A stretch of 63,839 bases of DNA, counting the filler, from Acidimicrobiia bacterium (lineage in GTDB: Bacteria > Actinomycetota > Acidimicrobiia > Spongiisociales > JAENVV01): assembly GCA_041577335.1 (NCBI GenBank). It is 3 parts of 3 records of this genome, joined end to end, with 100 filler letters (N's around TTAATTAATTAA, not from the genome) between each part and the next. Parts side by side here need not be neighbours in the genome. Positions count along the whole stretch, not along the records: positions 46,602 to 63,839 come from JBFGJH010000071.1; 2 more parts are not named here. The stretch is one strand, 5' to 3'. The translations under genes were made by a program, and so were the position numbers. This document shows, one piece after another, positions 1 through 63,839 of the stretch. How positions within the stretch are numbered: position 1 is the stretch's first letter; each line of letters opens with the position of its first letter. The notes under the pieces are model-generated. The model searched no databases. It had not been told where the DNA came from and worked only from the letters and a program-made list of their open reading frames with translations.

Positions 1-2
1 GA

Positions 3-896
3 GCCTCCGCCCCCGAATCCTCGGTTGCCTATGCGTCCCAGCAAGCCCATTCCTCGATCGAGAAGGGCGCCAAGGTCGCCGGGATCAGGCACATTCGGCT
101 CATCGATGTCGATGAAGACTTGGCGATGCGGCCCGACGCTCTGGGCGACCAGATCCGCCACGATGTTGCTGCGGGGCTCACTCCGGCATGGGTGTGCTCT
201 GCCGTTGGGACGACCGGCACCACTGCGGTCGATCCGGTCAGGGCGATAGGCACGATCGCCCGTAGCCATGGCCTATGGCATCACGTCGACGCGGCCTTCG
301 CCGGGTCGGCGATGATCTGCGAAGAGTTCCGGCATTTCCAAGATGGCTTGGAGATGGCCGACAGTTACACGTTCAATCCCCACAAGTGGCTGATGACCAA
401 TTTCGACTGCTCGGTGCTTTTTGTGGCAGATCGTGGTCCGCTGCTCGATACGATGAGCATCCTCCCGCCCTACCTCCGCAACTCTGCCTCCGAGTCTGGA
501 GAGGTGATCGACTACCGCGACTGGCATGTTCCGCTGGGTCGCCGCTTCCGAGCGCTGAAGCTCTGGTTCGTGCTCCGCGCCTACGGTGCACAGGGACTCC
601 GGGCGGTCATCCGCGAGCATGTTGCGGCAGCCGGCGAGCTGGCCGGGAACCTCGCCGCTGATCCCCGCTTCGAGCTGGTGGCGCCCGTCCCGTTTTCCCT
701 TGTCTGTTTCCGGCATGTCGACGGCGACGCGGCGACCGATGCACTGGCTGCTGCCGTCAACGAGGAGGGTCCTGCATTCCTGACTCCGTCGAAGCTGCCC
801 GACGATTCCTCCTTCATCCGTGTGTCGATCGGCCAGACCAACACCCGCCGCGAGCACGTCGTGGCGTTGTGGGAGATGTTCGACCGGCTTGCGTGA
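3..896 (+). CDS. Group II PLP-dependent (aromatic L-amino acid type) decarboxylase, 5' truncated by window edge
   Basis: Frame open from nt 3 (AYASQQAHSSIEKGA); motifs GTTGTTAVD, HVDAAFAG, NPHKW (PLP lysine), LGRRFRALKLWF. Confidence 0.9.
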   Translation, partial: ASAPESSVAYASQQAHSSIEKGAKVAGIRHIRLIDVDEDLAMRPDALGDQIRHDVAAGLTPAWVCSAVGTTGTTAVDPVRAIGTIARSHGLWHHVDAAFAGSAMICEEFRHFQDGLEMADSYTFNPHKWLMTNFDCSVLFVADRGPLLDTMSILPPYLRNSASESGEVIDYRDWHVPLGRRFRALKLWFVLRAYGAQGLRAVIREHVAAAGELAGNLAADPRFELVAPVPFSLVCFRHVDGDAATDALAAAVNEEGPAFLTPSKLPDDSSFIRVSIGQTNTRREHVVALWEMFDRLA

Positions 897-945
897 AGCC
901 GGCCCGCTCGGTCTAGATTTGGAGTCCGCGCGAAAGAGGCGCTCG

Positions 946-2097
946 ATGAGCAACTGGCCCGGCGTAGGCGTAACCCAAACGCAGTTTCTGGATTACCCGG
1001 ACGAATTGCTGCCGTTCAAGCTGCAGTCCGGGGAAACACTGCCCGAACTGCGCTTGGCCTATGAGCTCTATGGTGAGGTCAACGCCGACCGCTCCAACGT
1101 CATACTCGTCTTCCATGCCCTCACGGGCAGCCAGCATGCCAGCGGATGGACCGAATCGGTGCCCGGTGTCGACAAATGGTCAGAAGAGTGCCAGACCGGC
1201 TGGTGGTCGGGATTCGTCGGCCCCGGCCTTGCCTTCGACACGAATGACTACGCGGTCCTGTGCGTCAATTATCTCGGCGGTTGCTACGGGTCCACCGGGC
1301 CTTCTTCGATCGACCCCCGGACCGGCAAGCCATATGGTGGATCGTTCCCCGAGCTCACTCTGTCAGACATCGTTGACGCGCAACTTCCCCTCCTCGACCA
1401 CCTGGGGATCACGCGTCTGCATGCGGTGACCGGCGGGTCGGTGGGAGGCATGATGTGCCTCAGCCTGGCCACCCGTCACCCCGACCGGGTCTCCAAGGTC
1501 ATTCCCATCGCAGCCGGCCTCCACACGACGGCTCTGCAATTCGTGCATAACTTCGAGCAGACGAACGCGATCCTCAACGACCCCAACTACAACGGAGGCG
1601 ACTACTACGACGGTCAGCACCCAGACGAGGGGCTGTCATTGGCAAGGATGATCGGCCACAAGACCTTCGTGTCGCTCGACGCCATGCGCCTCCGGGCGCG
1701 GGGAGAAGTCAGCGGGGCGGGCCCGCCAGGATATGAGATGCGTCATCCGCTCGAGTCATACATGTGGCATCAGGGCCAGCGGTTTCTCGAGCGGTTCGAT
1801 GCCAATACGTATGTCCGCCTCATGACCGCCTGGCAGCACTTCGAGTTGGCGGCCGAGGCGGGGGTCGATTCGGTCGCCGAGGCTCTCGAGCGGTCGGTCG
1901 GCCATGAGTACCTTCTCTTCACGATCGACAGCGACGTCTGCTTCTATCCGGACGAGCAAGACGACATGCGCGACCAACTCGCGGCCGCGGGAGTGTCGGT
2001 GCGGCACGAGGTGGTGTCATCTGACAAGGGCCACGACGCGTTCTTGCTGGAGCCGCACCTCTTCGAGTCGACTTTGCAGGATTTCTTGAGCGCCTAG
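946..2097 (+). CDS. metX: Homoserine O-acetyltransferase (alpha/beta hydrolase fold)
   Basis: HALTG, NYLGGCYGSTGP, GGSVGGM nucleophile elbow, RFDAN, GHDAFL; ATG at 946. Confidence 0.9.
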   Translation: MSNWPGVGVTQTQFLDYPDELLPFKLQSGETLPELRLAYELYGEVNADRSNVILVFHALTGSQHASGWTESVPGVDKWSEECQTGWWSGFVGPGLAFDTNDYAVLCVNYLGGCYGSTGPSSIDPRTGKPYGGSFPELTLSDIVDAQLPLLDHLGITRLHAVTGGSVGGMMCLSLATRHPDRVSKVIPIAAGLHTTALQFVHNFEQTNAILNDPNYNGGDYYDGQHPDEGLSLARMIGHKTFVSLDAMRLRARGEVSGAGPPGYEMRHPLESYMWHQGQRFLERFDANTYVRLMTAWQHFELAAEAGVDSVAEALERSVGHEYLLFTIDSDVCFYPDEQDDMRDQLAAAGVSVRHEVVSSDKGHDAFLLEPHLFESTLQDFLSA

Positions 2098-4547
2098 GCG
2101 GGCAGGTTGCGTGGAGCGAAGGTCATCACGTCGGCGAGGCCGGTCGTTCCGATCTTCTCAACCCGGCCTTTGCCGAGCTTGAAGTTGTAACGGAGGCTGA
2201 TTGGCTGGAGCGACGAATCGCCTGGGGTCACCGAGTTCGCCGGACTTCCCGGATACAGGAAGTAGGTGAACGTCACTCCCGGAGGCACGATGTCGCTGAC
2301 ATAGGCCACCGCCGTGAAGGCTCCGCTGGTTGGATTTCCGAGCTGATCCCGGATGGAATCGGAGCTGATTGACAACAGGTCTCCGCTCACGATGCCGCCA
2401 GACCGGGCGTCTTCTTCGTTGATCTCCAGGAAGTTCATCGGCCAACGATCGACAGAGATGACCCGGCGAGCGTTGTCGAACAGGTTGTTCCACAGTGCAT
2501 TCACGCGCCCGTTCAGGACCCAAAGCTCTCCCGGCCCTGGGGCCAGGATGGCGTTTCGGGCATCGACTGCATCCCAGTCGGGAAAGACGAAGTTCAACTT
2601 GCCACTGTTCGTCTTCCACTTCATGTCTGCATGGAGGCGTGGTGTCTCGGCGAGCGCACCCGCTTCCAGACGCAGCGGCGTTTGCAAACCCTGCGTGCCG
2701 TAGGTGCGGAGGAGATCGTGACCTCGCTCTCCCTGTTGTTGCGCCAACTCCACCAATGCCAGGAAGTCCTGGCGCCCGCCCGACGAGGTCGGAGCGGCTT
2801 CCTCGAAGATCTCGTTGGAGTCACTCCAGTCGAAGCCGCTATAGCCCATCTTGCGGGCGACTTCGGCGAAGATCTGCCAATCGGGACGTGCGTCTCCCGG
2901 CGCGTCCATGAACTTCTCATAGATGCGAAGCCGGCGTTCGGCGTTGTTGCGGGCGAAGTCTTCTTCGCCCCAGGTGGCCGCGGGCAGGATGATGTCTGCG
3001 AAGGGGGTGGAATCGTTGTGATAGATCTCTTGATGGACCACCACCATGCCGCCCGCATCGATGCGGTCTCGCAGTTCGGCGAACGCGATGGCAGGTCTGG
3101 TCGATGTCACCGGTGGCCCTACGGTGGTGAGTTCCTCAACGCGGGCAGCGAGACCTTGGGAGGCGCCCATAGCGCCGATCCAGTTCGTCCCGACGATCCA
3201 CCGGAACCGAGTGTTGCCTTCGACCAGCCAGCGCTCCGTATCCATCTCGATGGGATTGCCTTGGTAGCTGTCGGGGGATTTCTCGATGGGATAGCCGGCT
3301 GCTTTCCGTCCGCCTCGCTGGTGCCCTCCCATGCGTCCAGTCGCTCTCCCCGGCTGTCCAGAGGAGCCCAGCACCACACCGAGGTTTCCGATCGCAGCGG
3401 TGTTCTCGTAATTGTGGGACCAGTAGAGACCCTTCTCGAACAACACCATCGCCTTGGGTCGTGCCGCTCCGCCTCCAGTCAGAATTGCGGCGGCCTGCCG
3501 GATCTTGTCCGCAGGCACGCCGGTGATGGCAGAGGCACCTTCGGGCGTGAACTCGTCGCGACTGAACAGGTAGTCCTGAAGCTCTTCGAATGTCCTACCG
3601 AAGAGTTGCCGGCGCCAGCCTGACTCACCGTCCAGTTCTTCACGATTGGCGACGTACTGGTCGATGAACTCCGTGTCCTCCCAGCCGTTGGCGATGATCT
3701 CGCGCACCAAGGCGTTGTAGAGGGCAACGTCGGTTCCTGGTCGGAGCTGAAGATGCAGTCCGCCGCGGCTTTCAGCAAAGGCCGCCGTAAACGTCTTCCG
3801 AGGATCGACGTAGATGATCGTTGCCCCGCCGGGTGCTTGGAATGTCGTGAAGCGCACCGTCTTGGTTTCGTACGGGTCGCTGCCGGCAATGAAGATGACG
3901 TCGGCCTCGGCGTCGTCTTCGAATGCAGATCCGAATGCATCGATGCCGGTGTCGGACAGGCCGGGGACATCATCACCATCAGCCGGAGCATGGTGAGGCG
4001 AGAAGTTGGGCGTGGCAATTTCCTTGAGCGCCAGCTTGCTGGCTGCGTACGTGTTCTCGTAGAACTCGTACGAGTAGATCTTCATGCCCCAGGCCAGCTC
4101 GCCATAGTTATCGATCACATGCCGTCCGAGGTCCGCAACGAGGTCGGTTGCCATCTCCCATGAGATCGGGACGAAATCGCCCCGGACCTTGAGCAGCGGG
4201 GTGGTGAGGCGATCGGAGGTGGGGCCGTCCTTGGTGTACACCTTCTTGGCAAGCGCTCCACCTCTGACAGAGTGGGTGCCTCCTTTGTTGACCACCTGCG
4301 AATCCCCGTCAGGCAGGATCAGGAGGTTGTGGGGGTGCCCAGAAAGCTCGATTACGTTGTGCATGGTTTCCGATGCCCACTTGCCGGAGAGCGGCAAGGT
4401 CGGTAAGTCCACCCCAAGCGCATTGTCAGACTCTGTGCCGTCTGTGCCGACGGGCCAGGTGTACACCTTGTATCCGCAAGCGATGGGGCAGTACTCGCAG
4501 CAGATGGACTTGATCGTGGCGTCGACGGGAGGGATCGGGACACTCAT
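2094..4547 (-). CDS. Molybdopterin oxidoreductase large subunit, arsenite oxidase/iodate reductase (AioA/IdrA) family, non-canonical
   Basis: C17-x2-C20-x3-C24...S93 [3Fe-4S] signature (CEYCPIACGYKVYTWP...HSVRGG), EKGLYW, RMGGHQ, ADIILPAATWGE, ERRLRIYEKFMDAPG, C-terminal NGRVN/YNFKLGKG. Confidence 0.9.
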   Translation of the reverse strand: MSVPIPPVDATIKSICCEYCPIACGYKVYTWPVGTDGTESDNALGVDLPTLPLSGKWASETMHNVIELSGHPHNLLILPDGDSQVVNKGGTHSVRGGALAKKVYTKDGPTSDRLTTPLLKVRGDFVPISWEMATDLVADLGRHVIDNYGELAWGMKIYSYEFYENTYAASKLALKEIATPNFSPHHAPADGDDVPGLSDTGIDAFGSAFEDDAEADVIFIAGSDPYETKTVRFTTFQAPGGATIIYVDPRKTFTAAFAESRGGLHLQLRPGTDVALYNALVREIIANGWEDTEFIDQYVANREELDGESGWRRQLFGRTFEELQDYLFSRDEFTPEGASAITGVPADKIRQAAAILTGGGAARPKAMVLFEKGLYWSHNYENTAAIGNLGVVLGSSGQPGRATGRMGGHQRGGRKAAGYPIEKSPDSYQGNPIEMDTERWLVEGNTRFRWIVGTNWIGAMGASQGLAARVEELTTVGPPVTSTRPAIAFAELRDRIDAGGMVVVHQEIYHNDSTPFADIILPAATWGEEDFARNNAERRLRIYEKFMDAPGDARPDWQIFAEVARKMGYSGFDWSDSNEIFEEAAPTSSGGRQDFLALVELAQQQGERGHDLLRTYGTQGLQTPLRLEAGALAETPRLHADMKWKTNSGKLNFVFPDWDAVDARNAILAPGPGELWVLNGRVNALWNNLFDNARRVISVDRWPMNFLEINEEDARSGGIVSGDLLSISSDSIRDQLGNPTSGAFTAVAYVSDIVPPGVTFTYFLYPGSPANSVTPGDSSLQPISLRYNFKLGKGRVEKIGTTGLADVMTFAPRNLPA

Positions 4548-5125
4548 GCGGACGCTCCCACCGCTTCGCCTCCGGAGAGGTTGTCAGCGAACCCATAAAT
4601 CAGCCGGATCACTCCCGTGGCGTACACGGCGTTGTCCTCGATGGCGAGGCTTATCTGGGGAAGGTTCTGGGTCGCCTGGCCGAGGACGACCTGGCCACCC
4701 TTCTGCAAGTCGAAGGTCGAGTAGTGACATGGGCAAGGACCAAGCACGCCGATCTCAGGCTTGTAGGCCTCGATGACGCATCCCATGTGGGTGCAGATGC
4801 GGGAGAACGCCACCAAATCTTCGCCCTCGCCGACGCCGCCGAGTATGGGCTGGTTGGCCTGGACGAGGAGGTTGGTCTGGCCAACTAGCGGATAGTCGAA
4901 GGTGACCGGTTCGGTGATCGGCAGATCGGCCACTTTCACACGCGGGAAGGTGGAAACGAGCGCAACCGGCGGTGGCGGGACGGTTCCTGGAGGCATCGTG
5001 GTCGTTGCCGTGGCGACTGTGCCATCGCTCTGCAACGACTGGGTAACGGGGATGACGACGCCCACCGCAGTAGTTGCTCCAACGGCGATGCCTGCCCACA
5101 AGAATTCCCGGCGCGTGATTTCCAC
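4544..5125 (-). CDS. Rieske 2Fe-2S small subunit with Tat signal (AioB/IdrB-like)
   Basis: TRREFL twin-arginine motif plus hydrophobic helix; CTHMGC...CPCH; GQATQNLPQ; 4-nt overlap with the large subunit. Confidence 0.9.
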   Translation of the reverse strand: MEITRREFLWAGIAVGATTAVGVVIPVTQSLQSDGTVATATTTMPPGTVPPPPVALVSTFPRVKVADLPITEPVTFDYPLVGQTNLLVQANQPILGGVGEGEDLVAFSRICTHMGCVIEAYKPEIGVLGPCPCHYSTFDLQKGGQVVLGQATQNLPQISLAIEDNAVYATGVIRLIYGFADNLSGGEAVGASA

Positions 5126-5249
5126 TGATGACTCCTCTTTTGCACGTGATCGTGCTGGCCCAGCATAGGAGCGGACAAGGGACCTATGGCCCCGTCATGG
5201 GGCCGTTGGTCACTGGAGCTCCTTCGGGTCTTCCGGGAGGCTGCCTGGC

Positions 5250-5711
5250 GTGGACCCGAAGACAACAGCCGACAACCAATCCCCTTCCTGGGCAACATTC
5301 CTCGCGGGCATCGGCATCGGCTTCGTGGTGGCGGTGACTTTGGGCCTTTCCGTGGCGCTTTTCGCGTCGGTGGGTGCCGAAGCCAGCCCTACAGCCATGG
5401 CGGATGATCCCGCTCTCGTCGTCAGCCAGGGTGAGGCGGCTGCCACGGCCTACGGGTGCGCTGCCTGTCACAGCGTCGATGGCACCCGCGGCATCGGGCC
5501 CTCCTGGCTGGCCGTGGCCGGGAGCGACCGTCCATTGGCGGACGGGACGTCCGTTGTGGCCGACACGGACTACCTGGTGGAGTCGATCCTCGATCCCAGT
5601 GCGCAACTCGTGGCAGACTTCGACGACGCGATGCCCAAGGGGCTTGGAGACGTCCTCAGTGCCGAAGACCTCGATGCGGTCGTCGCCTACATCGAGTCGC
5701 TGGGCGGATAG
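5250..5711 (+). CDS. Membrane-anchored monoheme cytochrome c
   Basis: N-terminal hydrophobic helix, CAACH heme motif, GPS, YLVESILDP...MP distal Met region. Confidence 0.85.
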   Translation: MDPKTTADNQSPSWATFLAGIGIGFVVAVTLGLSVALFASVGAEASPTAMADDPALVVSQGEAAATAYGCAACHSVDGTRGIGPSWLAVAGSDRPLADGTSVVADTDYLVESILDPSAQLVADFDDAMPKGLGDVLSAEDLDAVVAYIESLGG

Positions 5712-5714
5712 TCG

Positions 5715-6929
5715 CTACAGCGTCGACAGAGCCTCGAGCAGGCGATCGACTTCATCCACCGACGTGTAGTGCAGGAACCCGATCCGGACGAGCCCGCCAC
5801 TGTCGAGGAGGCCAAGGCTCTCCATGACCCCCACTGCGTAGTAGTGGCCGTCCCAGACGAAGATGCCCTGCTTGCCGAGGCGGGCGGCAACATCGCGGGC
5901 GCCCATGCCTGCCACGTCGATCGTGAAGGTCGGCACGCGACCGTCCATGGTCGCGATGCCGTAGAGCCGTATCCGGTCGATGTCCCTGGCTCCTTCCAGG
6001 AACCTTGCTCCCAGCATGAGCTCGTGCTCGCCGATGCCTGCGTAGGCGGCAGCCAGCTTGTCTCGCCGCGTCTCGCCTTCTCCGAGTGATGCGAGATAGT
6101 CGACGGCCGCCGTGACCCCCGCCAGGCTCTCGAAACTCTGCGTGCCGGTCTCCCACTTGGCGGGCCCGCTCGCAGGTGACGGCCGTACCTTGTAGGCGTC
6201 GAGAGTCTCCAACAGCTCGGGCCGTCCGTAGACCATCCCGGTATGGGGGCCAAAGAATTTGTAGGCCGACACGGCGAGGAAGTCGCAACCGATGGCGTCG
6301 ACGTCGATGAGACCGTGGGGGGCGTAGTGGACGGCGTCGACGTACACCAGGGCGCCGGCTGCGTGGGCGGCCGAGGTGATGGCGGCAACATCTACCACCG
6401 TTCCCAGAGCGTTCGACGCATAGGTCACGGCCACGAGCCGGGTGCGCGGCCCTATGGCATCGGCGACCGCTCGGGAATCGAGCGTGAACGTCTCGGTATC
6501 GAACGGCACCTCGGTGACGTCGACTCCGTGCTCTTCGGCAGCCAAGACCCATGGTGTTCGGTTGGCGTCGTGGTCGAGGGCGGTGACCACGATGTGATCG
6601 CCAGCGTTCCAGGTGCGTGAGAACGCTCGACTGAATGCAAACGTGAGGCTGGTCATGTTCTGGCCGAACACGATCGACTCCGGGCCGGCCGCCCCCAACA
6701 AATCTGCAACCGCTCGACGGGCTGCGTTGGTGGTCCGGATTGCGGCTCGACCCGCCGCGAACAGGGGACTCAGATTCGAGACACCGTCGGACAAGACGCG
6801 ATCCATCGCCTCGATCACCGAGGCGGGGACCTGACTCCCACCCGGGCCGTCGAGGTAACTCGCCTGATGGTCGCCGACCTCGCGGCGCAGTGCCGGGAAC
6901 TGTGCTCGGGTCGCGGCGATGTCAAACAT
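5715..6929 (-). CDS. Cysteine desulfurase-like protein (aminotransferase class V)
   Basis: YLDGPGGSQVP, LDHDAN, VDAVHYAPH, SAYKFFGPH, ETGT. Confidence 0.88.
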   Translation of the reverse strand: MFDIAATRAQFPALRREVGDHQASYLDGPGGSQVPASVIEAMDRVLSDGVSNLSPLFAAGRAAIRTTNAARRAVADLLGAAGPESIVFGQNMTSLTFAFSRAFSRTWNAGDHIVVTALDHDANRTPWVLAAEEHGVDVTEVPFDTETFTLDSRAVADAIGPRTRLVAVTYASNALGTVVDVAAITSAAHAAGALVYVDAVHYAPHGLIDVDAIGCDFLAVSAYKFFGPHTGMVYGRPELLETLDAYKVRPSPASGPAKWETGTQSFESLAGVTAAVDYLASLGEGETRRDKLAAAYAGIGEHELMLGARFLEGARDIDRIRLYGIATMDGRVPTFTIDVAGMGARDVAARLGKQGIFVWDGHYYAVGVMESLGLLDSGGLVRIGFLHYTSVDEVDRLLEALSTL

Positions 6930-7010
6930 ATGATGCTTCAGGAGTCATGGCCCCACGCTAAACGACTCGAGGGATCGGGCGGCGGCTGCGGTGGCCGATA
7001 GGCTGGCCGG

Positions 7011-7712
7011 ATGACAGGACAGATCAGAGATGTGACCATCGATGGGATCACGACGGTCACGATCGCCAACCCGGAACGGAAGAATGCCCTCACAGGCTCG
7101 ATGCTCGAATCGCTCGCCGAGGTCACCAGGACCGTATCTGGCGAGGTCGTGATCCTGTGGGGCGACGACGAGGTCTTCTGTGCAGGGGCGGACCTCGACG
7201 AGCTGGATGATGTGGCAAGAGCTGGTCTCCTCGAGGAGAAGCTGGCTGCTGCTGCTGATGCCATCGCCGGATGCCCGGTTCCGGTCATTGCGGCAATCGA
7301 AGGCCCCTGTCTCGGAGCGGCCGTGGAGCTGGCGGCTGCGTGTGACATCCGAGTCTCCAGCACGACCGCATTCTTCGAGGTGCCGGCTACTCGCCTCGGA
7401 ATCCTCTATCGACCCGAGGGACTACGAAGACTGTCCGTCCGGCTCGGGGCGCATGCGGTTCGTCGACTGCTCTTGGCGAACGAGAGAACGTCGGCGGAAG
7501 CGTTGGGGCCGTTTGTGTCGCCTCTCGTCCCGCCCGGGACGGCCTACCACGAAGCCAGTCGGATGGCCGGCCACATCGCCACCTTGTCCGGGCCGGCAGT
7601 GGCTGCGACGAAGTCCCTCCTCAACGAGATCGAGGAGGGCCGATTCGACTCCACTGCGTGGGAATCGGTCCGGGAAGACTTGCGGAGGCGGGCTCTCGGC
7701 CTCTCCGAGTAG
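7011..7712 (+). CDS. Enoyl-CoA hydratase/isomerase family protein
   Basis: NPERKNAL, FCAGADL, PVIAAIEGPCLG, ELAAACDIR. Confidence 0.85.
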   Translation: MTGQIRDVTIDGITTVTIANPERKNALTGSMLESLAEVTRTVSGEVVILWGDDEVFCAGADLDELDDVARAGLLEEKLAAAADAIAGCPVPVIAAIEGPCLGAAVELAAACDIRVSSTTAFFEVPATRLGILYRPEGLRRLSVRLGAHAVRRLLLANERTSAEALGPFVSPLVPPGTAYHEASRMAGHIATLSGPAVAATKSLLNEIEEGRFDSTAWESVREDLRRRALGLSE

Positions 7713-7715
7713 GCA

Positions 7716-8537
7716 CTAACGCTCCGACTCGAGCGGGTACCCGTTCATCATGCACCCGTCGAGCGATTTGGTCTGCTGCTGCATCACCGGTGCCGGCTCT
7801 CCGGCGGCCGGACAGCCGACATGTCCATGGCCCAGGCCGTGCCCGACCTCGTGGTTGATCACGTATTCTCGGTAGACGTCGAGTGACTCGGCGTACTCAT
7901 CGGTCCCGTGCTGCCATCGCCAGACATTGATCGCCGCCCGGGAGCCAGTCCAACACGAGAAGATGCCGTTGGTCTGCAATGGGGCACACTCGGCGTCGGT
8001 GAGGGCAGGGCTGAGGAGGGCGACCCGAAAGGCTACCGGCCCGGCGTCGACCCGCTGAAGCGAAAGCCGATCTCCGCCCCCCCAGCTTCTCTCGTCGCCG
8101 AGAACAGACTCGACAACATGCGCGAAGCAGGTTGGATCCACGGCCAACCCTTCTTCGACCTCCACGATATACCGGACGAGCGTGCCGCCTCCCGACGGCT
8201 CGGAGGTCCCGGTGACGACGACGGGATCGCCGGTGGGAGCGTGCTCACTGCCGGTCAGGCACCCATCGGAAAGTCCATCGAGCGAGGCAGTTCCGTCACC
8301 TGCCGGCACCGCAGCGGCGGTGCCCGCGTCGACCGACGGCCCAGATACCTCCGCAGAAGCGGTATCCGTCGTAGGCGCTGGTGCGGGGGTGTCGACGCTC
8401 GTCGGCTCATCGATTGCGAGTATCGACCGAGGGACTGCCGCTTGGTCGCCAGAGAGAGCAGCGATACCGGCGGCCACCGCAATCAGCGTCAGGAAGACAA
8501 CTGTGCCCAGTAGAGAACGTCTCGACATCGATGGCAA
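7716..8537 (-). CDS. DUF3152-family putative zinc metalloprotease, membrane anchored
   Basis: N-terminal TM helix, low-complexity linker, VLGDERSW, YVINHEVGHGLGHGH, PVMQQQT. Confidence 0.85.
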   Translation of the reverse strand: MPSMSRRSLLGTVVFLTLIAVAAGIAALSGDQAAVPRSILAIDEPTSVDTPAPAPTTDTASAEVSGPSVDAGTAAAVPAGDGTASLDGLSDGCLTGSEHAPTGDPVVVTGTSEPSGGGTLVRYIVEVEEGLAVDPTCFAHVVESVLGDERSWGGGDRLSLQRVDAGPVAFRVALLSPALTDAECAPLQTNGIFSCWTGSRAAINVWRWQHGTDEYAESLDVYREYVINHEVGHGLGHGHVGCPAAGEPAPVMQQQTKSLDGCMMNGYPLESER

Positions 8538-8590
8538 TGGTATTCGCCTGGAGCGACTCGATGTACACTGTGTGAACGATCGTTAACACC

Positions 8591-9646
8591 ATGAGCTCAA
8601 AGCAAGAAAAACTCCCGGCCCAAGCCGGTGTCACCGAGGTGGCGCCCAAGGTATTGCGCATTCAACTGCCGGTGCGTTTCACGGGCCTCGGTCATGTGAA
8701 CATGTACGTCCTCGAGGACTCCGAGGGCGCAACCATCATCGACCCCGGGTTGCCGACGCGTTCTTCGTGGAGAGCGATCACGGCCGGAATGGGCGAGGCC
8801 GGCATCCCCCTGCGCCGGGTCCATTCGGTCCTCGTCACGCATTCTCATCCTGATCACTTCGGCGGAGTTCGGCGTTTGCTGGGAGCCTCACACGCGACGA
8901 TGGTGGCGCACTCCCGCTATCGGACCTGGTGGCGACCCCACGGCCATATCGATGCCGACGACATCGGCGATGAAGCGCAGGCGATGGAACGCCGCGCTCG
9001 GTCAGGGGTGTATCCGTGGCATGACCCGGCCAAGGCGCGCGGATGGAGAGGGGCGTTGTCGGCGTTGGGCCCCAAGAACTTCTTTCTCGGCTCGATGCGG
9101 TCGCCGGTGCCCGATCGCCGGATTGCGGACGGCGAGGTCTTCGGCCTCGGCGGCACCGATTGGATCGGTGTTCACACCCCTGGTCACACCGGCGACCACC
9201 TGTGCCTTTTCGACCCCGCCGAGGGGACACTGATAACGGGCGATCATGTGCTGCCGTCGATCACGCCTCACGTGGGGGCGTTGGGCTCCGGCCCCGATCC
9301 ACTCGGCACGTATCTCGCCTCTCTCGACAAAGTCGCCAAGCTCGACGTGGACAAGGCGCTTCCCGCTCACGGGCAGCCGTTTGGCGCATTGGCGAACCGT
9401 GTCGAAGAGATCAAGCATCACCACGACAAGCGTCTGCGCCAGCTGACCGAGGCCGCCCGCGATCTGGGGCCTGCTACGGCGGAACAGTTCTCCCAGGTGA
9501 TCTACCCCCGGCGACTCTGGGGATACCTGGCCGAGTCGGAGACCTACGCCCACCTCATTCACCTGCAGGCATTGGGCAAGGCTGAACGCTCGGGGCCGGG
9601 TGGAATCTACTTCGCGATCGCAGCCGAAGGCGCCGTCTCGACGTAG
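8591..9646 (+). CDS. MBL-fold metallo-hydrolase
   Basis: THSHPDH, TPGHTGDH, GDHVLP, PAHG. Confidence 0.88.
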   Translation: MSSKQEKLPAQAGVTEVAPKVLRIQLPVRFTGLGHVNMYVLEDSEGATIIDPGLPTRSSWRAITAGMGEAGIPLRRVHSVLVTHSHPDHFGGVRRLLGASHATMVAHSRYRTWWRPHGHIDADDIGDEAQAMERRARSGVYPWHDPAKARGWRGALSALGPKNFFLGSMRSPVPDRRIADGEVFGLGGTDWIGVHTPGHTGDHLCLFDPAEGTLITGDHVLPSITPHVGALGSGPDPLGTYLASLDKVAKLDVDKALPAHGQPFGALANRVEEIKHHHDKRLRQLTEAARDLGPATAEQFSQVIYPRRLWGYLAESETYAHLIHLQALGKAERSGPGGIYFAIAAEGAVST

Positions 9647-9656
9647 AGTCCGGTCG

Positions 9657-10670
9657 ATGAATGCTGCGGTACCTGTCGCGATCGTTGGTGCCGGGCGAAT
9701 GGGCGCATTCCACGCCAGAGCGCTGACCCGAGTCGACGAGGTGGAGGTGGTTGCTCTCGCCGACCCAGACCCGCACACCGCGCGCCTTGCTGAGGAGCTA
9801 GGGGTCGCGATCACGGTGGCGTCTGTCGACGATCTGATCGCTTCCCAGGTCGCCGAAGCATGGATCGTGGCTGCTCCAACCCACCTGCACCCCTCGATCG
9901 TTGCGAACGCGCTCGACCACGAGATTCCTGTCCTTTGCGAAAAACCGCTCTCGCTCGACCTCGCCGTCGGCATGGCGCTCGAGCAGCGGGTCGGTGATCT
10001 GATCCTCCAAGTCGGATTCTGGCGGCGCTTTTCGCCGCCCTGGGCCTTGGCCAAGGCTGCCATCGACCAAGGCGACATCGGGCGGCCGCTCATGCTGCGG
10101 CTCTCGCAATGGGACGCCGATCCGCCCCCTGCGGCATTCTGCGATCCGGCGGTGAGCGGTGGGCTCGCCGTCGATTGCGGAATCCACGAATTCGATCTGA
10201 TCGAATGGCTCACTGGTAGGACGGTGACTCGGGTGCTGGCTCGCCCGCTCCCCGTCGTCGACGAGTCGCTCGCAGTCGTCGGAGACGTCGATAACCTCGT
10301 CGTGCTCCTGGAACTGGACGATGGAGCAGTCGCCACTGTCGACCTGTCCCGCAACGCTCGCTATGCCGATGATGTCCGCACGGAAGTGCTGGGATCGAAT
10401 GGAGCGCTGTTTGTGGAGATGTTGCCTGCTGGCCGCCTGCGCATCGGCGGACCGGACGGCATCAAAAGGCTCGTCGAGGCCGATGCCGAGGATGCAATGG
10501 CGGCAGGTGTCGCCGAACAGGCCCGGGCGTTCGTTCGTCGAATCAAGGGAGGAAACGGGCTCGTCCCGGGTGCCGGAGAAGCGAACCGGGCGCTCGCCAT
10601 CGCCCTCGCTGCCCGTGAATCGGCCGACCGTGGCACCTGGGTGGGTCTGGCCGGCGCACTCAGCGGCTGA
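9657..10670 (+). CDS. Gfo/Idh/MocA oxidoreductase (inositol 2-dehydrogenase-like)
   Basis: GAGRMG, CEKP, GFWRRF, DCGIHEFD; ATG at 9657. Confidence 0.85.
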   Translation: MNAAVPVAIVGAGRMGAFHARALTRVDEVEVVALADPDPHTARLAEELGVAITVASVDDLIASQVAEAWIVAAPTHLHPSIVANALDHEIPVLCEKPLSLDLAVGMALEQRVGDLILQVGFWRRFSPPWALAKAAIDQGDIGRPLMLRLSQWDADPPPAAFCDPAVSGGLAVDCGIHEFDLIEWLTGRTVTRVLARPLPVVDESLAVVGDVDNLVVLLELDDGAVATVDLSRNARYADDVRTEVLGSNGALFVEMLPAGRLRIGGPDGIKRLVEADAEDAMAAGVAEQARAFVRRIKGGNGLVPGAGEANRALAIALAARESADRGTWVGLAGALSG

Positions 10671-11514
10671 GGTCCCTGAACCCCACCGGCTCCCACCCCA
10701 GGTCCGTTACCCAATTGATGAACACCGGGTCTCCGAAGAGATCGAACTCCTGAACCCGGAAGGCGGCGTCGCGGGGATGGACGGCCGACACCTCTCCCGG
10801 CGCGTTGCAGTGCAGTGAAACAAACGTCGTCCCGGCGTGCACCTCGCCAAGGAGCTCTTCGTAGACGGCGCGGGCTGGCCGGCCCACATGGCGGAGGCCG
10901 ATGACAAATCGGTCAGCCACTGCCAGCCCGGCCTGGTCGAGAGTGCCCCGCAGCGCCTGCATCTCGGCCAGGTCGACACCGTCGAGGCCATCAGCTTCAT
11001 CGCCGAGTTCCACCGAAGCTGCGTAGTGATCGAATTGGGTGGGAAACAGCGTGGGCAGTCCGAACTGAATCGCCAGGTCCACGGTGAGGGCGGCGAACTC
11101 GGGAACCAGCGCGGCTCCCATGTGGTGGTCGAGGTGTGTGATCGCGATTCCGGACTCCTGGGCTCTCATGATCTGGGCCTCGAGCTCTACCCAAACCGCC
11201 TCGGGTTGAGCGTGTCGACGAACCGATGGGACATCGGCCCAGAAGTAACCATCATCATCGATGAGACCGGAGGTGCGCGAGCTGGTGGAAAGTGGTTGCC
11301 ATCGGTAGTTGGCTGACTCGCTGGTCAGCGTGAGGTGAACCCCCAGATCGAGTTCGGTGCGCCGCCGTGCCAAGGCGGCCGCCTCGGGAAACCACCCGCT
11401 GGGAACCACGATCGATCCCGAGGTGATGAGACCGGTTCCGTTCAGGACCTCCATGGCGACGTTCGACCCGTGTGTCGCTCCGACGTCGTCGATGTGAAAG
11501 ATGGTGCGCGCCAC
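10660..11514 (-). CDS. ChbG/HpnK/YdjC-family carbohydrate deacetylase
   Basis: HIDDVG, GVHLTLTSE, THLDHHMG. Confidence 0.85.
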   Translation of the reverse strand: MARTIFHIDDVGATHGSNVAMEVLNGTGLITSGSIVVPSGWFPEAAALARRRTELDLGVHLTLTSESANYRWQPLSTSSRTSGLIDDDGYFWADVPSVRRHAQPEAVWVELEAQIMRAQESGIAITHLDHHMGAALVPEFAALTVDLAIQFGLPTLFPTQFDHYAASVELGDEADGLDGVDLAEMQALRGTLDQAGLAVADRFVIGLRHVGRPARAVYEELLGEVHAGTTFVSLHCNAPGEVSAVHPRDAAFRVQEFDLFGDPVFINWVTDLGWEPVGFRDLSR

Positions 11515-11576
11515 AAGGGAAACCTACGCGAAGCAAGGCGAGCCGATACCCGCCTCGCTTCGAAATCATGCTGCGT

Positions 11577-11663
11577 CTAGCTGCTCGGAACGATGATCGT
11601 TCCGTCGATGATGAGCGCTTTGATCGCTTCCAGGTCAGGGACGATGTCGTCCACGAAGCCTGT
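11577..11663 (-). pseudogene. Probable C-terminal remnant of a BMP-family ABC substrate-binding lipoprotein
   Basis: Reads TGFVDDIVPDLEAIKALIIDGTIIVPSS*, like the BMP C-terminal helix-strand; in-frame TGA immediately upstream. Confidence 0.4.
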
Positions 11664-11787
11664 TCATTCCGCAGGCTGAGTCATTCGGTTTGAATGGCTT
11701 GAGCCGCGGGCTAACCCCTCAGTCGGAGTCTCCGTCATCGTGCGGGCTCCAGAGCTTGTGGCAAAGCCGATTCGCTAACGTCGGCCA

Positions 11788-12552
11788 ATGGACTACTTGG
11801 CCTTTCTTGCGGCCGACAGCGCCCGATTTGGCGAGGTGCTGGCCGGCGTCGACGCCGATCGAGCGGTTCCTTCCTGTCCGGCTTGGACGGCTTCGGATCT
11901 GCTGTGGCACCTGACGGAGGTGCAGGCGTTCTGGCGAAGGATCGTCGAAGAACGGGCGCCGGCTCCAAAGGCGGCCGATCTGACACGAGAGGCCGACTAT
12001 CGGTCGGCTTTGGAGCTGTTCCACCGAGAGTCTGAGAAGCTCCAGGCCGTGTTGGCTGCGACGGGGCCGGCAACCGCCGTATGGACGTGGGCGGACGACC
12101 AAACCGTTGGTTTCGTCCGACGACGCCAAGCCCATGAGGCACTCATTCATCGGGTTGACGCAGAGCTCACCGCCGGCCTTGCCGCCGAGGCGGTTGACAA
12201 GGAGTTCGCCTCCGATGGCGTGGACGAGATCCTCACCGTGATGATGTCAGGAGTACCCGACTGGGCAGATTTCCACCCAGGTGGTGACATCGTGGCCGTG
12301 GAGACAACCGATACCGGCCATCGGTGGGTGCTGGAAATCGGCGCTTTCAGCGGGGAGTCACCCGACTCGGGGAAGAGCTACGAGTCAGAGCCGGCCGCCG
12401 TACTCACCGATGCCAATCCGCTGAGCGTCATCACCGGGACGGCGGGAGATCTCGACCTCTGGTTGTGGGGCAGGCGGGCTTCCTCAGGCATCACCGGCGA
12501 CCATCACACGGTCGATGCGCTTCGGCTGCTGGCGTCGGTATCCACGCAGTGA
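11788..12552 (+). CDS. Mycothiol-dependent maleylpyruvate isomerase family (MDMPI/DinB-like)
   Basis: VPSCPAWT..DLLWHL, RRQAHEALIHRVD, DGVDE, LWLWGR. Confidence 0.88.
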   Translation: MDYLAFLAADSARFGEVLAGVDADRAVPSCPAWTASDLLWHLTEVQAFWRRIVEERAPAPKAADLTREADYRSALELFHRESEKLQAVLAATGPATAVWTWADDQTVGFVRRRQAHEALIHRVDAELTAGLAAEAVDKEFASDGVDEILTVMMSGVPDWADFHPGGDIVAVETTDTGHRWVLEIGAFSGESPDSGKSYESEPAAVLTDANPLSVITGTAGDLDLWLWGRRASSGITGDHHTVDALRLLASVSTQ

Positions 12553-12556
12553 CGGC

Positions 12557-14551
12557 TCAGCTGGTCCCGTCGGCGTTGTCTTCATCGGCGTGCCGCACGA
12601 CGACGAGGACTTGATCGTTTTCCACCTGGTCGCCGGCTGCAACGTGCACAGAGGAGACCGTCCCGTCGAACGTGGCGCGGACGGAGTGTTCCATCTTCAT
12701 CGCCTCGACGATCACCAGGACGTCGCCCGCCTGTGCCTCATCGCCTTCCTCAACTGAGACCGAAACGACCTGCCCCGGCATGGGAGAGACAAGCGATCCC
12801 GCAGCATCTTCCACTTCTTCGATGCCAAAACGGGGAAGCTCGCGACATTCCGATGCGCCGTCTGGCCCGTCGACGAAGTACCGGTCTCCCACCTGGGCCA
12901 CCGTGTAGGCGCGGGCAACACCAGCGCTCTCGATCGTCACCCAATCCGAGGAGACTCGTGGCACCGCCACTTGCTCGAGCACTTGGCCGTCGACTGTTGC
13001 CTCGAAGGTGTTGCCACGACTGAACCGATAGCCGACGGCGATCTCTCGGTCCTCGATCTCGAAGGAAACCTCCTGCAGCTGTGAAGGGCTGTTCCGCCAG
13101 CCGCTCGGCACCTGCGCCAAGACCTGCGTCTCAGAGCGATTGATTGCCTGGCGGGCCAGGGCTGCCGCCAAGGCATGTCTGCCGAGCACCGGATCGGGTA
13201 ACGGGTCGTCGAGCTCCGCGGGTGGATGGCGCTCCAGGAAGTGTGTGTCGGTGTCACCTGCCAAGAACTCAGGGTGGCGGAGGATCTCAACGAGGAGGCG
13301 CCGGTTGGTGGTGACGCCATGGATGTGAGCGTGGTCCAGAGCCAGGGCCAGCGCCCGGGCAGCCTCGTTGCGAGTGGGGGCGTGGGCGATCACCTTGGCG
13401 AGCATCGGGTCGTAGTGGATCGATACCTCAGATCCATCCTCAACACCCGAGTCGACGCGCACACCATCGGGGATTGCGAAGCGATGCAGTGTTCCTGTTT
13501 GCGGTAGGAAGCCGGCGCGCGTGTCTTCTGCATACAGCCGCGCTTCAATCGCATGCCCATGCATCGCAGCCATCAGCACCGAATCAGACATTGGTTCGCG
13601 GTCGGCGATGAGCAGCTGCAGTCGGACGAGGTCGATTCCCGTGACCATCTCGGTGACTGGGTGTTCCACCTGCAGACGAGTATTCATCTCCAGGAAATAG
13701 AAGTCGTCGTCTTCGCCGAGTAGGAATTCGACTGTTCCCGCACCGACGTAGTCGACCGCCGATGCCGCAGCCAACGCAGCCGCTCCCATCCTCTTCCGTA
13801 GGTCGATGTCAACCGCAGGAGACGGAGACTCTTCGATGATCTTCTGGTGGCGGCGTTGAATCGAGCACTCCCGTTCGAACAGGTGGACATGGTTTCCGAA
13901 GTGGTCGCCGAACACCTGAACCTCGATATGGCGGGGTGACTCGAGGTACTTCTCCAGGAACACGGTCTTGTCGCCGAATGCCGCCTCTGCCTCCCGTTCG
14001 GCGCCTCGAACGGCCTCAATCAATGCGGCCGGCTCGGTGACGATTCGCATGCCTTTGCCGCCCCCGCCCGCCGAGGCCTTCACCAGGACGGGGTACCCAA
14101 TCGTCCGGGCGGCGGCGGTCGTCTCAGAGTCGCTGAGACCGGTCACATCGGTGCTGGCCAGGGTCGGCACTCCGATGTCTTGCATCAGCTTCTTCGACTC
14201 CAGCTTGCTGCCCATCACGGCGATCGCGTCGACGGAGGGACCGACGAAGATGAGCCCGGCGGCCCGAACGGCCTTGGCGAACTCGGCGTTCTCGGCGAGG
14301 AACCCATAGCCAGGGTGGACGCTGTCGGCACCCGTTGCTTTAGCTGCTTCGATGATCTTGGGAATATCGAGGTAGGTGTCCGAAGCCGCAGTACCCGCCA
14401 GTCGAACCGACTCCTCGGCCTCCCTGACGTGGGGAGCCTTGTGATCGGCATCGGAGAACACGGCCACCGTTGGTATACCCATTCCATGAGCGGTGCGAAT
14501 GATCCGACGGGCAATTTCGCCCCGGTTGGCTATGAGCAGCTTGTGAATCAT
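12557..14551 (-). CDS. Acyl-CoA carboxylase alpha subunit (biotin carboxylase plus biotin carrier)
   Basis: IANRGEIA, HPGYGFLAEN, GGGGKGMR, ERECSIQRRHQK, EMNTRLQVEHP, EAMKM biotinylation motif. Confidence 0.93.
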   Translation of the reverse strand: MIHKLLIANRGEIARRIIRTAHGMGIPTVAVFSDADHKAPHVREAEESVRLAGTAASDTYLDIPKIIEAAKATGADSVHPGYGFLAENAEFAKAVRAAGLIFVGPSVDAIAVMGSKLESKKLMQDIGVPTLASTDVTGLSDSETTAAARTIGYPVLVKASAGGGGKGMRIVTEPAALIEAVRGAEREAEAAFGDKTVFLEKYLESPRHIEVQVFGDHFGNHVHLFERECSIQRRHQKIIEESPSPAVDIDLRKRMGAAALAAASAVDYVGAGTVEFLLGEDDDFYFLEMNTRLQVEHPVTEMVTGIDLVRLQLLIADREPMSDSVLMAAMHGHAIEARLYAEDTRAGFLPQTGTLHRFAIPDGVRVDSGVEDGSEVSIHYDPMLAKVIAHAPTRNEAARALALALDHAHIHGVTTNRRLLVEILRHPEFLAGDTDTHFLERHPPAELDDPLPDPVLGRHALAAALARQAINRSETQVLAQVPSGWRNSPSQLQEVSFEIEDREIAVGYRFSRGNTFEATVDGQVLEQVAVPRVSSDWVTIESAGVARAYTVAQVGDRYFVDGPDGASECRELPRFGIEEVEDAAGSLVSPMPGQVVSVSVEEGDEAQAGDVLVIVEAMKMEHSVRATFDGTVSSVHVAAGDQVENDQVLVVVRHADEDNADGTS

Positions 14552-14576
14552 CGCTGGAAGAGACTAACCATCGCTG

Positions 14577-15035
14577 TTAGGCCCGGTGGTACGGATGGCC
14601 GGCCCGGATGGTCTCCGCCCGATAGAGCTGCTCCAGCAACACGAGGCGTGCCAACTCATGGGGAAAGGTCATCGACGAAAGCGACCACAGCTCCTCCACA
14701 GAAGCACGCAGCGAATCCGTGTGTCCGTCGGCGCCGCCAATCAGGATGCTGAGTCGGGAGATGCCGTCGTTCTCCAGATTGCTGAGGTGATTGGCCAGTT
14801 CCTCTGAGCTGAACTGGCGGCCCGCCTCGTCAAGAGCAATCCGACGCCATCCCTCGGATCTGCCGAGGAGTCCTGAACTGGTCTCGGCTTGGCGGCGGGC
14901 CGGGTCGCGATGCCGCTCTCGAATCTCTGCGACTTCAACGGCAGCGACCTTCGACAGCCGGCCGGCGTAGAGGGCGCATCCGTCGGCGTAGAAACCCTTC
15001 TTCAGTGTTCCCGCCGCCACGATGAGATAGCGCAT
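14577..15035 (-). CDS. rlmH: 23S rRNA pseudouridine-1915 N3-methyltransferase
   Basis: LDEAG...SEELA, IGGADG, SLSSMTFPHELARLVLLEQLYRA...GHPYHR; ATG at 15035. Confidence 0.92.
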   Translation of the reverse strand: MRYLIVAAGTLKKGFYADGCALYAGRLSKVAAVEVAEIRERHRDPARRQAETSSGLLGRSEGWRRIALDEAGRQFSSEELANHLSNLENDGISRLSILIGGADGHTDSLRASVEELWSLSSMTFPHELARLVLLEQLYRAETIRAGHPYHRA

Positions 15036-15060
15036 CAGCGGAAACGACCCGTCCGTCTGG

Positions 15061-18000
15061 TCACAGGAGGTTGCCGAAGCGGTGCATGGTGCGGCTGATC
15101 GATTGTTCTTGGAGGTAGCGCAACATCTCGAGGCGGCCGCTGGCGGCGACGGGGGCGGCTTCGACGTCGATCTCTGCGTCGTGGGCTGCGGCGAGTTCGG
15201 CGTCTGACGGTGTTCCGAGGTGGCGGATCCGCGACCAGCGAGGCATGCGAGCCACCAGATCTGGGAAGCTCTCCACCGACACGTCGACGCCCGCCACCTC
15301 GAGTCCGGGAATCGGCTGAGCGGAGCTGACCGACGGCCTCGCCCCGGCCCGGCTGGAGGCCAAGACGGCACGGGCGATGTCTCGTCGCGATCCGCCGTCG
15401 GCTCGGATGACCACGACTCGGGGTTGGTATCGGAAGATGTTGGCCTCGACTTTCAGGCCGGCGGGGTCGTGCTCGCGTCCGAACTCTTCTTCCCACCAGA
15501 ATTGGTCATCGGCGGCGACGGCAGCCAGCCAATCAGCATCCTCGGGAGCCATGCCGACCACCAGTCGTTCCAGCAGACTCAGCTGCGTACCTTGGGGGTG
15601 GATGTGGCGAGCGGGAACCGTATCCGACGTCCAGCTGCCCAATTGGGCCACGTAATTGGGGCCACCGGCCTTGGCGCCAGGGCCGACCGCTGAGCGCTTC
15701 CGGCCGCCGAAGGGCTGTCGCTGCACGATGGCTCCGGTGATGTGGCGGTTGATGTAGGCATTGCCGACGTCGACGGCGTCGAGCCACCGGTCCACCTCGT
15801 GAGGGTCGAGCGAATGGATGCCTCCGGTGAGACCGAATGCGGATTGGTTCTGCAGGGCAATCGCGTGGTCGAGGTCACGTGCCGCCATGAGACCCAGCAC
15901 CGGGCCGAAGCACTCGGTCTCGTGAAACCACGAGCCGGGGGCGACGTCGTCGAGAATGCCGGGCGACCATAGCCTTCGCTCATCGTCGAGCTGTTGAGGG
16001 GCGAGGAGCCACTGGGCATCGCGATCGGTGAGGGCTCGTTCCAATGGCCCGGTCACTGGGCTGATGACCGGGCCCATGTTGGTTGGCAGCTCATCGGTGG
16101 GGCCGATCACCATGCTTTTGGTGGCGTCCAGAAGCTGGCGGCGGAAACGATCGGACGTGAACACGTCGCCAACCAGGATGCCCAGGCTGGCTGCCGAGCA
16201 TTTCTGGCCCGAATGCCCGAACGCCGATCGGACGAGGTCTGCGGCGGCCAGGTCGAGGTCGGCGTGCGGAGTGACGATGAGGGCGTTCTTGCCGCTGGTT
16301 TCGGCGAACAGGTGCATGTCGGGCCGCCACCCTCGGAAGAGCTTGGCCGTCTCCCAGCTGCCGGTGAGGATGACGCCGTCGACGCTGGTGACGAGGTGTT
16401 GGCCAACCGCATGGTCAGGTGTGCGAACGAACTGGAGGACATCCTCCGGCACGCCGGCGGTCCAGCATGCTTCTGCGATCAGCTCGGCGCAGCGAGTCGC
16501 TTGGTGTGAGGGCTTGAAGATCACGGCGTTGCCCGCCGCCAAAGCGGCCATGACGCCGCCGGTGGGAATTGCCACCGGGAAGTTCCACGGTGGCACAACA
16601 GCCACCAACCCGAGAGGCGTGAATGATCCGTATTCGCTGGGGGTGCCGTCGAGGGCATGCCTCGCGTAGTAGCGAGCGAAGTCGACCGCCTCGCTCACCT
16701 CCGGATCGGCTTGAACGAAGGTCTTCGATGCCTCGTGAACCATTGCGCTGATGAGGTCGCCCCGTCGGGACGCCAGCTCATCGCCAATGGCTGCAAGGAT
16801 GGCGCCCCGTTCAGAGGCAGATCGACTGGCCCAACCAGCTACGGCGGCCCGTCCCCGGGCGAGGCGGGCTCCGAGGTCTTCGACGTTGTCGGTGATCGGC
16901 TCCTTGGTGGCGACCGGTTTGGTGGCCACCACCTGTTGGGCCCATTCGCGGTTGGCCGGATCGGCGGGGTCGGAGTCGGGCTCGCTGGCGAAGGGACTCT
17001 GCAGGTCGGTAGGGGAGGCTGGGCGATCGCGCTCGTACCGCCGTCGAGGTTGGTCGGCAACCGACCAGCGGTTGGCCAGTGACGTGCGGAAGATCTCCTC
17101 TTGTTGCTTGAAGGCCACCGAGCCGGGTACGAGTGAGAACAGCGCGTGGAGGAAGTTCTCCGGCGAGGCGTTCTCTTCGAGTCGCCGAAACAGGTATCCA
17201 ATGGCAACGTCGAAGTCCGCCGCCGCCACCACTGGGGTGTAGAGCAGCATGTGGCCCGAATCGTCTCGGACCACTTCGGAATGAGTGGGGGCCATCCCTT
17301 GGAGCATCTCGAACGCGACCCGGTCCGATACCGCCCGCTCCCGCGCCAGCAGCAATGTCCAGGCGATGTCGAAGAGGTTGTGGCTGCCAACGCCGATGGT
17401 TACGCCCTTGAGCCGGTCGGGATGGAGCGCCCAGTCGAGGCAGCGTTTGAAGTTGGCATCGGTTTCGGGTTTGGTGTCATAGGGTGCCTGCGGCCAGCCG
17501 TGCATCTCGGCTTCGACCTTCTCCATGGCCAGGTTGGCTCCCTTGACCAACCGGATATTGATGGAGCCGCCTCCTGCCTCGTGGCGGGCGTTGGCCCATG
17601 CAACGACCTCTTGGAGCCGCGCGAGGGCGTCCGGCAGGTAGGCCTGAAGAACGATGCCGGCGTCGAGGGTGGGTCGTTCGTCCAGGAGCTGGGTGAAGGC
17701 GTCGATGGTGAGGTCGAAGTCTTCGTAGTCCTCCATGTCGAGGTTCACGAAGGTTGGCGGTTCCGCCGCCTCGCCCGCGTCGTAGAGCTTCCCGAGGCGG
17801 TCCTTGATCCTGGCCAGCGAGTCGTCGTATGCCCACAGGTCGATCTGGCTGGCGATGGCCGAGATCTTCACCGACACGTAGTCGACGTCGGGGCGCCGGA
17901 GCGTTGCCAGAAGCCGGTCGAAGCGTCGCCCCGCTTCCTTTTCGCCGAGGATGGCCTCGCCGAGCAGGTTGACGTTCATGGCGTACCCTTCTTCGCGTCG

Positions 18001-18423
18001 CAGCCGAAGATGGTCGGTCAGCTTCGCTGGGTCGGCGTCTGCCACCAAGTGGCCAACCAACGCTCGCATCCTCACCCGAGCCAATGGGATGACGATGCCG
18101 GGCATCAGGGGAGCGAGCTTGGCGCCCGCCCATAGCAAAGCTCGGTCGACCGGCGCGAGGAAAGATGGCAGCGGATCGTCTCGAACCAGCACCGCCAATT
18201 GGTGGGCCGCCGATCGGTTGTTCTCCGGCCGGGCAACCCGATCGACAAACCGCATGGTGAAGGCAACAGCCTCGGGATCTTCCATCAGCGTGCCGAGCCG
18301 GTCCGCCACGGCGCGGTCGGATCGGGAGAGGCCGGCGGTAGCTCTGGTCAGCCAATCCTCGACGAGGCGAACTGCCTCGTCGGCCAGCCGATCGGCATCG
18401 GACGGCGGCTGGTTCTCATTCAT
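15061..18423 (-). CDS. putA: Bifunctional proline dehydrogenase / L-glutamate gamma-semialdehyde dehydrogenase
   Basis: NVNLLGE, NLDMEDY, QAYLPD, RLVKGAN, RRLEEN; ALDH motifs PWNFP, AETSGKN, GQKCSA, ECFGP; ATG at 18423 preferred to the longer ORF. Confidence 0.93.
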   Translation of the reverse strand: MNENQPPSDADRLADEAVRLVEDWLTRATAGLSRSDRAVADRLGTLMEDPEAVAFTMRFVDRVARPENNRSAAHQLAVLVRDDPLPSFLAPVDRALLWAGAKLAPLMPGIVIPLARVRMRALVGHLVADADPAKLTDHLRLRREEGYAMNVNLLGEAILGEKEAGRRFDRLLATLRRPDVDYVSVKISAIASQIDLWAYDDSLARIKDRLGKLYDAGEAAEPPTFVNLDMEDYEDFDLTIDAFTQLLDERPTLDAGIVLQAYLPDALARLQEVVAWANARHEAGGGSINIRLVKGANLAMEKVEAEMHGWPQAPYDTKPETDANFKRCLDWALHPDRLKGVTIGVGSHNLFDIAWTLLLARERAVSDRVAFEMLQGMAPTHSEVVRDDSGHMLLYTPVVAAADFDVAIGYLFRRLEENASPENFLHALFSLVPGSVAFKQQEEIFRTSLANRWSVADQPRRRYERDRPASPTDLQSPFASEPDSDPADPANREWAQQVVATKPVATKEPITDNVEDLGARLARGRAAVAGWASRSASERGAILAAIGDELASRRGDLISAMVHEASKTFVQADPEVSEAVDFARYYARHALDGTPSEYGSFTPLGLVAVVPPWNFPVAIPTGGVMAALAAGNAVIFKPSHQATRCAELIAEACWTAGVPEDVLQFVRTPDHAVGQHLVTSVDGVILTGSWETAKLFRGWRPDMHLFAETSGKNALIVTPHADLDLAAADLVRSAFGHSGQKCSAASLGILVGDVFTSDRFRRQLLDATKSMVIGPTDELPTNMGPVISPVTGPLERALTDRDAQWLLAPQQLDDERRLWSPGILDDVAPGSWFHETECFGPVLGLMAARDLDHAIALQNQSAFGLTGGIHSLDPHEVDRWLDAVDVGNAYINRHITGAIVQRQPFGGRKRSAVGPGAKAGGPNYVAQLGSWTSDTVPARHIHPQGTQLSLLERLVVGMAPEDADWLAAVAADDQFWWEEEFGREHDPAGLKVEANIFRYQPRVVVIRADGGSRRDIARAVLASSRAGARPSVSSAQPIPGLEVAGVDVSVESFPDLVARMPRWSRIRHLGTPSDAELAAAHDAEIDVEAAPVAASGRLEMLRYLQEQSISRTMHRFGNLL

Positions 18424-18910
18424 CCGAACATCGTATCCGCCTGGCCTGTCGCTCGGCCGACTTTGGGTCCGGCGTCTCACCGCCTCTCCGATGTGATCGT
18501 TGCGGGAGCACCCGGCTTGCGCACCGGACCCAAACGTGAAGAACGGCTCCGCGTTCTTCAATGCGGTTGCGTGCAACCGCACGACGCCAGGTCGGCCGAG
18601 GGTCGTCACCAAAAGCTGCGCGTTTGGCTGCGGCCAAGCCCCGACGCTCCCGAAGGCTGTTCACCAACCGACACGACCGTCGTTGACGTCCTCAGGTGCA
18701 CCCCAAACCGTCTGGGCGTCTGAGACGAGGTTGGTGGCCGACCTCGCTCCCGAAGCGTCAGCCAGATACGAGCGCAGACGTGCCGGTATGCGCTCTTCGG
18801 GGAAGTGCTCGTTATGGCGCGGGAACAGGGCGATCTGGCGGAGGTGGCCGGTGGCGGTTGTGGTCCCCAGTCCCGAGTGGCTAGTTCCGCGTCGCAAGCC
18901 GGCTCGACCT

Positions 18911-19540
18911 TCAATTCCGCATCTCGAGGGAGAAGGTGTGGACCCGCTCATAGGCTTGTCCCATCACCACTCGTATCTCGCCCGAGGTGATGCCGTAGAC
19001 CAGCGACCATTGTGCGTGTGGCTGGGCAACCCGTTCGAGCAGTCTCAGGGCAGCATCGAAGTCGAGGTCGCCCCCGCTCGATTCGAGTTCCTCCGTGATG
19101 GCGTCATAACGCTGGCACTGGCCTGCGGGTGATTCGACTGCGGACATCAGGAAGTTGGTGGCGTGGTGCCAGTCGGTCTGGGTCCACAAGACGCGGATCT
19201 CGCCCGCGTGGTACTCGACCAGAGCGGCGTCTCCCGCGGCGTCGGCCAGCAGGTAGTGGAGCGGGGTCTGACCCTCGAAATCGACGTTGTAGCTCCGCAT
19301 CAACTCGACAGCCTCTCCGACTGTGGCAGCCCCGTCGAGCGCCAACCGGATGATCGCGAGGGAATCCACCGTGTCCTTGCCGGGATCCACCGGCACGTAC
19401 ACTTCGGGCACGGCCGCCATACCTATCACCAGGCCGGCTTCGTTGATGCCGTCAAAGGGAATCCTGGGGGTGTCGAGCAACCCGAGGAGTTCGCCGAGCG
19501 GCTTCCGCGTCAGGTCCGCAGAATCGTCGCCGGGGAAGCC
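18911..19540 (-). pseudogene. N-terminally truncated linear amide C-N hydrolase / C45-type Ntn hydrolase
   Basis: PFDGINEAGL, HYLLADAAG, ATNF, QWSLVY; in-frame TAA at 19580-19582 means the N-terminal part with the catalytic Cys is missing. Confidence 0.65.
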
Positions 19541-19851
19541 CTGGGCCAGCGCCCGCGTACCTCGGCGAGCGAAACCGAGTTACAGTCGGAGTGTGCTTCA
19601 AGAGGTTCACGTCCTCCACTTGCAGCCCCGCCTTTCGCCCTAACGGGGACCCGCATTGGCGGCGGTCAGGACGAGACCGCGAAAATCGCCGCGAGCGTCC
19701 GCGACCGTAGCGACTTCTTCGGGCGCCAAAACTCGCATTTCGTCCCGCTCGATTATCGCCAGCTCGCCCCCCCAAGCTTTGGCTTCGCTCCTAGTGTCAT
19801 TGACGATGGTGCGGATTCAAAAGCGTCGCGATATTTTCAGGAGGGAGGAAC

Positions 19852-20262
19852 ATGTCCACTGAGGAGAACAAGGTTCTGTTCAGGGGGATAATCGGGGATT
19901 TCAATAGTGGGAAACACGATGCACCCTTCGATGTCATGGCATCGGACTGTGTCATCGAGGACGAGAGGGGGGAGAGTTTCAACAAGGAGTCGTACAGGAA
20001 GCGTATGGCCGAGCTGTTGGCCGTATTCCCCGACTACCACCTTGTCATCAAGGACCTGTATGCCGTTGAAGATAAGGTCATTGTGCGTTACTCAGAGACC
20101 GGGACCATGAAGGGGGATTTCATGGGGATACCTGCAACGGGGAAATCCTTCACGGCACCCGCCATAGAGATCTGGCGTTTCAACGATGGCAGGCTTACAG
20201 GATTGTGGATGGCAAGGGATACCTTGACCGCAAGTATGCAGACCGGCATGATCCAAATGTGA
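19852..20262 (+). CDS. SnoaL-like ester cyclase (NTF2 fold)
   Basis: MSTEENK, FPDY, DKVIVR, GDFMGIPATGK, IWRF.DG; GGAGG RBS. Confidence 0.88.
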   Translation: MSTEENKVLFRGIIGDFNSGKHDAPFDVMASDCVIEDERGESFNKESYRKRMAELLAVFPDYHLVIKDLYAVEDKVIVRYSETGTMKGDFMGIPATGKSFTAPAIEIWRFNDGRLTGLWMARDTLTASMQTGMIQM

Positions 20263-20835
20263 GAGAGGCTAGATGTATCCAACTGGATCTTGGGTGGCGA
20301 CTCGTGAGCATTTTGGCGGCCAACGCTCCACCCGCTGAGCACGAACCTACCCATCCTGATGATCAACTCACCCCAATGTAAGTCGTTCAGCCAGTCAGAG
20401 TTGCGCACCCATAATCACGCCCACCGAACCCCCCACAAACCGGATCAACATGCGCGAGAACCGGCAATCTGGAGCGGGTCGGAGGGTTCGTCTTGCACCG
20501 TGCCGATCCAACGGCCCGAAGTGGGAACCGGCATGCCTTGCCGGGCGTCGAACACGGAGGCCGGGAAATGGGAACGGAAACCATGACCGACCCAATGCAC
20601 TCCTTGGACGGCGTTGAGCCTCGCCTGGACGGCTGACCCAACGTCGTCGAGCGCAGCGCAGGGCGTTCCTCGCGGAGTAGGTTTCCCATAGCGCGGGATT
20701 GTTTTGCCACCGTCGGCAGCAGCAGATCCAGGGTGCTCTGCAGAAGGGAAGCCGAACGTTCGAAGACGTGCCGGCTGCGCCCTCCCGAGCGGGGCGAGAC
20801 GGTCCAGAAAACCTGGGCGACGAATGGAGGATCAG

Positions 20836-21117
20836 ATGCCCAAATACGTGAGCTTGTTCAACTACACCGGCAAGATCGAGGGTGGCGGCCCGGAACGCTT
20901 CGCACAAGCCCAACAGATCGTTGCCGCAGAGGGCTGTGAGATCGACTCGGTGTACGGCCTCCTCGGTGCCTACGACATCGTTACGGTTATCGATTGCCCC
21001 GACAGTCGCGCTGCGATGAAGGTAGCGGCGAAGGTCGGCAATCTGATCGGCGCCCGATCGCAAACGATGCAGGCAGTAGATCGAGATGACTTCCTCCAAA
21101 TGCTGACCGAGCTATAG
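20836..21117 (+). CDS. GYD domain-containing protein
   Basis: MPKYVSLFNYT...LGAYDIV; GGAGG RBS before ATG 20836. Confidence 0.85.
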   Translation: MPKYVSLFNYTGKIEGGGPERFAQAQQIVAAEGCEIDSVYGLLGAYDIVTVIDCPDSRAAMKVAAKVGNLIGARSQTMQAVDRDDFLQMLTEL

Positions 21118-21388
21118 CAGGACAGTTGCCGCCCGGATGTTGTACAGCCTGCCGACCTAGACGCCGCGCCCAGCTCCGGCAGCACCGATCCCGACGAAAG
21201 CGCCGACCGCGGGGTCGAGCCGGCACTCTCCCCGAGGTCAGGTGGTGGAGGGCTGCTCGTAGGATCGCAGCCGGGCAGATCCTGAGTTGCGATGATGCCT
21301 CCCAGACCGTTAGCCAGTGACAAGCGCAGACGTCGCGATATGCGTGGCCCGGACTGGATTGGCCTGGTATCTCTTGGCCCCACGTGGA

Positions 21389-21907
21389 TCAGATCGTGGA
21401 TCGCTTTGGCGGTGGCAGCTTGTCGAGGGCAGTAGAGAGTTCCTGGAGGGAGTCCAGAACTCGGCGCAGGTTCTCTTCCCCGAATTCCACGGCTAGCTGG
21501 TGTGCGAGATCGGCGTGGGCTGGTGCGATTGCTCGTACGGCGGACCTGCCCTCGTCGGTGGGTGTCAGTAGTTTGGCGCGGCGGTGAGCGGGGTTCGGTT
21601 GGTACTCGGCCAGCCCGTCGTCTACGAGGCGGTCGGCGACCCTTTGGACACTCTGACGTGAGGTGCCTACCAGCCGGGAGATGTCTGCAACGGATAGGGG
21701 GTCTCTGAGGACGGTGGCTAGAACCTGCCACCAGGCTGCGGTGAGACCGACGGGCCCCGCCAGCTCTTCGGCGATTGCTAGTGCCTGACCGTTGAGGCGA
21801 AACACCGTCTTGGCTATGCCACTGAAGAGCCGCTGCTGTTCCGTTGGTCGGTGTGGCCGGGACAAGCCTTCATCCGTCGATCTCGTTGATTCGGGAAGGG
21901 TCACCAT
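21389..21907 (-). CDS. MarR family transcriptional regulator
   Basis: GLTAAWWQVL, SRQSVQRVADRL, NPAHRRAKL winged helix. Confidence 0.88.
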   Translation of the reverse strand: MVTLPESTRSTDEGLSRPHRPTEQQRLFSGIAKTVFRLNGQALAIAEELAGPVGLTAAWWQVLATVLRDPLSVADISRLVGTSRQSVQRVADRLVDDGLAEYQPNPAHRRAKLLTPTDEGRSAVRAIAPAHADLAHQLAVEFGEENLRRVLDSLQELSTALDKLPPPKRSTI

Positions 21908-21924
21908 CGAATCGCTCCTTGCCT

Positions 21925-21962
21925 ATTGACAGCATGCTGTCTATATGACAGTATATTACCAA
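21925..21962. promoter_or_regulatory. Putative MarR operator(s) overlapping divergent promoters
   Basis: Perfect palindrome GACAGCATGCTGTC (21928-21941) overlapping TTGACA, then a degenerate copy TGACAGTATATTACCA, between marR and the VOC gene. Confidence 0.7.
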
Positions 21963-21983
21963 TCGCTCAATGAGGAGGCAAGG

Positions 21984-22361
21984 ATGGTCCAGACGAGACG
22001 AGTTTTTGCAAGCTTCTCGGTGGACGACATCGAGTCAGCGAGGCAGTTCTACGTCGAGACGTTGGATCTAGAGGTGGAGCAGGGGGGCGAAGATGGCCCT
22101 CTCTTTCTCCATGGTCCAGACCGCAGCGCAACGCTGGTGTACCTCAAGCGGGACCATCAACCAGCAGCGTTCACGGTCCTCAACCTCTCCGTCGAGGACA
22201 TCCAGACCGCCGTGGAAGAGTTGGCTTCAAAAGGCGTCGAGTTCCTGCGCTACCCCGGAATCGATGCGAATGAACAAGGGATCCACAGGAGCAACGGCCA
22301 CTCCATAGCCTGGTTCAAGGACCCTGCTGGAAACGGACTGTCACTCGTTCAAGAGTCGTAG
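21984..22361 (+). CDS. VOC/glyoxalase family protein
   Basis: FSVDDIESARQFY, FTVLNL, AWFKDPAGN; GAGGAGG RBS. Confidence 0.88.
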   Translation: MVQTRRVFASFSVDDIESARQFYVETLDLEVEQGGEDGPLFLHGPDRSATLVYLKRDHQPAAFTVLNLSVEDIQTAVEELASKGVEFLRYPGIDANEQGIHRSNGHSIAWFKDPAGNGLSLVQES

Positions 22362-22510
22362 CCCGCTCACCCTTGAATAGCGCCTCACCGGCAATCGGAA
22401 AGACTGGAGACCGGCCCGCGACAAGGAGCACAGCGTGCCGCTATGGACGGTCTGTGACACCATTAATGGGTGGCCGCGTAGGCTCAGCGGTGGCGGAGTG
22501 AGAAGTGCAA

Positions 22511-22959
22511 ATGAAGGTTGAAGTCTCCCAAGTCATCGACAGACCGGTGGCGACGGTCTTTCAGTTGTACGCCCACGACCATGTTCGGAACCACCCCCGT
22601 TGGGACCCGATGATGGAACTAGAGCAGATCAGCGACGGTCCTATTGGCGTCGGGACTGTGATCCGTCGACGTAACACCCATTTCGGTGATCCGGTCGAGG
22701 GAACGATGAGGTCACCGAGTTCGAGGAGAACCATGCCATGGGAGTTGTCATCCATGACGGTGAAACAGAGACTTTCGGTCGTATGGCCTGTGAGCCTCTG
22801 GGTGCTGACCAGACGCGGATGTTCATCAGTGCGGACATGCCATGGCTCGACGATCCCGACGCTTCGTCCCGGCTGGAGGGGATGATCCAAGGGACCGCCG
22901 ACAACATCGGACGCTCGTCGAATCTGAAACCTGAACAAGGCGCGCTGGTGGTGCGATGA
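22511..22959 (+). pseudogene. SRPBCC/polyketide cyclase family protein, frameshifted
   Basis: IDRPVATVF...HPRWDP...GPIGVGT in one frame; continues EVTEFEENHAMG in another frame after a 1-nt shift near 22707 (ATGAGGTC for ATG GAG GTC). Confidence 0.65.
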
Positions 22960-23057
22960 GCGGCTGAGAGAGTTCCGCTCGGATCGTTGATTCGATGCTC
23001 GTCGGCCCAAGCAGCTCTCCAGAATCCAATCGATTCCTGATTCGAATGGCCGGCCAG

Positions 23058-23549
23058 TTACATGCGGAAGACGCCGAAGGCGTCGGTTCCCTTGACCGGC
23101 CCGTTGTGGACCGCCGACAACGCCATCGCCAGCACGGTGCGGGTGTCGCGCGGATCGATGATGCCGTCGTCTCGAACCCGGGAGGAATGGAAGTACGGAA
23201 CCGACTCGTCTTCGATCTGAGTCTCGATCGCCTGGCGCATCGCCGCGTCGGCAGCTTCGTCTATGGCTTCGCCGCGGGCTTCGGCGGCGGCACGGGTGAT
23301 GATCGACATGACGCCCGACAACTGCTCCGCCCCCATGACGGCACTGCGATACGACGGCCAGCCGAACAAGAACCGGGGATCGTAGGCCCGGCCGGCCATG
23401 CCGTAGTTGCCGGCGCCGTACGACGAGCCGATCATCAGTGTGATGTGCGGCACCGTGGAGTTGGCAACGGCGTTCACCATTTTGGCGCCGTCCTTGATGA
23501 TGCCCCGCTGCTCGTAATCCTTGCCCACCATGTAGCCGGTGGTGTTCTG
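23058..23549 (-). CDS. Acyl-CoA carboxylase beta (carboxyltransferase) subunit, cut by contig end
   Basis: [47 protein letters not shown]. Confidence 0.9.
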
Positions 23550-23550
23550 C

Positions 23551-23650
23551 NNNNNNNNNNNNNNNNNNNNNNNNNNNNNNNNNNNNNNNNNNNNTTAATT
23601 AATTAANNNNNNNNNNNNNNNNNNNNNNNNNNNNNNNNNNNNNNNNNNNN
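23551..23650. other. Artificial contig linker
   Basis: N run + TTAATTAATTAA (stops in all six frames) + N run. Confidence 0.97.
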
Positions 23651-23962
23651 CTCGGCTCCTCTCATCTGACCCGGTCGGAGACCGGCTGCTTTGGTGATGC
23701 CCCGAACGCTAGTGGCCCCAATACCGAGTTGGGCTCCTCCGGCACCTTCACCGCATACGAGGCGTGGTCCGGCTATGGTCGCCGGGATTCCGTTGTGCGG
23801 AGCTGGGATGGCTGAGAACACATTGCCGCACGGCATTCATCACGCGCACGCTCCGGCGGAAGTTGGCGCAACATCGAACGCCTCCGCGGCGCGGTTGTCC
23901 TCCGCCCTGTCGGCGGCGAGTTGGTTCTCAGCGGAAACGCATGTCGACGGCGGCGACCCGGC

Positions 23963-24733
23963 ATGACTCGGCTCATGCATCCACTGGCGGCTTCTCATCG
24001 CATCGAGGGATCATCCGGCGAGGTCTTCGTCGGGGTGCACGGATTCACCGGAACGCCTGCCCATCTGCGGATGCTCGGTGAGCACATCAACCGCACTCAT
24101 GGCCATACCGTGCTCTTGCCTCGGTTGGCCGGCCATGGAACGTCCCTGGAGGACATGGCCGCGACCGGCCGTCACCACTGGTCGGGTTCCGTGAATGACG
24201 CTCTGCGCATGGCGTTCGGCCTCAGTGACCGGGTGCATCTCTTCGGATTCTCGATGGGAGGCCTGTTGACGGTGCGGGCGGCTGCGGCGTTTCCTGTTGC
24301 CACGCTATCGACGCTCAACACCCCGACGGTGCACAGAAATCGGCAAATCCACGCCGCCCGGTTCGTGGCGCCGTTCAAGAAATACCGGATGTGGGCACAG
24401 GGAGGCGACGAGCCAGAAGCCGATGCTGCGCAGTACTGGATTCACTACGCCGGCATGCCCACAGCCGGCATCGTGCAGGTCGCCGAGCTGCGTGACGAAG
24501 CTCTGGCGGTGGCGCATTCGGTAACGGCTCCCACCTTGGTGATCCAGTCGAAGGTCGACGAGACCGTACGGGCGGAGAGCGCCGGGCGGCTTGCCCATGC
24601 GCTCGCCGAAGCAGATGTCTCCGTGGTTTGGCTGGAGAGGTCGCCCCACAATGCGTTGCTCTTCGACGAGCGGCCGGTGATTCACGCGGCCATCTCGGCC
24701 CACCTGCAAGCGTCCCGTCAAGGCGCGATCTGA
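23963..24733 (+). CDS. Carboxylesterase / alpha-beta hydrolase
   Basis: HGFTG, PRLAGHG, GFSMGG, DETV, SPH catalytic triad pattern. Confidence 0.87.
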   Translation: MTRLMHPLAASHRIEGSSGEVFVGVHGFTGTPAHLRMLGEHINRTHGHTVLLPRLAGHGTSLEDMAATGRHHWSGSVNDALRMAFGLSDRVHLFGFSMGGLLTVRAAAAFPVATLSTLNTPTVHRNRQIHAARFVAPFKKYRMWAQGGDEPEADAAQYWIHYAGMPTAGIVQVAELRDEALAVAHSVTAPTLVIQSKVDETVRAESAGRLAHALAEADVSVVWLERSPHNALLFDERPVIHAAISAHLQASRQGAI

Positions 24734-24764
24734 TCATGAAGCGGCTGGGCCTACAATTCCCGCC

Positions 24765-25055
24765 ATGCCGATCGACATTGACATTGCCCACGTGGCCAGA
24801 CTGGCGAGGTTGGGCCTGAACGACGAGGAACTGGTGCGGTATCGCGAGCAGCTCGGAGTGATCCTCGACCATGCTGCCCGGGTGCAGGCGGCTGACACCG
24901 ACGGAGTACCGCCGACTGCCCACCCGTTGCCGATGGTGAACGCCTTCCGTGAAGATGTCGTCGGTCCCAGCCTCCCCAACGCGGTGGCGCTCGACCAGGC
25001 TCCCGATGCTCACGACGGTTACTTTCGGGTGCCTCCTGCTCTGGAAACCGAATGA
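24765..25055 (+). CDS. gatC: Asp/Glu-tRNA amidotransferase subunit C
   Basis: HVARLARL, PTAHP, NAFRED, YFRVP; overlaps gatA. Confidence 0.93.
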   Translation: MPIDIDIAHVARLARLGLNDEELVRYREQLGVILDHAARVQAADTDGVPPTAHPLPMVNAFREDVVGPSLPNAVALDQAPDAHDGYFRVPPALETE

Positions 25056-26521
25056 CTGATCTGGTGGATCTGACCATCGTCGAGGCCGCGGCCGCTCTCG
25101 AAGAAGGATCGACCTCGGCCGTCGAGCTCCTCGAGGCGGTGCTGGATCGAGCCGCGTTGACCGAGGCTGATCTCCACGCATATCTCACCATCGACCATGG
25201 GGGCGCTCGTGCGGCGGCTGCCGCTGCCGACGAGGCGCGTGCCCGTGGTGACGCCCGCCCATTGCTGGGCATCCCGGTCGCCGTGAAAGACAACATGACC
25301 ACGGCCGGTCTGCCGACGACTGCGTCTTCGAAGATCCTCGAGGGCTACATACCTCCCTACGACGGAACGGTCGTGAAGCGCCTGCGTGAGGCGGGAGCGG
25401 TCATCGTGGGCAAGACCAACCTCGACGAATTCGCAATGGGCTCGTCCACCGAGAATTCGGCGTACGGCCCGACTCGCAACCCCTACGACACGCACCGCGT
25501 ACCGGGCGGCTCGTCGGGCGGCTCGGCAGCGGCAGTTGCGGCCGGGTCGGCTCTCGGATCGTATGGATCCGATACGGGCGGCTCGATCCGCCAGCCGGCT
25601 GCGTTTTGTGGACTCGTAGGAGTGAAACCAACGTATGGATTGGTCTCACGCTATGGCCTGATCGCGTTCGCCTCATCGCTCGACCAGATCGGCCCGTTTG
25701 CAAAGACCGTCGACGATGCTGCGCTGCTGCTCGATGCCGTGAGCGGCCCGGACCCGATGGACTCCACCTCCTATCCAGGAGAACCTCCCCGGGTTGGCGG
25801 CGTCGAACACGAAGGGCCGGCCGGGCTGAAGGTCGGGGTTGCTCGTGAACTGTCGGGTGACGGCATCGAACCGGAGGTCGCGGACGCGTTCCGCCGCACG
25901 GTCGATCGACTCGCCGACGCAGGCGCCGAAATCTCCGAGGTATCCCTCCCGTCCACAGAGATCGCTCTCAGCGCCTATTACCTCATCGCTCCTGCCGAGT
26001 GTTCGGCGAATCTGGCCCGCTTCGACGGCGTGAGGTATGGATTGCGTGTTCCTGGTGAGACCGTGGAGGCGATGATGTCGGCCACGCGAGCCGAAGGTTT
26101 CGGGCCCGAAGTGACTCGGCGGGTTCTGCTCGGTACCTACGCCCTCTCGGCGGGCTATTACGACGCCTTTTACGGGCAAGCACAGCGGGTGCGGACCCTC
26201 ATCATTCGAGAGTTCGACGAGGCCTACCAGAAGGTCGATGTTCTCGTCTCGCCGACAACGCCGACTACCGCGTTCGAAGTCGGCGCCAAGACAACCGATC
26301 CGCTGTCGATGTACATGAGCGACGTGTGTACGGTGCCCACCAATCTGAGTGGCCAACCGTCGGCGTCGGTGCCGATAGGCGTCGATTCGCTGGGCCTGCC
26401 GATCGGGTTCCAGGTGATGAGCCCGGCGCTGGGGGAGCGGGTCTTGTTCCGGGCCATGAAGGCTGTCGAGGAAGTGGCCGAGCCGGTCGCCCGACCGCGC
26501 TTCTCCGAGGTTGCCTCGTGA
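25052..26521 (+). CDS. gatA: Asp/Glu-tRNA amidotransferase subunit A
   Basis: Amidase signature GKTNLDEFAMGSS, GGSSGGS, SDTGGSIRQP; RFDGVRYG. Confidence 0.96.
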   Translation: MTDLVDLTIVEAAAALEEGSTSAVELLEAVLDRAALTEADLHAYLTIDHGGARAAAAAADEARARGDARPLLGIPVAVKDNMTTAGLPTTASSKILEGYIPPYDGTVVKRLREAGAVIVGKTNLDEFAMGSSTENSAYGPTRNPYDTHRVPGGSSGGSAAAVAAGSALGSYGSDTGGSIRQPAAFCGLVGVKPTYGLVSRYGLIAFASSLDQIGPFAKTVDDAALLLDAVSGPDPMDSTSYPGEPPRVGGVEHEGPAGLKVGVARELSGDGIEPEVADAFRRTVDRLADAGAEISEVSLPSTEIALSAYYLIAPAECSANLARFDGVRYGLRVPGETVEAMMSATRAEGFGPEVTRRVLLGTYALSAGYYDAFYGQAQRVRTLIIREFDEAYQKVDVLVSPTTPTTAFEVGAKTTDPLSMYMSDVCTVPTNLSGQPSASVPIGVDSLGLPIGFQVMSPALGERVLFRAMKAVEEVAEPVARPRFSEVAS

Positions 26522-27966
26522 CTTGGGAACCCGTCGTCGGAATCGAGGTCCACGTCGAGCTCAAGACCCATTCGAAGATGTTCTGCAGCTGCCGAGTCGA
26601 CTTCGATTCGGAGCCCAACACGAACGTGTGCCCGGTCTGCCTCGGCCTTCCGGGAGCGCTGCCCGTGACGAATCGTCGCGCCATCGAGTGGATTTCGAAG
26701 ATCGGCATGGCACTGAGCTGTGAGATCTCGACTCGATCGCAGTTTCACCGCAAGAACTACTTCTATGCCGATCAGCCCAAGAATTATCAGATCTCCCAAT
26801 TCGATATCCCGGTGTGTCACGATGGCGTGCTCGAGGTGGAAGTCGATGGTGCTCCGACGACGGTGCGGATCAATCGCGCTCATATGGAGGAGGACACCGG
26901 GAAATCAATTCACCTCGGAGACGGCGGCCGAATTCATTCGGCCACGGCAACGCTCCTCGATTTCAATCGGGCAGGGGTTCCCCTCGTCGAGATCGTCTCG
27001 GAGCCTGACATCTACTCGGCCGCTCAGGCCCGCGCATATGCCCAGACCCTTCGGTCTCTGATTGCAACGCTCGACGTGTCCGACGCCAAGCTGGAAGAGG
27101 GCAGCATCCGTTTTGACGCCAACGTGTCGATTCGACCGACTGGTTCGGATGTGCTCGGCACCAAGGTCGAAATCAAGAACATGAACTCATTCCGCTCGCT
27201 CGAAAAGGCCATCGAGTACGAGATTCGACGCCAGACGAGCGTCATGGAGGCGGGTGGAACACTGCATCAGGAGACTCGCCATTGGGATGAAGAAGAGAGC
27301 GTGACACATGGCATGCGATCCAAGGAGGAGAGCTCCGACTATCGCTACTTCCCTGAGCCCGATCTGCTGCCCATCGAGGTGGACGAAGACTGGCAGGCCG
27401 AGATCCGGTCCACGCTTCCTGAGCTTCCCGGGGCACGCAAAGCTCGATATGTCGCGCTTGGTCTCGATGCTCAAACAGCAGGCGTATTGATCGCATCCGA
27501 CGGAGGTATGTCCGCCTTGTTCGAGGACGCCGTCTCCTCCGGGGCGGACCCCACCGCCGCCGCCAACTGGGTGACAGGGGAGGTCACGGCGCACCTGCGG
27601 CGAGAGGAGGTCGCCGTGTCCGATGTCCCGCTCACTGGAGCTCATCTCGCCGAGCTCACTGCGATGGTCGATGACGGGCGATTGTCGGCTACCGCAGCCA
27701 AGGAGGCTTTGGCGGGCGTCTTGGGAGGCGAGGGATCGCCGACCGAGGTCGCCGAGCAACGTGACCTCATCCAGATCTCCGACACCGGCGCTCTCGAAGA
27801 GGCCGTCGACGCTGCAATTGCGGAGAACCAAGAAGACTATGAGCGACTCCGGGGCGGTGAAGACAAGCTCATCGGCTTCTTCGTCGGTCAGGTGATGCGG
27901 TCGTCGGGCGGCAAGGCTGATCCGAAAATGGTGACGGAGATCCTCCGACGTCGGCTGTCGGAGTGA
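26518..27966 (+). CDS. gatB: Asp/Glu-tRNA amidotransferase subunit B
   Basis: GTG start overlapping gatA stop; GIEVHVEL, CPVCLGLPG, RKNYFY, HMEEDTGK, DYRYFPEPDL, GQVM. Confidence 0.96.
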   Translation: MTWEPVVGIEVHVELKTHSKMFCSCRVDFDSEPNTNVCPVCLGLPGALPVTNRRAIEWISKIGMALSCEISTRSQFHRKNYFYADQPKNYQISQFDIPVCHDGVLEVEVDGAPTTVRINRAHMEEDTGKSIHLGDGGRIHSATATLLDFNRAGVPLVEIVSEPDIYSAAQARAYAQTLRSLIATLDVSDAKLEEGSIRFDANVSIRPTGSDVLGTKVEIKNMNSFRSLEKAIEYEIRRQTSVMEAGGTLHQETRHWDEEESVTHGMRSKEESSDYRYFPEPDLLPIEVDEDWQAEIRSTLPELPGARKARYVALGLDAQTAGVLIASDGGMSALFEDAVSSGADPTAAANWVTGEVTAHLRREEVAVSDVPLTGAHLAELTAMVDDGRLSATAAKEALAGVLGGEGSPTEVAEQRDLIQISDTGALEEAVDAAIAENQEDYERLRGGEDKLIGFFVGQVMRSSGGKADPKMVTEILRRRLSE

Positions 27967-28628
27967 AGTACCGGCCAATCGTCTTCGACTGCGATGGAGT
28001 GCTGGCCGACTCCGAATCACTCGGCTGGGAGGCGATGGAACGGACGCTGGGCCGCTACGGCGTGACCGTGTCGGACGCAGACATCAAAGCGCTCCACGGT
28101 GGTTCATTTCCCGACGACTACGCACACTTCGCCGCCCGCGGCTCGCTTCCGCCCCAAGATGCTTTCTGGGACGAGTTGAGTAACGAGATGTTCTCGCTGT
28201 TCGACGGTCAGCTCCAGGCATTCGAAGACGCCAAAGATACCTTGGAGAGCCTGACGGCCCGGGGTATCCAGCTGGCCGTGGCGTCGAACTCGCCGAGAGG
28301 CCGGCTCGAACAGACACTTGCCGCCACCGGGCTGGCGGACCTCTTTGACGTGACCGTGTCGGCTGATGACGTCGCCAACCCGAAGCCGGCTCCCGACCTG
28401 TATCTCCATTCTGCGCGTCTGCTCGGGGTCGAGGCCGGCCAATGTGTCGCCGTCGAAGACACTGTCGCCGGAGTTCTCTCTGCCAAGGCCGCAGGGATGT
28501 GGACGGTTCTGGTGAATCGAGGTGATGCCGATCTATCGCGAATGAGCCCCGACGCAGTCGTGCCCCGCCTCACCCCGGCGACCGTCATGCTCCCGGCGAC
28601 TTCGGCGTCGTCGGGCGAATCCGGCTAG
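27963..28628 (+). CDS. HAD family phosphatase
   Basis: FDCDGVLADS, ASNS, KPAPD, VED. Confidence 0.9.
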   Translation: MKYRPIVFDCDGVLADSESLGWEAMERTLGRYGVTVSDADIKALHGGSFPDDYAHFAARGSLPPQDAFWDELSNEMFSLFDGQLQAFEDAKDTLESLTARGIQLAVASNSPRGRLEQTLAATGLADLFDVTVSADDVANPKPAPDLYLHSARLLGVEAGQCVAVEDTVAGVLSAKAAGMWTVLVNRGDADLSRMSPDAVVPRLTPATVMLPATSASSGESG

Positions 28629-28639
28629 CGTCCTCGCCC

Positions 28640-28780
28640 ATGGAAAACATCCCTCTCTTCTTGTCGCTCGGAGCCGTGATCCTCGTCGCCTTTTGGATCA
28701 TCAAGAAGGCCGTGAAGCTGGCAATAGTGGGCGCCATCGCCGCGGTCGGGCTCTGGTTCTGGTTCACCCAAATCAATTAG
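28640..28780 (+). CDS. Small membrane protein (46 aa)
   Basis: MENIPLFLSLGAVILVAFWIIKKAVKLAIVGAIAAVGLWFWFTQIN*; two hydrophobic segments around KKAVK; fills the gap in a co-oriented run. Confidence 0.6.
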   Translation: MENIPLFLSLGAVILVAFWIIKKAVKLAIVGAIAAVGLWFWFTQIN

Positions 28781-28861
28781 TCGACGCTCGGCGCCGACCC
28801 GGTTGGGCGACGCCAATGTTGCCGATTTGCCTTCCTCACCTAGCGGATGAGAATACCTTTG

Positions 28862-30463
28862 ATGCAAGGCGCGGGAACCTCACAACGCCCCACGGTCGTT
28901 GTCGCTGAGACAATCGCCGATGCCGGTCTCAAGGCCCTGGCCGAGCACTGCGATGTCGTCGTGGCGGTGGGCATGGACCGTACCATGCTCCTCGAAACGC
29001 TCGGGAGTGCCCAGGGACTCGTCGTTCGCTCGGCCACCCAGGTCGACGCCGAGATGATTTCCGCCGCGCCGGAGTTACGTGTTATCGGGCGGGCTGGGAT
29101 CGGTGTCGACAACATCGACCTCGACGCCGCCACGGCCGCCGGCGTGATCGTCGTGAACGCTCCCGAGGCCAACACAATCTCAGCTGCCGAACATGCCATG
29201 GCGCTTCTCCTGGCCCAGGCACGCAAGATTCCGGAGGCGGACGCCAAGACCCGTGGTGGCTCCTGGGATCGCAAGAGCTTCCAGGGTGTCGAACTCCACG
29301 GCAAGACGCTTGGCATCATCGGGCTCGGCCGGATCGGGTTGCTCGTCGCCGAGCGGGCGCGCGGTTTTGGGATGCGTATCTTGGCGCATGATCCCTTTGT
29401 GAGCGCCGAGTCGGCACGGCGAAGCGGCGTCGACCTCGTTGACCTCGATCAACTGCTGTCGGAGTCCGATTTCATCACGATTCACCTGCCGCGAACCCGA
29501 GAGACGGAGGGCATGATCGGTGCAGCCGCGTTCGGCCGGATGAGATCCGGCGTGCGGATCATCAACACATCACGCGGGGGCATTGTCGACGAAAACGAGT
29601 TGGCCGAGGCAGTCCGCTCTGGCGTCGTGGCGGGGGCAGGACTCGATGTCTTCGCCTCGGAGCCGCTGGAAGACTCGCCACTGTTTTCGCTGCCACAGGT
29701 CGTTCTGACGCCCCACTTGGGAGCGTCGACCGTAGAGGCGCAGGACAAGGCAGGCGTTGACGTAGCCGACGCAGTAGCCGCGTCGTTGCGGGGCGAGCTC
29801 GTGCTGTCCGCCGTGAACGTCGATCTCGGTCACGAGGTCAGCGACGACGTGCGGTCCTTCCTGCCGATGATCGAGGACCTCGGCCAGGTGTTCGTATCAT
29901 TGGCGAAAGGAATCCCCGAGCGTTTCGCTATCCGCGCCGAGGGCAGAATCGCCGAATATCCGATGCGGCCGATGCGCCTGGCTGCCCTCAAGGGCGTTCT
30001 GGCCGACTCCTCGAGTGACCAGGTCTCGTACGTCAACGCTCCCGGCATCGCGGCTGCCCGTGGCCTCATCATCGAAGAAGAGAAATCGATCGAGGCCATA
30101 GATCATGTTTCACTGGTTCGGCTCGTGAGCCACAGTGGCGACCCTGTCTCGGTGGCTGGGACGGTCACCCGCAAGGGCCCGACTCTGGTCGAGGTGGAGG
30201 GGCTCGAGGTGGAGTTGCCGCTCTCCAAATACTTGCTCATCATTCGCAACGACGACGTGCCCGGACTCATCGGGAGGGTTGGGACACTGCTGGGCGACCG
30301 CCAAATCAATATTGCCGACATGGTGGTTGGCCGCGAGCCCGGCTCGAATGAGCCGGCCATGATGGGCCTCAGCCTCGACCAGACCCTGGTCGAGGACGAT
30401 GTACAGGCATTGCGGGCGCTCGACGGAGTCGTGACCGCTCGATTCGTCGAGCTGCCTCGCTGA
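28862..30463 (+). CDS. serA: D-3-phosphoglycerate dehydrogenase
   Basis: RAGIGVDN, GLGRIG, SRGG, LDVF, TPHLGAST, C-terminal ACT domain; start may be 28847. Confidence 0.95.
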   Translation: MQGAGTSQRPTVVVAETIADAGLKALAEHCDVVVAVGMDRTMLLETLGSAQGLVVRSATQVDAEMISAAPELRVIGRAGIGVDNIDLDAATAAGVIVVNAPEANTISAAEHAMALLLAQARKIPEADAKTRGGSWDRKSFQGVELHGKTLGIIGLGRIGLLVAERARGFGMRILAHDPFVSAESARRSGVDLVDLDQLLSESDFITIHLPRTRETEGMIGAAAFGRMRSGVRIINTSRGGIVDENELAEAVRSGVVAGAGLDVFASEPLEDSPLFSLPQVVLTPHLGASTVEAQDKAGVDVADAVAASLRGELVLSAVNVDLGHEVSDDVRSFLPMIEDLGQVFVSLAKGIPERFAIRAEGRIAEYPMRPMRLAALKGVLADSSSDQVSYVNAPGIAAARGLIIEEEKSIEAIDHVSLVRLVSHSGDPVSVAGTVTRKGPTLVEVEGLEVELPLSKYLLIIRNDDVPGLIGRVGTLLGDRQINIADMVVGREPGSNEPAMMGLSLDQTLVEDDVQALRALDGVVTARFVELPR

Positions 30464-30464
30464 C

Positions 30465-31016
30465 TCACCATCCGTGCGAGCGGAGACCCAGGTCCTCTTC
30501 TCCAGGGATCCCCAAATCCATGACGGTGAACGCGAGCAATACCACCGAGATCGGCACGGCCTCGGCTGTCACGATCCGACTCGGCGACATGGTCAGATCG
30601 GCTACGACCAGATCGTGGCGCCGTAGCTCCCAGACCTTCGACCTCCGCCGCCAGGTATTTGGTGAGTGCGGCACCAACCGATAGCCGGAGAGCGCCGTGT
30701 TGATGCCATACGTCCCTCCCGGCCCAGGCAAGGCTCGGCTGACCACGCGCCGTCGCCCGTCGAGCACGACGGGGGCGATGTGCCGGCCCTTCGTCCTGGC
30801 GGCGATGCGGCCGCGAGTGCCATCTGCCAACAGCACCCGCTGGCCCGGCCCGAGGAAGATCCACAGCCATGATCGACGGCCGAGCACGGCGACCACGTGG
30901 CGATCAGCGACCAACTCGAACCCATGCCACAGGCGATGTCCTCGACGCTCGAGGGTGGCCACGCCATCGATATGCAGCTCGCCCGCGTCGACGCCGGTCG
31001 TGCGATCTTCTTTCAT
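30465..31016 (-). CDS. Hypothetical protein
   Basis: ORF co-oriented with pgpA filling the gap; no recognised motif. Confidence 0.55.
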   Translation of the reverse strand: MKEDRTTGVDAGELHIDGVATLERRGHRLWHGFELVADRHVVAVLGRRSWLWIFLGPGQRVLLADGTRGRIAARTKGRHIAPVVLDGRRRVVSRALPGPGGTYGINTALSGYRLVPHSPNTWRRRSKVWELRRHDLVVADLTMSPSRIVTAEAVPISVVLLAFTVMDLGIPGEEDLGLRSHGW

Positions 31017-31055
31017 CGCTCCAACGCTACCCGGCACGGGCCAGAAGACCGGCGC

Positions 31056-31502
31056 CTAGATGAGCGCGTAGACGATCCAGCCGATGCCGAGGGCGTACAA
31101 GCCGGCGAGGAGGTCGTCAGCGGTGATGCCCCACGACCCTGGCAGGCGCTCGGCTGCGGAGATCCCGGGAAGAACCTTGGTTGCATCCACGATCCGGAAG
31201 GCCACAAAAGCCACGGCGGCGGGTACCAGGCCGAGGCCGACCGTGGCGACGAGAGTTCCGGCGGCTTCGTCCACGACGATCCAGCCGGGATCACCTTCGC
31301 TCGTGAACGGGCGGGAAGACCAGACGCTCAACGCCGCGACGCCGACGGCCGCCGCCACTTGCCATGTCCACCGGTCGGGCCCGATCAGAGAGACCAATGC
31401 CAGCGCGGCGACCGAACCCACAGTCCCAGACCCGGTATCGGATCCTCGGAATCGGCGGAGTAGGAGCCCGGTCCCAAACCACGATGCGATGAATCGATGC
31501 AC
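31056..31502 (-). CDS. pgpA: Phosphatidylglycerophosphatase A
   Basis: GSGTVGS, DPGWIVVDE, FRIVD..K, GITADDLLAG. Confidence 0.9.
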   Translation of the reverse strand: MHRFIASWFGTGLLLRRFRGSDTGSGTVGSVAALALVSLIGPDRWTWQVAAAVGVAALSVWSSRPFTSEGDPGWIVVDEAAGTLVATVGLGLVPAAVAFVAFRIVDATKVLPGISAAERLPGSWGITADDLLAGLYALGIGWIVYALI

Positions 31503-31555
31503 CGCCGGCAGGGTAGTTGGCTACCCCCATAGAGAGTGCCTCGGTACCATCGGCG

Positions 31556-31690
31556 TGTGTGCCCGCACCGGTTTACTCCACAGGCCCCGCGATCATGAGC
31601 CGGAAGGGTTCATGGTGTCCGTCGCCATCGCGAATGGTATGGCCAGCGGACCTCCTCCCCACGAGGCGCCGGCGCATGGGTGTGCTGTGC
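31556..31690 (+). ncRNA. Candidate structured small RNA (unassigned)
   Basis: TACCAT -10-like box at 31545; 5' and 3' ends pair (G-U rich); two internal hairpins; C-rich single strand. Confidence 0.3.
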
Positions 31691-31784
31691 GGATGATGTG
31701 TGTGAGTGCTGACGTCGCCACGGTGGCCGGTCGGCGAGCGCCCGGCCCATCCGAGGCCGGCCCGCCGGGTGCATCGCTCTGACC

Positions 31785-32312
31785 ATGGAACGCATTGCAG
31801 TCGTCGGGTCCTCGGGAAGCGGCAAGACCACCGTGAGCCGTCATCTCGCCGCCGACCTGGACCTGCCGCATCTCGAGCTGGATTCCGTGTTTCATCAGGA
31901 GAACTGGACGCCGTTGCCCACTGACGAGATGAAGGCCCGAGTGGCCCGCTTCGTAGCAGCCGACCGGTGGGTGGTCGACGGCAACTACCCGGTGGTTTCC
32001 GCGATCATCTGGCAACGTGCCGACACGGTTGTGTGGCTCGACCTGTCACGTCTTCGGGTCATGAGCCGTCTTGTGCCGCGCACCCTGGGGAGAGGCCTGC
32101 AGCGCACAGAGCTATGGAACGGGAATCGCGAAGAACTGAGAAACGTCTTCCGGCGGGATCCAGACAAGAACCTCCTCCTCTGGACCTGGACGAAGCACCG
32201 CGGCCTACGCGAGCGATACGAGCAAGCTGCTGCCGGCGCCGACCACCTGTCGGTCTTCCGGCTGCGCAGCCCAAGCGCGGTCGAACGGTTTCTCGCCGGA
32301 ACCGACCGGTAG
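31785..32312 (+). CDS. P-loop kinase, FlaR/adenylate kinase-like
   Basis: GSSGSGKTT, ELD, WVVDGNY, ADTVVWLD, ELWNGNRE. Confidence 0.87.
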   Translation: MERIAVVGSSGSGKTTVSRHLAADLDLPHLELDSVFHQENWTPLPTDEMKARVARFVAADRWVVDGNYPVVSAIIWQRADTVVWLDLSRLRVMSRLVPRTLGRGLQRTELWNGNREELRNVFRRDPDKNLLLWTWTKHRGLRERYEQAAAGADHLSVFRLRSPSAVERFLAGTDR

Positions 32313-32350
32313 CCTGGGTGGCTGAGGAGGCCGGTCGCAGAGGAGGCGGA

Positions 32351-32902
32351 ATGAAGACGGTGAGTTTCACCCGAATGGACGAGGGAACCGCCGATGATTA
32401 TCGGTTGCTGGCCGAAATCGAAGCCGTCGAGCTGGCCGCGTTTCCGGAGCGCGTACTGGGTTGGCTCCGTTCGATGGATGAGCCGACCGGGTATCGGATC
32501 ACCCGGCTCGAACACTCGCTTCAGTCGGCGACACGTGCACAGCGCGACGGGCGAGCGGCGGAGTACGTGCTCATGTGTCTGTTACACGATGTCGGCGACG
32601 TCCTGGCGCCTGCGAATCATTCCGAAGCGGCGGCTGCGTTGCTCAGGCCCTACATCAGTGAGGACCTGTATTGGATCGTCAGGCATCACGGCCTCTTCCA
32701 GGGCTTCTACTACTTCCACCACACCGGCCAGGATCCCAATGGTCGCGATGCTTATCGCGACCATCCGCTCTTCGATGCGACCGTGGAGTTCTGCGAGCTC
32801 TACGACCAGAATTGTTTCGATCCCGCCTACGACACGCTGCCCCTGACCGAGTTCGAATCATTGGTGCGAACCGGTTTGGCCGAGCCACACGGCTTTGTCT
32901 GA
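32351..32902 (+). CDS. HD domain metalloprotein (PhnZ-like phosphohydrolase/oxygenase family)
   Basis: EHSLQSA, LLHDVGD, NH, HH, DQ..FDP; AGGAGG RBS. Confidence 0.85.
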   Translation: MKTVSFTRMDEGTADDYRLLAEIEAVELAAFPERVLGWLRSMDEPTGYRITRLEHSLQSATRAQRDGRAAEYVLMCLLHDVGDVLAPANHSEAAAALLRPYISEDLYWIVRHHGLFQGFYYFHHTGQDPNGRDAYRDHPLFDATVEFCELYDQNCFDPAYDTLPLTEFESLVRTGLAEPHGFV

Positions 32903-32917
32903 GGAAAAGGCACGGAC

Positions 32918-34786
32918 GTGAAACCAACCGACCTCGACCAGTACGTGACCATCGAGTCGGTGGATGTTTCTCCTGATGGCTCCACCGTGGTCTACGGCCA
33001 GGCGCGCATGGATCTCGACGCGGATAGGTATCACCGGGTGCTCATGTTGGCCGGCGCATCGATCCGGCCCCTCACCGACGGCCCGTCGGACCGACGGCCG
33101 CGCTGGTCGCCTGACGGAAGCAAGATCGCCTTTCTCCGCGGGGTGGAAGAGAGCGACCAGCTCGCTCTGGTCGCTCCCCATGGCGGTGACGTCGAAATCA
33201 TCACCTCGTTCGCTCACAAGGTGGTTGCGTTTGAGTGGGCTCCTGACTCCCGGCGCTTGGTGGTGCAGGTCCCCGAGCAAATCGACGATCCCCACCTCAC
33301 CGACGAGGAACGCAAAGTCCGTCCTCGCCGAATCACGTCGATCCCTTATCGATTCGACGATCCACGGTGGGAAGGAGGGACCGCCGATCAACTCTGGGTC
33401 GTGGAATCCGGCGTCGAGCCCAGGCAAATCACCACAGGAACGGGATCGTGTGAAGGACCAGTGTGGGCGCCGGATGGAGCACAGATCGCCTTTCGATCAG
33501 ACCGATCGGGGCGACGGTTTGGCACCACATCCCAGCACCTTTGCGTCGTTGACGCGGGGGGCGGGCCGATCGTGGCCATGTCGGAGCTCGGCTCGTTTTC
33601 GCATGTCACCTACCGCCCCGATGGGGTCCTCCATGCTGTTGGCCTGGTCGATGAGTTCGAGTGGCCGGCCCCGCTGCAACTCCTGCGGCTCGAGCCGGAT
33701 GGCTTGGCGCCGGTGGCGCCTGACCTGGATCGAACGATCAGCTTGGCGGACGGAGGCTTCGGCTGGGACGGTGACGCAGCCGTGTGTGTGATCGACGACG
33801 GGGGAAGAAACGTTGCAGTGCGGATCGATCCGGATGGGTCGGTTGCCCGCGTATACGACGAGCAGGCAGCCATCAAAGCGCTGGCCTCCTCGGGGAGTGT
33901 CGTGGCGGCGGTGGCCAGCACATATGCCGACCCCGGTCACGTCGTGGCAATCGATGGCACGGAACAGCGCGTGATTGCCCAGCCAAACGCCGACCTCGAC
34001 CTCGGTCTCGTCGCCGGGGACTACTTCCAGGTATCAGCCAACGGCGTCGAGATCGATGCCTGGGCTTATCTCCCGCCCGGCGACGATCGGGTCCCGCTGC
34101 TTCTCAACATACACGGTGGCCCGGCAGGTCAATACGGGTTCGGGTTCTTCGACGAGTTCCAGGTGTACGCCTCCGCAGGCTACGGCGTGGTTGCGTGCAA
34201 TCCGCGTGGTTCTGCCGGCCGGGGCAGAGAATGGTTGCGTGCCGTCACTGGTGGCGGCTGGGGCGTCAACGACATGGCTGACGTGCAAGCGGTCGTCGCG
34301 GCCGCAGCGGCTCGACATCCCCGACTCGATGTGACCCGCAAGGGGATCATGGGAGGTTCGTACGGCGGCTTCCTCACCGCATGGATCACGGCCCATGATC
34401 AATCGTTCCGTGCGGCAGTAGTCGAACGTGCCCTCCTGAACTGGACGTCGTTCACAGGAACGTCGGACATCTCCTCGGCCTTTTCGGGAATGTACTTGGC
34501 GGGAGCGACCACCCCCCGAGACCATGAGACTCTGTGGGCCGCGAGTCCGCTTCGCTTGGCCGATGAAATCACCACTCCAACACTCCTGGTGCACGCAGAA
34601 GGCGACTACCGATGCCCGATCGAGCAGGCCGAACAGTTCTTCTTCGTCCTCCTGAAGAACGGTGTCGACGCCGAGTTCCTTCGCTTTCCCGGCGAGTCGC
34701 ATGAGATGTCACGAGCGGGCAAACCGCAGCACCGTCTGGCGCGGTTCGAGGCGATCCTCGAATGGCATCAACGGCACCTCGCTTGA
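32918..34786 (+). CDS. S9 family peptidase (acylaminoacyl peptidase-like)
   Basis: PD40-type propeller (WSPDG), IHGGP, GGSYGG, DYRC, ESH. Confidence 0.92.
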   Translation: MKPTDLDQYVTIESVDVSPDGSTVVYGQARMDLDADRYHRVLMLAGASIRPLTDGPSDRRPRWSPDGSKIAFLRGVEESDQLALVAPHGGDVEIITSFAHKVVAFEWAPDSRRLVVQVPEQIDDPHLTDEERKVRPRRITSIPYRFDDPRWEGGTADQLWVVESGVEPRQITTGTGSCEGPVWAPDGAQIAFRSDRSGRRFGTTSQHLCVVDAGGGPIVAMSELGSFSHVTYRPDGVLHAVGLVDEFEWPAPLQLLRLEPDGLAPVAPDLDRTISLADGGFGWDGDAAVCVIDDGGRNVAVRIDPDGSVARVYDEQAAIKALASSGSVVAAVASTYADPGHVVAIDGTEQRVIAQPNADLDLGLVAGDYFQVSANGVEIDAWAYLPPGDDRVPLLLNIHGGPAGQYGFGFFDEFQVYASAGYGVVACNPRGSAGRGREWLRAVTGGGWGVNDMADVQAVVAAAAARHPRLDVTRKGIMGGSYGGFLTAWITAHDQSFRAAVVERALLNWTSFTGTSDISSAFSGMYLAGATTPRDHETLWAASPLRLADEITTPTLLVHAEGDYRCPIEQAEQFFFVLLKNGVDAEFLRFPGESHEMSRAGKPQHRLARFEAILEWHQRHLA

Positions 34787-34856
34787 TCCCTCCCGATCGA
34801 TACCACTGAGCAAGTTCTCCACGCATTGTTCAACCAGGCATGGGGCGTGGCAAACT

Positions 34857-35777
34857 ATGCCCATGGAGAAATCCCGCTACATATGGATGGACGGCCAGCT
34901 CGTGCCGTGGGAGGACGCCACCATCCACGTTCTCACCCACGCGCTGCATTATGGATCCGGGGTCTTCGAGGGAATCCGGGCATACGAAACGCCTGACGGG
35001 CCGGCGATCTTTCGGCACAGGGAACACATGGAGCGTTTGGTGCGGTCGGCCAACGCCTACGGCATTCCCATCGAGCAGACATCAGAACAGCTGATGGACG
35101 CTGCTCGTCAAGTCATCTCGTCGAACGAGTTGAACGAAGGCTATATCCGCCCACTCGTGTTCTTCGGCTTGGGCTCGATGGGTCTCAATCCCGCCGGGGC
35201 AACGGTCCACACGATGGTGGCTGCCTGGAAGTGGGGCACCTATCTGGGCGACGAAGGCGTGCAGAACGGGATACGCGTGCGGGTCTCGTCATGGCGCCGC
35301 ATCGACCCCTCGTCGCTCATTCCGTCGTCAAAGGGAACCGGCGGCTACCTGAATTCGATCCTCGCCAAGACCGAGGCGGTCAAGGCCGGCTACGACGAGG
35401 CGATCATGCTCAACATGGCCGGGTTCGTGTCAGAAGGCTCCGGCGAAAACATCTTCCTGGTGCGGGACGGAGCAATCACGACACCGCCGCTATCCGATGG
35501 GTGCCTTGGGGGGATCACCCGCGACTCGGTGATGCAGATCATGCGAGACGACGGTCACGAGGTGCGGGAACAATCGCTCACCCGATCGGATATCTATCAC
35601 GCTGATGAGGTGTTGATGTGTGGGACCGCCGCCGAGGTCACCCCGGTGCGAGAGTGTGATGACCGCACCATCGGCACGGGCAAGCCCGGCCCAGTGACAC
35701 GCGACGTCCAGGACACATTCGCCAAGGCGGTCACCGGTCAACTCGATCGATACAAGCACTGGTTGGACTTCGTCTGA
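34857..35777 (+). CDS. ilvE: Branched-chain amino acid aminotransferase
   Basis: LHYGSGVFEGIRAY, YIRP, EGSGENIF, GITR, GTAAEVTP. Confidence 0.95.
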   Translation: MPMEKSRYIWMDGQLVPWEDATIHVLTHALHYGSGVFEGIRAYETPDGPAIFRHREHMERLVRSANAYGIPIEQTSEQLMDAARQVISSNELNEGYIRPLVFFGLGSMGLNPAGATVHTMVAAWKWGTYLGDEGVQNGIRVRVSSWRRIDPSSLIPSSKGTGGYLNSILAKTEAVKAGYDEAIMLNMAGFVSEGSGENIFLVRDGAITTPPLSDGCLGGITRDSVMQIMRDDGHEVREQSLTRSDIYHADEVLMCGTAAEVTPVRECDDRTIGTGKPGPVTRDVQDTFAKAVTGQLDRYKHWLDFV

Positions 35778-36268
35778 TGGGCCAGGAGCCCAATATCGAG
35801 CTCACTTCTGCGGACGCTCCCCGGCGGACCGCCGAGCCGGGAGCGCCCGGCCGTTGGGTCAACGAGCGCCCCGGTGCCATCACGAGCCCTGACCAGCAGC
35901 CGTGGGGCGGCACATTCGGACGTCCTGGGCCTGACACCGGATGGGCGCTGCGTCTGATCACCAGAGCCGACTTTGATCGAACCCATCGAGTCAAGGAAAC
36001 CGAATCAGTACTCGCGGCTCTGGTGGGAGCCCGAGCGTCCCACTATGGGCGAGCACCGGTGCCCCAAGACGTCGAGGTTGGGCTCACCCTCCTCGGCCTG
36101 CGATCAGACGGCCTCCCCGAAGGGACAGTCGAGTCACTGCGGTCGCGACGAGAGCATGCTCTCGACCATGCTGCCCATGAGCATTCGAAGGGCGCCGGGC
36201 TGCTCGACGAGATCCCGCTTGCCCATTTGGCCGCCACCCCCGAAGAGCTCCTGGCGTTGCTGGCCTGA
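35777..36268 (+). CDS. Hypothetical protein
   Basis: Start overlaps ilvE stop; in-operon ORF with no recognised motif. Confidence 0.7.
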
Positions 36269-36320
36269 TCGATGCCGGAACCGGCGACCCGAACGATTCA
36301 ACGAGAGAAATGACGCCATA

Positions 36321-37082
36321 GTGAAGATCGTGCGCATGCAGACTACCGAGGGTATCTCCTATGGGACGGTGGAGCCGGAGGGCATCCGTCTCTATCAAGG
36401 CTCGCCCTTGGTTCACTGGGAAGCGACCGACGTTTTTGTGTCCTTCGGAGACGTGACGTTGTTGGCGCCTGTGCTGCCATCCAAGGTGGTGTGCGTCGGC
36501 AGGAACTACGTCGACCATGCCGACGAGTTGGGCAACGAGGTCCCGGAGCGGCCAATTCTCTTCATCAAGCCCTCGACCTCGGTCGTTGGCCCGCTCGCGA
36601 CAGTGGTGTACCCAGCCGAGTCGGCGAACGTGCATCACGAGGCGGAGCTGGCAGTCGTCATCGGCGCCGTTGCTCGCAACGTCAGAGCCGAGGATGTGGG
36701 TCAGGTGATTCTGGGCTACACCGTCGGCAACGATGTGACCGCTCGCGACCTCCAGCGCCAGGACGGCCAGTGGGCTCGCGCCAAAGGCTTCGACACGTTT
36801 TGCCCGCTCGGGCCGGCCATAGCCACCGAGTTCGATCCTGCCGAAGGCATGGAGATCACCTGTCGGGTCAACGGCGAGTTGCGTCAATCAGGTTCGACCG
36901 CCGACATGGTGTTCGGGGTTGCCGAGCTCATCGAATACATCACCAAGGGTATGACCCTGCTCCCTGGCGACGTTCTTCTCACCGGAACCCCGGCCGGAGT
37001 CGGGCCGGTGGTACCAGGTGATCGGATGGAGGTCGAGATCCAGGGGATCGGGATCCTCTCCAACCCGGTGGGTGCCGCATGA
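36321..37082 (+). CDS. Fumarylacetoacetate hydrolase family protein
   Basis: CVGRNY, FIKP, HEAEL, NDVTARD, AKGFDTF, TGTPAG; GTG at 36321. Confidence 0.92.
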
Positions 37083-38536
37083 CCGTCCGGCTTCGCATCG
37101 CCCCATCGCCCACGGGCAGCCTGCATGTGGGCAACGCCCGCTCGGCGGTGTTCAACTGGCTCTACGCCCGACGGCATGGCGGGCAGTTCATCGTGAGGGT
37201 CGACGACACCGACACGGCACGATCTGACGAGCGCCATGTATCGGAGATGATCGATGGCCTGCGCTGGCTCGGCCTCGACTGGGATGAGGGGATCGAGGTC
37301 GGGGGCCCGCACGGCACCTACCGACAGAGCGATCGCTTCGACCGCTACCGCGAAGCTGCCGAGCAGCTCTGGCGTGGCGGCGATGCGTACTACTGCTTCT
37401 GCACGCCGGAGGAACTGGACGTGCGTCGGGCTGAGGCGCAGAAGGCAGGCAGGCCACCCGGCTACGACGGGCTGTGCCGGGCTATTGACACCGAACAAGC
37501 TCGCGCTCGGGTCGCCGATGACGAGCGAGCCTCCCTTCGATTGGCGGTTCCCAGGCCGGGCGTCACGGAATTTCGCGACCTCGTTCGGGACGACATGCGC
37601 TTCGATCATGAGAACATCGACGATTTCGTGCTGCTTCGGAGCAGTGGTGCACCCACCTATCACCTCGCTTCCACCGTCGATGACGTCGACTACGACATCA
37701 CCCATGTCGCCAGGGGAGAGGACCTTTTGTCTTCGACCCCCAAACACATCCTCATCACCGAAGCATTGGGAGCTTCGTCCCCCACCTACGCTCACCTGCC
37801 GCTCCTGTTCGGACCGGACGGCAAGAAGCTGTCGAAGCGGCACGGCGACACATCCCTGAAGGCGTTCATCTCTGCCGGGTACCTGCCGGAAGCCATGTTC
37901 AACTACATGAGCCTTCTGGGCTGGTCATACGACCCGGAGATCACCATCTACAGCGCCGACGAGGCGATCGCCCGCTTCGATCTCGATGATGTGTCCAAGA
38001 ATCCGGCCGTCTTCGACGTAGACAAGCTTCAATGGATGAACGGCGAGTACATTCGGGCAATGCCGGTCTCCGAGTTCATCGAGCGCAGCCGACCTGCCCT
38101 GGAGGAGGGGCTGGGAAGCCCCCTCGAGCCTGCCGAATTCGACAAATACCGCCAGCTCGCTCCGCTCATTCAGGAGCGCATCAAGATGTGGCCGGAGACC
38201 GCTGAGATGGTGCGTTGGCTATACGTCGACGAGGTCGAATACGACCAGCAGAGCTGGAGCAAGGTCATGGAAAAGGAGCCGTCTGCGGCAGTTCTCTCTG
38301 ATGCGCTGGGCCGTCTGGAGAAGGTCGATCCGTGGACAACCGAGACTATCGAGGCTGCGATGCGAGCCATGCTGGAGGAGCTGGATATCGGTGCCCGCAA
38401 AGGGTTTCAACCGCTCCGGGTAGCTGTCACCGGATCGAGCATCTCACCTCCGCTCTTCGAAAGCATGGAAGTACTGGGCAAACAGGCGAGCTTGGGCCGT
38501 ATCGGCGCCGCTTCGGCTCGATTGGCCGCCGGCTGA
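37079..38536 (+). CDS. gltX: Glutamate--tRNA ligase (probably non-discriminating)
   Basis: APSPTG..HVGN (HIGH), DDTD, YRQS, KLSKR (KMSKS). Confidence 0.96.
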
Positions 38537-38560
38537 CAGCCGCTACCATTGCCGCTCTCT

Positions 38561-38633
38561 GGCCCCGTCGTCCAGCGGCCTAGGACGCCGGCCTTTCAAG
38601 CCGGTAACGCGGGTTCGAATCCCGTCGGGGCTA
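38561..38633 (+). tRNA. tRNA-Glu (TTC)
   Basis: Acceptor GGCCCCG/CGGGGCT, anticodon arm CCGGC-CTTTCAA-GCCGG, T-loop GTTCGAATC; CCA not encoded. Confidence 0.96.
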
Positions 38634-38640
38634 CCCAATT

Positions 38641-38669
38641 CCAACGCCCGCCCTGTGGCGGGCGCTTGG
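38641..38669 (+). terminator. GC-rich hairpin after tRNA-Glu
   Basis: CCAACGCCCGCC-CTGT-GGCGGGCGCTTGG. Confidence 0.6.
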
Positions 38670-38715
38670 ATTGGGCCAACCGGATTCGAAACGAATCCCG
38701 TTGGGGCGGCGAGCG

Positions 38716-39711
38716 TCAGACAAGCTCCCGCGCTCGCAACACCCTCAGGGCTTCTGCGCCGATCGGCTTGAACTGCTCAGGCGAGAAATGCGCAAAGTCC
38801 ACCTGGTGGTCAACGCCTCCTAGCTTGAGGATGCGGTCGACGTCAAGAACATCGAAGTCCAGTCTGCGCGACATCTCGGCAAGACGAATATTGAATTCCC
38901 GGCGGCGGGCATTGTCTGCCTCATTCACGAGTCGGTAGTTGTGGGTAGCACACGACGGGTCGATTGTGAGCATGTTGATCACCAATAGGTGCGCGCCGGT
39001 GCGTGCCTTTGTCTCGACGATCAGCCGGGCGTAGCTCTCTTCGAAGTCTTCGGGCGCGAAACGTCCGATGCTGTCGAATGTCTTGCTGAACCACCTCACC
39101 GTGTCGGGGTCCTGGAGGGCGTTGTCGATCGAATGGTTCAGCCAGAATCCTCCGGGATCAACGAGGAAACCATGGTCGCGGTGGCGGTACATGGTGCGCG
39201 AGAAATCGGGAGCCGTCGACAATGCGATGACTGTCTTGTCGATGGTCTCGAATCCGAGCTCGGCTCGCAGCTGGAAAGTCGGATCGAAGAAGTCGGGGGA
39301 GAAATACCGTCGGCCAAGCTTCAACGCCCGACTCACCTCGCGCAGCGACTCGGGAGGCGCCCGGTCCAACACGTCGAGGGACTGGAGCAACACATCCGAG
39401 CGGGAACCGCTGATCATTATCGGATCACGAAAGATTGCCACGGTGCCCACGACATCGGGAGCCAGCATGGCAGCCATCGTCAGCAGAGCCGGGAGATCGC
39501 ATGCGCCGCGCAGGTAAATGCCGACACGCTGGGCGTCAGGATCCTGCTTCGACTGAACTACCTTGTAGTTGCGGCCGCTGACCAACGTATAGTCATCGCC
39601 GGTTTCAACTCTGGGTTTCAGCTGCTTCTTCTTCATCAGCTTGGCGGTGTAAGGGTTGGAAGCAGCAATGGCTCGTGACAGTCTGAGCAACCGTCTTCCG
39701 AGAGGGCTCAT
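38716..39711 (-). CDS. Hypothetical protein with SGNH/GDSL hydrolase-like C-terminal domain
   Basis: C-terminal pattern LLVIN...FNIRLAEM...VLDVD...DFAH resembles SGNH block V (DxxH). Confidence 0.6.
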   Translation of the reverse strand: MSPLGRRLLRLSRAIAASNPYTAKLMKKKQLKPRVETGDDYTLVSGRNYKVVQSKQDPDAQRVGIYLRGACDLPALLTMAAMLAPDVVGTVAIFRDPIMISGSRSDVLLQSLDVLDRAPPESLREVSRALKLGRRYFSPDFFDPTFQLRAELGFETIDKTVIALSTAPDFSRTMYRHRDHGFLVDPGGFWLNHSIDNALQDPDTVRWFSKTFDSIGRFAPEDFEESYARLIVETKARTGAHLLVINMLTIDPSCATHNYRLVNEADNARRREFNIRLAEMSRRLDFDVLDVDRILKLGGVDHQVDFAHFSPEQFKPIGAEALRVLRARELV

Positions 39712-40100
39712 GCTTCCGCTCCCGGATTCGCGCGAACGACGTCGAAGCTGGTGCGAGCCTCGCCAGCCTTGTCCGACCCATCGTGCGTGTCGATCTCACC
39801 GACCGGGTCTCCCACATCGATGGACGTGCCTGTCGAAGCCGTGATAGCCGAAAGCGTCCCGGCATCCATCGAGGTGATGCGGTACACAACACTGACCTCC
39901 GGGAGTTTGCGCGCCTTCGCCTTGACGAAACGGCGAAGGCGCGCACCGAGTTCTCGCTGCGCAATCGCCACGCTGATGATCGTGACGTCGAAGAGGTGGT
40001 CACCGTACGAAACGGCCTCGCCAACCTGGAGGTGCCACTCGGATACCTTGCCCGCGGTGACTGCTGGGCTCACCGGTGGAAAACGGATCGACAGCTTCAC
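39708..40100 (-). CDS. Biotinyl/lipoyl-carrier-like domain protein lacking the canonical DK motif
   Basis: GKVSEWHLQVGEAVSYGDHLFDV and ITSMDAGTL...GTSIDVGDPVGEI match the two halves of a lipoyl domain; 4-nt overlap with the next gene. Confidence 0.65.
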   Translation of the reverse strand: MKLSIRFPPVSPAVTAGKVSEWHLQVGEAVSYGDHLFDVTIISVAIAQRELGARLRRFVKAKARKLPEVSVVYRITSMDAGTLSAITASTGTSIDVGDPVGEIDTHDGSDKAGEARTSFDVVRANPGAEA

Positions 40101-40313
40101 TGTCGGGCCGATCTGCTCGCGTGCTGCGCCGTACCTCGTCCAACGATCACAGTCCGCACGACATCATCCCCATTTCGCAGTCCCCACGACCACAAAACAA
40201 TGCTACCCAACGATTGGTCGAGCAGCGGGGACAAATCTGGTCGTGTTCCTGGCCCAGCTGGATGCCTGGGATAGGCCGCCGTGGCGTGGCGGTCCCGCTC
40301 TAGTATCCGCCTC

Positions 40314-41450
40314 ATGCCCATCGATAGGCCCAAGTTCACCGTAGGGATCGAGGAGGAATACCTTCTCGTCGATCGGGAATCGCGCAATCTCGTCTCCGAC
40401 CCACCGCCGGCATTGATGCCGCAACTCGAGGACATACTCGGCAGCCAGGTTTCGCCCGAGTTCTTGCGCTCCCAAATAGAGGTCGGGACCAAGGTCTGCG
40501 CCACGATTGGCGACGCCAGAGATGAGCTCGTCCACCTTCGGCGAGCGGTCGGTGCGGCAGCCGGCGGCTTCGGGTACGCCATCATTTCCGCGTCGACCCA
40601 TCCATTTGCGCAGTGGCAGGATCAGCTCACCACCGACAAGGAGCGATACAACGTACTCGCCGCCGACCTGCAGGCGGTGCTTCGCCGGCTGGTGATCTGC
40701 GGCATGCACGTTCATGTGGGCATCGATGATCCCGATCTGCGGATCGATCTGATGAATCAAATCACCTACTTCCTCCCGCACCTGTACGCATTGACGACCT
40801 CGTCGCCGTTTTGGGGCGGGACCGAGACCGGCCTCAAGAGCTACCGCAAGAGTGTGTTCAAGGCAATGCCCCGGACCGGACTGCCCCCCGAGTTCACGTC
40901 GTGGGCCGAGTTCGAGCGCCATATCGGTGCATTGACCGGACCTGGAGTCATCGAGGACGCAACCAAGGTGTGGTGGGACATCCGTCCCTCGGCCCGATAC
41001 CCGACGCTCGAGCTCAGGGTTTCCGACATCTGCACACGCATTGAAGACGCCGCCTCGGTGGCTTCGCTGTTCATGACACTCCTCTCGATGTTGTACAGGC
41101 AGCGAACTCACAATCAGCGCTGGCGCCACTATGCGGGCATGCTCATCGAAGAGAACCTCTGGAGAGCACAGCGCTACGGCGTTGAAGGAGCTCTGATCGA
41201 TTTTGGCAAGGGCGAGCTCGTTCCGTTCGCGGACCTCATCGAGGAGATCATCGAGCTGGTCGCCGACGACGCCGAGGCACTCGGGTGTGTCAACGAGGTC
41301 ATTCATGCACGGACCATCGTCGCCCGAGGTACTTCCGCCGACACGCAGGTCGCCACCTACCACGACGCCATTGCGGCCGGTGCCGAGCATCATGAGGCCT
41401 TGGTGGCCGTGGTGGATTGGTTGATCGAGGAAACCATTCCCGGCGACTGA
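40314..41450 (+). CDS. Carboxylate-amine ligase, YbdK/GCS2 family
   Basis: GIEEEY, GMHVHVG, SSPFW, WWDIRP, ELRVSD, ENLWRAQRYG. Confidence 0.92.
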   Translation: MPIDRPKFTVGIEEEYLLVDRESRNLVSDPPPALMPQLEDILGSQVSPEFLRSQIEVGTKVCATIGDARDELVHLRRAVGAAAGGFGYAIISASTHPFAQWQDQLTTDKERYNVLAADLQAVLRRLVICGMHVHVGIDDPDLRIDLMNQITYFLPHLYALTTSSPFWGGTETGLKSYRKSVFKAMPRTGLPPEFTSWAEFERHIGALTGPGVIEDATKVWWDIRPSARYPTLELRVSDICTRIEDAASVASLFMTLLSMLYRQRTHNQRWRHYAGMLIEENLWRAQRYGVEGALIDFGKGELVPFADLIEEIIELVADDAEALGCVNEVIHARTIVARGTSADTQVATYHDAIAAGAEHHEALVAVVDWLIEETIPGD

Positions 41451-41487
41451 ACTTCGGGTTGGCCATCCGAGCGACCATCATGGGGCC

Positions 41488-41976
41488 GTGACCGCCACTG
41501 TGAATCAGATCCTGGCTACCGGTTCGCTGCTTCTGGTCGCAGCGGTCGTCGTGGTCGCCACCACTCGTCCGGACTGGGTGCGTCTCCGCCGTATTCCGCT
41601 GTCGTTGGGGATGGCTTCGCTCGCCACGGCCGGCAGCCTGTTCTACTCGGAAGTTGCCGGGTTTGTGCCATGCCCGCTGTGCTGGTGGCAACGCATCTTC
41701 ATGTACCCGCTGGTGATCGTTCTCGCCGCCGCCTGGGCGTTCCGTCTCCGCGTTCGTCCGATCGTGTTGATCCAAGCGAGCCTGGGTCTGGGAGTGTCCG
41801 GATATCACTATCTGCTCCAGCATTTTCCGAGTTGGTCCGGCGAGGCGTGCTCACTCGAGGCGCCGTGCTCGGCGGCATGGGTGTGGGAGTACGGCTTTGT
41901 GTCGATACCCTTCATGGCCGGCGTTTCGTTTCTCGTTCTGATAGTCCTCAACTCATTGAAGGAGCCGACAACATGA
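41488..41976 (+). CDS. Disulfide bond formation protein DsbB/BdbC-like
   Basis: GSLFYSE, PCPLCWWQRIFMYP, second Cys pair, SIPFMA. Confidence 0.9.
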   Translation: MTATVNQILATGSLLLVAAVVVVATTRPDWVRLRRIPLSLGMASLATAGSLFYSEVAGFVPCPLCWWQRIFMYPLVIVLAAAWAFRLRVRPIVLIQASLGLGVSGYHYLLQHFPSWSGEACSLEAPCSAAWVWEYGFVSIPFMAGVSFLVLIVLNSLKEPTT

Positions 41977-42566
41977 CTCGATGGCTCGCGGTGATCGCCG
42001 CGTTTGCGCTTGTTCTCGCCGCGTGCGGGAGCGTGTCCACCGAAGGCCAATACGGCACTCCCGAAGTCAGCGGAGACGGGTTGCTGCCGCTCGCCGACAA
42101 CACGAACGATGCCTCTTTCGGCGCAGTGATACCTTCGGTGACCGGCACAGATTTCGACGGGCAGACCGTTACGATCGACCCTGCCAACGGCACATCGAAG
42201 GTGATTCTCTTCCTCGCTCACTGGTGCCCACACTGCCAGCAGGAAGTGCCGATGGTTCAGGAGTTCTTGGATGCGAACGGCGGCCCGCCGGAAGGAGTGG
42301 AGTTCCTCTCGGTGGCAACCTCGACCGACCCGTCCCGACCCAACTTTCCGCCCAGCGCGTGGCTCGACCGGGAAGGGTGGGAGCCCCCGGTCATAGTCGA
42401 CGACGAGGCACAAACCGTGGCGAGTGCTTTCGGCCTCAGCGCCTTCCCATTCTGGGTGGTCGTCGGTCCGGATGGGACCGTTCTGCAGCGGGTCGCCGGA
42501 GGCATCAATATCGAAGCGCTACCCGCGCTCTTCGACCAGCTGACCTCCCTGGAAGTCTCCGGTTGA
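41973..42566 (+). CDS. TlpA/redoxin-family thiol-disulfide oxidoreductase lipoprotein
   Basis: Lipobox LAAC, WCPHC, cis-Pro AFP; overlaps dsbB stop. Confidence 0.88.
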   Translation: MTRWLAVIAAFALVLAACGSVSTEGQYGTPEVSGDGLLPLADNTNDASFGAVIPSVTGTDFDGQTVTIDPANGTSKVILFLAHWCPHCQQEVPMVQEFLDANGGPPEGVEFLSVATSTDPSRPNFPPSAWLDREGWEPPVIVDDEAQTVASAFGLSAFPFWVVVGPDGTVLQRVAGGINIEALPALFDQLTSLEVSG

Positions 42567-42610
42567 GCTTGCCAAGGTTTGGGGGCCAACGTAGGCTTTT
42601 GGCGCCTCAT

Positions 42611-42682
42611 TCGGGGGTGGTGTAATTGGCAACACAGCAGGTTCTGGTCCTGTCGTTGAGGGTTCGAGTCCTTCCCCCCGAG
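42611..42682 (+). tRNA. tRNA-Gln (CTG)
   Basis: TCGGGGG/CCCCCGA acceptor with U1-A72, GCAGG-TTCTGGT-CCTGT, GTTCGAGTC. Confidence 0.96.
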
Positions 42683-42709
42683 CGGATGTGCCTACCAGCC
42701 ATCCATGTT

Positions 42710-42782
42710 GGCCCCGTCGTCTAGTGGCCTAGGACGCCGGCCTCTCAAGCCGGTAACGCCAGTTCGAATCTGGTCGGGGCTG
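42710..42782 (+). tRNA. tRNA-Glu (CTC)
   Basis: GGCCCCG/CGGGGCT, CCGGC-CTCTCAA-GCCGG, GTTCGAATC. Confidence 0.96.
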
Positions 42783-42783
42783 C

Positions 42784-42824
42784 CCATCAAGAAACCCTCG
42801 CCGAAGGCGGGGGTTTCTTGATGG
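42784..42824 (+). terminator. Rho-independent terminator-like hairpin
   Basis: CCATCAAGAAACCCTCGCC-GAA-GGCGGGGGTTTCTTGATGG. Confidence 0.8.
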
Positions 42825-42859
42825 TTCTGTGCAGATTCGAACCGAATCCTGGTCGGGGC

Positions 42860-42984
42860 GTGAAACACCGGAGGTGTTTCACGATTGGAGTTCGCTGCTG
42901 CGAACTCGGGGCTGCCGCGAACTCGCTGCGGCTGCTTGTGATAGCAGCCTCCGCGAGTTCGTTGCAGTTTGCTCCGCAAACTGC
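42860..42984. repeat. Tandem array of short inverted repeats (REP-like)
   Basis: GTGAAACACC/GGTGTTTCAC, GAGTTCGC/GCGAACTC, GCGAACTCGC...GCGAGTTCGT, GCAGTTTGC/GCAAACTGC. Confidence 0.6.
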
Positions 42985-43066
42985 GCATGCTGGGGTCGCC
43001 GAAGGGATCTCAACGCACCGGTTTGACCAACCGACCGAGCCACTCGCGATCGTCCTCGCCGGTGCG

Positions 43067-43504
43067 TTACCCCGGTGACTCCGGATTGAGCAGGTGGGCA
43101 GTGGAACGGAACTGGAGAGTCTCGGGTTCCAGAACTCCTTCTTCATAGCCCCATCGGTCGTTCAGCCAGAGCAGGCCGGGATCGTCGGTGTACCAGCGGA
43201 CTGGGCCCGAGAACAGGCGGCGTCCTTGCTCGTCCGGCAAGAGACTGATGCCGTTCATGCGATACATGATTGGACGGTCGTGGCCTTCCAGCCGGATGAT
43301 TCCGGTGATGTCCGGTAGGAAAGCGCCGTCGGCGCGTCGTGGCGGAAAGTTCGTCCACTCGATCGAACCGTGCGTCCCTGCCCAATCGATCGTTCCCTGC
43401 CCCCTGCCAATCATCTGAAGGAGCGCGCCGTCGAACAACTCGACCGCAGCTACCGTGCCGTCGATGTATCCCTGTTCGGTGGTGTAGAGAACCTCTGAGT
43501 GCAT
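43067..43504 (-). CDS. Hypothetical protein, DUF3237-like beta-barrel
   Basis: GSIEWTNFPPRRADG, TDDPGLLWLN, EG pattern. Confidence 0.6.
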   Translation of the reverse strand: MHSEVLYTTEQGYIDGTVAAVELFDGALLQMIGRGQGTIDWAGTHGSIEWTNFPPRRADGAFLPDITGIIRLEGHDRPIMYRMNGISLLPDEQGRRLFSGPVRWYTDDPGLLWLNDRWGYEEGVLEPETLQFRSTAHLLNPESPG

Positions 43505-43620
43505 ATGCCGAGCCTACGCAGCTTGCCCGTAGTTCGAGCCCAACTGGATCGCATCAGCGCCGGCATCTTTTAGGTGATCACCCGAGAGACGTCCGTGACC
43601 TGTTGTGGCTGTCGTGATGG

Positions 43621-43658
43621 TCCTCCTCCTCCTCGTCCTCCTCCTCCTCCTCCTCCTC
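43621..43658. repeat. (TCC)n trinucleotide simple repeat
   Basis: About 12 TCC units with one TCG interruption. Confidence 0.9.
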
Positions 43659-43966
43659 TTGGTTTGGGAAAAGGCCAGGCGTCGACGGAGGCGCCGAACC
43701 CCCGCATCGCGATTCGCGCGTTGAGTAGCATGATTCAAGTGTTCTTCGATTATGTCGGAGGACGCCGAAGTCAGCGCGGCTTGGTCCGACTGGGATGGAC
43801 GGCGAGAGAGGGAGGCTCTCGTGACAGGTTTGGGGCGGTTCATTTCTTGACGCGCCCTATGGAGTGACCAGCGGCCGGCGCTTCTTCGGAAGAATTCGAG
43901 TCTGCGAACGTCTGCGATCGACGCGAGCAGGTCCGGGGCGTATGGGGATGAAATGAGGAGGAGATT

Positions 43967-45007
43967 ATGAGATTATCGATGAGACGATCCTTGGTGATTG
44001 GCGCGGTGGTCGCGCTCGTTGCGCTACCGGCAGGTGCCAGTGCCATAGGTGGCTTCGCCAGCCCGCTGTTTGGCTTGGCCACCGCACCCAACGGCGACAT
44101 CCTGGTGGCCGACGCCGGCGCCGGAATCACGGCGATACGGAACGGCAACGTTGGCTCGACGATCGCACTGCCTGGCGTCACAGCCGTCGACCCGATTCGC
44201 CGGAGTTCGGTATGGGCGACCGTGGGGGCGACGACCGATCCGGAGAGCGATGATGGTCAGGCGCTCTATCGAGTTTCGAGCGGCAACGTGAGGTTGATAG
44301 CGAACCTCTTCGCGTTCGAAGAAGCGAACGACCCCGATGGCGCCGGCGTCGATTCGAACCCGTACGACGTTGCCGCCCGCGGGAATACCGCGTTGGTAGT
44401 GGACGCAGGAGGCAACGATCTGCTTCGCGTCGACACCCGGGGCAACGTCGAAGTTGTTGCGGTGTTCCCGGACGAGGTCGTGTCCACCGCGAACTTCGCA
44501 GATCTCGTTGCGACCTTTGGGTGTCCCTTCGGGCCCCCCGCGGCGTGCGCCCTACCACCTTTCATGCCTGCGCAGGCGGTTCCAACGAGTGTCGCCGTCG
44601 GTCCGGATGGGCACCTCTACGTCGGGGAATTGAAGGGGTTCCCCGGTCCGACGGGCGAGTCGAACATCTGGAGACTGGCGCCCGGCGCGACCGGTGAGAT
44701 GTGCCCCTCCCCGAAGTGCGTGAAGGTGTTCGACGGGGGCTTCACCTCGATCATCGATCTTGCCTTCGGGCCGGACGGGAAGCTCTACGTGGCCGAGATG
44801 GACGAAGCGTCCTGGGCGGCCGTGGAGATCTTCCACGATGGCGTGGGTGGCACCATCAGCGCCTGCGACGTTGTCACAATGACCTGTTCAGAGGTGGCCA
44901 CGGATATTCCCATCCTCACCGCGATAACCCTCAGCAGAGATGGCACGTTGTGGGCAACCAAGAACGCCTTGATCCCCGGCCTCGCCGAGGTGATACAGGT
45001 TCCTTAG
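43967..45007 (+). CDS. ScyD/ScyE family secreted beta-propeller protein
   Basis: Signal peptide; DSNPY, DAGGNDLL, QAVPTSVAVGPDG.LYVGELKGFP, GFTSIIDLAFGPDG. Confidence 0.85.
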   Translation: MRLSMRRSLVIGAVVALVALPAGASAIGGFASPLFGLATAPNGDILVADAGAGITAIRNGNVGSTIALPGVTAVDPIRRSSVWATVGATTDPESDDGQALYRVSSGNVRLIANLFAFEEANDPDGAGVDSNPYDVAARGNTALVVDAGGNDLLRVDTRGNVEVVAVFPDEVVSTANFADLVATFGCPFGPPAACALPPFMPAQAVPTSVAVGPDGHLYVGELKGFPGPTGESNIWRLAPGATGEMCPSPKCVKVFDGGFTSIIDLAFGPDGKLYVAEMDEASWAAVEIFHDGVGGTISACDVVTMTCSEVATDIPILTAITLSRDGTLWATKNALIPGLAEVIQVP

Positions 45008-45034
45008 AGACGACGTAGTCGAACTGACGCGAAC

Positions 45035-45060
45035 CGGCCCCCGCCGTGAGGTGGGGGCCG
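45035..45060 (+). terminator. Hairpin after the ScyD/E-family gene
   Basis: CGGCCCCCGCC-GTGA-GGTGGGGGCCG. Confidence 0.55.
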
Positions 45061-45225
45061 ATTGCGTCACGGGCCAAGAGACGCCGTTCTTCCCCCGGAT
45101 TGCCCAGGCGGTGCTTCGGAGCGTCACCCTCTGTGGTCGCCGGGTTAGGATCGGGATCATACGCTGGGCGAATCCAACCGCTGGCGAGGCCGGAGCCACG
45201 CTGTCGGGCGAGGGAGGACTGAGAG

Positions 45226-45675
45226 ATGTTTCTATCGAGAAGACTGCTGACTTCGACGGTCATGGCGCTGCTGTTCGGTGGGCTGCTGGTTCCGAGTGCG
45301 CTGGCCACGCAGCCGAACAATGAGGTTCCGCTCAAGGGTGATTTCGTGGGCATCGGAGCCGAGTTCTCCGGGAACTTCTCTCATCTGGGAGCCTTCACCG
45401 GGGTGGTCGACCTAGCCGGTGGGGAAGATACGGTGTGGGTCGCCGCCAATGGCGACACCGTCACCAACCAGACAACCAGCTTCGTCATAGATTTCGGTGA
45501 CTTCTCGTCGTTTCCAGTCTTTCCATATGAACAGACGATCGTGATCACGGGCGGTACCGGCAGATTCCACGATGCGACAGGAAGCGCCACGATCACTGGC
45601 AGTTTCAACGTCGTAACAGTGGAGTACGACGGTCAGCTGTCTGGGACGATCTCGCAGCCGGGACCGAGGCACTGA
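45226..45675 (+). CDS. Secreted hypothetical beta-rich protein
   Basis: GGAGG RBS, signal peptide (ALA), AANGD, ITGGTGRF..ATG. Confidence 0.75.
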   Translation: MFLSRRLLTSTVMALLFGGLLVPSALATQPNNEVPLKGDFVGIGAEFSGNFSHLGAFTGVVDLAGGEDTVWVAANGDTVTNQTTSFVIDFGDFSSFPVFPYEQTIVITGGTGRFHDATGSATITGSFNVVTVEYDGQLSGTISQPGPRH

Positions 45676-45787
45676 GCCGGGCCGTCGTGTGACGGCCCAG
45701 GGCCATCCGAGCACGCCCAATCGGGGCCAGGCGACGGTCGCCGCAGAGGAAGACTGCTTTCCACGGCACGGCGATTCTCGAGGTCGA

Positions 45788-46501
45788 CTACCCCGTCTGG
45801 CGGAGATCACGTCGGTGGAAGAGCATCACCGCCAGCCAAACGAGGACGCCGGTGATTGCCACCAGGACGGCGGCGTGTCCCCACTGCATGCCGTTGAGGA
45901 GCGGGTCGCTCGTCAGGTAGTAGTAGAACGGCGACCAGCGGGCGTAGCCGGCCAGGCTCTCATTCAGGGGTAAGAACGAGTTGACGATGTGGGCGGCGAG
46001 CGCCAGACCGATGGTCGTGTAGATCGAGAGCCTCACCCGCCCGGTGGCTGCGCTCAACATGAGCGCAAACGCACCGAAGGCCAGCCCGAGCAGCGTCACC
46101 AGCAAAGACGTGGCGGCGATGTTGGTCATCGACATGTCCAGTCCACCGACGAGTGAGCCCACCGCAACTCCGGTACCGGTGGCGACACCGACGGCAAAGG
46201 CGTAGATGACCATCGCCCAGCTCTTCTGGATCACGATCTTTGACCGTTTGATGGGGTTGGCGAGGAGAAGGCCCATCGTTCGGGCTGCTTCTTCGCCCGC
46301 CAGCGCTCGGGCACCGATCGCCAACGTCACGACCATGACGGCGATCGGCGCCATCAAGCCAAAAGTCTCGACCTGGTAGAACCCCTCGGGAGTGGTCATG
46401 TCGCCACCGCCGGTGGCCGAGGGGTAGCGCGAACCGATGCTGGCGATGTCGGCCGGCTTGCCATGACCGGAATAGCTGCTGCTGTCGGTCGGGCTGATGG
46501 C
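45788..46501 (-). CDS. ABC-2 type transporter permease, 5' incomplete at contig end
   Basis: GEEAARTMGLLLANPIKRS, several TM helices, SPFYYY. Confidence 0.8.
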   Translation of the reverse strand, partial: AISPTDSSSYSGHGKPADIASIGSRYPSATGGGDMTTPEGFYQVETFGLMAPIAVMVVTLAIGARALAGEEAARTMGLLLANPIKRSKIVIQKSWAMVIYAFAVGVATGTGVAVGSLVGGLDMSMTNIAATSLLVTLLGLAFGAFALMLSAATGRVRLSIYTTIGLALAAHIVNSFLPLNESLAGYARWSPFYYYLTSDPLLNGMQWGHAAVLVAITGVLVWLAVMLFHRRDLRQTG

Positions 46502-46601
46502 NNNNNNNNNNNNNNNNNNNNNNNNNNNNNNNNNNNNNNNNNNNNTTAATTAATTAANNNNNNNNNNNNNNNNNNNNNNNNNNNNNNNNNNNNNNNNNNN
46601 N
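46502..46601. other. Artificial contig linker
   Basis: N run + TTAATTAATTAA + N run. Confidence 0.97.
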
Positions 46602-46603
46602 CG

Positions 46604-47908
46604 ATCGGTCGGCAGATACCGATCATCCTTTCGGCTGTTGCCTTGGCACTTGCCGCCTGTGGCAATGGTGCCGGGCCATCCACCATCGAGGAGCCGGCGA
46701 GTTCGGCGACGCAAGCTTCGGTCGTTGACCCAACGTCGATCACTACAACGACGGCACCCAGCACGAACACGGTGTCGACAACCAGCACAACGACGTCCAC
46801 GTTGCCGGCGACCACGCTGCCGGTGGCGGCAGCTTTTTCGGTCGCTACCTATGGCGCAGGCCCCATCGGGCCCCTGGCCGGGAGTGGCGGAATGCTTGGC
46901 TCGGGATGTGCTCCTGGCCCCGGCCCACTTCCAGATGGCATCTGGTTCGGCATGGTCGATAGCGCATACAGCAATGGCATCAAGTTCGATCTGTGTTGTC
47001 TCCATCCCGGGCAGCCGGTGACCGTGACAAACGTGAATCCGCAATTGCGCGATGTTCCCGTGGCCGACCAAACCACGGTTGCCATGGCGGATGGTGTTGA
47101 AGCGACCTATGCGAACTGGTCGCCCGGTGACGACTTGGTGTGGGTTTTCGTGAATGCCGGAGCAGCAACAGAGATTGCCTATCCGACGATGGACGTGGCC
47201 ACATCCACCCCGGGCTCCACGACGTGGGAGGCATCGCCTGATGCCGGGTTGCCGGTGGGCGGCGGTTGCTGCTCCATGAACTACACCGGCCCGGCTTCGC
47301 CCACCGATCCGTGGCCCGCTCAAGGCATGCCCGCCGATGGTGTCTACGCGGTGAGCGTCACATTTGATGAGGCAGCCGACGACATCGTGCTGACAATCTC
47401 CCGGTTTGTTCCCTGTTCCGAACATCCTGAGGTCTGCCACCCTGATCCCCTTGACGGGGACCTTGGCATTGCCTCTGACTCGATCGTGCGTCGGGCTCCG
47501 CTCGACGGGGACCTGACGGTGCGTATCGAAGGCGTTGAACCCGATCCGGAGGTTGCAGCAACCCTTGCGGCTGGGATCGAGGGTTCCGGCGCTGCGTTTG
47601 CGCTGTTGATGGACGATATGGGTGAGGCGTGGGACGCCGAGGTCATGCCGCTCATCGATGCCGGTTGGGACCACAATTCGATCGTGACCGAGCTCATGGA
47701 CCGAGGAGAGGCTGACCCCAACTATCCCTATGGACCCAGCTCATCGTGGATGATTCCCGGTGGCCTACTCGTGTATCGCGGTCCGCTTGGTGTGCAGCTG
47801 CTCTTCGTTCTCGAGGAACCAAATCTGCTTCGCGGCTGGTCGACTCAGCTCGAAATCGTGGGAGGGGACCCGATCCTCTACATCTGGGCCGGCCAGATCG
47901 CCGGCTAG
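46604..47908 (+). CDS. Hypothetical lipoprotein with Thr-rich linker, start cut by contig edge
   Basis: Lipobox LAAC, long Thr/Ser linker, GSGCAPG..LPDGIWFG. Confidence 0.75.
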   Translation: MGRQIPIILSAVALALAACGNGAGPSTIEEPASSATQASVVDPTSITTTTAPSTNTVSTTSTTTSTLPATTLPVAAAFSVATYGAGPIGPLAGSGGMLGSGCAPGPGPLPDGIWFGMVDSAYSNGIKFDLCCLHPGQPVTVTNVNPQLRDVPVADQTTVAMADGVEATYANWSPGDDLVWVFVNAGAATEIAYPTMDVATSTPGSTTWEASPDAGLPVGGGCCSMNYTGPASPTDPWPAQGMPADGVYAVSVTFDEAADDIVLTISRFVPCSEHPEVCHPDPLDGDLGIASDSIVRRAPLDGDLTVRIEGVEPDPEVAATLAAGIEGSGAAFALLMDDMGEAWDAEVMPLIDAGWDHNSIVTELMDRGEADPNYPYGPSSSWMIPGGLLVYRGPLGVQLLFVLEEPNLLRGWSTQLEIVGGDPILYIWAGQIAG

Positions 47909-48199
47909 CGGCTGTGCCCCACGGGCTGCCTGCCTTGTCGGCTGCCCATCGACTCCAGGAACTCCGCCACCTCCGCTTTGTACAGCTCGGGGTCGTTGTT
48001 CCATGACTCGACGTGGTCGGCGTCTTCGACAGTGATCAGCCGGACTTCGGGATCGGCGTCGGCGTAGCGCTCCGACGTCCGGCGGACTGTTTTCGAGGGA
48101 GTCGGCGCGAAGGACGTTCGAGAAGTACCAGCCGGCACCTGCGAAGACCAATCCGAATACAACGAACCCGATGAGTGCGACCTTCAGTGCCTTCTTCAC
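47905..48199 (-). pseudogene. Membrane-anchored alpha/beta hydrolase with central deletion
   Basis: AGGAGG RBS + GTG, N-terminal TM (GAGWYFS) joined out of frame to a hydrolase C-terminus (ADHVESWNNDPELY...VAEFL). Confidence 0.6.
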
Positions 48200-48590
48200 G
48201 ATGCACCTCCTCGTTCGGATGCGAGGAGCGGCAACCTCGGGACGGCCCCGACGTGCGGGACTCCAAGACAGCCCACGACACCCGCACAGCATCATCGTAC
48301 GACCGCGGAGGTGCCCCAGCTAGAGGCTGAGAGCCTTACTAGATGAACTAGACCGTCAAGGAACTGGCCGGGCCGTGTTTCACTGCATTCGTTGCCGCGT
48401 ACACCCGATGCGAAGCCGTTGGTCGGCAAGGGGTCCCGGCTTGGCGGCCCGCAACCGCTTGACGGGAGGACACAGAGCGGGAACCTGTGATGGTCCGGTA
48501 TTCTCCGCGCCGACCCGCGCAGGCGTTGCCCGACAAATCGCACCGGCCGCAATCCGGTCACCAATCACAGCACAAGCCGAGGAGACCGAG

Positions 48591-49754
48591 ATGAGCAATC
48601 CCCACGCCGACCAGTTCCAGACCGTGCGGACATCCGTCAAGCGGTGGGAGTTGTCACCGTATCGGGAACGGTGGCAGTCGCCCGACGTGGTCTACTCGGT
48701 GTACGCCGATCGGTTGTCTCCGGTCACGCTGGGCGGCGACGCCCTCGCCGACTACTGGAAGCTGCGAAGCGGCGTGGTGCTCTACGACATCCCCGAGCGA
48801 CCCGTATCGATCAAGGGCCCCGACTCGGTGCGGCTGCTGGAGCGGGCGATGACCCGGCCGGTCGGTTCCATCCGGGTGGGGCGGGGCGTCTATGGGCTGG
48901 CCTGTTTGCCCGACGGCGGCATCCTTATGGACGGCGTGCTGTTCCGGCTGGCCGAGGACCATTTCTGGTACGTGCAGGCCGACGGCGACATCGAGAACTG
49001 GCTCATGGCCCTCGGCATCGACATGGAGGTCGAGGTCACCGACCCTGGCTCACGAGTGCTGCAGATCCAGGGCCCCCAGTCACACGAGTTCCTGGCGGCA
49101 GCCTCCGGAGCCCCGCTGCCCGACAACTTCTCCTGGTTTGCTGCGCAGTACTTCGATCTCGGTGGTCAGCGGCTGCTGGTGTCGAACTCGGGTTGGACCG
49201 GCGAGCTGGGGATCGAGGTGTATGGCCACACCGGACTCGATCATCTCCGGCTGTGGGACCACCTCATGGAAGTGGGAGACCAGTACGACATGACGATGGG
49301 CGCCGGAGACTCGATGGGCCCCCGCCGCGTCGAGGCCGGCATCCTCGACAACCGGACCGACTTCGACCGAACAATGACCCCGTTCGCCGCCGGGCTGGGT
49401 GGTTTCGTCAACTTCGAAAACCCCAACTTCGTCGGTCGGGCTGCCCTGGAGACGGCAGACCGCACCAAGCTCCTGTGGGGACTGACGTGTGCCACGGCCA
49501 TCCCCGGCGCCCGCGACGAGGTTCATGTCAACGGTCAACCGGTCGGCTGGATGACGATCGGTGAGTGGTCACCGACCCTCGAGACGGGCATCGGCTACGT
49601 CCGCTTCACAGGCCCCACCGACGGTGGATGGGAAGGCAAGACGGTGACCCTGGTCGATGGCGACGGCGCCGAGCACGCAGGAACCGTCGTGGCGCTGCCG
49701 TTCTTCGACCACGACAAGCTGCTGCCACGCGGCTTGGGTAATCCGCCCCGGTAG
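48591..49754 (+). CDS. Aminomethyltransferase family protein (GcvT/DmdA/LigM-like folate-dependent enzyme)
   Basis: GPDS..LL, GGILMDGVLFRL, LQIQGP, GWTGELGIEVY, RRVEAG, LPFFD; GAGGAG RBS. Confidence 0.88.
   Translation: MSNPHADQFQTVRTSVKRWELSPYRERWQSPDVVYSVYADRLSPVTLGGDALADYWKLRSGVVLYDIPERPVSIKGPDSVRLLERAMTRPVGSIRVGRGVYGLACLPDGGILMDGVLFRLAEDHFWYVQADGDIENWLMALGIDMEVEVTDPGSRVLQIQGPQSHEFLAAASGAPLPDNFSWFAAQYFDLGGQRLLVSNSGWTGELGIEVYGHTGLDHLRLWDHLMEVGDQYDMTMGAGDSMGPRRVEAGILDNRTDFDRTMTPFAAGLGGFVNFENPNFVGRAALETADRTKLLWGLTCATAIPGARDEVHVNGQPVGWMTIGEWSPTLETGIGYVRFTGPTDGGWEGKTVTLVDGDGAEHAGTVVALPFFDHDKLLPRGLGNPPR
49344..49735 (+). repeat. Long direct repeat, copy 1 (3' end of the aminomethyltransferase)
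   Basis: Closely matches 60439-60821. Confidence 0.92.
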
Positions 49755-49844
49755 CCTCGGGGATGGCCGCGCTGAAAGCTTCGTGGGTCGTTCCCGCCGG
49801 CTCGATCGTTGTGCCGGGCGTGCCCATTGTTCACGGCGGTCACA

Positions 49845-49872
49845 CTCAAGGAACGTGGAAGCACCGCCGATA
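49845..49872 (+). promoter_or_regulatory. Putative sigma-28/FliA/WhiG-type promoter
   Basis: CTCAAG-N15-GCCGATA ending 8 nt before the kinase ATG. Confidence 0.5.
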
Positions 49873-49880
49873 GCTTTTTG

Positions 49881-51830
49881 ATGCAACCAGCGACAGCGAC
49901 GAGCTCCGAATGGCTCGGTGAACGCACCCGCGCTCAGATCCGCGCCGCCCTGGATGCGATCATCACAATCGACCAGGCGGGGATGGTGGTGGAGTGGAAT
50001 CCGTCCGCTGAACAGATCTTTGGCTACTCGAGTGAGGAAGCCATCGGCACCGAACTTGCCGAGTTGATCGTCCCGCACCGCCTGATGGACGCCCACCGCG
50101 CCGGGATGGCCCACTACTTTTCGACCGGCGAAGGGCCCGCTCTCGACCAACGGCTCGAACTCCCGGGCCGGCGCGCCGACGGCAGCGAGATCACGGTGGA
50201 ACTGACGATCACGGCCTTCGAAGCTGAGGGTCGGAAATGGTTCACTGGCTATGCCCGTGACATCAGCGAGCTGACGAGGATTCGCGAAGAGCTGATGCTC
50301 AGCGAGCAACGTTTTCGCGCCATCGTCGAGGGTTCCTCGGACATCATCACCATCTTGAATGCCGACGGCTCATGGCGATTCACGTCGGAGTCGGGTACCC
50401 GCATCACCGGTTACGAGAAGGGATTCGAACCCGAGGGAGGCATCTTGGCCCTCTTGCACCCCGACGACAGCGAACTGGCTGTCGATGCGCTGCAGAGCAT
50501 CATCTCGGGAGACAGGAGCCCTGGCGAGCCGGTCGAACTGCGAATCATTGGAAATGACGGCGCCGTGCATTGGTTTGAGACGACAGGCGTGAACATGCTG
50601 GACGATCCAGCGGTGGAGGGAGTCGTTCTGCACGCTCGGGATGTCACCGATCGAAGGGCGGCCGACGATGCGGTGCGCCTGAGAACCGGGCAGATGGCGG
50701 GGATCATGAACAACCTCGACGTCGGAGTTCTGGTCGAGGACGACGAGCGGCGGGTCGTCGCTGCCAATCAAGCCTTCGCGGATACGTTCGGGAGCGAAAT
50801 CCCGGCCGAGTCGATGACAGGGGCGGACTGTGTTGCGGCTATGCAGGCAGCGCGAATTCTCTTCAAGGACCCGGAGGGGTTCGTCGCAGGCGTGGAGATG
50901 AACGTGGCCGAGAAAAAGCCAGTGCGCAATCAGCTGCTGGCATTGACCGACGGCCGATTCCTCGAGCGGGATTACGTCCCGGTGACCGATCAGGGCCAGG
51001 TGAAAGGACACATCTGGCTGTACCGCGACGTCACCGAAGAGCTGGAGCTGACCCAACGTCGCGAGGAGATGCTCGAGCTCGAGCGGCATACGCGGCGCCA
51101 GGTCGAGGAGCAAAACGAAGCGCTCCGCGAACTCGACGAGCTTAAGACGCAGCTCGTGGCGACGGCATCGCATGAACTGCGCACCCCGCTGGCGTCGATT
51201 GTCTCATTTGCTGATCTCTTGGCGGACGGGCACGCCGGTGCGCATCCGCCCGAGGAGATGCGGTTCGTCGATGCGATCCAGCGCAACGCCGACCGGCTGC
51301 TTCATCTGGTCGACGACCTTTTGCTTCTCGCCCGCCTTGAGTCGAAGGCGGTTGCTCTGGTGTGCGAGTCGGTGGCGGTGAGTGATCTGCTTGCAGAGTT
51401 GGTCGAGAACGCCCGAGCGCGCGCCTCGGACCGATCGATTCCCATCGAGCTGCACAGCGACCGCACGGCGAGCGTCGAAGGCGACCGCTCCAAACTCACT
51501 CAGGTCTTTGACAATCTGATCTCGAACGCCGTGAAGTTCACACCCGACGGTGGGAAGGTGACGGTGGTGGTGGAACAGCAGCCGGACGCCGTCACAGTCG
51601 CGGTGAGCGATACCGGCATTGGGATCCCTTCCGAAGACCTCGACCGGTTGTTCGACCGGTTCTTCCGCGCCGACAACGCCCGCAAGAACCAGATACCTGG
51701 CACCGGGTTGGGACTCTCCGTCTCGCTGGGCCTCATCGAGCTGCATGGCGGCTCCCTCGCGGTGGAATCCGCCGAGAGAGCTGGGACCACCATGACCGTG
51801 ACCCTTCCGAAGAGGCAGGCCAATGTCTGA
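49881..51830 (+). CDS. Cytoplasmic triple-PAS sensor histidine kinase
   Basis: Three PAS repeats, SHELRTPL H-box, NLISNAVKF, DTGIG, GTGLGL; no TM segment. Confidence 0.93.
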   Translation: MQPATATSSEWLGERTRAQIRAALDAIITIDQAGMVVEWNPSAEQIFGYSSEEAIGTELAELIVPHRLMDAHRAGMAHYFSTGEGPALDQRLELPGRRADGSEITVELTITAFEAEGRKWFTGYARDISELTRIREELMLSEQRFRAIVEGSSDIITILNADGSWRFTSESGTRITGYEKGFEPEGGILALLHPDDSELAVDALQSIISGDRSPGEPVELRIIGNDGAVHWFETTGVNMLDDPAVEGVVLHARDVTDRRAADDAVRLRTGQMAGIMNNLDVGVLVEDDERRVVAANQAFADTFGSEIPAESMTGADCVAAMQAARILFKDPEGFVAGVEMNVAEKKPVRNQLLALTDGRFLERDYVPVTDQGQVKGHIWLYRDVTEELELTQRREEMLELERHTRRQVEEQNEALRELDELKTQLVATASHELRTPLASIVSFADLLADGHAGAHPPEEMRFVDAIQRNADRLLHLVDDLLLLARLESKAVALVCESVAVSDLLAELVENARARASDRSIPIELHSDRTASVEGDRSKLTQVFDNLISNAVKFTPDGGKVTVVVEQQPDAVTVAVSDTGIGIPSEDLDRLFDRFFRADNARKNQIPGTGLGLSVSLGLIELHGGSLAVESAERAGTTMTVTLPKRQANV

Positions 51831-52500
51831 TGCCAAGGTTCTCGTCATTGAAGATGAGCCGGATCTCGCCGATGCATTGGGCGTGGTGCTGAAGCGTGCC
51901 GGCTACGAGTCCATCCGGGCCGCCCAGGGCAAGGAAGGACTACGGCTCTTGCATGACCACCGTCCCGACATCGTCATCCTCGACGTCGGCCTTCCCGACC
52001 TCGACGGTTGGGAGGTTCTTGAGCGGATTCGTGACTTCACCGACACGCCGGTCGTGATGCTGACTGCTCGAGGCCTCGAACAGGACAAGGTGCGAGGGCT
52101 CGACTCGGGTGCCGACGATTATGTCACCAAGCCGTTCTCCAACGTCGAGTTGGTCTCCCGTATCAACGCCCTACTTCGCCGCTCCAGCGGGGGCGCCGAG
52201 GTCGAATCCAGCTTCCGGGCCGGAAACGTCGCTATTCGTTTCGACGCCCGGCTTGTGACCGTCGACGGTGACGAAGTCCGGCTGACACCACTCGAGTTTC
52301 GTTTGCTTGCCGCCCTGGCGCGACATCGAGGTCAGGTGTTGTCGGTCGATCAGTTGCTCGATTTGGCATGGAACGATCCCTTCGGGATCGCCCCGGAGCG
52401 GGTCAAGTTCACAGTTGCTCGCCTCCGAAAGAAGCTCGCCGAGCGCGACGCTGCTCCCATCGAGACCGTACGGGGATTCGGCTACCGCTTCGCCGGCTGA
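51823..52500 (+). CDS. OmpR/PhoB family response regulator
   Basis: IEDE, ILDVGLP, LTA, GADDYVTKPF, LTPLEF, IETVRGFGY. Confidence 0.95.
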   Translation: MSDAKVLVIEDEPDLADALGVVLKRAGYESIRAAQGKEGLRLLHDHRPDIVILDVGLPDLDGWEVLERIRDFTDTPVVMLTARGLEQDKVRGLDSGADDYVTKPFSNVELVSRINALLRRSSGGAEVESSFRAGNVAIRFDARLVTVDGDEVRLTPLEFRLLAALARHRGQVLSVDQLLDLAWNDPFGIAPERVKFTVARLRKKLAERDAAPIETVRGFGYRFAG

Positions 52501-52502
52501 TC

Positions 52503-52543
52503 TGCAACCGAACTGCAACCCGACGGGCAACGTCTGTGCAACC
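52503..52543 (+). promoter_or_regulatory. Four phased GCAAC direct repeats, putative OmpR-family binding site
   Basis: GCAAC at 52504, 52515, 52527, 52538 (spacing 11, 12, 11). Confidence 0.65.
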
Positions 52544-52584
52544 TGCGGTTCCGATGTTTCCTCATGCACATTGAGGAGCGGAAC

Positions 52585-53613
52585 ATGGAGAACTTGCATG
52601 GGGCACGGATCGTCCTCGTAGAGGACGACGAAGCCCAAGCCGAGTACGTGAGATACGTGCTCCAGGAGATGGCCGGCTGCGTCGTCGATCATCATGTCGA
52701 CCCCGAACGAGCTTTGGAAGCGTTGGCGCTTTCCCCGTGCGATGCGGTGATCACCGACATGATGTTGCCAGGCATGGACGGTCTCGAATTCATGCGGAGA
52801 CTCCAGCCGGCGAGGCCGGCGGTGCCCGTTATCGCCGTCACCGCCTTCGCCACGGTCGACATGGCCGTCGAGGCCGTTCAGGCACGGGCGGCTGGTTTTC
52901 TCCGGAAGCCCTTTTCTCCTGACGATCTGATGACGGCAGTCGGCGCCCAAATCGCCGAGTCACGCCGCCGGCGGCCCAACAATCGAGTTCTCGCGATCGG
53001 CGCCCACCCCGATGACATCGAGCTGGGGGTGGGGGCAACTCTCTTCCGGCACCGGTCCGCACAGGACGACATCACGATGCTCGTTCTCACGCAAGGCATG
53101 GAAGGTGGCGACTCAGGAGTGAGGGCCACCGAAGCTGAGGCGGCCGCCCGCAAGCTCGGCGCCACGCTCATCTTCGGGGATCTCGAGGACACGAGAATCA
53201 GCGAAGGACATCCCACTGTTTCGGTGATCGAGGACGCCATCGCCCAGGCGCGACCCACCCTTGTGTACGTACACAGCGACAACGACGTGCACCAGGATCA
53301 CCGGAACGCCCACCGCGCCACTTTGGTGGCGGCCCGTCGAGTGCCGGCTATCTATTGCTATCAGAGTCCCTCGGCCACCGTCGGTTTCTCGCCGACCCTC
53401 TTCGTCGGAGTCGATACCCACGTCAACCAGAAGCTCGATCTCATCGCCACCCACGATTCGCAGGCGAGTACACGGCCGTACATGGAACCAGCCCTCATCG
53501 ACGCCACTGCCCGCTACTGGGGTCGGTTCGCCGACAGCCGCTACGCCGAGCCATTCGAGGTTGTGCGGGAACGGGCCGTACGGGCGGGAGGAGCCGGCAA
53601 TGTGGCGGCTTGA
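52585..53613 (+). CDS. Response-regulator receiver domain fused to PIG-L/LmbE deacetylase
   Basis: REC: VEDD, TDMMLP, TA, KP; PIG-L: AHPDD, HQDH; GAGGAG RBS. Confidence 0.9.
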   Translation: MENLHGARIVLVEDDEAQAEYVRYVLQEMAGCVVDHHVDPERALEALALSPCDAVITDMMLPGMDGLEFMRRLQPARPAVPVIAVTAFATVDMAVEAVQARAAGFLRKPFSPDDLMTAVGAQIAESRRRRPNNRVLAIGAHPDDIELGVGATLFRHRSAQDDITMLVLTQGMEGGDSGVRATEAEAAARKLGATLIFGDLEDTRISEGHPTVSVIEDAIAQARPTLVYVHSDNDVHQDHRNAHRATLVAARRVPAIYCYQSPSATVGFSPTLFVGVDTHVNQKLDLIATHDSQASTRPYMEPALIDATARYWGRFADSRYAEPFEVVRERAVRAGGAGNVAA

Positions 53614-54613
53614 CGGCGTGCGACCCCGTGTCCTGGTCACCGGCATCGGCGGTCCGGCGGCTCAGGCGTTCATCGCCTCCTTCGCCCCGGGGACGGTCGA
53701 TTGGTTCGCCGCCGACATGGACCCGCTGATGCCCGGCTTCCAATTGTTTCCACCGGATCGGCGCGGGGTCCTTCCCCGAGGCGGCGACCAGAGCTTTGCC
53801 CGGGCGCTGCTCTCTCTTGCACTGACGGCCGGTGCTGATGTGGTTGTTCCGACCGTAGACAGCGAACTGCTCGCGGTCGCCCGCAGCCGGCGCCACTTCT
53901 CTCGCCAGGGCATCCATGTGCTGGCCGCCTCTGTGTCAACGCTCGACGTCTGCCTCGACAAACTACACCTCGTCGAGAAGCTGTCCGGTGTCGTCGACGT
54001 GCCGGTCACCCACCGATTCGACGAGTCATTCGACCCCGCGGGGCTCAAAGAACGGGTAGTCGTGAAGCCACGATCCGGGAGTGGTGGGCGAGGTGTCCAT
54101 GTCTTTGAAGCGGCGGCTGAGATCAGCGCCGACCTTCCACGGGACGGCTCCCTCATCGTGCAGGAGTTCCTGCCCGGCGCCGAGTATTCGATCGACGTGC
54201 TTGCCGGCAAGGCCGGACGGATCGTGGCTGCGGTGCCCAGGGAGAGGATCCGGGTGGACTCCGGCATCGCAGTTGTGGCCCGCTCGGTTCGCGACCAGCG
54301 GCTCATCGATTTCGGCACTGCGGTGGCGGAGGCCATCGGGTTGACCACGGCTGCCAACGTCCAAGCAAAGCTCCGCGAGGACGGAACTCCCGCACTGCTG
54401 GAAGTGAATCCCCGCTTTCCGGGCACGATGTCTCTCACCGTGGCCAGCGGCGTGAACATGCCGGAGCTGGCTCTCACGGACCTGCTTGGTGGTGTCATCC
54501 CCGAGCGAGCCGCGTTCCGTGAAACGGTGATGGTCCGCACGTGGGCCGACCACATTGTCGATCCTGCCTCCTATGGCAGAAGCGGCCTCGGGGCCTCGGA
54601 CCGGGTGGCATAG
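53600..54613 (+). CDS. ATP-grasp domain protein
   Basis: VLVTGIGG, PTVDSEL, CLDK, VKPRSGSGGRG, QEFLPG.EY, EVNPRF. Confidence 0.9.
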   Translation: MWRLDGVRPRVLVTGIGGPAAQAFIASFAPGTVDWFAADMDPLMPGFQLFPPDRRGVLPRGGDQSFARALLSLALTAGADVVVPTVDSELLAVARSRRHFSRQGIHVLAASVSTLDVCLDKLHLVEKLSGVVDVPVTHRFDESFDPAGLKERVVVKPRSGSGGRGVHVFEAAAEISADLPRDGSLIVQEFLPGAEYSIDVLAGKAGRIVAAVPRERIRVDSGIAVVARSVRDQRLIDFGTAVAEAIGLTTAANVQAKLREDGTPALLEVNPRFPGTMSLTVASGVNMPELALTDLLGGVIPERAAFRETVMVRTWADHIVDPASYGRSGLGASDRVA

Positions 54614-54615
54614 CT

Positions 54616-55326
54616 GTGCAGGACTTCCACACCCACACCACCTTCTCCGATGGATCCGACACGCCGGAGGCGATGATCCAGGCTGCTGTCGCTGCAGGCA
54701 TCACGACCCTGGGAATCTGCGACCACGTGCGTTCCAGCACGGACTGGGTGCCTCAATACGTCGAGACCATCCGCCGGCTCCGAGCCGACGCGCCCATCGA
54801 CGTGAGGTGCGGGGTCGAAGCGAAGATGCTCGACACCCACGGCAATCTCGATCTCCCCGAGAACCTCTTCGGCGTCGAATACGTGGCGATCGCCGATCAC
54901 CGGGTGCCCACGCCCTACGGTCCTGCGCTGCCCGAGCAGATCCGCCGCCGGATGGACGCGGGCGCCTTGGGCGAGATCGACGTGTTCGAGTTGATCGTCG
55001 AAGCCACGGCAGCGGCGGCGGCGGCGTCGCCGGCGCAGCCGATCATCGCCCATCTCTTCAGCATTCTTCCCAAGCTGGGCATGCGTGAGGACGACATACC
55101 ACTGAGCCTGGTCAACGTTCTGGTGCGCCGGCTCCGGCGGGCTCATGCATGGGTGGAGATCAACGAGAAATGGAAGTGTCCCGGCCGTGACATCGCCGAC
55201 CGGCTGGCCAGGGGCGGGGTGCAGCTCGTCGCCGGATCCGACAGCCATGCCGCCGCCGACCTCGGATGGTTGGCTTACGTGGACAGCACCGGTGACGATC
55301 TGATCACTCCCAACGTGGCGGCCTGA
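54616..55326 (+). CDS. PHP domain phosphoesterase
   Basis: DFHTHTTFSDG, CDH, GVE, ADH, AH, GSDSH. Confidence 0.9.
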   Translation: MQDFHTHTTFSDGSDTPEAMIQAAVAAGITTLGICDHVRSSTDWVPQYVETIRRLRADAPIDVRCGVEAKMLDTHGNLDLPENLFGVEYVAIADHRVPTPYGPALPEQIRRRMDAGALGEIDVFELIVEATAAAAAASPAQPIIAHLFSILPKLGMREDDIPLSLVNVLVRRLRRAHAWVEINEKWKCPGRDIADRLARGGVQLVAGSDSHAAADLGWLAYVDSTGDDLITPNVAA

Positions 55327-55330
55327 GATC

Positions 55331-56827
55331 GTGAGCGCACTCGAGATAGCCGAACTCGTCGGGAAGAACACTCTCGTGGTGCTCGTCCTGCTCGGAGCAC
55401 TGCCGCTCACTGCGGCGGTCTACCAGTATCTGTTGGTGGGGTTCCATTCTCGCCGGAACCACTATGACGAGGTGGCCCCGACCTTCCCCAACACGGCCAT
55501 CCTCATTCCGGCCTGGAACGAGGACGCCGTGATCGCCGCGTCGATCGACCGGCTCATCCAGCTCGAGTATCCCGCCGACCGCCTCCGCATCTACGTCGTC
55601 GACGACGGATCCACCGACCGAACTCCCGACGTGGTCCTCGCCAAGGCAGAAGAATTCCCCGGTCGAGTCTTCCATCTCCGTCGGGAGAATGGTGGCCAGG
55701 GCAAGGCCCACACGCTCAATCATGGGCTCGAGATCATCCTGTCCGACGACTGGATGGAGGCGCTCCTCATCATGGACGCCGACGTCATCTATGCCAGGGA
55801 CTCACTGCGCAAGATGACCCGCCACCTTGCCGACCCGACGGTCGGCGCCGTGACCGCTTACATCATGGAGGGCAGCGAGCCGGGAGGCTACATGACCCGG
55901 TTCATTGCCTACGAGTACATCACCGCCCAAGCGGGCGCCCGCCGCTCCCAGAACGTCCTCGGAGCCATGGCGTGCCTGGCCGGGGGCGCCCAGCTCCACT
56001 CCCGGGAGAACCTCGAAGCTCTCGGGGGTCGCATCGACACGTCGTCGCTGGCCGAGGACACATTCACCACCATCAATACCCAGCTCGGCGGCCGGAAATG
56101 TGTCTTTGAAGGCAACGCCATCGTCAAGGCAGAAGAACCCGACGCCATCGTGGGTCTGTGGAAGCAGCGCCTGCGCTGGGCTCGGGGCAACGTCCAAGTG
56201 AGCATTCGCTACAAGAGCCTGTGGTTCCGACCCAACGGCGAACACCGGCTGGGAAGCATCTCCTTCGGCATCTTCTGGTTCACGATCTTCCTCCTACCGG
56301 TGTTCATGATTCTGTCATCGGTCAGCCTGATCGTCCTCTTCTTCGTCGACTTCCCCCTGTCATGGGAGACGTTCAAGAAGCTCTGGATAATCAATGCCAT
56401 CTCGTTCATCTTCATCACCTCGTACTGCCTCATGATCGACACCGAGACCGCCAAACGAGCCTGGAAGGAAGCGGTGATCTTCCCCGGTGCCATCTCGGTG
56501 TTGATCATTCTCTACACGGTATTTCCTCGACTCTTCGGCGCAGCGGCGAGCGGCGCGCTCGACCTGCTCAACATCAACAACCCCGTCGTCGTCAAGTCGA
56601 TCATCTTTTTTGCCTATGTCTGGGTGGCGGCCTGCATGGGGGTGGCTTACCTCGGCAAGTTCTTCGAAGCCCACGGCCTGCCCCGACTGCTCAGCCGGCT
56701 CATGGTGTACATCGGCGGCTACGGGCCGCTGCTGTGCGCCGTCACCTTCGCCTCGTATGGCTACGAGCTGCGCGGGGCCGAGATGACGTGGGACAAAACC
56801 GTCAAGACCGGAAAGGTCGCGGCATGA
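55331..56827 (+). CDS. Processive GT2 glycosyltransferase (cellulose synthase/PgaC/IcaA-like), multi-TM
   Basis: PAWNE, DDGSTD, GKAH, DAD, AED, QRLRW; N- and C-terminal TM helices. Confidence 0.92.
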   Translation: MSALEIAELVGKNTLVVLVLLGALPLTAAVYQYLLVGFHSRRNHYDEVAPTFPNTAILIPAWNEDAVIAASIDRLIQLEYPADRLRIYVVDDGSTDRTPDVVLAKAEEFPGRVFHLRRENGGQGKAHTLNHGLEIILSDDWMEALLIMDADVIYARDSLRKMTRHLADPTVGAVTAYIMEGSEPGGYMTRFIAYEYITAQAGARRSQNVLGAMACLAGGAQLHSRENLEALGGRIDTSSLAEDTFTTINTQLGGRKCVFEGNAIVKAEEPDAIVGLWKQRLRWARGNVQVSIRYKSLWFRPNGEHRLGSISFGIFWFTIFLLPVFMILSSVSLIVLFFVDFPLSWETFKKLWIINAISFIFITSYCLMIDTETAKRAWKEAVIFPGAISVLIILYTVFPRLFGAAASGALDLLNINNPVVVKSIIFFAYVWVAACMGVAYLGKFFEAHGLPRLLSRLMVYIGGYGPLLCAVTFASYGYELRGAEMTWDKTVKTGKVAA

Positions 56828-56979
56828 GCGCCTTCTCCATCGACGACTACGTCCGCAGCGAATTCCAGCCTGAGCTCGACGCGGACCTGGCCGTCGAGCG
56901 GAAACTGTCGAGGCGATGCCTCTACGCCATTGCCGTCGTCGTTGCCGTGATCATCGCCCGCTCACTTTGGTTCGTCTGA
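56824..56979 (+). CDS. Small single-TM protein coupled to GT2 (51 aa)
   Basis: ATGA overlap with GT2 stop; MSAFSIDDY...CLYAIAVVVAVIIARSLWFV*. Confidence 0.7.
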   Translation: MSAFSIDDYVRSEFQPELDADLAVERKLSRRCLYAIAVVVAVIIARSLWFV

Positions 56980-56997
56980 TCAGCTCAAGGAGAAAAC

Positions 56998-57384
56998 ATG
57001 GAATACCGAATACCGATCATCCCCAGCGCCGTGGCCGTGGCGGCACCGGCCGACGACGCCGAACTGCTGGCGTCGATGGGTCACGAGCTGAGAACGCCGC
57101 TCAACGCCGTGATCGGACTGTCGGACCTCCTAGCCCGCCACGCATACGGCCCGCTGTCTGAAAAGCAGTCGGATTTCGTCAACCACATCAACAAGTCCGG
57201 CCGACAGCTGCTGAAGCTCATCGACGACATGCTTGATGCCACCAACTTCTGCCAAGGAGGCAACTCGCCCCACCTGCACCCGCTGCCGGGAGAGATCGGA
57301 GCTCCGGACATCGGTGCCACGGCCAGCCACCGAGAAGCAACAGACTCGGGCCTGCGACTCGACGATCTAGGTGGCTGCCCATGA
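56998..57384 (+). CDS. Stand-alone HisKA (DHp) domain protein
   Basis: AAGGAG RBS; MGHELRTPLNAVIGLSDLL...SGRQLLKLIDDMLD with no HATPase; stop overlaps next ATG. Confidence 0.75.
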   Translation: MEYRIPIIPSAVAVAAPADDAELLASMGHELRTPLNAVIGLSDLLARHAYGPLSEKQSDFVNHINKSGRQLLKLIDDMLDATNFCQGGNSPHLHPLPGEIGAPDIGATASHREATDSGLRLDDLGGCP

Positions 57385-58775
57385 GCAACGCCCTCGCCGT
57401 GGACCGTGTCCTCGTCGTCGACGACGATGAGTACGGCAGCCTGCCCGTCCGAGCCCTGCTCGAGGGATGGGGCGTCGAGGTCCGCTATGTAGGCGACGCC
57501 CGCCAGGTCTTGCGCGTCCTCGAGGAGGAGGACCTGCCAGACCTGATCATCAGTGATGTCATGATGCCCGGGCTCGACGGCTTCGCTCTCTGCGATCTCC
57601 TCCGTCGCAACGAGGCATGGCGGCATCTGCCTTTGCTCTTCGTCACGGCGCTCAACGATCGGTCGGCCAGGCTGAAGGCTCTCGACGCCGGCGGCGACGA
57701 CATCCTCAGCAAGCCCGTCGACGAGGCAGAGCTGATCGCCCGAGTGCGATCCCTCGGGCGGCTCAGCCGCTACCGGCTGATGCTCGAGGAGCGCGACCGG
57801 CTCGATCAGCTCATAGAAATCAACGGCGACGGCGTGCTCATCCTCGCCGCCGACGACACGGTCACCCGCGCCAATGCTGCGGCCGGCCAGCTCCTGGGAA
57901 TGCCCGAGGAGCTCCCTCCCACCTTCCCGTTGGTCGCCCACATCGAGACACGATTCTCGGTGGACGGCGACCTTCGTTCTCGGGCTCTCTTGGAGCTGGC
58001 GGCCCGGCGTGGGTCTGGGCGCCGGTTCCTCGAATGGAAGGCCCGGCGTGTATCGGGAGCCGATTCGTCGACGACGGTCGTGACCGTCCGTGACGTTACC
58101 GAGTCGGTGCTCCGCACCCGGGCGTCGGCGGCTCTGCTCGACACCATCAGCCACAAGTTCAACACACCACTGGCGGCGGTACAGGCAGGCGTGGAACTGC
58201 TGGGGGACTCTCCCCGGCTCACTGACGAGGACAGGGAGCTCCTCGATCTGGTCGATGGCGGAGCGGTACGCCTGAAGGCGTCTATCGACCGTGTGATCCA
58301 GTTCGTTGCGGCGGGATCGTCGGCGGCCATCAACCCCGTTGGCCTCGACCGAGCCTCGCTGGAGTGCGTCGTGGCTGAGCAGGCCGGTCCGGATGCGACG
58401 CTCGGCCGCTTCGACGCCGACGACGCCACCCAGGTCGATGGTCGGGTGCTGAGCCTGGCGGTGGAGGAGTTGGTGGCCAACGCCATGACGGCCGGTGCCG
58501 AGTCGATCACGGTCGATGTCGAAACGGCCGCTGAGGAGGTGATGGTCAGCGTGGTCGACGATGGAAGTGGCTTTCCTTCGAACGACGCTACCCGCATCTT
58601 CGAATCGTTCTATCAGGTCGACCCCACCGGCGAACACGACGGTATGGGAATCGGCCTGGCTCTGGTGAGGTACGCAGTGACGGAAGCCGGGGGCCGCTGC
58701 GGAGCTACGTCTCCGGTGGGTGAGCCAACCCGCGTGTGGTTCACACTTCCCGCCCTCGGCGACTCGCTGCGATAG
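57381..58775 (+). CDS. Hybrid REC-PAS-histidine kinase with degenerate H-box
   Basis: REC (VDDD, SDVMMP, TA, KP), PAS-like middle, SHKFNTPL, ELVANA, DDGSGF, GMGIGL. Confidence 0.87.
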   Translation: MSNALAVDRVLVVDDDEYGSLPVRALLEGWGVEVRYVGDARQVLRVLEEEDLPDLIISDVMMPGLDGFALCDLLRRNEAWRHLPLLFVTALNDRSARLKALDAGGDDILSKPVDEAELIARVRSLGRLSRYRLMLEERDRLDQLIEINGDGVLILAADDTVTRANAAAGQLLGMPEELPPTFPLVAHIETRFSVDGDLRSRALLELAARRGSGRRFLEWKARRVSGADSSTTVVTVRDVTESVLRTRASAALLDTISHKFNTPLAAVQAGVELLGDSPRLTDEDRELLDLVDGGAVRLKASIDRVIQFVAAGSSAAINPVGLDRASLECVVAEQAGPDATLGRFDADDATQVDGRVLSLAVEELVANAMTAGAESITVDVETAAEEVMVSVVDDGSGFPSNDATRIFESFYQVDPTGEHDGMGIGLALVRYAVTEAGGRCGATSPVGEPTRVWFTLPALGDSLR

Positions 58776-58816
58776 GCGACCCGCCACCGCTGAGGTCAAA
58801 TGACCCCCGAGGCCGA

Positions 58817-58942
58817 GTGATCGCTGCTCATTCGAGGATCTTCAAGGCGCAGTTGCCCTATCTGGCCCGCCATTTTCGGGTGGTCACCTTTGACGGAGGT
58901 GGCAACGGCCGGCCTGTTGTCATGGCCGCCGTAACCGGGTGA
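58817..58942 (+). pseudogene. Fragment of an alpha/beta hydrolase
   Basis: HSRIFKAQLPYLARHFRVVTFDGGGNGR then stop. Confidence 0.55.
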
Positions 58943-59065
58943 TGAGCGGCCGGGTCACTAGCGGCACGCTCCCCGCCTTCTTCGTGCCGTTAGGTGACTT
59001 TCGGCACTACCACTCTGCGTGCTGGTGATGGATGGTGAAAGGTGAGGCAATCGTAGGAGGTTCTT

Positions 59066-60205
59066 GTGCGCAGGACTGGGTTTCTTTTTGCTGTGGTAGG
59101 GATTTTGCTGATCGGAGTCCTCCCTGCTGGAGCGGTTGGCGTCGTTCATGAGGTCGAGTTCGATGTTGAGTCCCACACTGGCGGCAGTGGTACGTTCTAC
59201 ATGAGCGGATACGGGGTTGGAGACGACACCGCAGCCTTTGGCGAATTCGAGTACTACCACCCGCACCAGGATGGTGTTTCCAATCCCTTCGAGACCCGCC
59301 TGCGGATTCACGACCTGAAATGCATGGTTGTGGTCCCGAGCGATAACACCAGCCATGACACCGACTACAACGTCTTGGTGATCGGGCGTCTCGAAGTCTT
59401 GGCGGACGAGGGTGGCAATTACACGTCGGCAAGGTGGGGCTCTCTCATCTATGCGCCCGACGAGTGGCGATTCGGAGGGTCTCGTCCGCTCGGTGCCGGG
59501 GTTCACGAATCCGAGCCTTCGTGCAATCTGGAGGAGTTCTTCTATTGGACCAATCCGCCGGGCCAGTGGCACACGTCCGGTTTTTTCGATGCCGGATTTG
59601 TAACGGTGAACGAGATCGAGCCGCTCTACGACGGACCACCGAAGAAGGTGAGTTTCTCGGAGACCTACCAGCTACCCGGGGACCGTCCCCTGGTGGAGGA
59701 CCAGGGCTGGTTGAACATCGGCTGCGGTGGAGGCGAGTTCGAATGGCCGACCGAGCCGGGTGTCTACGAGACGCCTGGCGTCCTCTACGAGATGGACTCG
59801 GGGAAGCTGGATGCGAGCTGGAAAGCCAAGTATGTAGGAGAAGGTACCGATGGCCGCTGGCTTTATGAAATGACCCAAGACTTCGACTTGAAGAAGGCAG
59901 TCTTCGAGTCGGGCACTAATTGGCTGTACTACGAGGCCGAGGACGACTGGTACTTCGAGTGGATCGGGTCGGGCGACTACTTCGATGTTGAGTCGGCCGT
60001 CGACTTCGATCGAGTGGTGGTCGGCGTCGTCAACCCCTACGAGCCGATTGGGCCGGGGAATGTGGAGCCGGTCAACGGTGACATCAACACCTCCTTCTTT
60101 CTCTACGACGACGCCACCGGCGAGCTCGCCGACTGGATCACCATCGATGGCACCTTCACCGACGGGGAGTTCGCGGGAACCCAGGAGGGAACCTGTAACG
60201 GCTGA
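59066..60205 (+). CDS. Secreted acidic hypothetical protein
   Basis: AGGAGG RBS, signal peptide (AGA), 379 aa, Asp/Glu/aromatic rich. Confidence 0.75.
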   Translation: MRRTGFLFAVVGILLIGVLPAGAVGVVHEVEFDVESHTGGSGTFYMSGYGVGDDTAAFGEFEYYHPHQDGVSNPFETRLRIHDLKCMVVVPSDNTSHDTDYNVLVIGRLEVLADEGGNYTSARWGSLIYAPDEWRFGGSRPLGAGVHESEPSCNLEEFFYWTNPPGQWHTSGFFDAGFVTVNEIEPLYDGPPKKVSFSETYQLPGDRPLVEDQGWLNIGCGGGEFEWPTEPGVYETPGVLYEMDSGKLDASWKAKYVGEGTDGRWLYEMTQDFDLKKAVFESGTNWLYYEAEDDWYFEWIGSGDYFDVESAVDFDRVVVGVVNPYEPIGPGNVEPVNGDINTSFFLYDDATGELADWITIDGTFTDGEFAGTQEGTCNG

Positions 60206-60438
60206 CATCATGCAGTTGAGAGACCCAGCCGGCCTCGGTGCCGTCCTGCCTGTGGCGCTCGCCGCCTGACCGAACCGCGGGGTGCTGCGAAAAAAGTCGT
60301 CCGTATGGGGCGCGTCCGAGGTACAGGCTTTTGGCGAGCGACGCCATGTCCATTGGCGTCCATGAGGTGGGGAGGTACCTCATGAGAAGACTCTCGTTGG
60401 TTCTTGCCTTGGCGTCTTTGTTGGTGGTTGCTGCCGCG

Positions 60439-60821
60439 CTCGACAACCGGACCGACTTCGACCGAACGATGACCCCGTTCGCCGCCGGGCTGGGTGGTTT
60501 CGTCAGCTTCGAAAACCCCAACTTCGTCGGTCCAGGCTGCTGTGAGGCCTGACGTGTGCCACGGCCATCCCCGGCGCCCGCGACGAGGTTCATGTCAACG
60601 GTCAACCGGTCGGCTGGATGACGATCGGTGAGTGGTCACCCACCACCCTGGAGACGGGCATCGGCTACGTCCGCTTCGCAGCCCCCACCGACGGTGGCTG
60701 GGAGGGCAAGACGGTCACCCTGGTCGACAAAGAGGGCGCCGAGCACGCTGGAACCGTCGTCGCGCTGCCGTTCTTCGACAAAGAGAAGCGCCTGCCGAGA
60801 GGCATGTCACTCGACGACTAG
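60439..60821 (+). pseudogene. Duplicated 3' fragment of the aminomethyltransferase (direct repeat copy 2)
   Basis: Matches 49344-49735 with a 28-nt deletion, TGG>TGA, a 3-nt insertion and a diverged tail. Confidence 0.9.
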
Positions 60822-61000
60822 GCCGCCGTTTGCACTCAGAATCTATTGCATGACCACACGTAACCCAGAGAGCCACGGCTGAGACCGGCGGGGGCGACCC
60901 AAGGCGAACTCCGATGCGAGGCGGGGGTGGTGGGCTCGTTGTTCAGCAGAAAATTCGTCCTATTGATGGCGACTGCGGCGATGCGAACAACCGGCGCCCC

Positions 61001-61031
61001 TTGACCTTCGAGTAACTCGAAGGTTTACGGT
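61001..61031 (+). promoter_or_regulatory. MerR-type promoter/operator
   Basis: TTGACC-19 nt-TACGGT with dyad ACCTTCGAG-TAA-CTCGAAGGT spanning the spacer. Confidence 0.85.
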
Positions 61032-61037
61032 AGAGGC

Positions 61038-61439
61038 ATGAGAATCAGCCAAGTCGCCGCAGCCGCCGGTATGAACCCGGCCACCCTTCGCTATTACGAG
61101 TCTGTCGGTGTTCTGCCCGAGCCGGCGAGGTCGGCATCTGGATATCGTCGATATGGCGAGGAAGACGTCGCCCTGATCAGATTCGTTCGCCGGCTTCGCG
61201 CCCTGCGCCTTCCCCTCGACGACATCAAGCAGATCGTGGACTTGCGGCGGCGGGGCGAAGCGCCATGCGCAGTGGTCCGGTCAGCTATGCGTCGCGAAGT
61301 TGTGGCAGTCGACGAGCGGATACTCGAGCTCACCCGTGTGCGCACTGAGCTGGAGACCCTCATTGCCGAATCTGACGCCGTCGACGATGAGTGGCCGGAG
61401 TCATGCGTATGCCATGTTGTCGAACGGAGCAAGCCATGA
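61038..61439 (+). CDS. MerR family heavy-metal-responsive regulator
   Basis: TLRYYE..G, RSASGYRRY, Cys in EAPC and C-terminal CVC. Confidence 0.92.
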   Translation: MRISQVAAAAGMNPATLRYYESVGVLPEPARSASGYRRYGEEDVALIRFVRRLRALRLPLDDIKQIVDLRRRGEAPCAVVRSAMRREVVAVDERILELTRVRTELETLIAESDAVDDEWPESCVCHVVERSKP

Positions 61440-61738
61440 TTGATGTCACCATCCAGTACTTCGACGATTGTCCCAACTGGCGCCAGGTCGAACAGCACCT
61501 GCTCCAACTTCGGGCCGGCGGCGCTGACATCGAGCTTCGCTACGAGATCATCGAGACGCCGGAGAAGGCCGAGCGAGCCGGGTTTCGGGGCTCGCCCTCC
61601 CTGCTCATCGACGGGGTCGACCCGTTCGCCAATCGCGACGACCCGATCGGCCTCGCTTGTCGGGTCTATGCGACAGAGGACGGCTACGCACCGGCTCCCA
61701 GCCTCCAACAACTCAAAGCTGCGATCGCCGGCAAGTGA
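61436..61738 (+). CDS. Thioredoxin-like protein of the type found in mer/heavy-metal loci
   Basis: YFDDCPNW, FRGSPSLLIDGVDPF, LACRVY; ATGA overlap with the MerR gene. Confidence 0.8.
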   Translation: MIDVTIQYFDDCPNWRQVEQHLLQLRAGGADIELRYEIIETPEKAERAGFRGSPSLLIDGVDPFANRDDPIGLACRVYATEDGYAPAPSLQQLKAAIAGK

Positions 61739-61787
61739 GTCAGAGTCGGGCGTGCACGCAACTCGCCCGTTCATGCATAATGGGTGG

Positions 61788-62027
61788 ATGAGCACCAGCC
61801 CTCGTTTCTCGGTTGAAGAAACCGGTCGAATCATCGAGCGGGCTACGGCGTTGCGCCAGGACCACGATTTGACCTACGACCAGTTGCTCGAGGTCGCCGC
61901 CGAACTGGGCATCGCCCCCGACGCAGTGGAGGCGGCGCTCGAATCGATCCGGAACGAGCATCCGCCGGTGCGCCAGCCGATGTACGAACGCTGTTTGGAG
62001 GTCCTGTGTCTGAAACCAACGAGGTGA
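61788..62027 (+). CDS. Hypothetical protein
   Basis: FSVEETGRIIERA...LLEVAAELGIAPDAVEAAL helical motif; stop overlaps next start. Confidence 0.6.
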   Translation: MSTSPRFSVEETGRIIERATALRQDHDLTYDQLLEVAAELGIAPDAVEAALESIRNEHPPVRQPMYERCLEVLCLKPTR

Positions 62028-62398
62028 CCAAGGCTGAGGTGACATTCCACCGAGCGTCACCGTGTTTTCCTGTCCGAGATCTGAGCCAAGCGGTGGAGCA
62101 TTATCGGCAGCTCGGCTTTGCGGTCCGTGAATACCAAGGCGCCGACCTCTACGCGTTTGCCGAACGGGGTGCCGTCGAATTCCACCTTGCCCAAGTGGAC
62201 GATCTCAAACCTCGGAAGAACATGAGTGCCGTCTACCTCTATGTCGACGACGCAGATGCCCTGTACGAGGAGTGGAACGCAGCCGGCATCGATGGCCGGC
62301 TGATTGAGCCTCGTGACACGTCATACGGGTTGCGCGAAGGCGCCTGCATGGACCGCGATGCGAATCTCATTCGATTCGGGTCGGAGATCGCTGACTGA
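62024..62398 (+). CDS. VOC/bleomycin-resistance family protein
   Basis: PVRDLSQAVEHYRQLGF, YLYVDDADAL, YGLRE...DANLIRFGS. Confidence 0.87.
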   Translation: MTKAEVTFHRASPCFPVRDLSQAVEHYRQLGFAVREYQGADLYAFAERGAVEFHLAQVDDLKPRKNMSAVYLYVDDADALYEEWNAAGIDGRLIEPRDTSYGLREGACMDRDANLIRFGSEIAD

Positions 62399-62673
62399 GT
62401 CTGCCTAGGCGTGAGGCGCAACCTTGCGCCGTTTCTCAAGGGGCCGCGTGATGGTGATGCCGTATCAGATCCTTCGCGCCGAAGATGATCACGAGCAAGA
62501 TTGCAGCAGCTACTTCGACGCCTCGGTAGTGCCAGACCGAAGACCCGCGCGCCGCTATGAACAACCTCTTGCGGTGGTTGCGACCCGAGCGTTGTTGCCT
62601 GATCGGCGGGTCAACCGCGGGCGGTGAGTCCCTGCTGGGTCTTGAACCGGCTCTTACGTCGTAGCCTGGCGAT

Positions 62674-63342
62674 GTGAAGGCACGCACGGTCCTTGGTATC
62701 GACGGCTGGAAGGCCGCCTGGGTGGGAGTCGTTCTCACCGATGGCTTGTTTGTCGATGCGGTCGTGAGTGACGATCTCCCGGCGCTGCTCGCTCGGGTTC
62801 CGGACGCTGTGGCGGTTGGCATCGACGTGCCGATCGGCTTCCCGACAGATGCGCCCCGCCGCGCCGACATGGAAGCAAGGGAGTTCGTTGGGCCGCGTTG
62901 GTCCAGCGTGTTCGCCACCTTGCCGGAGGAGGCGTACCGGGGGGGCTCGCATCGGGAAGCCACCGAGTTGTGCCATGGGCTGTGGGGCAAGGGAATATCG
63001 CAGCAGGCGTACGCCCTCCGGCACAAGGTTCTCGAAATGGCGGAACTGGCTGCCGAAGACGGCCGCATCTTCGAAGTCCACCCTGAGGTGACGTTCAAAG
63101 AGATGGCCGGAGAGCACCTGGCATCGCCCAAGCGCAGCTGGAACGGCCAACAGCTCCGCCGCCGGCTGCTGGCCGACACCGGCATCGTCCTCCCCGACGA
63201 GCTCGGTGAAGCAGGCGTCGTCCCGGTGGATGACATCCTCGACGCCGCCGCCTGTGCGTGGACTGCCCATCGGATGGCCCGGGGCGAGGCGTCCACGCTC
63301 CCTTGCGACGCCAGGCCCGGCGAGCCGGTGATCACCTACTGA
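62674..63342 (+). CDS. DUF429 predicted RNase H-like nuclease
   Basis: GIDGWKAAW, IDVPIG, EVHPE, DDILDA. Confidence 0.87.
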   Translation: MKARTVLGIDGWKAAWVGVVLTDGLFVDAVVSDDLPALLARVPDAVAVGIDVPIGFPTDAPRRADMEAREFVGPRWSSVFATLPEEAYRGGSHREATELCHGLWGKGISQQAYALRHKVLEMAELAAEDGRIFEVHPEVTFKEMAGEHLASPKRSWNGQQLRRRLLADTGIVLPDELGEAGVVPVDDILDAAACAWTAHRMARGEASTLPCDARPGEPVITY

Positions 63343-63524
63343 GCGAGTCGTCGAGCTCGATGGCGGGCTTGGCACCGCCGGCAGCTGCAACCTCGCCATA
63401 CCGCGTTTGGGGTCGACTTCGACTTGCCACCTCGGGCGTTCCATGATCTGGCCGAGTGCTGCCAGAAGCTCCTCGAAGAACACCTCACACCCTGCGGCAG
63501 GCGCTGCATGACCTGAGTGGCTGT

Positions 63525-63839
63525 TCAGCCGGCCCGGTTCCACGCACTGAACGATGACACCGGCCGGTCGCCGGGTCGGCGCAGCCACGGATACGGATGG
63601 AGTGCGGCCACGTCGACGGACGGTCGGTGACGCTGAAACCCGGGCACCGGCGCGAACGTCACTGCCACTCGCCGGTCCTCCATCTCGGTCCCGGGGATGC
63701 CGAGGCGCACTTCAACCGGCCGGCGCTCGGCCAGGTCGGCCAGAGTCTCGGCCAGGAACACCAGCCGTTTGGAGCTGAGCCGGAGCCGGGCCAGCAGCGG
63801 CTCATCGAACACGAAGATCGCCGGGAGGTCGGGGTGGGC
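63525..63839 (-). CDS. C-terminus of a probable photolyase-related FAD-binding protein, cut by window edge
   Basis: AIFVFDEPLL, SKRLVFLAETLADL, APVPG, HPYPWL, SFSAW. Confidence 0.55.
   Translation of the reverse strand, partial: AHPDLPAIFVFDEPLLARLRLSSKRLVFLAETLADLAERRPVEVRLGIPGTEMEDRRVAVTFAPVPGFQRHRPSVDVAALHPYPWLRRPGDRPVSSFSAWNRAG

Follow-up and report, generated by a model that had tools for sequence, protein, structure and literature searches.

The window, by which we mean the whole stretch of 63,839 nucleotides analysed here, carries a three-gene module whose catalytic large subunit is, judged from its sequence, a Mo-bisPGD/[3Fe-4S] enzyme of the AioA/IdrA family and a member of what we term the 'HH-loop' clade. 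We hypothesize that the module is a low-oxygen-induced, peroxidase-free oxyanion reductase with iodate as its most likely substrate, a reading to which we assign a probability of about 45%, and that bacteria of marine sediments likely use it to transfer electrons to an oxyanion when oxygen is short. A first-pass annotation had left the substrate open among iodine, antimony and arsenic oxyanions; that proposal stands in narrower form, since the carrier gene and the DosR/DevR-type promoter favour a reductase working at low oxygen and lower the odds of arsenic or antimony oxidation. The features are as follows.

820-2097, + strand: metX, flanking gene (NF001209, above cut-off)
2094-4547, - strand: catalytic large subunit, AioA/IdrA family, 817 aa (TIGR02693, PF00384, PF18465, PF01568)
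4544-5125, - strand: Rieske [2Fe-2S] subunit, 193 aa (TIGR02694, motif survey)
5177-5194, no strand assigned: predicted primary DosR/DevR-type palindromic box in the divergent promoter, 12.3 bits with a de novo matrix
5198-5215, no strand assigned: predicted weaker tandem DosR/DevR-type box, about 9.5 bits with the same matrix
5250-5711, + strand: membrane-anchored monohaem cytochrome c, 153 aa (PF00034, above cut-off)
5715-6929, - strand: desulfurase-like flanking gene (TIGR01976)

The catalytic subunit and its place in the family

As the first-pass annotation described, a Rieske gene is followed by the large-subunit gene, which it overlaps by four bases, and the pair lies between metX and a desulfurase-like gene. 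The statement that accessory genes are missing has to be revised: a conserved cytochrome c gene and conserved intergenic regulatory boxes belong to the locus. The cytochrome reading frame lies inside the interval that annotation covered and went unmentioned there. Misassembly of the module is ruled out, because contigs from independent sequencing runs (X1, X3) span the metX-large subunit, large subunit-Rieske and Rieske-cytochrome-desulfurase junctions.

In a profile search the large subunit scored 441 bits against TIGR02693 (cut-off 359); it is 40% identical to IdrA of Azonexus NCP973 and 29% identical to NT-26 AioA, and it has no signal peptide of its own. Its AlphaFold model (pLDDT 91.8) found AioA as the best Foldseek match, with a TM score of 0.85. 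The [3Fe-4S] signature expected of the family and reported earlier, C-x2-C-x3-C-x~70-S, is present as C17, C20, C24 and S93, and the Mo-ligand position holds a small residue, A189, aligned to A203 of NT-26. Alignment also bore out the three motif variants noted before: HHAPADGDD aligns with HNRPAYNSE of NT-26 AioA, GGHQRG with GGHQEG, and YSYEFYENTY with the FDHGG...ENTW stretch of AioA.

Using the published AioA second-sphere set (D169, H199, R201, E207, K413, R447, H451, E453; PMC10448176), we found four of the eight residues to be identical (H199, K413, R447, H451), the changes being D169S, R201A, E207D and E453R. Two of these, D169S and E453R, are IdrA-like, E207D is still acidic, and the arginine of R201A is lost. 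We surveyed the positions in 120 clade, 33 idrP-linked IdrA and 19 AioA sequences. The D169 position is serine in 118/120 clade and 33/33 IdrA sequences and aspartate in 19/19 AioA; the E453 position is arginine in 119/120 and 32/33, respectively, and glutamate in 19/19 AioA; and arginine never occurs at the R201 position in either the clade or IdrA. The earlier impression that the variants resemble IdrA thus holds for these funnel residues. At the N200 position, however, all 120 clade sequences have histidine whereas all 33 IdrA sequences have aspartate, and the E207 position is aspartate throughout the clade (120/120), giving a clade-specific His186/Asp193 pair. The distinction between an H-D loop (IdrA) and an H-H loop (the clade) is our own, defined from the present alignment rather than taken from a paper. 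Because histidine replaces the IdrA aspartate and the E207 acid of AioA is kept as aspartate, the active-site chemistry may differ from that of IdrA.

Phylogenetic trees were built with IQ-TREE (LG+G4, 40 rows) and FastTree (100 rows), and gave the same topology. In the IQ-TREE tree the HH clade (support 100/99) is sister to a group made up of IdrA and two unnamed representatives, with a joint node at 100/100; IdrA (100/100) and AioA (100/100) each form a clade. The module therefore falls inside neither AioA nor IdrA, and its assignment to an uncharacterised AioA/IdrA-related group in an actinobacterium is upheld by tree and residues alike; a bona fide AioA is ruled out by the separate AioA clade and the second-sphere residues. 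Since proven IdrA likewise comes out as arsenite oxidase with TIGR02693, a match to this model is not diagnostic of AioA; pipelines name clade proteins arsenite oxidase, and aioA counts in marine metagenomes are likely inflated.

The clade comprises at least 120 sequence clusters. Its named members are mostly Acidimicrobiia, which include the nearest named relatives of the module, plus Dehalococcoidia, which make up the outer HHNT subclade. The outer subclades do not have the same architecture (carrier in 0/7, promoter motif in 0/10). Distribution is patchy, with eight clade members among 400 genomes of the class and none in a 98% complete congener (G001); a sample of 400 Chloroflexota genomes held no clade member, one canonical IdrA and 11 AioA-type proteins. 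Sequencing runs containing the module were marine, sediment and one 'soil' study, and no RNA run was listed among them.

The divergent carrier and the shared promoter

The Rieske subunit scored 116.8 bits against TIGR02694 (cut-off 95.65). Its twin-arginine motif, TRREF, precedes a hydrophobic helix that is likely an uncleaved membrane anchor; a Rieske subunit upstream with predicted Tat export is a further mark of the family. The Rieske disulfide cysteine pair (CTHMGC...CPCH) is kept in 37/38 core loci and in 0/40 IdrB, and many AioB have it.

Divergent from the Rieske gene, the cytochrome c has an N-terminal transmembrane helix, a CAACH motif and a distal methionine, and is predicted to be the electron partner of the enzyme. 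Of 31 core loci, 15 have a cytochrome c gene in this slot and eight a cupredoxin gene, 23 in all, and the membrane anchors are homologous across both types, so that the redox heads, three types of cytochrome c or a cupredoxin, appear interchangeable on one conserved anchor. One protein, P0003, gave a match to the haem domain of the genome's caa3 subunit II that is too marginal (E 0.005) to draw on.

A palindrome, TAGGGAC-N4-GTCCCTA, was found de novo in the promoters (score 452 versus 227-245 for shuffled promoters). It is present in 27/34 core promoters, 0/36 of IdrA and 0/4 of AioA, counts that are partly in-sample, the scoring matrix having been derived de novo from 41 promoters besides that of the window, with only the window and its near-duplicates held out. 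The predicted boxes of the window are modest (12.3 and about 9.5 bits; 47 genome sites score at least 12). The second lies 21 bases from the first, and because it falls just under the threshold of 9.5 the strict tandem-site count is zero. The palindrome agrees with the published Dev box (PMC3177182) in G3G4G5C7, W9, the 18-bp length and tandem sites. All 15 genome matches of at least 14 bits lie outside gene bodies, which make up 78% of the genome; the best (24 bits) is upstream of rrf2-nirK, and others are upstream of a second respiratory molybdoenzyme, an Rv2632c-like gene and Usp. In the same genome an orthologue of DevR (E 1.5e-69 against 3c3w) is encoded next to a GAF kinase resembling DevS/DosT (E 6e-39), both within G000:C48 14469-16274, and Usp/CBS genes surround the two. 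The shared divergent promoter is thus likely of DosR/DevR type, a low-oxygen switch. Hypoxic induction would also fit an oxidase feeding cbb3 or NirK.

Candidate functions

No idrP di-haem peroxidase gene lies beside any of 33 clade loci with 3 kb upstream, compared with 26/29 IdrA loci that have one. In the genome of the window (assembly 90.75% complete) we found no PF03150 match and no tblastn match to Azonexus IdrP1/P2, and a canonical IdrA with idrP elsewhere in the genome is ruled out by these searches. Across 26 clade genomes, three have PF03150, each as a single unlinked gene, and control genomes G244, G049 and G427 have two each. Locus scans agree with the first-pass annotation that idrP, aioXSR and ars genes do not flank the module: no ars, pst or aioX/aioXSR homologue occurs in any clade locus, and the flanking genes vary and are metabolically unrelated. 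The genome also encodes caa3 and cbb3-like oxidases and a catalase-peroxidase. A search of this assembly gave no moaA, a gene that 5/5 relatives have.

We propose that the three genes would form an outward-facing Mo enzyme with its own membrane-anchored cytochrome c, working as a reductase without IdrP1P2. A DevS-type haem sensor and DevR would turn on both divergent promoters under hypoxia; the Rieske Tat signal would export the folded AB pair and remain as its membrane anchor; and electrons would pass from menaquinol through a bc complex, the anchored cytochrome c (or cupredoxin), the Rieske centre and [3Fe-4S] to Mo. Having lost two acids and gained an arginine as in IdrA, the funnel would bind an anion and not the neutral As(OH)3. 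Carriers of such a potential range would feed only acceptors with potentials higher than about +300 mV; for the oxyanions of seawater this points to iodate or nitrate. Any H2O2 or HOI would be dealt with by general defences such as the catalase-peroxidase. Canonical Idr in aerobic marine bacteria is an electron sink under oxygen limitation (PMC11445184). Against iodate, every iodate reducer of the family that has been characterised possesses IdrP1P2, and these proteins co-purify with IdrA (PMC10149662); moreover, the Rieske disulfide is kept here although missing from all 40 IdrB.

The substrate of the same low-oxygen wiring could also be a different oxyanion of high potential. Nitrate, whose product would feed NirK, is the most plausible of these, the others being chlorate, bromate and selenate; we consider this reading unlikely. 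The genome has nirK under the same predicted regulon and neither narG nor napA was found in it; a peroxidase would be unneeded if no H2O2 or HOI arises, and the clade-specific His186/Asp193 pair also speaks for this reading. The funnel residues are nevertheless those of IdrA, and nitrate or nitrite transporters are absent among 75 scanned neighbours. Although narG occurs in 2/21 clade genomes versus 9/23 relatives without the module, kinship and differences in MAG completeness confound this contrast; two clade genomes do carry narG alongside the module, and nirK is no commoner with the module (10/21 versus 9/23). Were nitrate used, this would be a new kind of nitrate reductase.

An AioAB-like oxidase, passing electrons from extracellular arsenite, antimonite or another reduced species to the anchored carrier and on to cbb3/caa3 or NirK, with DevR marking micro-oxic use, is in our view rather unlikely. 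Both subunits pass the TIGR02693/TIGR02694 cut-offs, the disulfide and one-electron carrier have AioAB counterparts, suitable oxidases are encoded, and four second-sphere residues are kept along with an acid at E207. Substitutions D169A and E453A in AioA lower activity only partly, by 30 and 65% (PMC10448176), and the 'unknown clade' of 2021 also included haloarchaeal proteins from arsenite oxidisers (PMC8692401). However, D169, N200, R201 and E453 are all changed, the large subunit nests with IdrA apart from AioA, and its TIGR02693 label is one that proven IdrA shares. Arsenic context is likewise lacking in the clade loci; no intact acr3 was found in the genome and none over cut-off in 21/21 clade genomes, and the predicted control is by an oxygen sensor, not an arsenic sensor. 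An enzyme serving detoxification or redox balance, with an organic oxide or oxyanion (e.g. methylated arsenic, sulfur or iodine species) as substrate and without energy conservation, would account for the patchy spread and unrelated flanks, and the smaller loop residues could fit a bulkier substrate; yet the dedicated membrane-anchored carrier and respiratory regulon point to a respiratory chain, and DMSO, TMAO and arsenate have potentials too low for a cupredoxin donor, so that we regard this as very improbable.

Returning to iodate reduction, it is possible, if doubtful, that monoderm sediment bacteria respire iodate by a second system that needs no peroxidase, with interchangeable redox heads on one conserved anchor replacing IdrP1P2. 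If so, iodate reduction would not require a dedicated means of clearing H2O2, and the main task of IdrP1P2 may be to supply electrons. What IdrP1P2 do, and which oxygen species arise during iodate reduction, is described as unresolved in the Idr papers (PMC11445184, PMC10149662); a natural sister enzyme without peroxidases offers a direct test. Abundant marine-sediment Acidimicrobiia and Dehalococcoidia would then enter the iodine cycle, having been overlooked by surveys that require idrABP1P2. As a branch at the AioA-IdrA transition, the clade is also relevant to the question of which reaction arose first.

Comparison with known systems

The module and IdrABP1P2 (Pseudomonas SCT, Denitromonas IR-12, Azonexus hydrophilus NCP973) belong to sister clades, with the same B-then-A gene order, [3Fe-4S] and Rieske centres, no expected protein ligand to Mo, serine and arginine at D169 and E453, YSY...EN and GGHQRG motifs, and 40% identity to NCP973 IdrA. 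They differ in idrP1P2 (0/33 versus 26/29 loci), in histidine versus the invariant IdrA aspartate after the catalytic histidine, in the invariant aspartate at E207, in the Rieske disulfide (37/38 versus 0/40 IdrB), and in the divergent anchored carrier and DosR-type boxes (27/34 versus 0/36). With AioAB (NT-26, Alcaligenes faecalis, Thermus) the module has in common the fold (TM 0.85), cofactor motifs, H199, K413, R447 and H451, a small cytochrome c or blue-copper (azurin-type) partner and the same NCBIfam models; identity is 29-31%, however, the clade is separate, D169, N200, R201, E207 and E453 are replaced, and aioXSR, ars and pst genes are absent.

Reyes-Umana et al. (2021) placed an 'unknown clade' without peroxidases as outgroup to IdrA, including the Dehalococcoidia protein MBT97654.1 (PMC8692401), so one peroxidase-less Dehalococcoidia protein is already on record. 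Our outer HHNT subclade is likewise from Dehalococcoidia. The sequences shown in that paper were haloarchaeal plus the one from Dehalococcoidia, the supplements gave no actinobacterial names that we found, and we came upon no analysis of residues, carrier or regulator for that clade.

Finally, promoter and genome together have the hallmarks of the DevRS (DosRS) hypoxia regulon of actinobacteria: a palindrome of 18 bp whose half-sites carry G3G4G5C7, a strong and a weak site in tandem between divergent genes, orthologues of DevR and DevS, and Usp/CBS members. The regulon differs here in that it appears to include an AioA/IdrA-family enzyme together with nirK.

Gene content and family position of the module

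The module is real and uncharacterised: an Aio/Idr-type system that has a carrier and a regulatory arrangement of its own. It lies in a 3.38 Mb assembly that is 90.75% complete; the window joins contigs C55, C56 and C71 with N spacers at 23551-23650 and 46502-46601, and only positions 1-23550 are contiguous with the module, whose features are:

2094-4547, minus strand: molybdopterin oxidoreductase gene (large subunit), 817 aa
4544-5125, minus strand: Rieske gene, 193 aa, overlapping the large-subunit gene
5177-5194: palindrome site 1, 12.3 bits
5198-5215: palindrome site 2, 9.5 bits
5250-5711, plus strand: monohaem cytochrome c gene; product has a membrane helix at its N-terminus

Contigs from independent sequencing runs span the gene junctions with few differences; the runs in which they occur are labelled marine and sediment, and soil in one study. 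Both subunits pass NCBIfam arsenite-oxidase models (large subunit 441 against 359 bits, Rieske 117 against 96 bits), labels that the iodate reductase of Azonexus NCP973, a proven iodate reducer (PMC13455634), receives identically. An AlphaFold model of the large subunit (pLDDT 91.8) best matches AioA (TM 0.85), and its PDB matches include no IdrA entry. Every motif quoted in the first-pass annotation was found in the sequence, and profile matches agree with its naming of metX and a desulfurase-like gene (TIGR01976 by profile) as neighbours.

The large subunit is 40% identical to NCP973 IdrA and 29-31% to AioA. Trees made with FastTree (100 rows) and IQ-TREE LG+G4 (40 rows) agree: the query clade (support 100/99) is the sister of a group made up of IdrA and two unnamed representatives, the node uniting them has 100/100, and AioA forms a group apart (100/100). 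The earlier assignment to an AioA/IdrA-related group holds as to position, outside AioA and beside IdrA, but the module is not free of accessory genes. Of 725 homologues, the best 120 share 53-75% identity with the query; those that bear names are chiefly Acidimicrobiia or other Actinomycetota, and Acidobacteria, Thermoplasmata and Dehalococcoidia contribute one entry each. Named genome loci give a consistent taxonomic picture, so an acidimicrobium is the most probable host. The clade is patchy, occurring in 8 of 400 genomes of the class and 4 of 60 relatives (one further genome in each set has canonical Idr), and the module is absent from a 98% complete congener. Two genomes from the host's own order carry canonical idrP1P2BA clusters (loci L059 in G244 and L061 in G049); the available portions of the cited Idr literature make no mention of actinobacterial canonical Idr. 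We also observed a clade of very long AioA/IdrA-family proteins (1100-2100 aa; P0132, P0148, P0150, P0153, P0157, P0160-P0176) that carry an HDRP loop and the sequence GGHQKG; this clade splits off immediately outside IdrA plus the query clade.

Electron carrier and promoter palindrome

The first-pass annotation described a module lacking accessory genes, having overlooked the ORF at 5250-5711. Within the core subclade, defined as at least 62% identity, 31 loci have sequence reaching 2 kb upstream, and a divergent gene fills this slot in 23 of them; it encodes a cytochrome c in 15 (three sequence types) and a type-1 cupredoxin in 8. The 7 outer-clade and 32 IdrA loci showed no such carrier. 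When 738 membrane segments (732 being own-genome controls) were ranked with a profile built from the cytochrome anchors, five of six cupredoxin anchors came within the first 6, which argues for one conserved anchor bearing swapped redox heads. Since the heads are interchangeable one-electron carriers, the slot gene product is the predicted electron partner of the enzyme. Of 38 core loci, 37 retain the Rieske disulfide cysteine pair, against 0 of 40 IdrB; in AioB, the available text of PMC3758308 attributes to this bridge a small effect on potential (-35 mV). Rieske genes at three loci (L026, L090, L093) encode a Tat signal ending in a lipobox-like Cys, suggesting lipoprotein rather than transmembrane anchoring. 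An outer GDDTPGL subclade (L017, L057, L058, L060, L062, L088) has lost the disulfide as NT-26 has (aromatic/Gly pair), and has neither an adjacent carrier nor the palindrome.

The module also proved more structured than first described in having two palindrome sites in its divergent promoter. A de novo search of 41 clade promoters, the window excluded, gave an 18-bp palindrome, TAGGGAC-N4-GTCCCTA (total score 452, against 227-245 in five shuffles). At 12 bits or more it occurs in 27 of 34 core promoters (partly in-sample), 0 of 10 outer, 0 of 36 IdrA and 0 of 4 AioA promoters. It agrees with the Dev box of the DevR regulon, as given in the available text of PMC3177182, in length (18 bp), G3G4G5C7, A/T at 9 and tandem strong and weak sites. 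On contig C48 of the same genome, genes for a DevR orthologue and for a GAF kinase resembling DevS/DosT lie amid Usp and CBS genes; comparable pairs adjoin the module at L016 and L064. All 15 own-genome sites of at least 14 bits lie outside gene bodies. The highest-scoring one lies ahead of rrf2 and a NirK-like gene (285 bits, slightly short of the 296 cut-off). Further sites lie ahead of a three-subunit molybdoenzyme of Psr/Arr-like type, an Rv2632c-like gene, a ferritin/cupredoxin pair and a Usp gene. The Psr/Arr-like enzyme (C21:18729-24354; 17.1-bit palindrome) is Tat-exported with Fe-S and NrfD subunits, falls under every family cut-off and adjoins a cupredoxin gene.

Substrate readings

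The genome is otherwise aerobic (caa3, cbb3-like oxidase, bc complex) and encodes a catalase-peroxidase. moaA was not found in the assembly; its presence in 5 of 5 relatives and the moeA/moaC-like genes on C7 make an assembly gap likely. A formate dehydrogenase-like molybdoenzyme match (C50:15579-17528) has one in-frame TGA, possibly selenocysteine. Elsewhere, clade modules adjoin mobB and nosZ (L084, 9128-12869) or a cbb3-type oxidase (L053, 11988-15126).

Most likely, low oxygen would activate DevR and induce both divergent transcripts. The AB pair would be exported and anchored outside the cell, electrons would leave the bc complex and reach Mo by way of the anchored carrier, Rieske protein and [3Fe-4S] cluster, and Mo would reduce a high-potential oxyanion. 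The redox potentials of iodate, nitrate, arsenate, DMSO and cupredoxins enter the reasoning on substrate.

Eight NT-26 second-sphere residues, from the available text of PMC10448176, were tabulated in 120 clade, 33 idrP-linked IdrA and 19 AioA sequences. H199, K413, R447 and H451 are common to all three. The D169 position is Ser in 118/120 clade and 33/33 IdrA sequences, and E453 is Arg in 119/120 and 32/33; R201 is Ala or Asn in the clade and varies in IdrA. The loss of two funnel acids and gain of an Arg, as in IdrA, fits an anionic substrate. The N200 position is Asn in 19/19 AioA, Asp in 33/33 IdrA and His in 120/120 clade sequences, and E207 is Asp throughout the clade (120/120) and varies in IdrA; this His/Asp pair is unique to the clade in the table and cautions against presuming chemistry identical to IdrA.

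Iodate is our best single guess, at a probability of about 0.45, because of the phylogeny, the funnel residues and the marine habitat, and because there is precedent for aerobes disposing of electrons through Idr when oxygen is limiting (PMC11445184, in the part available). The differing loop and Rieske protein count against it, as does the co-purification of IdrP1P2 with IdrA in characterised systems (PMC10149662, likewise in part). An AioA-like oxidation, which the one-electron carrier, Rieske disulfide and retained acid would suit, seems unlikely. Reduction of a nitrate-type substrate, about as unlikely in our estimation, would accord with control common to the module and nirK and with a rarer narG (2/21 clade genomes against 9/23 relatives without the module; napA 0/44); however, nirK is not enriched (10/21 against 9/23), and the narG and nirK counts come from kin and are not independent. 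The substrate question is cheaply testable.

Comparison with known systems

The first-pass claims of no flanking idrP, ars or aio genes extend across the clade: idrP homologues adjoin 0 of 33 clade loci against 26 of 29 IdrA-type loci (non-redundant, 3 kb upstream present), and no ars, pst-specific, aioX or phoU homologue was found at any clade locus, where matches were to generic ABC ATPases only. Genome-wide, PF03150, the peroxidase profile, hits 3 of 26 clade genomes, each with one unlinked gene; three canonical controls have two genes each. Away from the module, the genome encodes an ArsC-like protein and a 130-aa acr3 fragment (C36:23949-24341, below cut-off) resembling a broken arsenite exporter; none of 21 clade genomes has an acr3 match above the cut-off. 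At L111, L114 and L119 (gene near 6000 or 4750), IdrA-clade proteins whose loop reads xHDNPGK form another peroxidase-less variant, idrP not being found within 4.7-6 kb upstream; two of these loci have no nearby haem proteins and share a conserved gene of ~535 aa downstream.

In the open-access literature we found no paper dealing with a peroxidase-free clade of actinobacteria, with its carrier or with its DevR control, nor is the architecture described in the available portions of PMC10100899, PMC10746228, PMC9477243 and PMC8941161. The available text of PMC8692401 reports, outside IdrA, an 'unknown clade' that includes haloarchaeal proteins and a single Dehalococcoidia protein lacking peroxidases, and urges further study; our outer HHNT subclade is likewise Dehalococcoidia, a likeness at the level of taxon. 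From IdrABP1P2 the clade differs in having no adjacent idrP and in an active-site loop and Rieske protein that depart from those of Idr.

Follow-up and report, generated by a model that had tools for sequence, protein, structure and literature searches.

A receiver domain with an enzymatic output is familiar from CheB, PleD and similar proteins. Among the synthases of secreted polysaccharides, PgaC has no PilZ domain yet binds c-di-GMP together with PgaD (excerpt of PMC8892547), and staphylococcal Ica is described as c-di-GMP independent (excerpt of PMC7112194). In the C. jejuni capsule, a phospho-amine is ligated and then dephosphorylated (excerpt of PMC12409886), and in the Wbp/Vim pathway removal of an N-acetyl group is followed by re-acylation (excerpt of PMC7468200). 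The enzymes for N-glyceroyl-type additions to sugars are described as unknown (excerpt of PMC5378307). Here, a gene cluster containing a receiver-deacetylase fusion, an ATP-grasp ligase, a phosphatase and a membrane synthase was analysed in a window of 63,839 nucleotides, which is the whole stretch of DNA under study. Searches of the literature returned no published description of this cassette and no relevant publication on the receiver-PIG-L fusion.

Gene layout and distribution

ORF calling on contig C71 of the source genome (G000) together with Pfam searches yielded nine ORFs between positions 49881 and 58775 (Table 1), confirming the co-oriented, mostly overlapping or abutting genes and the domains named in the preliminary description. 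The junctions consist of overlaps of 8, 14, 4, and 4 nt and gaps of 84, 2, 4, and 18 nt, and gene C has an alternative start at 52564 without a Shine-Dalgarno-like site. As had been proposed, the nine genes gave no Pfam match to GGDEF or PilZ. Hydropathy analysis placed five membrane segments in F, one in G, and none in the PIG-L domain, D or E, in agreement with cytoplasmic tailoring enzymes.

Table 1. Features of the cluster and its flanks, in positions of the window
Feature	Position	Strand	Domains and assignment
A	49881-51830	+	Three PAS, HisKA, HATPase (Pfam); accessory cytoplasmic PAS3 histidine kinase
B	51823-52500	+	REC, Trans_reg_C (Pfam); accessory OmpR-family regulator
C	52585-53613	+	REC, PIG-L (Pfam); core receiver-PIG-L/LmbE N-deacetylase
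D	53600-54613	+	ATPgrasp_Ter/ATP-grasp_3 (Pfam); core ligase of the PRK12767 / ATPgrasp_Ter group, CarB- and PylC-like
E	54616-55326	+	PHP (Pfam); core phosphoesterase
F	55331-56827	+	GT2 (Pfam); core membrane-embedded processive-type synthase, no PilZ
G	56824-56979	+	51 aa, one hydrophobic helix, no family; core synthase partner
H	56998-57384	+	HisKA only (Pfam); DHp-only ORF, outside the conserved system
I	57381-58775	+	REC, PAS, HisKA, HATPase (Pfam); outside the conserved system
Left direct-repeat copy	49344-49736	+	About 400 bp, 3' end of a gcvT-like gene; flanks the cluster
Right direct-repeat copy	60439-60806	+	86-98% identical to the left copy in blocks, with indels

Contigs from four public DNA runs (three studies) covered 29-30 of the 30 bins of the stretch in long, near-identical pieces, none of which spans it alone. 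The stretch is therefore no artefact of assembly.

The conserved unit is the five genes C to G (52585-56979). Among 141 Microbacteriaceae genomes, the synthase and the ligase were found in the identical 16 genomes, which also held the top PIG-L matches; in one of these, the two genes lie 1.9 Mb apart. The same 2 of 400 other genomes of the phylum carried both genes, and none of a further 150 genomes from the order had the cassette; because such counts include kin, they overstate the number of events. All 12 loci that were not anchored on PIG-L have the ligase and PIG-L, and the cassette is also present in Legionellaceae, Lysobacterales, and Myxococcota, with three phyla represented overall and the core linkage persisting through rearrangement and strand flips. 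The neighbourhood conservation that the preliminary description set as a check was observed for the five core genes in Actinomycetota and other phyla, and since they recur jointly in many genomes, their grouping exceeds chance. We are highly confident that the deacetylase-ligase-phosphatase trio is functionally tied to the synthase.

The larger, nine-gene system was not supported by this comparison. None of 32 full-length related loci contained H or I, and an ortholog of I was found in a genome without the synthase. H evolves loosely and is probably a loosely constrained kinase remnant; in I, a Lys follows the phospho-His. Only a close relative and a few loci share A and B, and a B homolog with at least 45% identity adjoins the core at just 3 related loci.

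Core enzymes and their partners

The receiver domain of C has the acidic pocket, phospho-Asp (D58), Thr/Ser, and Lys (K108) of a response regulator, and both receiver and PIG-L domains are present in 119 of 120 homologs among the matches listed. In 54 homologs, D15 was conserved in 50, D58 in 53, T/S86 in 52, and K108 in 52, and the domain is probably phosphorylated. The receiver is degenerate in two loci (L154 and L060). The metal ligands H141, D144, and H239 were kept in 54/54 homologs, and with its HxDD and HxDH ligands and a score of 86.5 bits against PF02585 (cut-off 28.2), C belongs to the PIG-L/LmbE family. Its best NCBIfam enzyme match was TIGR04001 (BshB1), where its 82 bits fall below the cut-off of 182.5; BshB1 is also the nearest solved relative of the PIG-L domain. 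PIG-L paralogs also occur where neither ligase nor synthase was found, namely in 12 additional Microbacteriaceae genomes and at 5 of the 37 loci anchored on PIG-L, so the deacetylase appears to have a role outside the pathway.

The model of D (pLDDT 93.5) had 2pn1 as its top fold match (TM 0.80). D matches PF15632, and the residues K121, K156, E195, N253, Q255, E268, N270, and R272, which provide the ATP/metal-binding site of an ATP-grasp enzyme, are conserved. Ter-associated ATP-grasp biosynthetic clusters have neighbouring ter genes, a PRTase and a TIM-barrel enzyme; this assignment was rejected, as the conserved neighbour families include no ter, PRTase or TIM-barrel genes. E keeps the full PHP metal-ligand set, and in ortholog alignments the core enzymes retain all catalytic residues. 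PHP is swapped for His_Phos_1 in locus L059, with similar ORFs in L148 and L149, and for HAD in other related clusters; for the wider ligase family, HAD is the neighbour at 8 of 19 further loci. Loci L042, L049, L051, and L154 showed no phosphatase gene.

The motifs DDGS, DAD, AED, QRLRW, and W.KT.K are present in F, the last resembling a gating loop, and the processive-GT2 motifs are conserved in 46 orthologs. Its best NCBIfam match was PgaC/IcaA (122 bits, cut-off 422.3), followed by NodC, with CelA at 71 against 699. A model of a fused ortholog (pTM 0.90) aligned over some 370 residues with both HAS and BcsA (for BcsA, Z 25.0, rmsd 3.3, 368 aligned) and ended in one helix at residues 501-537. 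The archaeal mannosyltransferase PcManGT was the top match in both sequence and structure (Z 28.9, rmsd 3.1, 342 aligned), and as HAS, BcsA, and the mannosyltransferase score alike at 13-21% identity, the fold does not discriminate between sugar donors. From motifs and model, F is predicted to be a processive membrane GT2 (D,D,D,QxxRW and a channel) of the kind used in synthase-dependent secretion, and we hold with good confidence that it makes a secreted polymer. G follows F at 39 of the 62 GT2 ends and had no Pfam or NCBIfam match, PgaD/IcaD included; 5 Legionellaceae loci encode it as a fusion to the C-terminus of the synthase. The predicted F-G complex scored 0.91 (best control, 0.00), and G is accordingly modelled as a putative inner-membrane co-polymerase partner of F.

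Export genes were matched in diderm neighbourhoods: BcsB in 5 loci, with none in this window, and TPR proteins in 5 loci (L051, L056, L059, L147, and L154), which are predicted to combine a TPR scaffold with an outer-membrane pore, the C-terminal barrel being read from sequence pattern. Since diderms add these genes, the cassette probably yields a secreted polymer, and the glycolipid that had been offered as an alternative product is unlikely. Where a hydrolase is present, it is a GH81 and not a GH8 BcsZ, and this window has none; the conserved neighbour families include neither a CE4-type deacetylase nor a transferase able to export a decoration. A second glmS copy lies beside the cluster in 3 genomes, UDP-GlcNAc 2-epimerase (WecB) occurs in 10 sister clusters, and a Glycos_transf_4 GlcNAc-1-P transferase sits inside an archaeal PHP-ligase-PIG-L set; these neighbours point to amino sugars.

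Control, proposed pathway and alternative explanations

A is the likely phospho-donor at this locus. The neighbouring kinase type differs between lineages, and H-NOX and FIST/NosP genes are neighbours at Myxococcota loci. Of the dual control previously suggested, the enzyme-level half is likely, with conserved phospho-residues on C, whereas the transcriptional half did not extend beyond the adjacency of A and B. The earlier argument on c-di-GMP needs correction at two points: absence of PilZ is insufficient on its own, and staphylococcal Ica is already independent of the messenger. No GGDEF domain was found in 8 of 10 carriers (controls were positive in 8/14), and at least some carriers thus have no need of c-di-GMP. 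The source genome itself has 3 GGDEF domains, so c-di-GMP binding may still occur there. Protein phosphorylation instead of c-di-GMP is the likely switch of the cassette.

In the pathway we propose, whose step order agrees with the one in the preliminary description, a neighbouring kinase would phosphorylate the receiver domain and thereby switch C, which is predicted to strip the acetyl group from a cytoplasmic GlcNAc precursor, most likely UDP-GlcNAc. D would then couple the freed amine to a small phosphorylated acid (phosphoglycerate, phosphoglycolate, and phosphoserine are guesses from metabolism), E would take off the phosphate, and F with G would polymerise and secrete the product. We infer the substrates, step order, sign of phospho-control, and cognate kinase. 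That these five genes make and export such an N-acyl-swapped amino-sugar polymer has about an even chance of being correct, and that the trio makes the building block is slightly favoured. The same trio accompanies unlike transferases, which fits a donor-making pathway.

These companions include several unrelated GT2 clades, a pattern that would also suit a signalling or priming loop, in which ligase and phosphatase make an N-acyl amino-sugar activator or primer and the receiver-PIG-L destroys it in the manner of a phosphodiesterase. Regulation falls on PIG-L, which is joined to REC here and, in locus L086, to TPR repeats; REC-PIG-L paralogs stand alone beside kinases; no GGDEF was found in most carriers tested; GH81 neighbours suggest a backbone without amino-sugar need; and free GlcNAc primes HAS, as far as PDB entry titles indicate. 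Against such a loop, the trio also occurs with a non-processive GT4, a GlcNAc-1-P transferase, and ordinary surface-glycan clusters bearing aminotransferases, the extra glmS implies bulk demand, and most trio copies outside this clade have no regulatory domain. We consider the loop possible but unlikely. A make-and-break circuit for an amino-sugar messenger or primer, which would act at the synthase-partner interface, replace c-di-GMP in bacteria unable to produce it and link gas-sensing or other kinases directly to matrix synthesis, is similarly doubtful.

The synthase might instead make a curdlan-like beta-1,3-glucan from UDP-glucose, with the trio adding an occasional decoration or anchor. 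Three of the 5 Legionellaceae loci have a GH81 gene that overlaps the synthase, BcsB lying upstream in 2, and the BcsA-like fold and cellulose-type BcsB would agree, but the other 2 loci of this family lack GH81, none was observed outside the family, and all three GH81 proteins have Gln at the position that we take to hold the catalytic Glu of the family motif. With PgaC/IcaA and NodC as the best NCBIfam matches and no conserved decoration-exporting transferase, a glucan is rather improbable. Less probable again is a non-processive F that makes a small glycoside or glycolipid by transfer, dephosphorylation, deacetylation, and ligation; this enzyme logic is that of MshA/MshA2/MshB/MshC, and the BshB1 and PcManGT matches are in line with it, but QRLRW, W.KT.K, a full membrane domain, and the diderm BcsB-like and TPR/barrel-type genes are against it. 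A chance or decaying cluster with no shared function is very nearly negligible. The patchy distribution, the flanking repeat that suggests insertion, and the relaxed appearance of H would fit, but the identical presence pattern across 141 genomes, the conserved catalytic residues, and linkage in three phyla despite rearrangement largely refute it for the five core genes; for H and I it holds.

Comparison with known systems

If the proposed N-acyl-swapped polymer pathway is correct, the cassette would add another class to the synthase-dependent polysaccharide secretion systems. Two traits would set it apart from the systems in the literature examined: the building block (or an activator) would be modified in the cytoplasm ahead of polymerisation, and a response regulator that acts as a sugar deacetylase would set the flux. 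A function would also follow for the PRK12767 ATP-grasp family, which is large and uncharacterised, and for the bacterial/archaeal deacetylase-ligase-phosphatase trio. About one in nine sampled Microbacteriaceae genomes carries the cassette, including cultivated strains without GGDEF genes, which offer a test of c-di-GMP-free matrix control.

According to the excerpted sources, Cj1438C and Cj1435 of the C. jejuni HS:2 capsule resemble the proposed roles of D and E: an amide bond to a phosphorylated partner is formed at the expense of ATP, and a dedicated phosphatase acts next. In that capsule, however, the phosphate sits on the amine and not on the acid, the phospho-amine is linked to a uronic acid of a growing chain that non-processive GTs build, no deacetylase takes part, and phosphatase and export route differ (PMC12409886). 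Wbp/Vim shares the proposed N-acetyl removal and re-acylation of an amino sugar, whereas VimE is CE4, VimA is acetyltransferase/FemAB-like, and the product links T9SS cargo, with no synthase polymer or phospho-control in the part described (PMC7468200).

PgaCD/IcaAD (PNAG) is similar in its PilZ-less GT2, best-scoring in NCBIfam, its small inner-membrane partner, and its TPR outer-membrane export protein in diderms. It differs in that F falls far below the family cut-off, the single-helix G is unrelated to PgaD/IcaD by family match, and no PgaB/IcaB-type deacetylase is present; the cassette has instead a cytoplasmic PIG-L, ligase, and phosphatase, a BcsB-like scaffold in diderms, and many carriers without GGDEF, c-di-GMP activation being a usual feature of synthase-dependent systems. 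BcsABZC shares the synthase fold and, in Legionellaceae, the same role order of BcsB-like, TPR/barrel-type, and glycoside hydrolase genes, but F has no PilZ, scores low against CelA, and shows about 16-18% identity, the hydrolase is GH81, and the actinobacterial form has no BcsB. BshB1/MshB has the HPDD and HxDH metal site and a deacetylate-then-ligate order, whereas C is fused to a receiver, partnered by an ATP-grasp ligase, and attached to a membrane synthase. C thus shares with CheB and PleD a receiver joined to an enzyme, and differs from them in that its output is a predicted sugar N-deacetylase.

The core cassette and its distribution

All nine open reading frames that the preliminary description had combined into a phospho-controlled glycan synthesis and tailoring system were found, each domain assignment was borne out by Pfam, and, as had been claimed, none of the nine proteins matched GGDEF or PilZ. 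The whole region lay on a single contig of the host genome, G000, and three studies contributed four public DNA runs whose near-identical contigs cover it. No NCBIfam equivalog was matched at or above its cut-off by C, D, E, or F, the top match of F being PgaC/IcaA with 122 bits against a cut-off of 422. A promoter scan gave no sites, terminators did not exceed the chance level, and a plasmid collection contained zero matches.

Features of the window (genes A-I and both repeat copies on the + strand) and of related loci (L-numbers) in other genomes
Sequence	Coordinates	Feature	Preferred start codon
Window	49344-49736 and 60439-60806	~400-bp repeat flanking the cluster, 3′ end of gcvT-like gene, 86-98% identical blocks	
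Window	49881-51830	A, PAS3 kinase	
Window	51823-52500	B, OmpR regulator	
Window	52585-53613	C, REC-PIG-L deacetylase	52585
Window	53600-54613	D, ATP-grasp ligase	53600
Window	54616-55326	E, PHP phosphatase	54616
Window	55331-56827	F, GT2 synthase	
Window	56824-56979	G, 51-aa membrane partner	56824
Window	56998-57384	H, DHp-only ORF	
Window	57381-58775	I, REC-PAS kinase, Lys after phospho-His	
Window	59066-60205	379-aa predicted secreted protein, no Pfam match, within repeat-bounded segment	
L159	1123-2511	Ortholog of I, Lys after phospho-His	
L157; L151	12066-12611; 1885-3069	H-NOX or FIST/NosP-type gene preceding the kinase beside the cassette (Myxococcota)	
L150; L151	5876-6220; 10182-10544	Conserved 113-120 aa protein, no known family, with Myxococcota cassette (also L152, L153, L056, L117)	
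L073; L080	6311-10778; 7446-13519	Archaeal phosphatase-ligase-PIG-L trios	
L086	7816-9639	TPR repeats, not receiver, fused to PIG-L; ATP-grasp and long GT2 adjacent	

The 37 loci fetched via REC-PIG-L carried the ligase in 32 cases, the synthase in 28, PHP in 26, all three in 24, and none in five. Since this set was anchored on one gene, blind genome sampling was added, and the core enzymes, whose conserved neighborhood had been proposed as a check, did co-occur in the Actinomycetota genomes sampled (400 of the phylum and 141 Microbacteriaceae). Of the 400 other genomes of the phylum, the same two held a close ligase ortholog (43-44%) and a close synthase ortholog (53-61%), which adjoined each other, PIG-L, and PHP. 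The 141 Microbacteriaceae genomes included 16 with the synthase; exactly these 16 had the ligase and gave the 16 top PIG-L matches, and 12 further genomes had a more distant PIG-L only. The synthase was found in three of 121 Legionellaceae and six of 301 Myxococcota-phylum genomes, centers included, and the ligase and PIG-L in 7/7 non-center neighborhoods of these carriers. When at least 4.5 kb was available on either side of the synthase (32 loci, 20 of them PIG-L-anchored), the ligase was present in 32, PIG-L in 31 (the last one just beyond), and PHP in 29. Genes of low-GC loci were read separately, the gene caller being unreliable there. The core genes stayed neighbors although their order and strand differed between lineages. 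All of these genomes are related, and none of the counts therefore equals a number of independent events.

The distribution of the cassette is patchy: in the order to which the window belongs, 150 other genomes were sampled, including a congeneric one, and the synthase was found in none of them. The two flanking gcvT-like repeat copies suggest that a segment of roughly 11 kb was inserted. Another REC-PIG-L clade, which is more distant (L054, L062, L047, and 12 Microbacteriaceae genomes) was accompanied by receivers and membrane kinases, without ligase or synthase.

The synthase and its small partner

The DD, DAD, ED, QRxRW, and W.KT.K motifs were each kept in at least 95% of 46 synthase orthologs. 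The Legionella rowbothamii ortholog was modeled (pLDDT 90.7, pTM 0.90), and the model matched the solved folds of the archaeal PcManGT (Z 28.9), BcsA (Z 25.0), and hyaluronan synthase (Z 23.4), with rmsd values of 3.1-3.4 over 342-383 aligned residues and 13-21% identity. This comparison of a predicted structure settles the fold of the synthase and leaves its sugar undecided. A search for longer synthase fusions (873-2490 aa) yielded none at E ≤ 1e-60, which is weak evidence.

A small hydrophobic ORF followed 39 of the 62 synthase ends, with a 4-nt overlap in 38, and the remaining 23 include fusions, tandem first copies, contig ends, and longer overlaps. At five Legionellaceae loci the G-like sequence was the C-terminal helix of the synthase itself, and these helices scored 5.5-18.1 bits on the free-G profile, where none of the 20 shuffles made of each exceeded 2.4. 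The Myxococcota small proteins, candidate homologs of G, scored weakly, beating all shuffles in seven of nine cases, mostly by little; the window G's own score was inflated by near-identical relatives within the profile. Co-folding of F and G gave 0.91, the best of three controls reaching 0.00; 51 of 78 solved pairs and 2 of 108 mismatched ones attained the mark of this test, which is readily passed by two parts of one split gene. At least 92% of the contacts agreed between runs and the partner pLDDT was at least 87, and the prediction supports binding of G to F. Atlas searches with G and with a 114-aa Myxococcota protein gave leads below 0.9 only. The synthase also occurred in tandem, as whole or partial copies, before one small partner (L030, L120, L124, L125, L135), and in some Microbacteriaceae (L036, L041, L155, L156, and genome G1044; two Leifsonia genomes) it was relocated in the genome with the small partner still in the operon.

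Diderm cassettes add BcsB-like proteins (five Pfam matches) and TPR proteins whose C-terminal part looks barrel-like (five matches), and a GH81 gene accompanied the cassette at three Legionellaceae loci. Polymer secretion systems are laid out in this way (PMC8892547).

Kinases, receiver, and c-di-GMP

The nine-gene scope of the preliminary description was abandoned. H and I were rejected as members, being found in 0/32 loci; an ortholog of I was present in one genome without the synthase, and H was only loosely conserved, with 81% identity to its nearest relative versus 88-98% for neighboring genes. The codon differences from the nearest relatives were 24 amino-acid-changing and 18 silent in H, and 8 and 17, respectively, in I. 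The residue after the phospho-His is usually acidic, and given its Lys, kinase I may serve not as an autokinase but as a phosphatase or relay. A role of H as DHp in trans for I was not supported, because the I ortholog of genome G949 keeps the Lys with no H match nearby, and because of the changes in H relative to I. The closest relative has A (59% over the covered part) and B (63%), and its locus ends at G, without H and I.

Most loci had a kinase or receiver near the core, its type differing: membrane kinases in Microbacteriaceae, hybrids with Hpt in Myxococcota, and cytoplasmic PAS kinases of 33-35% identity at three loci. In the L151 kinase, a PAS domain is similar to the third PAS of A, and the H-NOX and FIST/NosP-type neighbors in Myxococcota hint at gas or heme sensing upstream of the cassette kinase. 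In mirror-tree analysis of 30 loci, rho was 0.68-0.87 among the four core enzymes and 0.50-0.63 between the core and the nearest kinase, which is only suggestive, the kin being non-independent. Of 54 copies of the receiver of C, 53 retained D58 and 52 retained K108.

The proposed independence from c-di-GMP was partly upheld: GGDEF was absent from eight of ten carrier genomes, including the 100% complete G204, in a search that was positive in 8 of 14 controls. Cultivated carriers include Microbacterium strains that lack GGDEF genes (L039, L040, L044, L050) and Cellulomonas persica (L038). The absence of PilZ alone is an insufficient argument, because PgaC senses c-di-GMP without PilZ, together with PgaD (PMC8892547). 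Since G000 encodes three GGDEF domains, c-di-GMP binding is possible in some carriers.

The putative tailoring trio and possible products

Full catalytic residue sets were kept in PIG-L, ligase, and PHP. The nearest solved relative of ligase D was the uncharacterized 2pn1 (TM 0.80), followed by biotin carboxylase, CarB, and amino-acid ligases. PHP gave way to a histidine phosphatase at three Legionellaceae loci (Pfam-confirmed in one), and a sister cassette and an archaeon have HAD in its place; HAD adjoined a ligase-family gene at 8 of 19 further loci, and no phosphatase gene was seen at four loci. Because unrelated phosphatase folds interchange, the trio phosphatase probably dephosphorylates a small molecule. 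Possible further replacements, an LMW tyrosine phosphatase (L147) and PAP2 (L086, L135), were left uncounted as single cases. An amino-sugar context recurs around the trio, with a second glmS next to the cassette in three of four diderm genomes tested, UDP-GlcNAc 2-epimerase in the sister cassette, and a GlcNAc-1-P transferase in an archaeal trio. That sister actinobacterial cassette (L026, L065-L069, L071, L074, L075, L097) contains a different GT2, ATP-grasp, the epimerase, and HAD, with exosortase-like and HEAT proteins in some, and its PIG-L stands alone in 9/10. One archaeal trio has the transferase with GT4, the other GT2 with a membrane protein.

In the best reading, D58 phosphorylation would switch the step that deacetylates a GlcNAc precursor. 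The ligase would then join a phosphorylated acid to the freed amine, and once the phosphatase had unmasked the attached acyl group, F with G would polymerize and export the product. This route, already proposed for the larger gene set, was retained at about even confidence. Chemical precedents are Cj1438C/Cj1435 of C. jejuni (PMC12409886) and the Wbp/Vim pathway (PMC7468200).

Counting against this phospho-switched tailoring are REC-PIG-L paralogs found without other core genes, and the GH81 and BcsB neighbors, which suit a glucan, although all three GH81 copies show Gln at the position of the family's catalytic Glu. A synthase making beta-1,3-glucan, with the trio adding a minor decoration, is considered improbable. 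That the trio instead makes and breaks an activator or primer is unlikely but deserves some credence, a small glycoside or glycolipid as product is quite improbable, and clustering of the genes by chance is hardly credible.

No paper describing the REC-PIG-L fusion or the gene combination was found in a search that covered mainly non-subscription literature, and Microbacterium, Legionella, and myxobacteria are all absent from the main text of a synthase-operon survey (PMC7112194). The cassette is real and widespread and appears to be uncharacterized. On the features tested it falls outside Pga/Ica and outside Bcs, but in layout it is like the synthase-dependent secretion systems, for which it represents an unusual regulatory wiring that is testable in cultivated strains.
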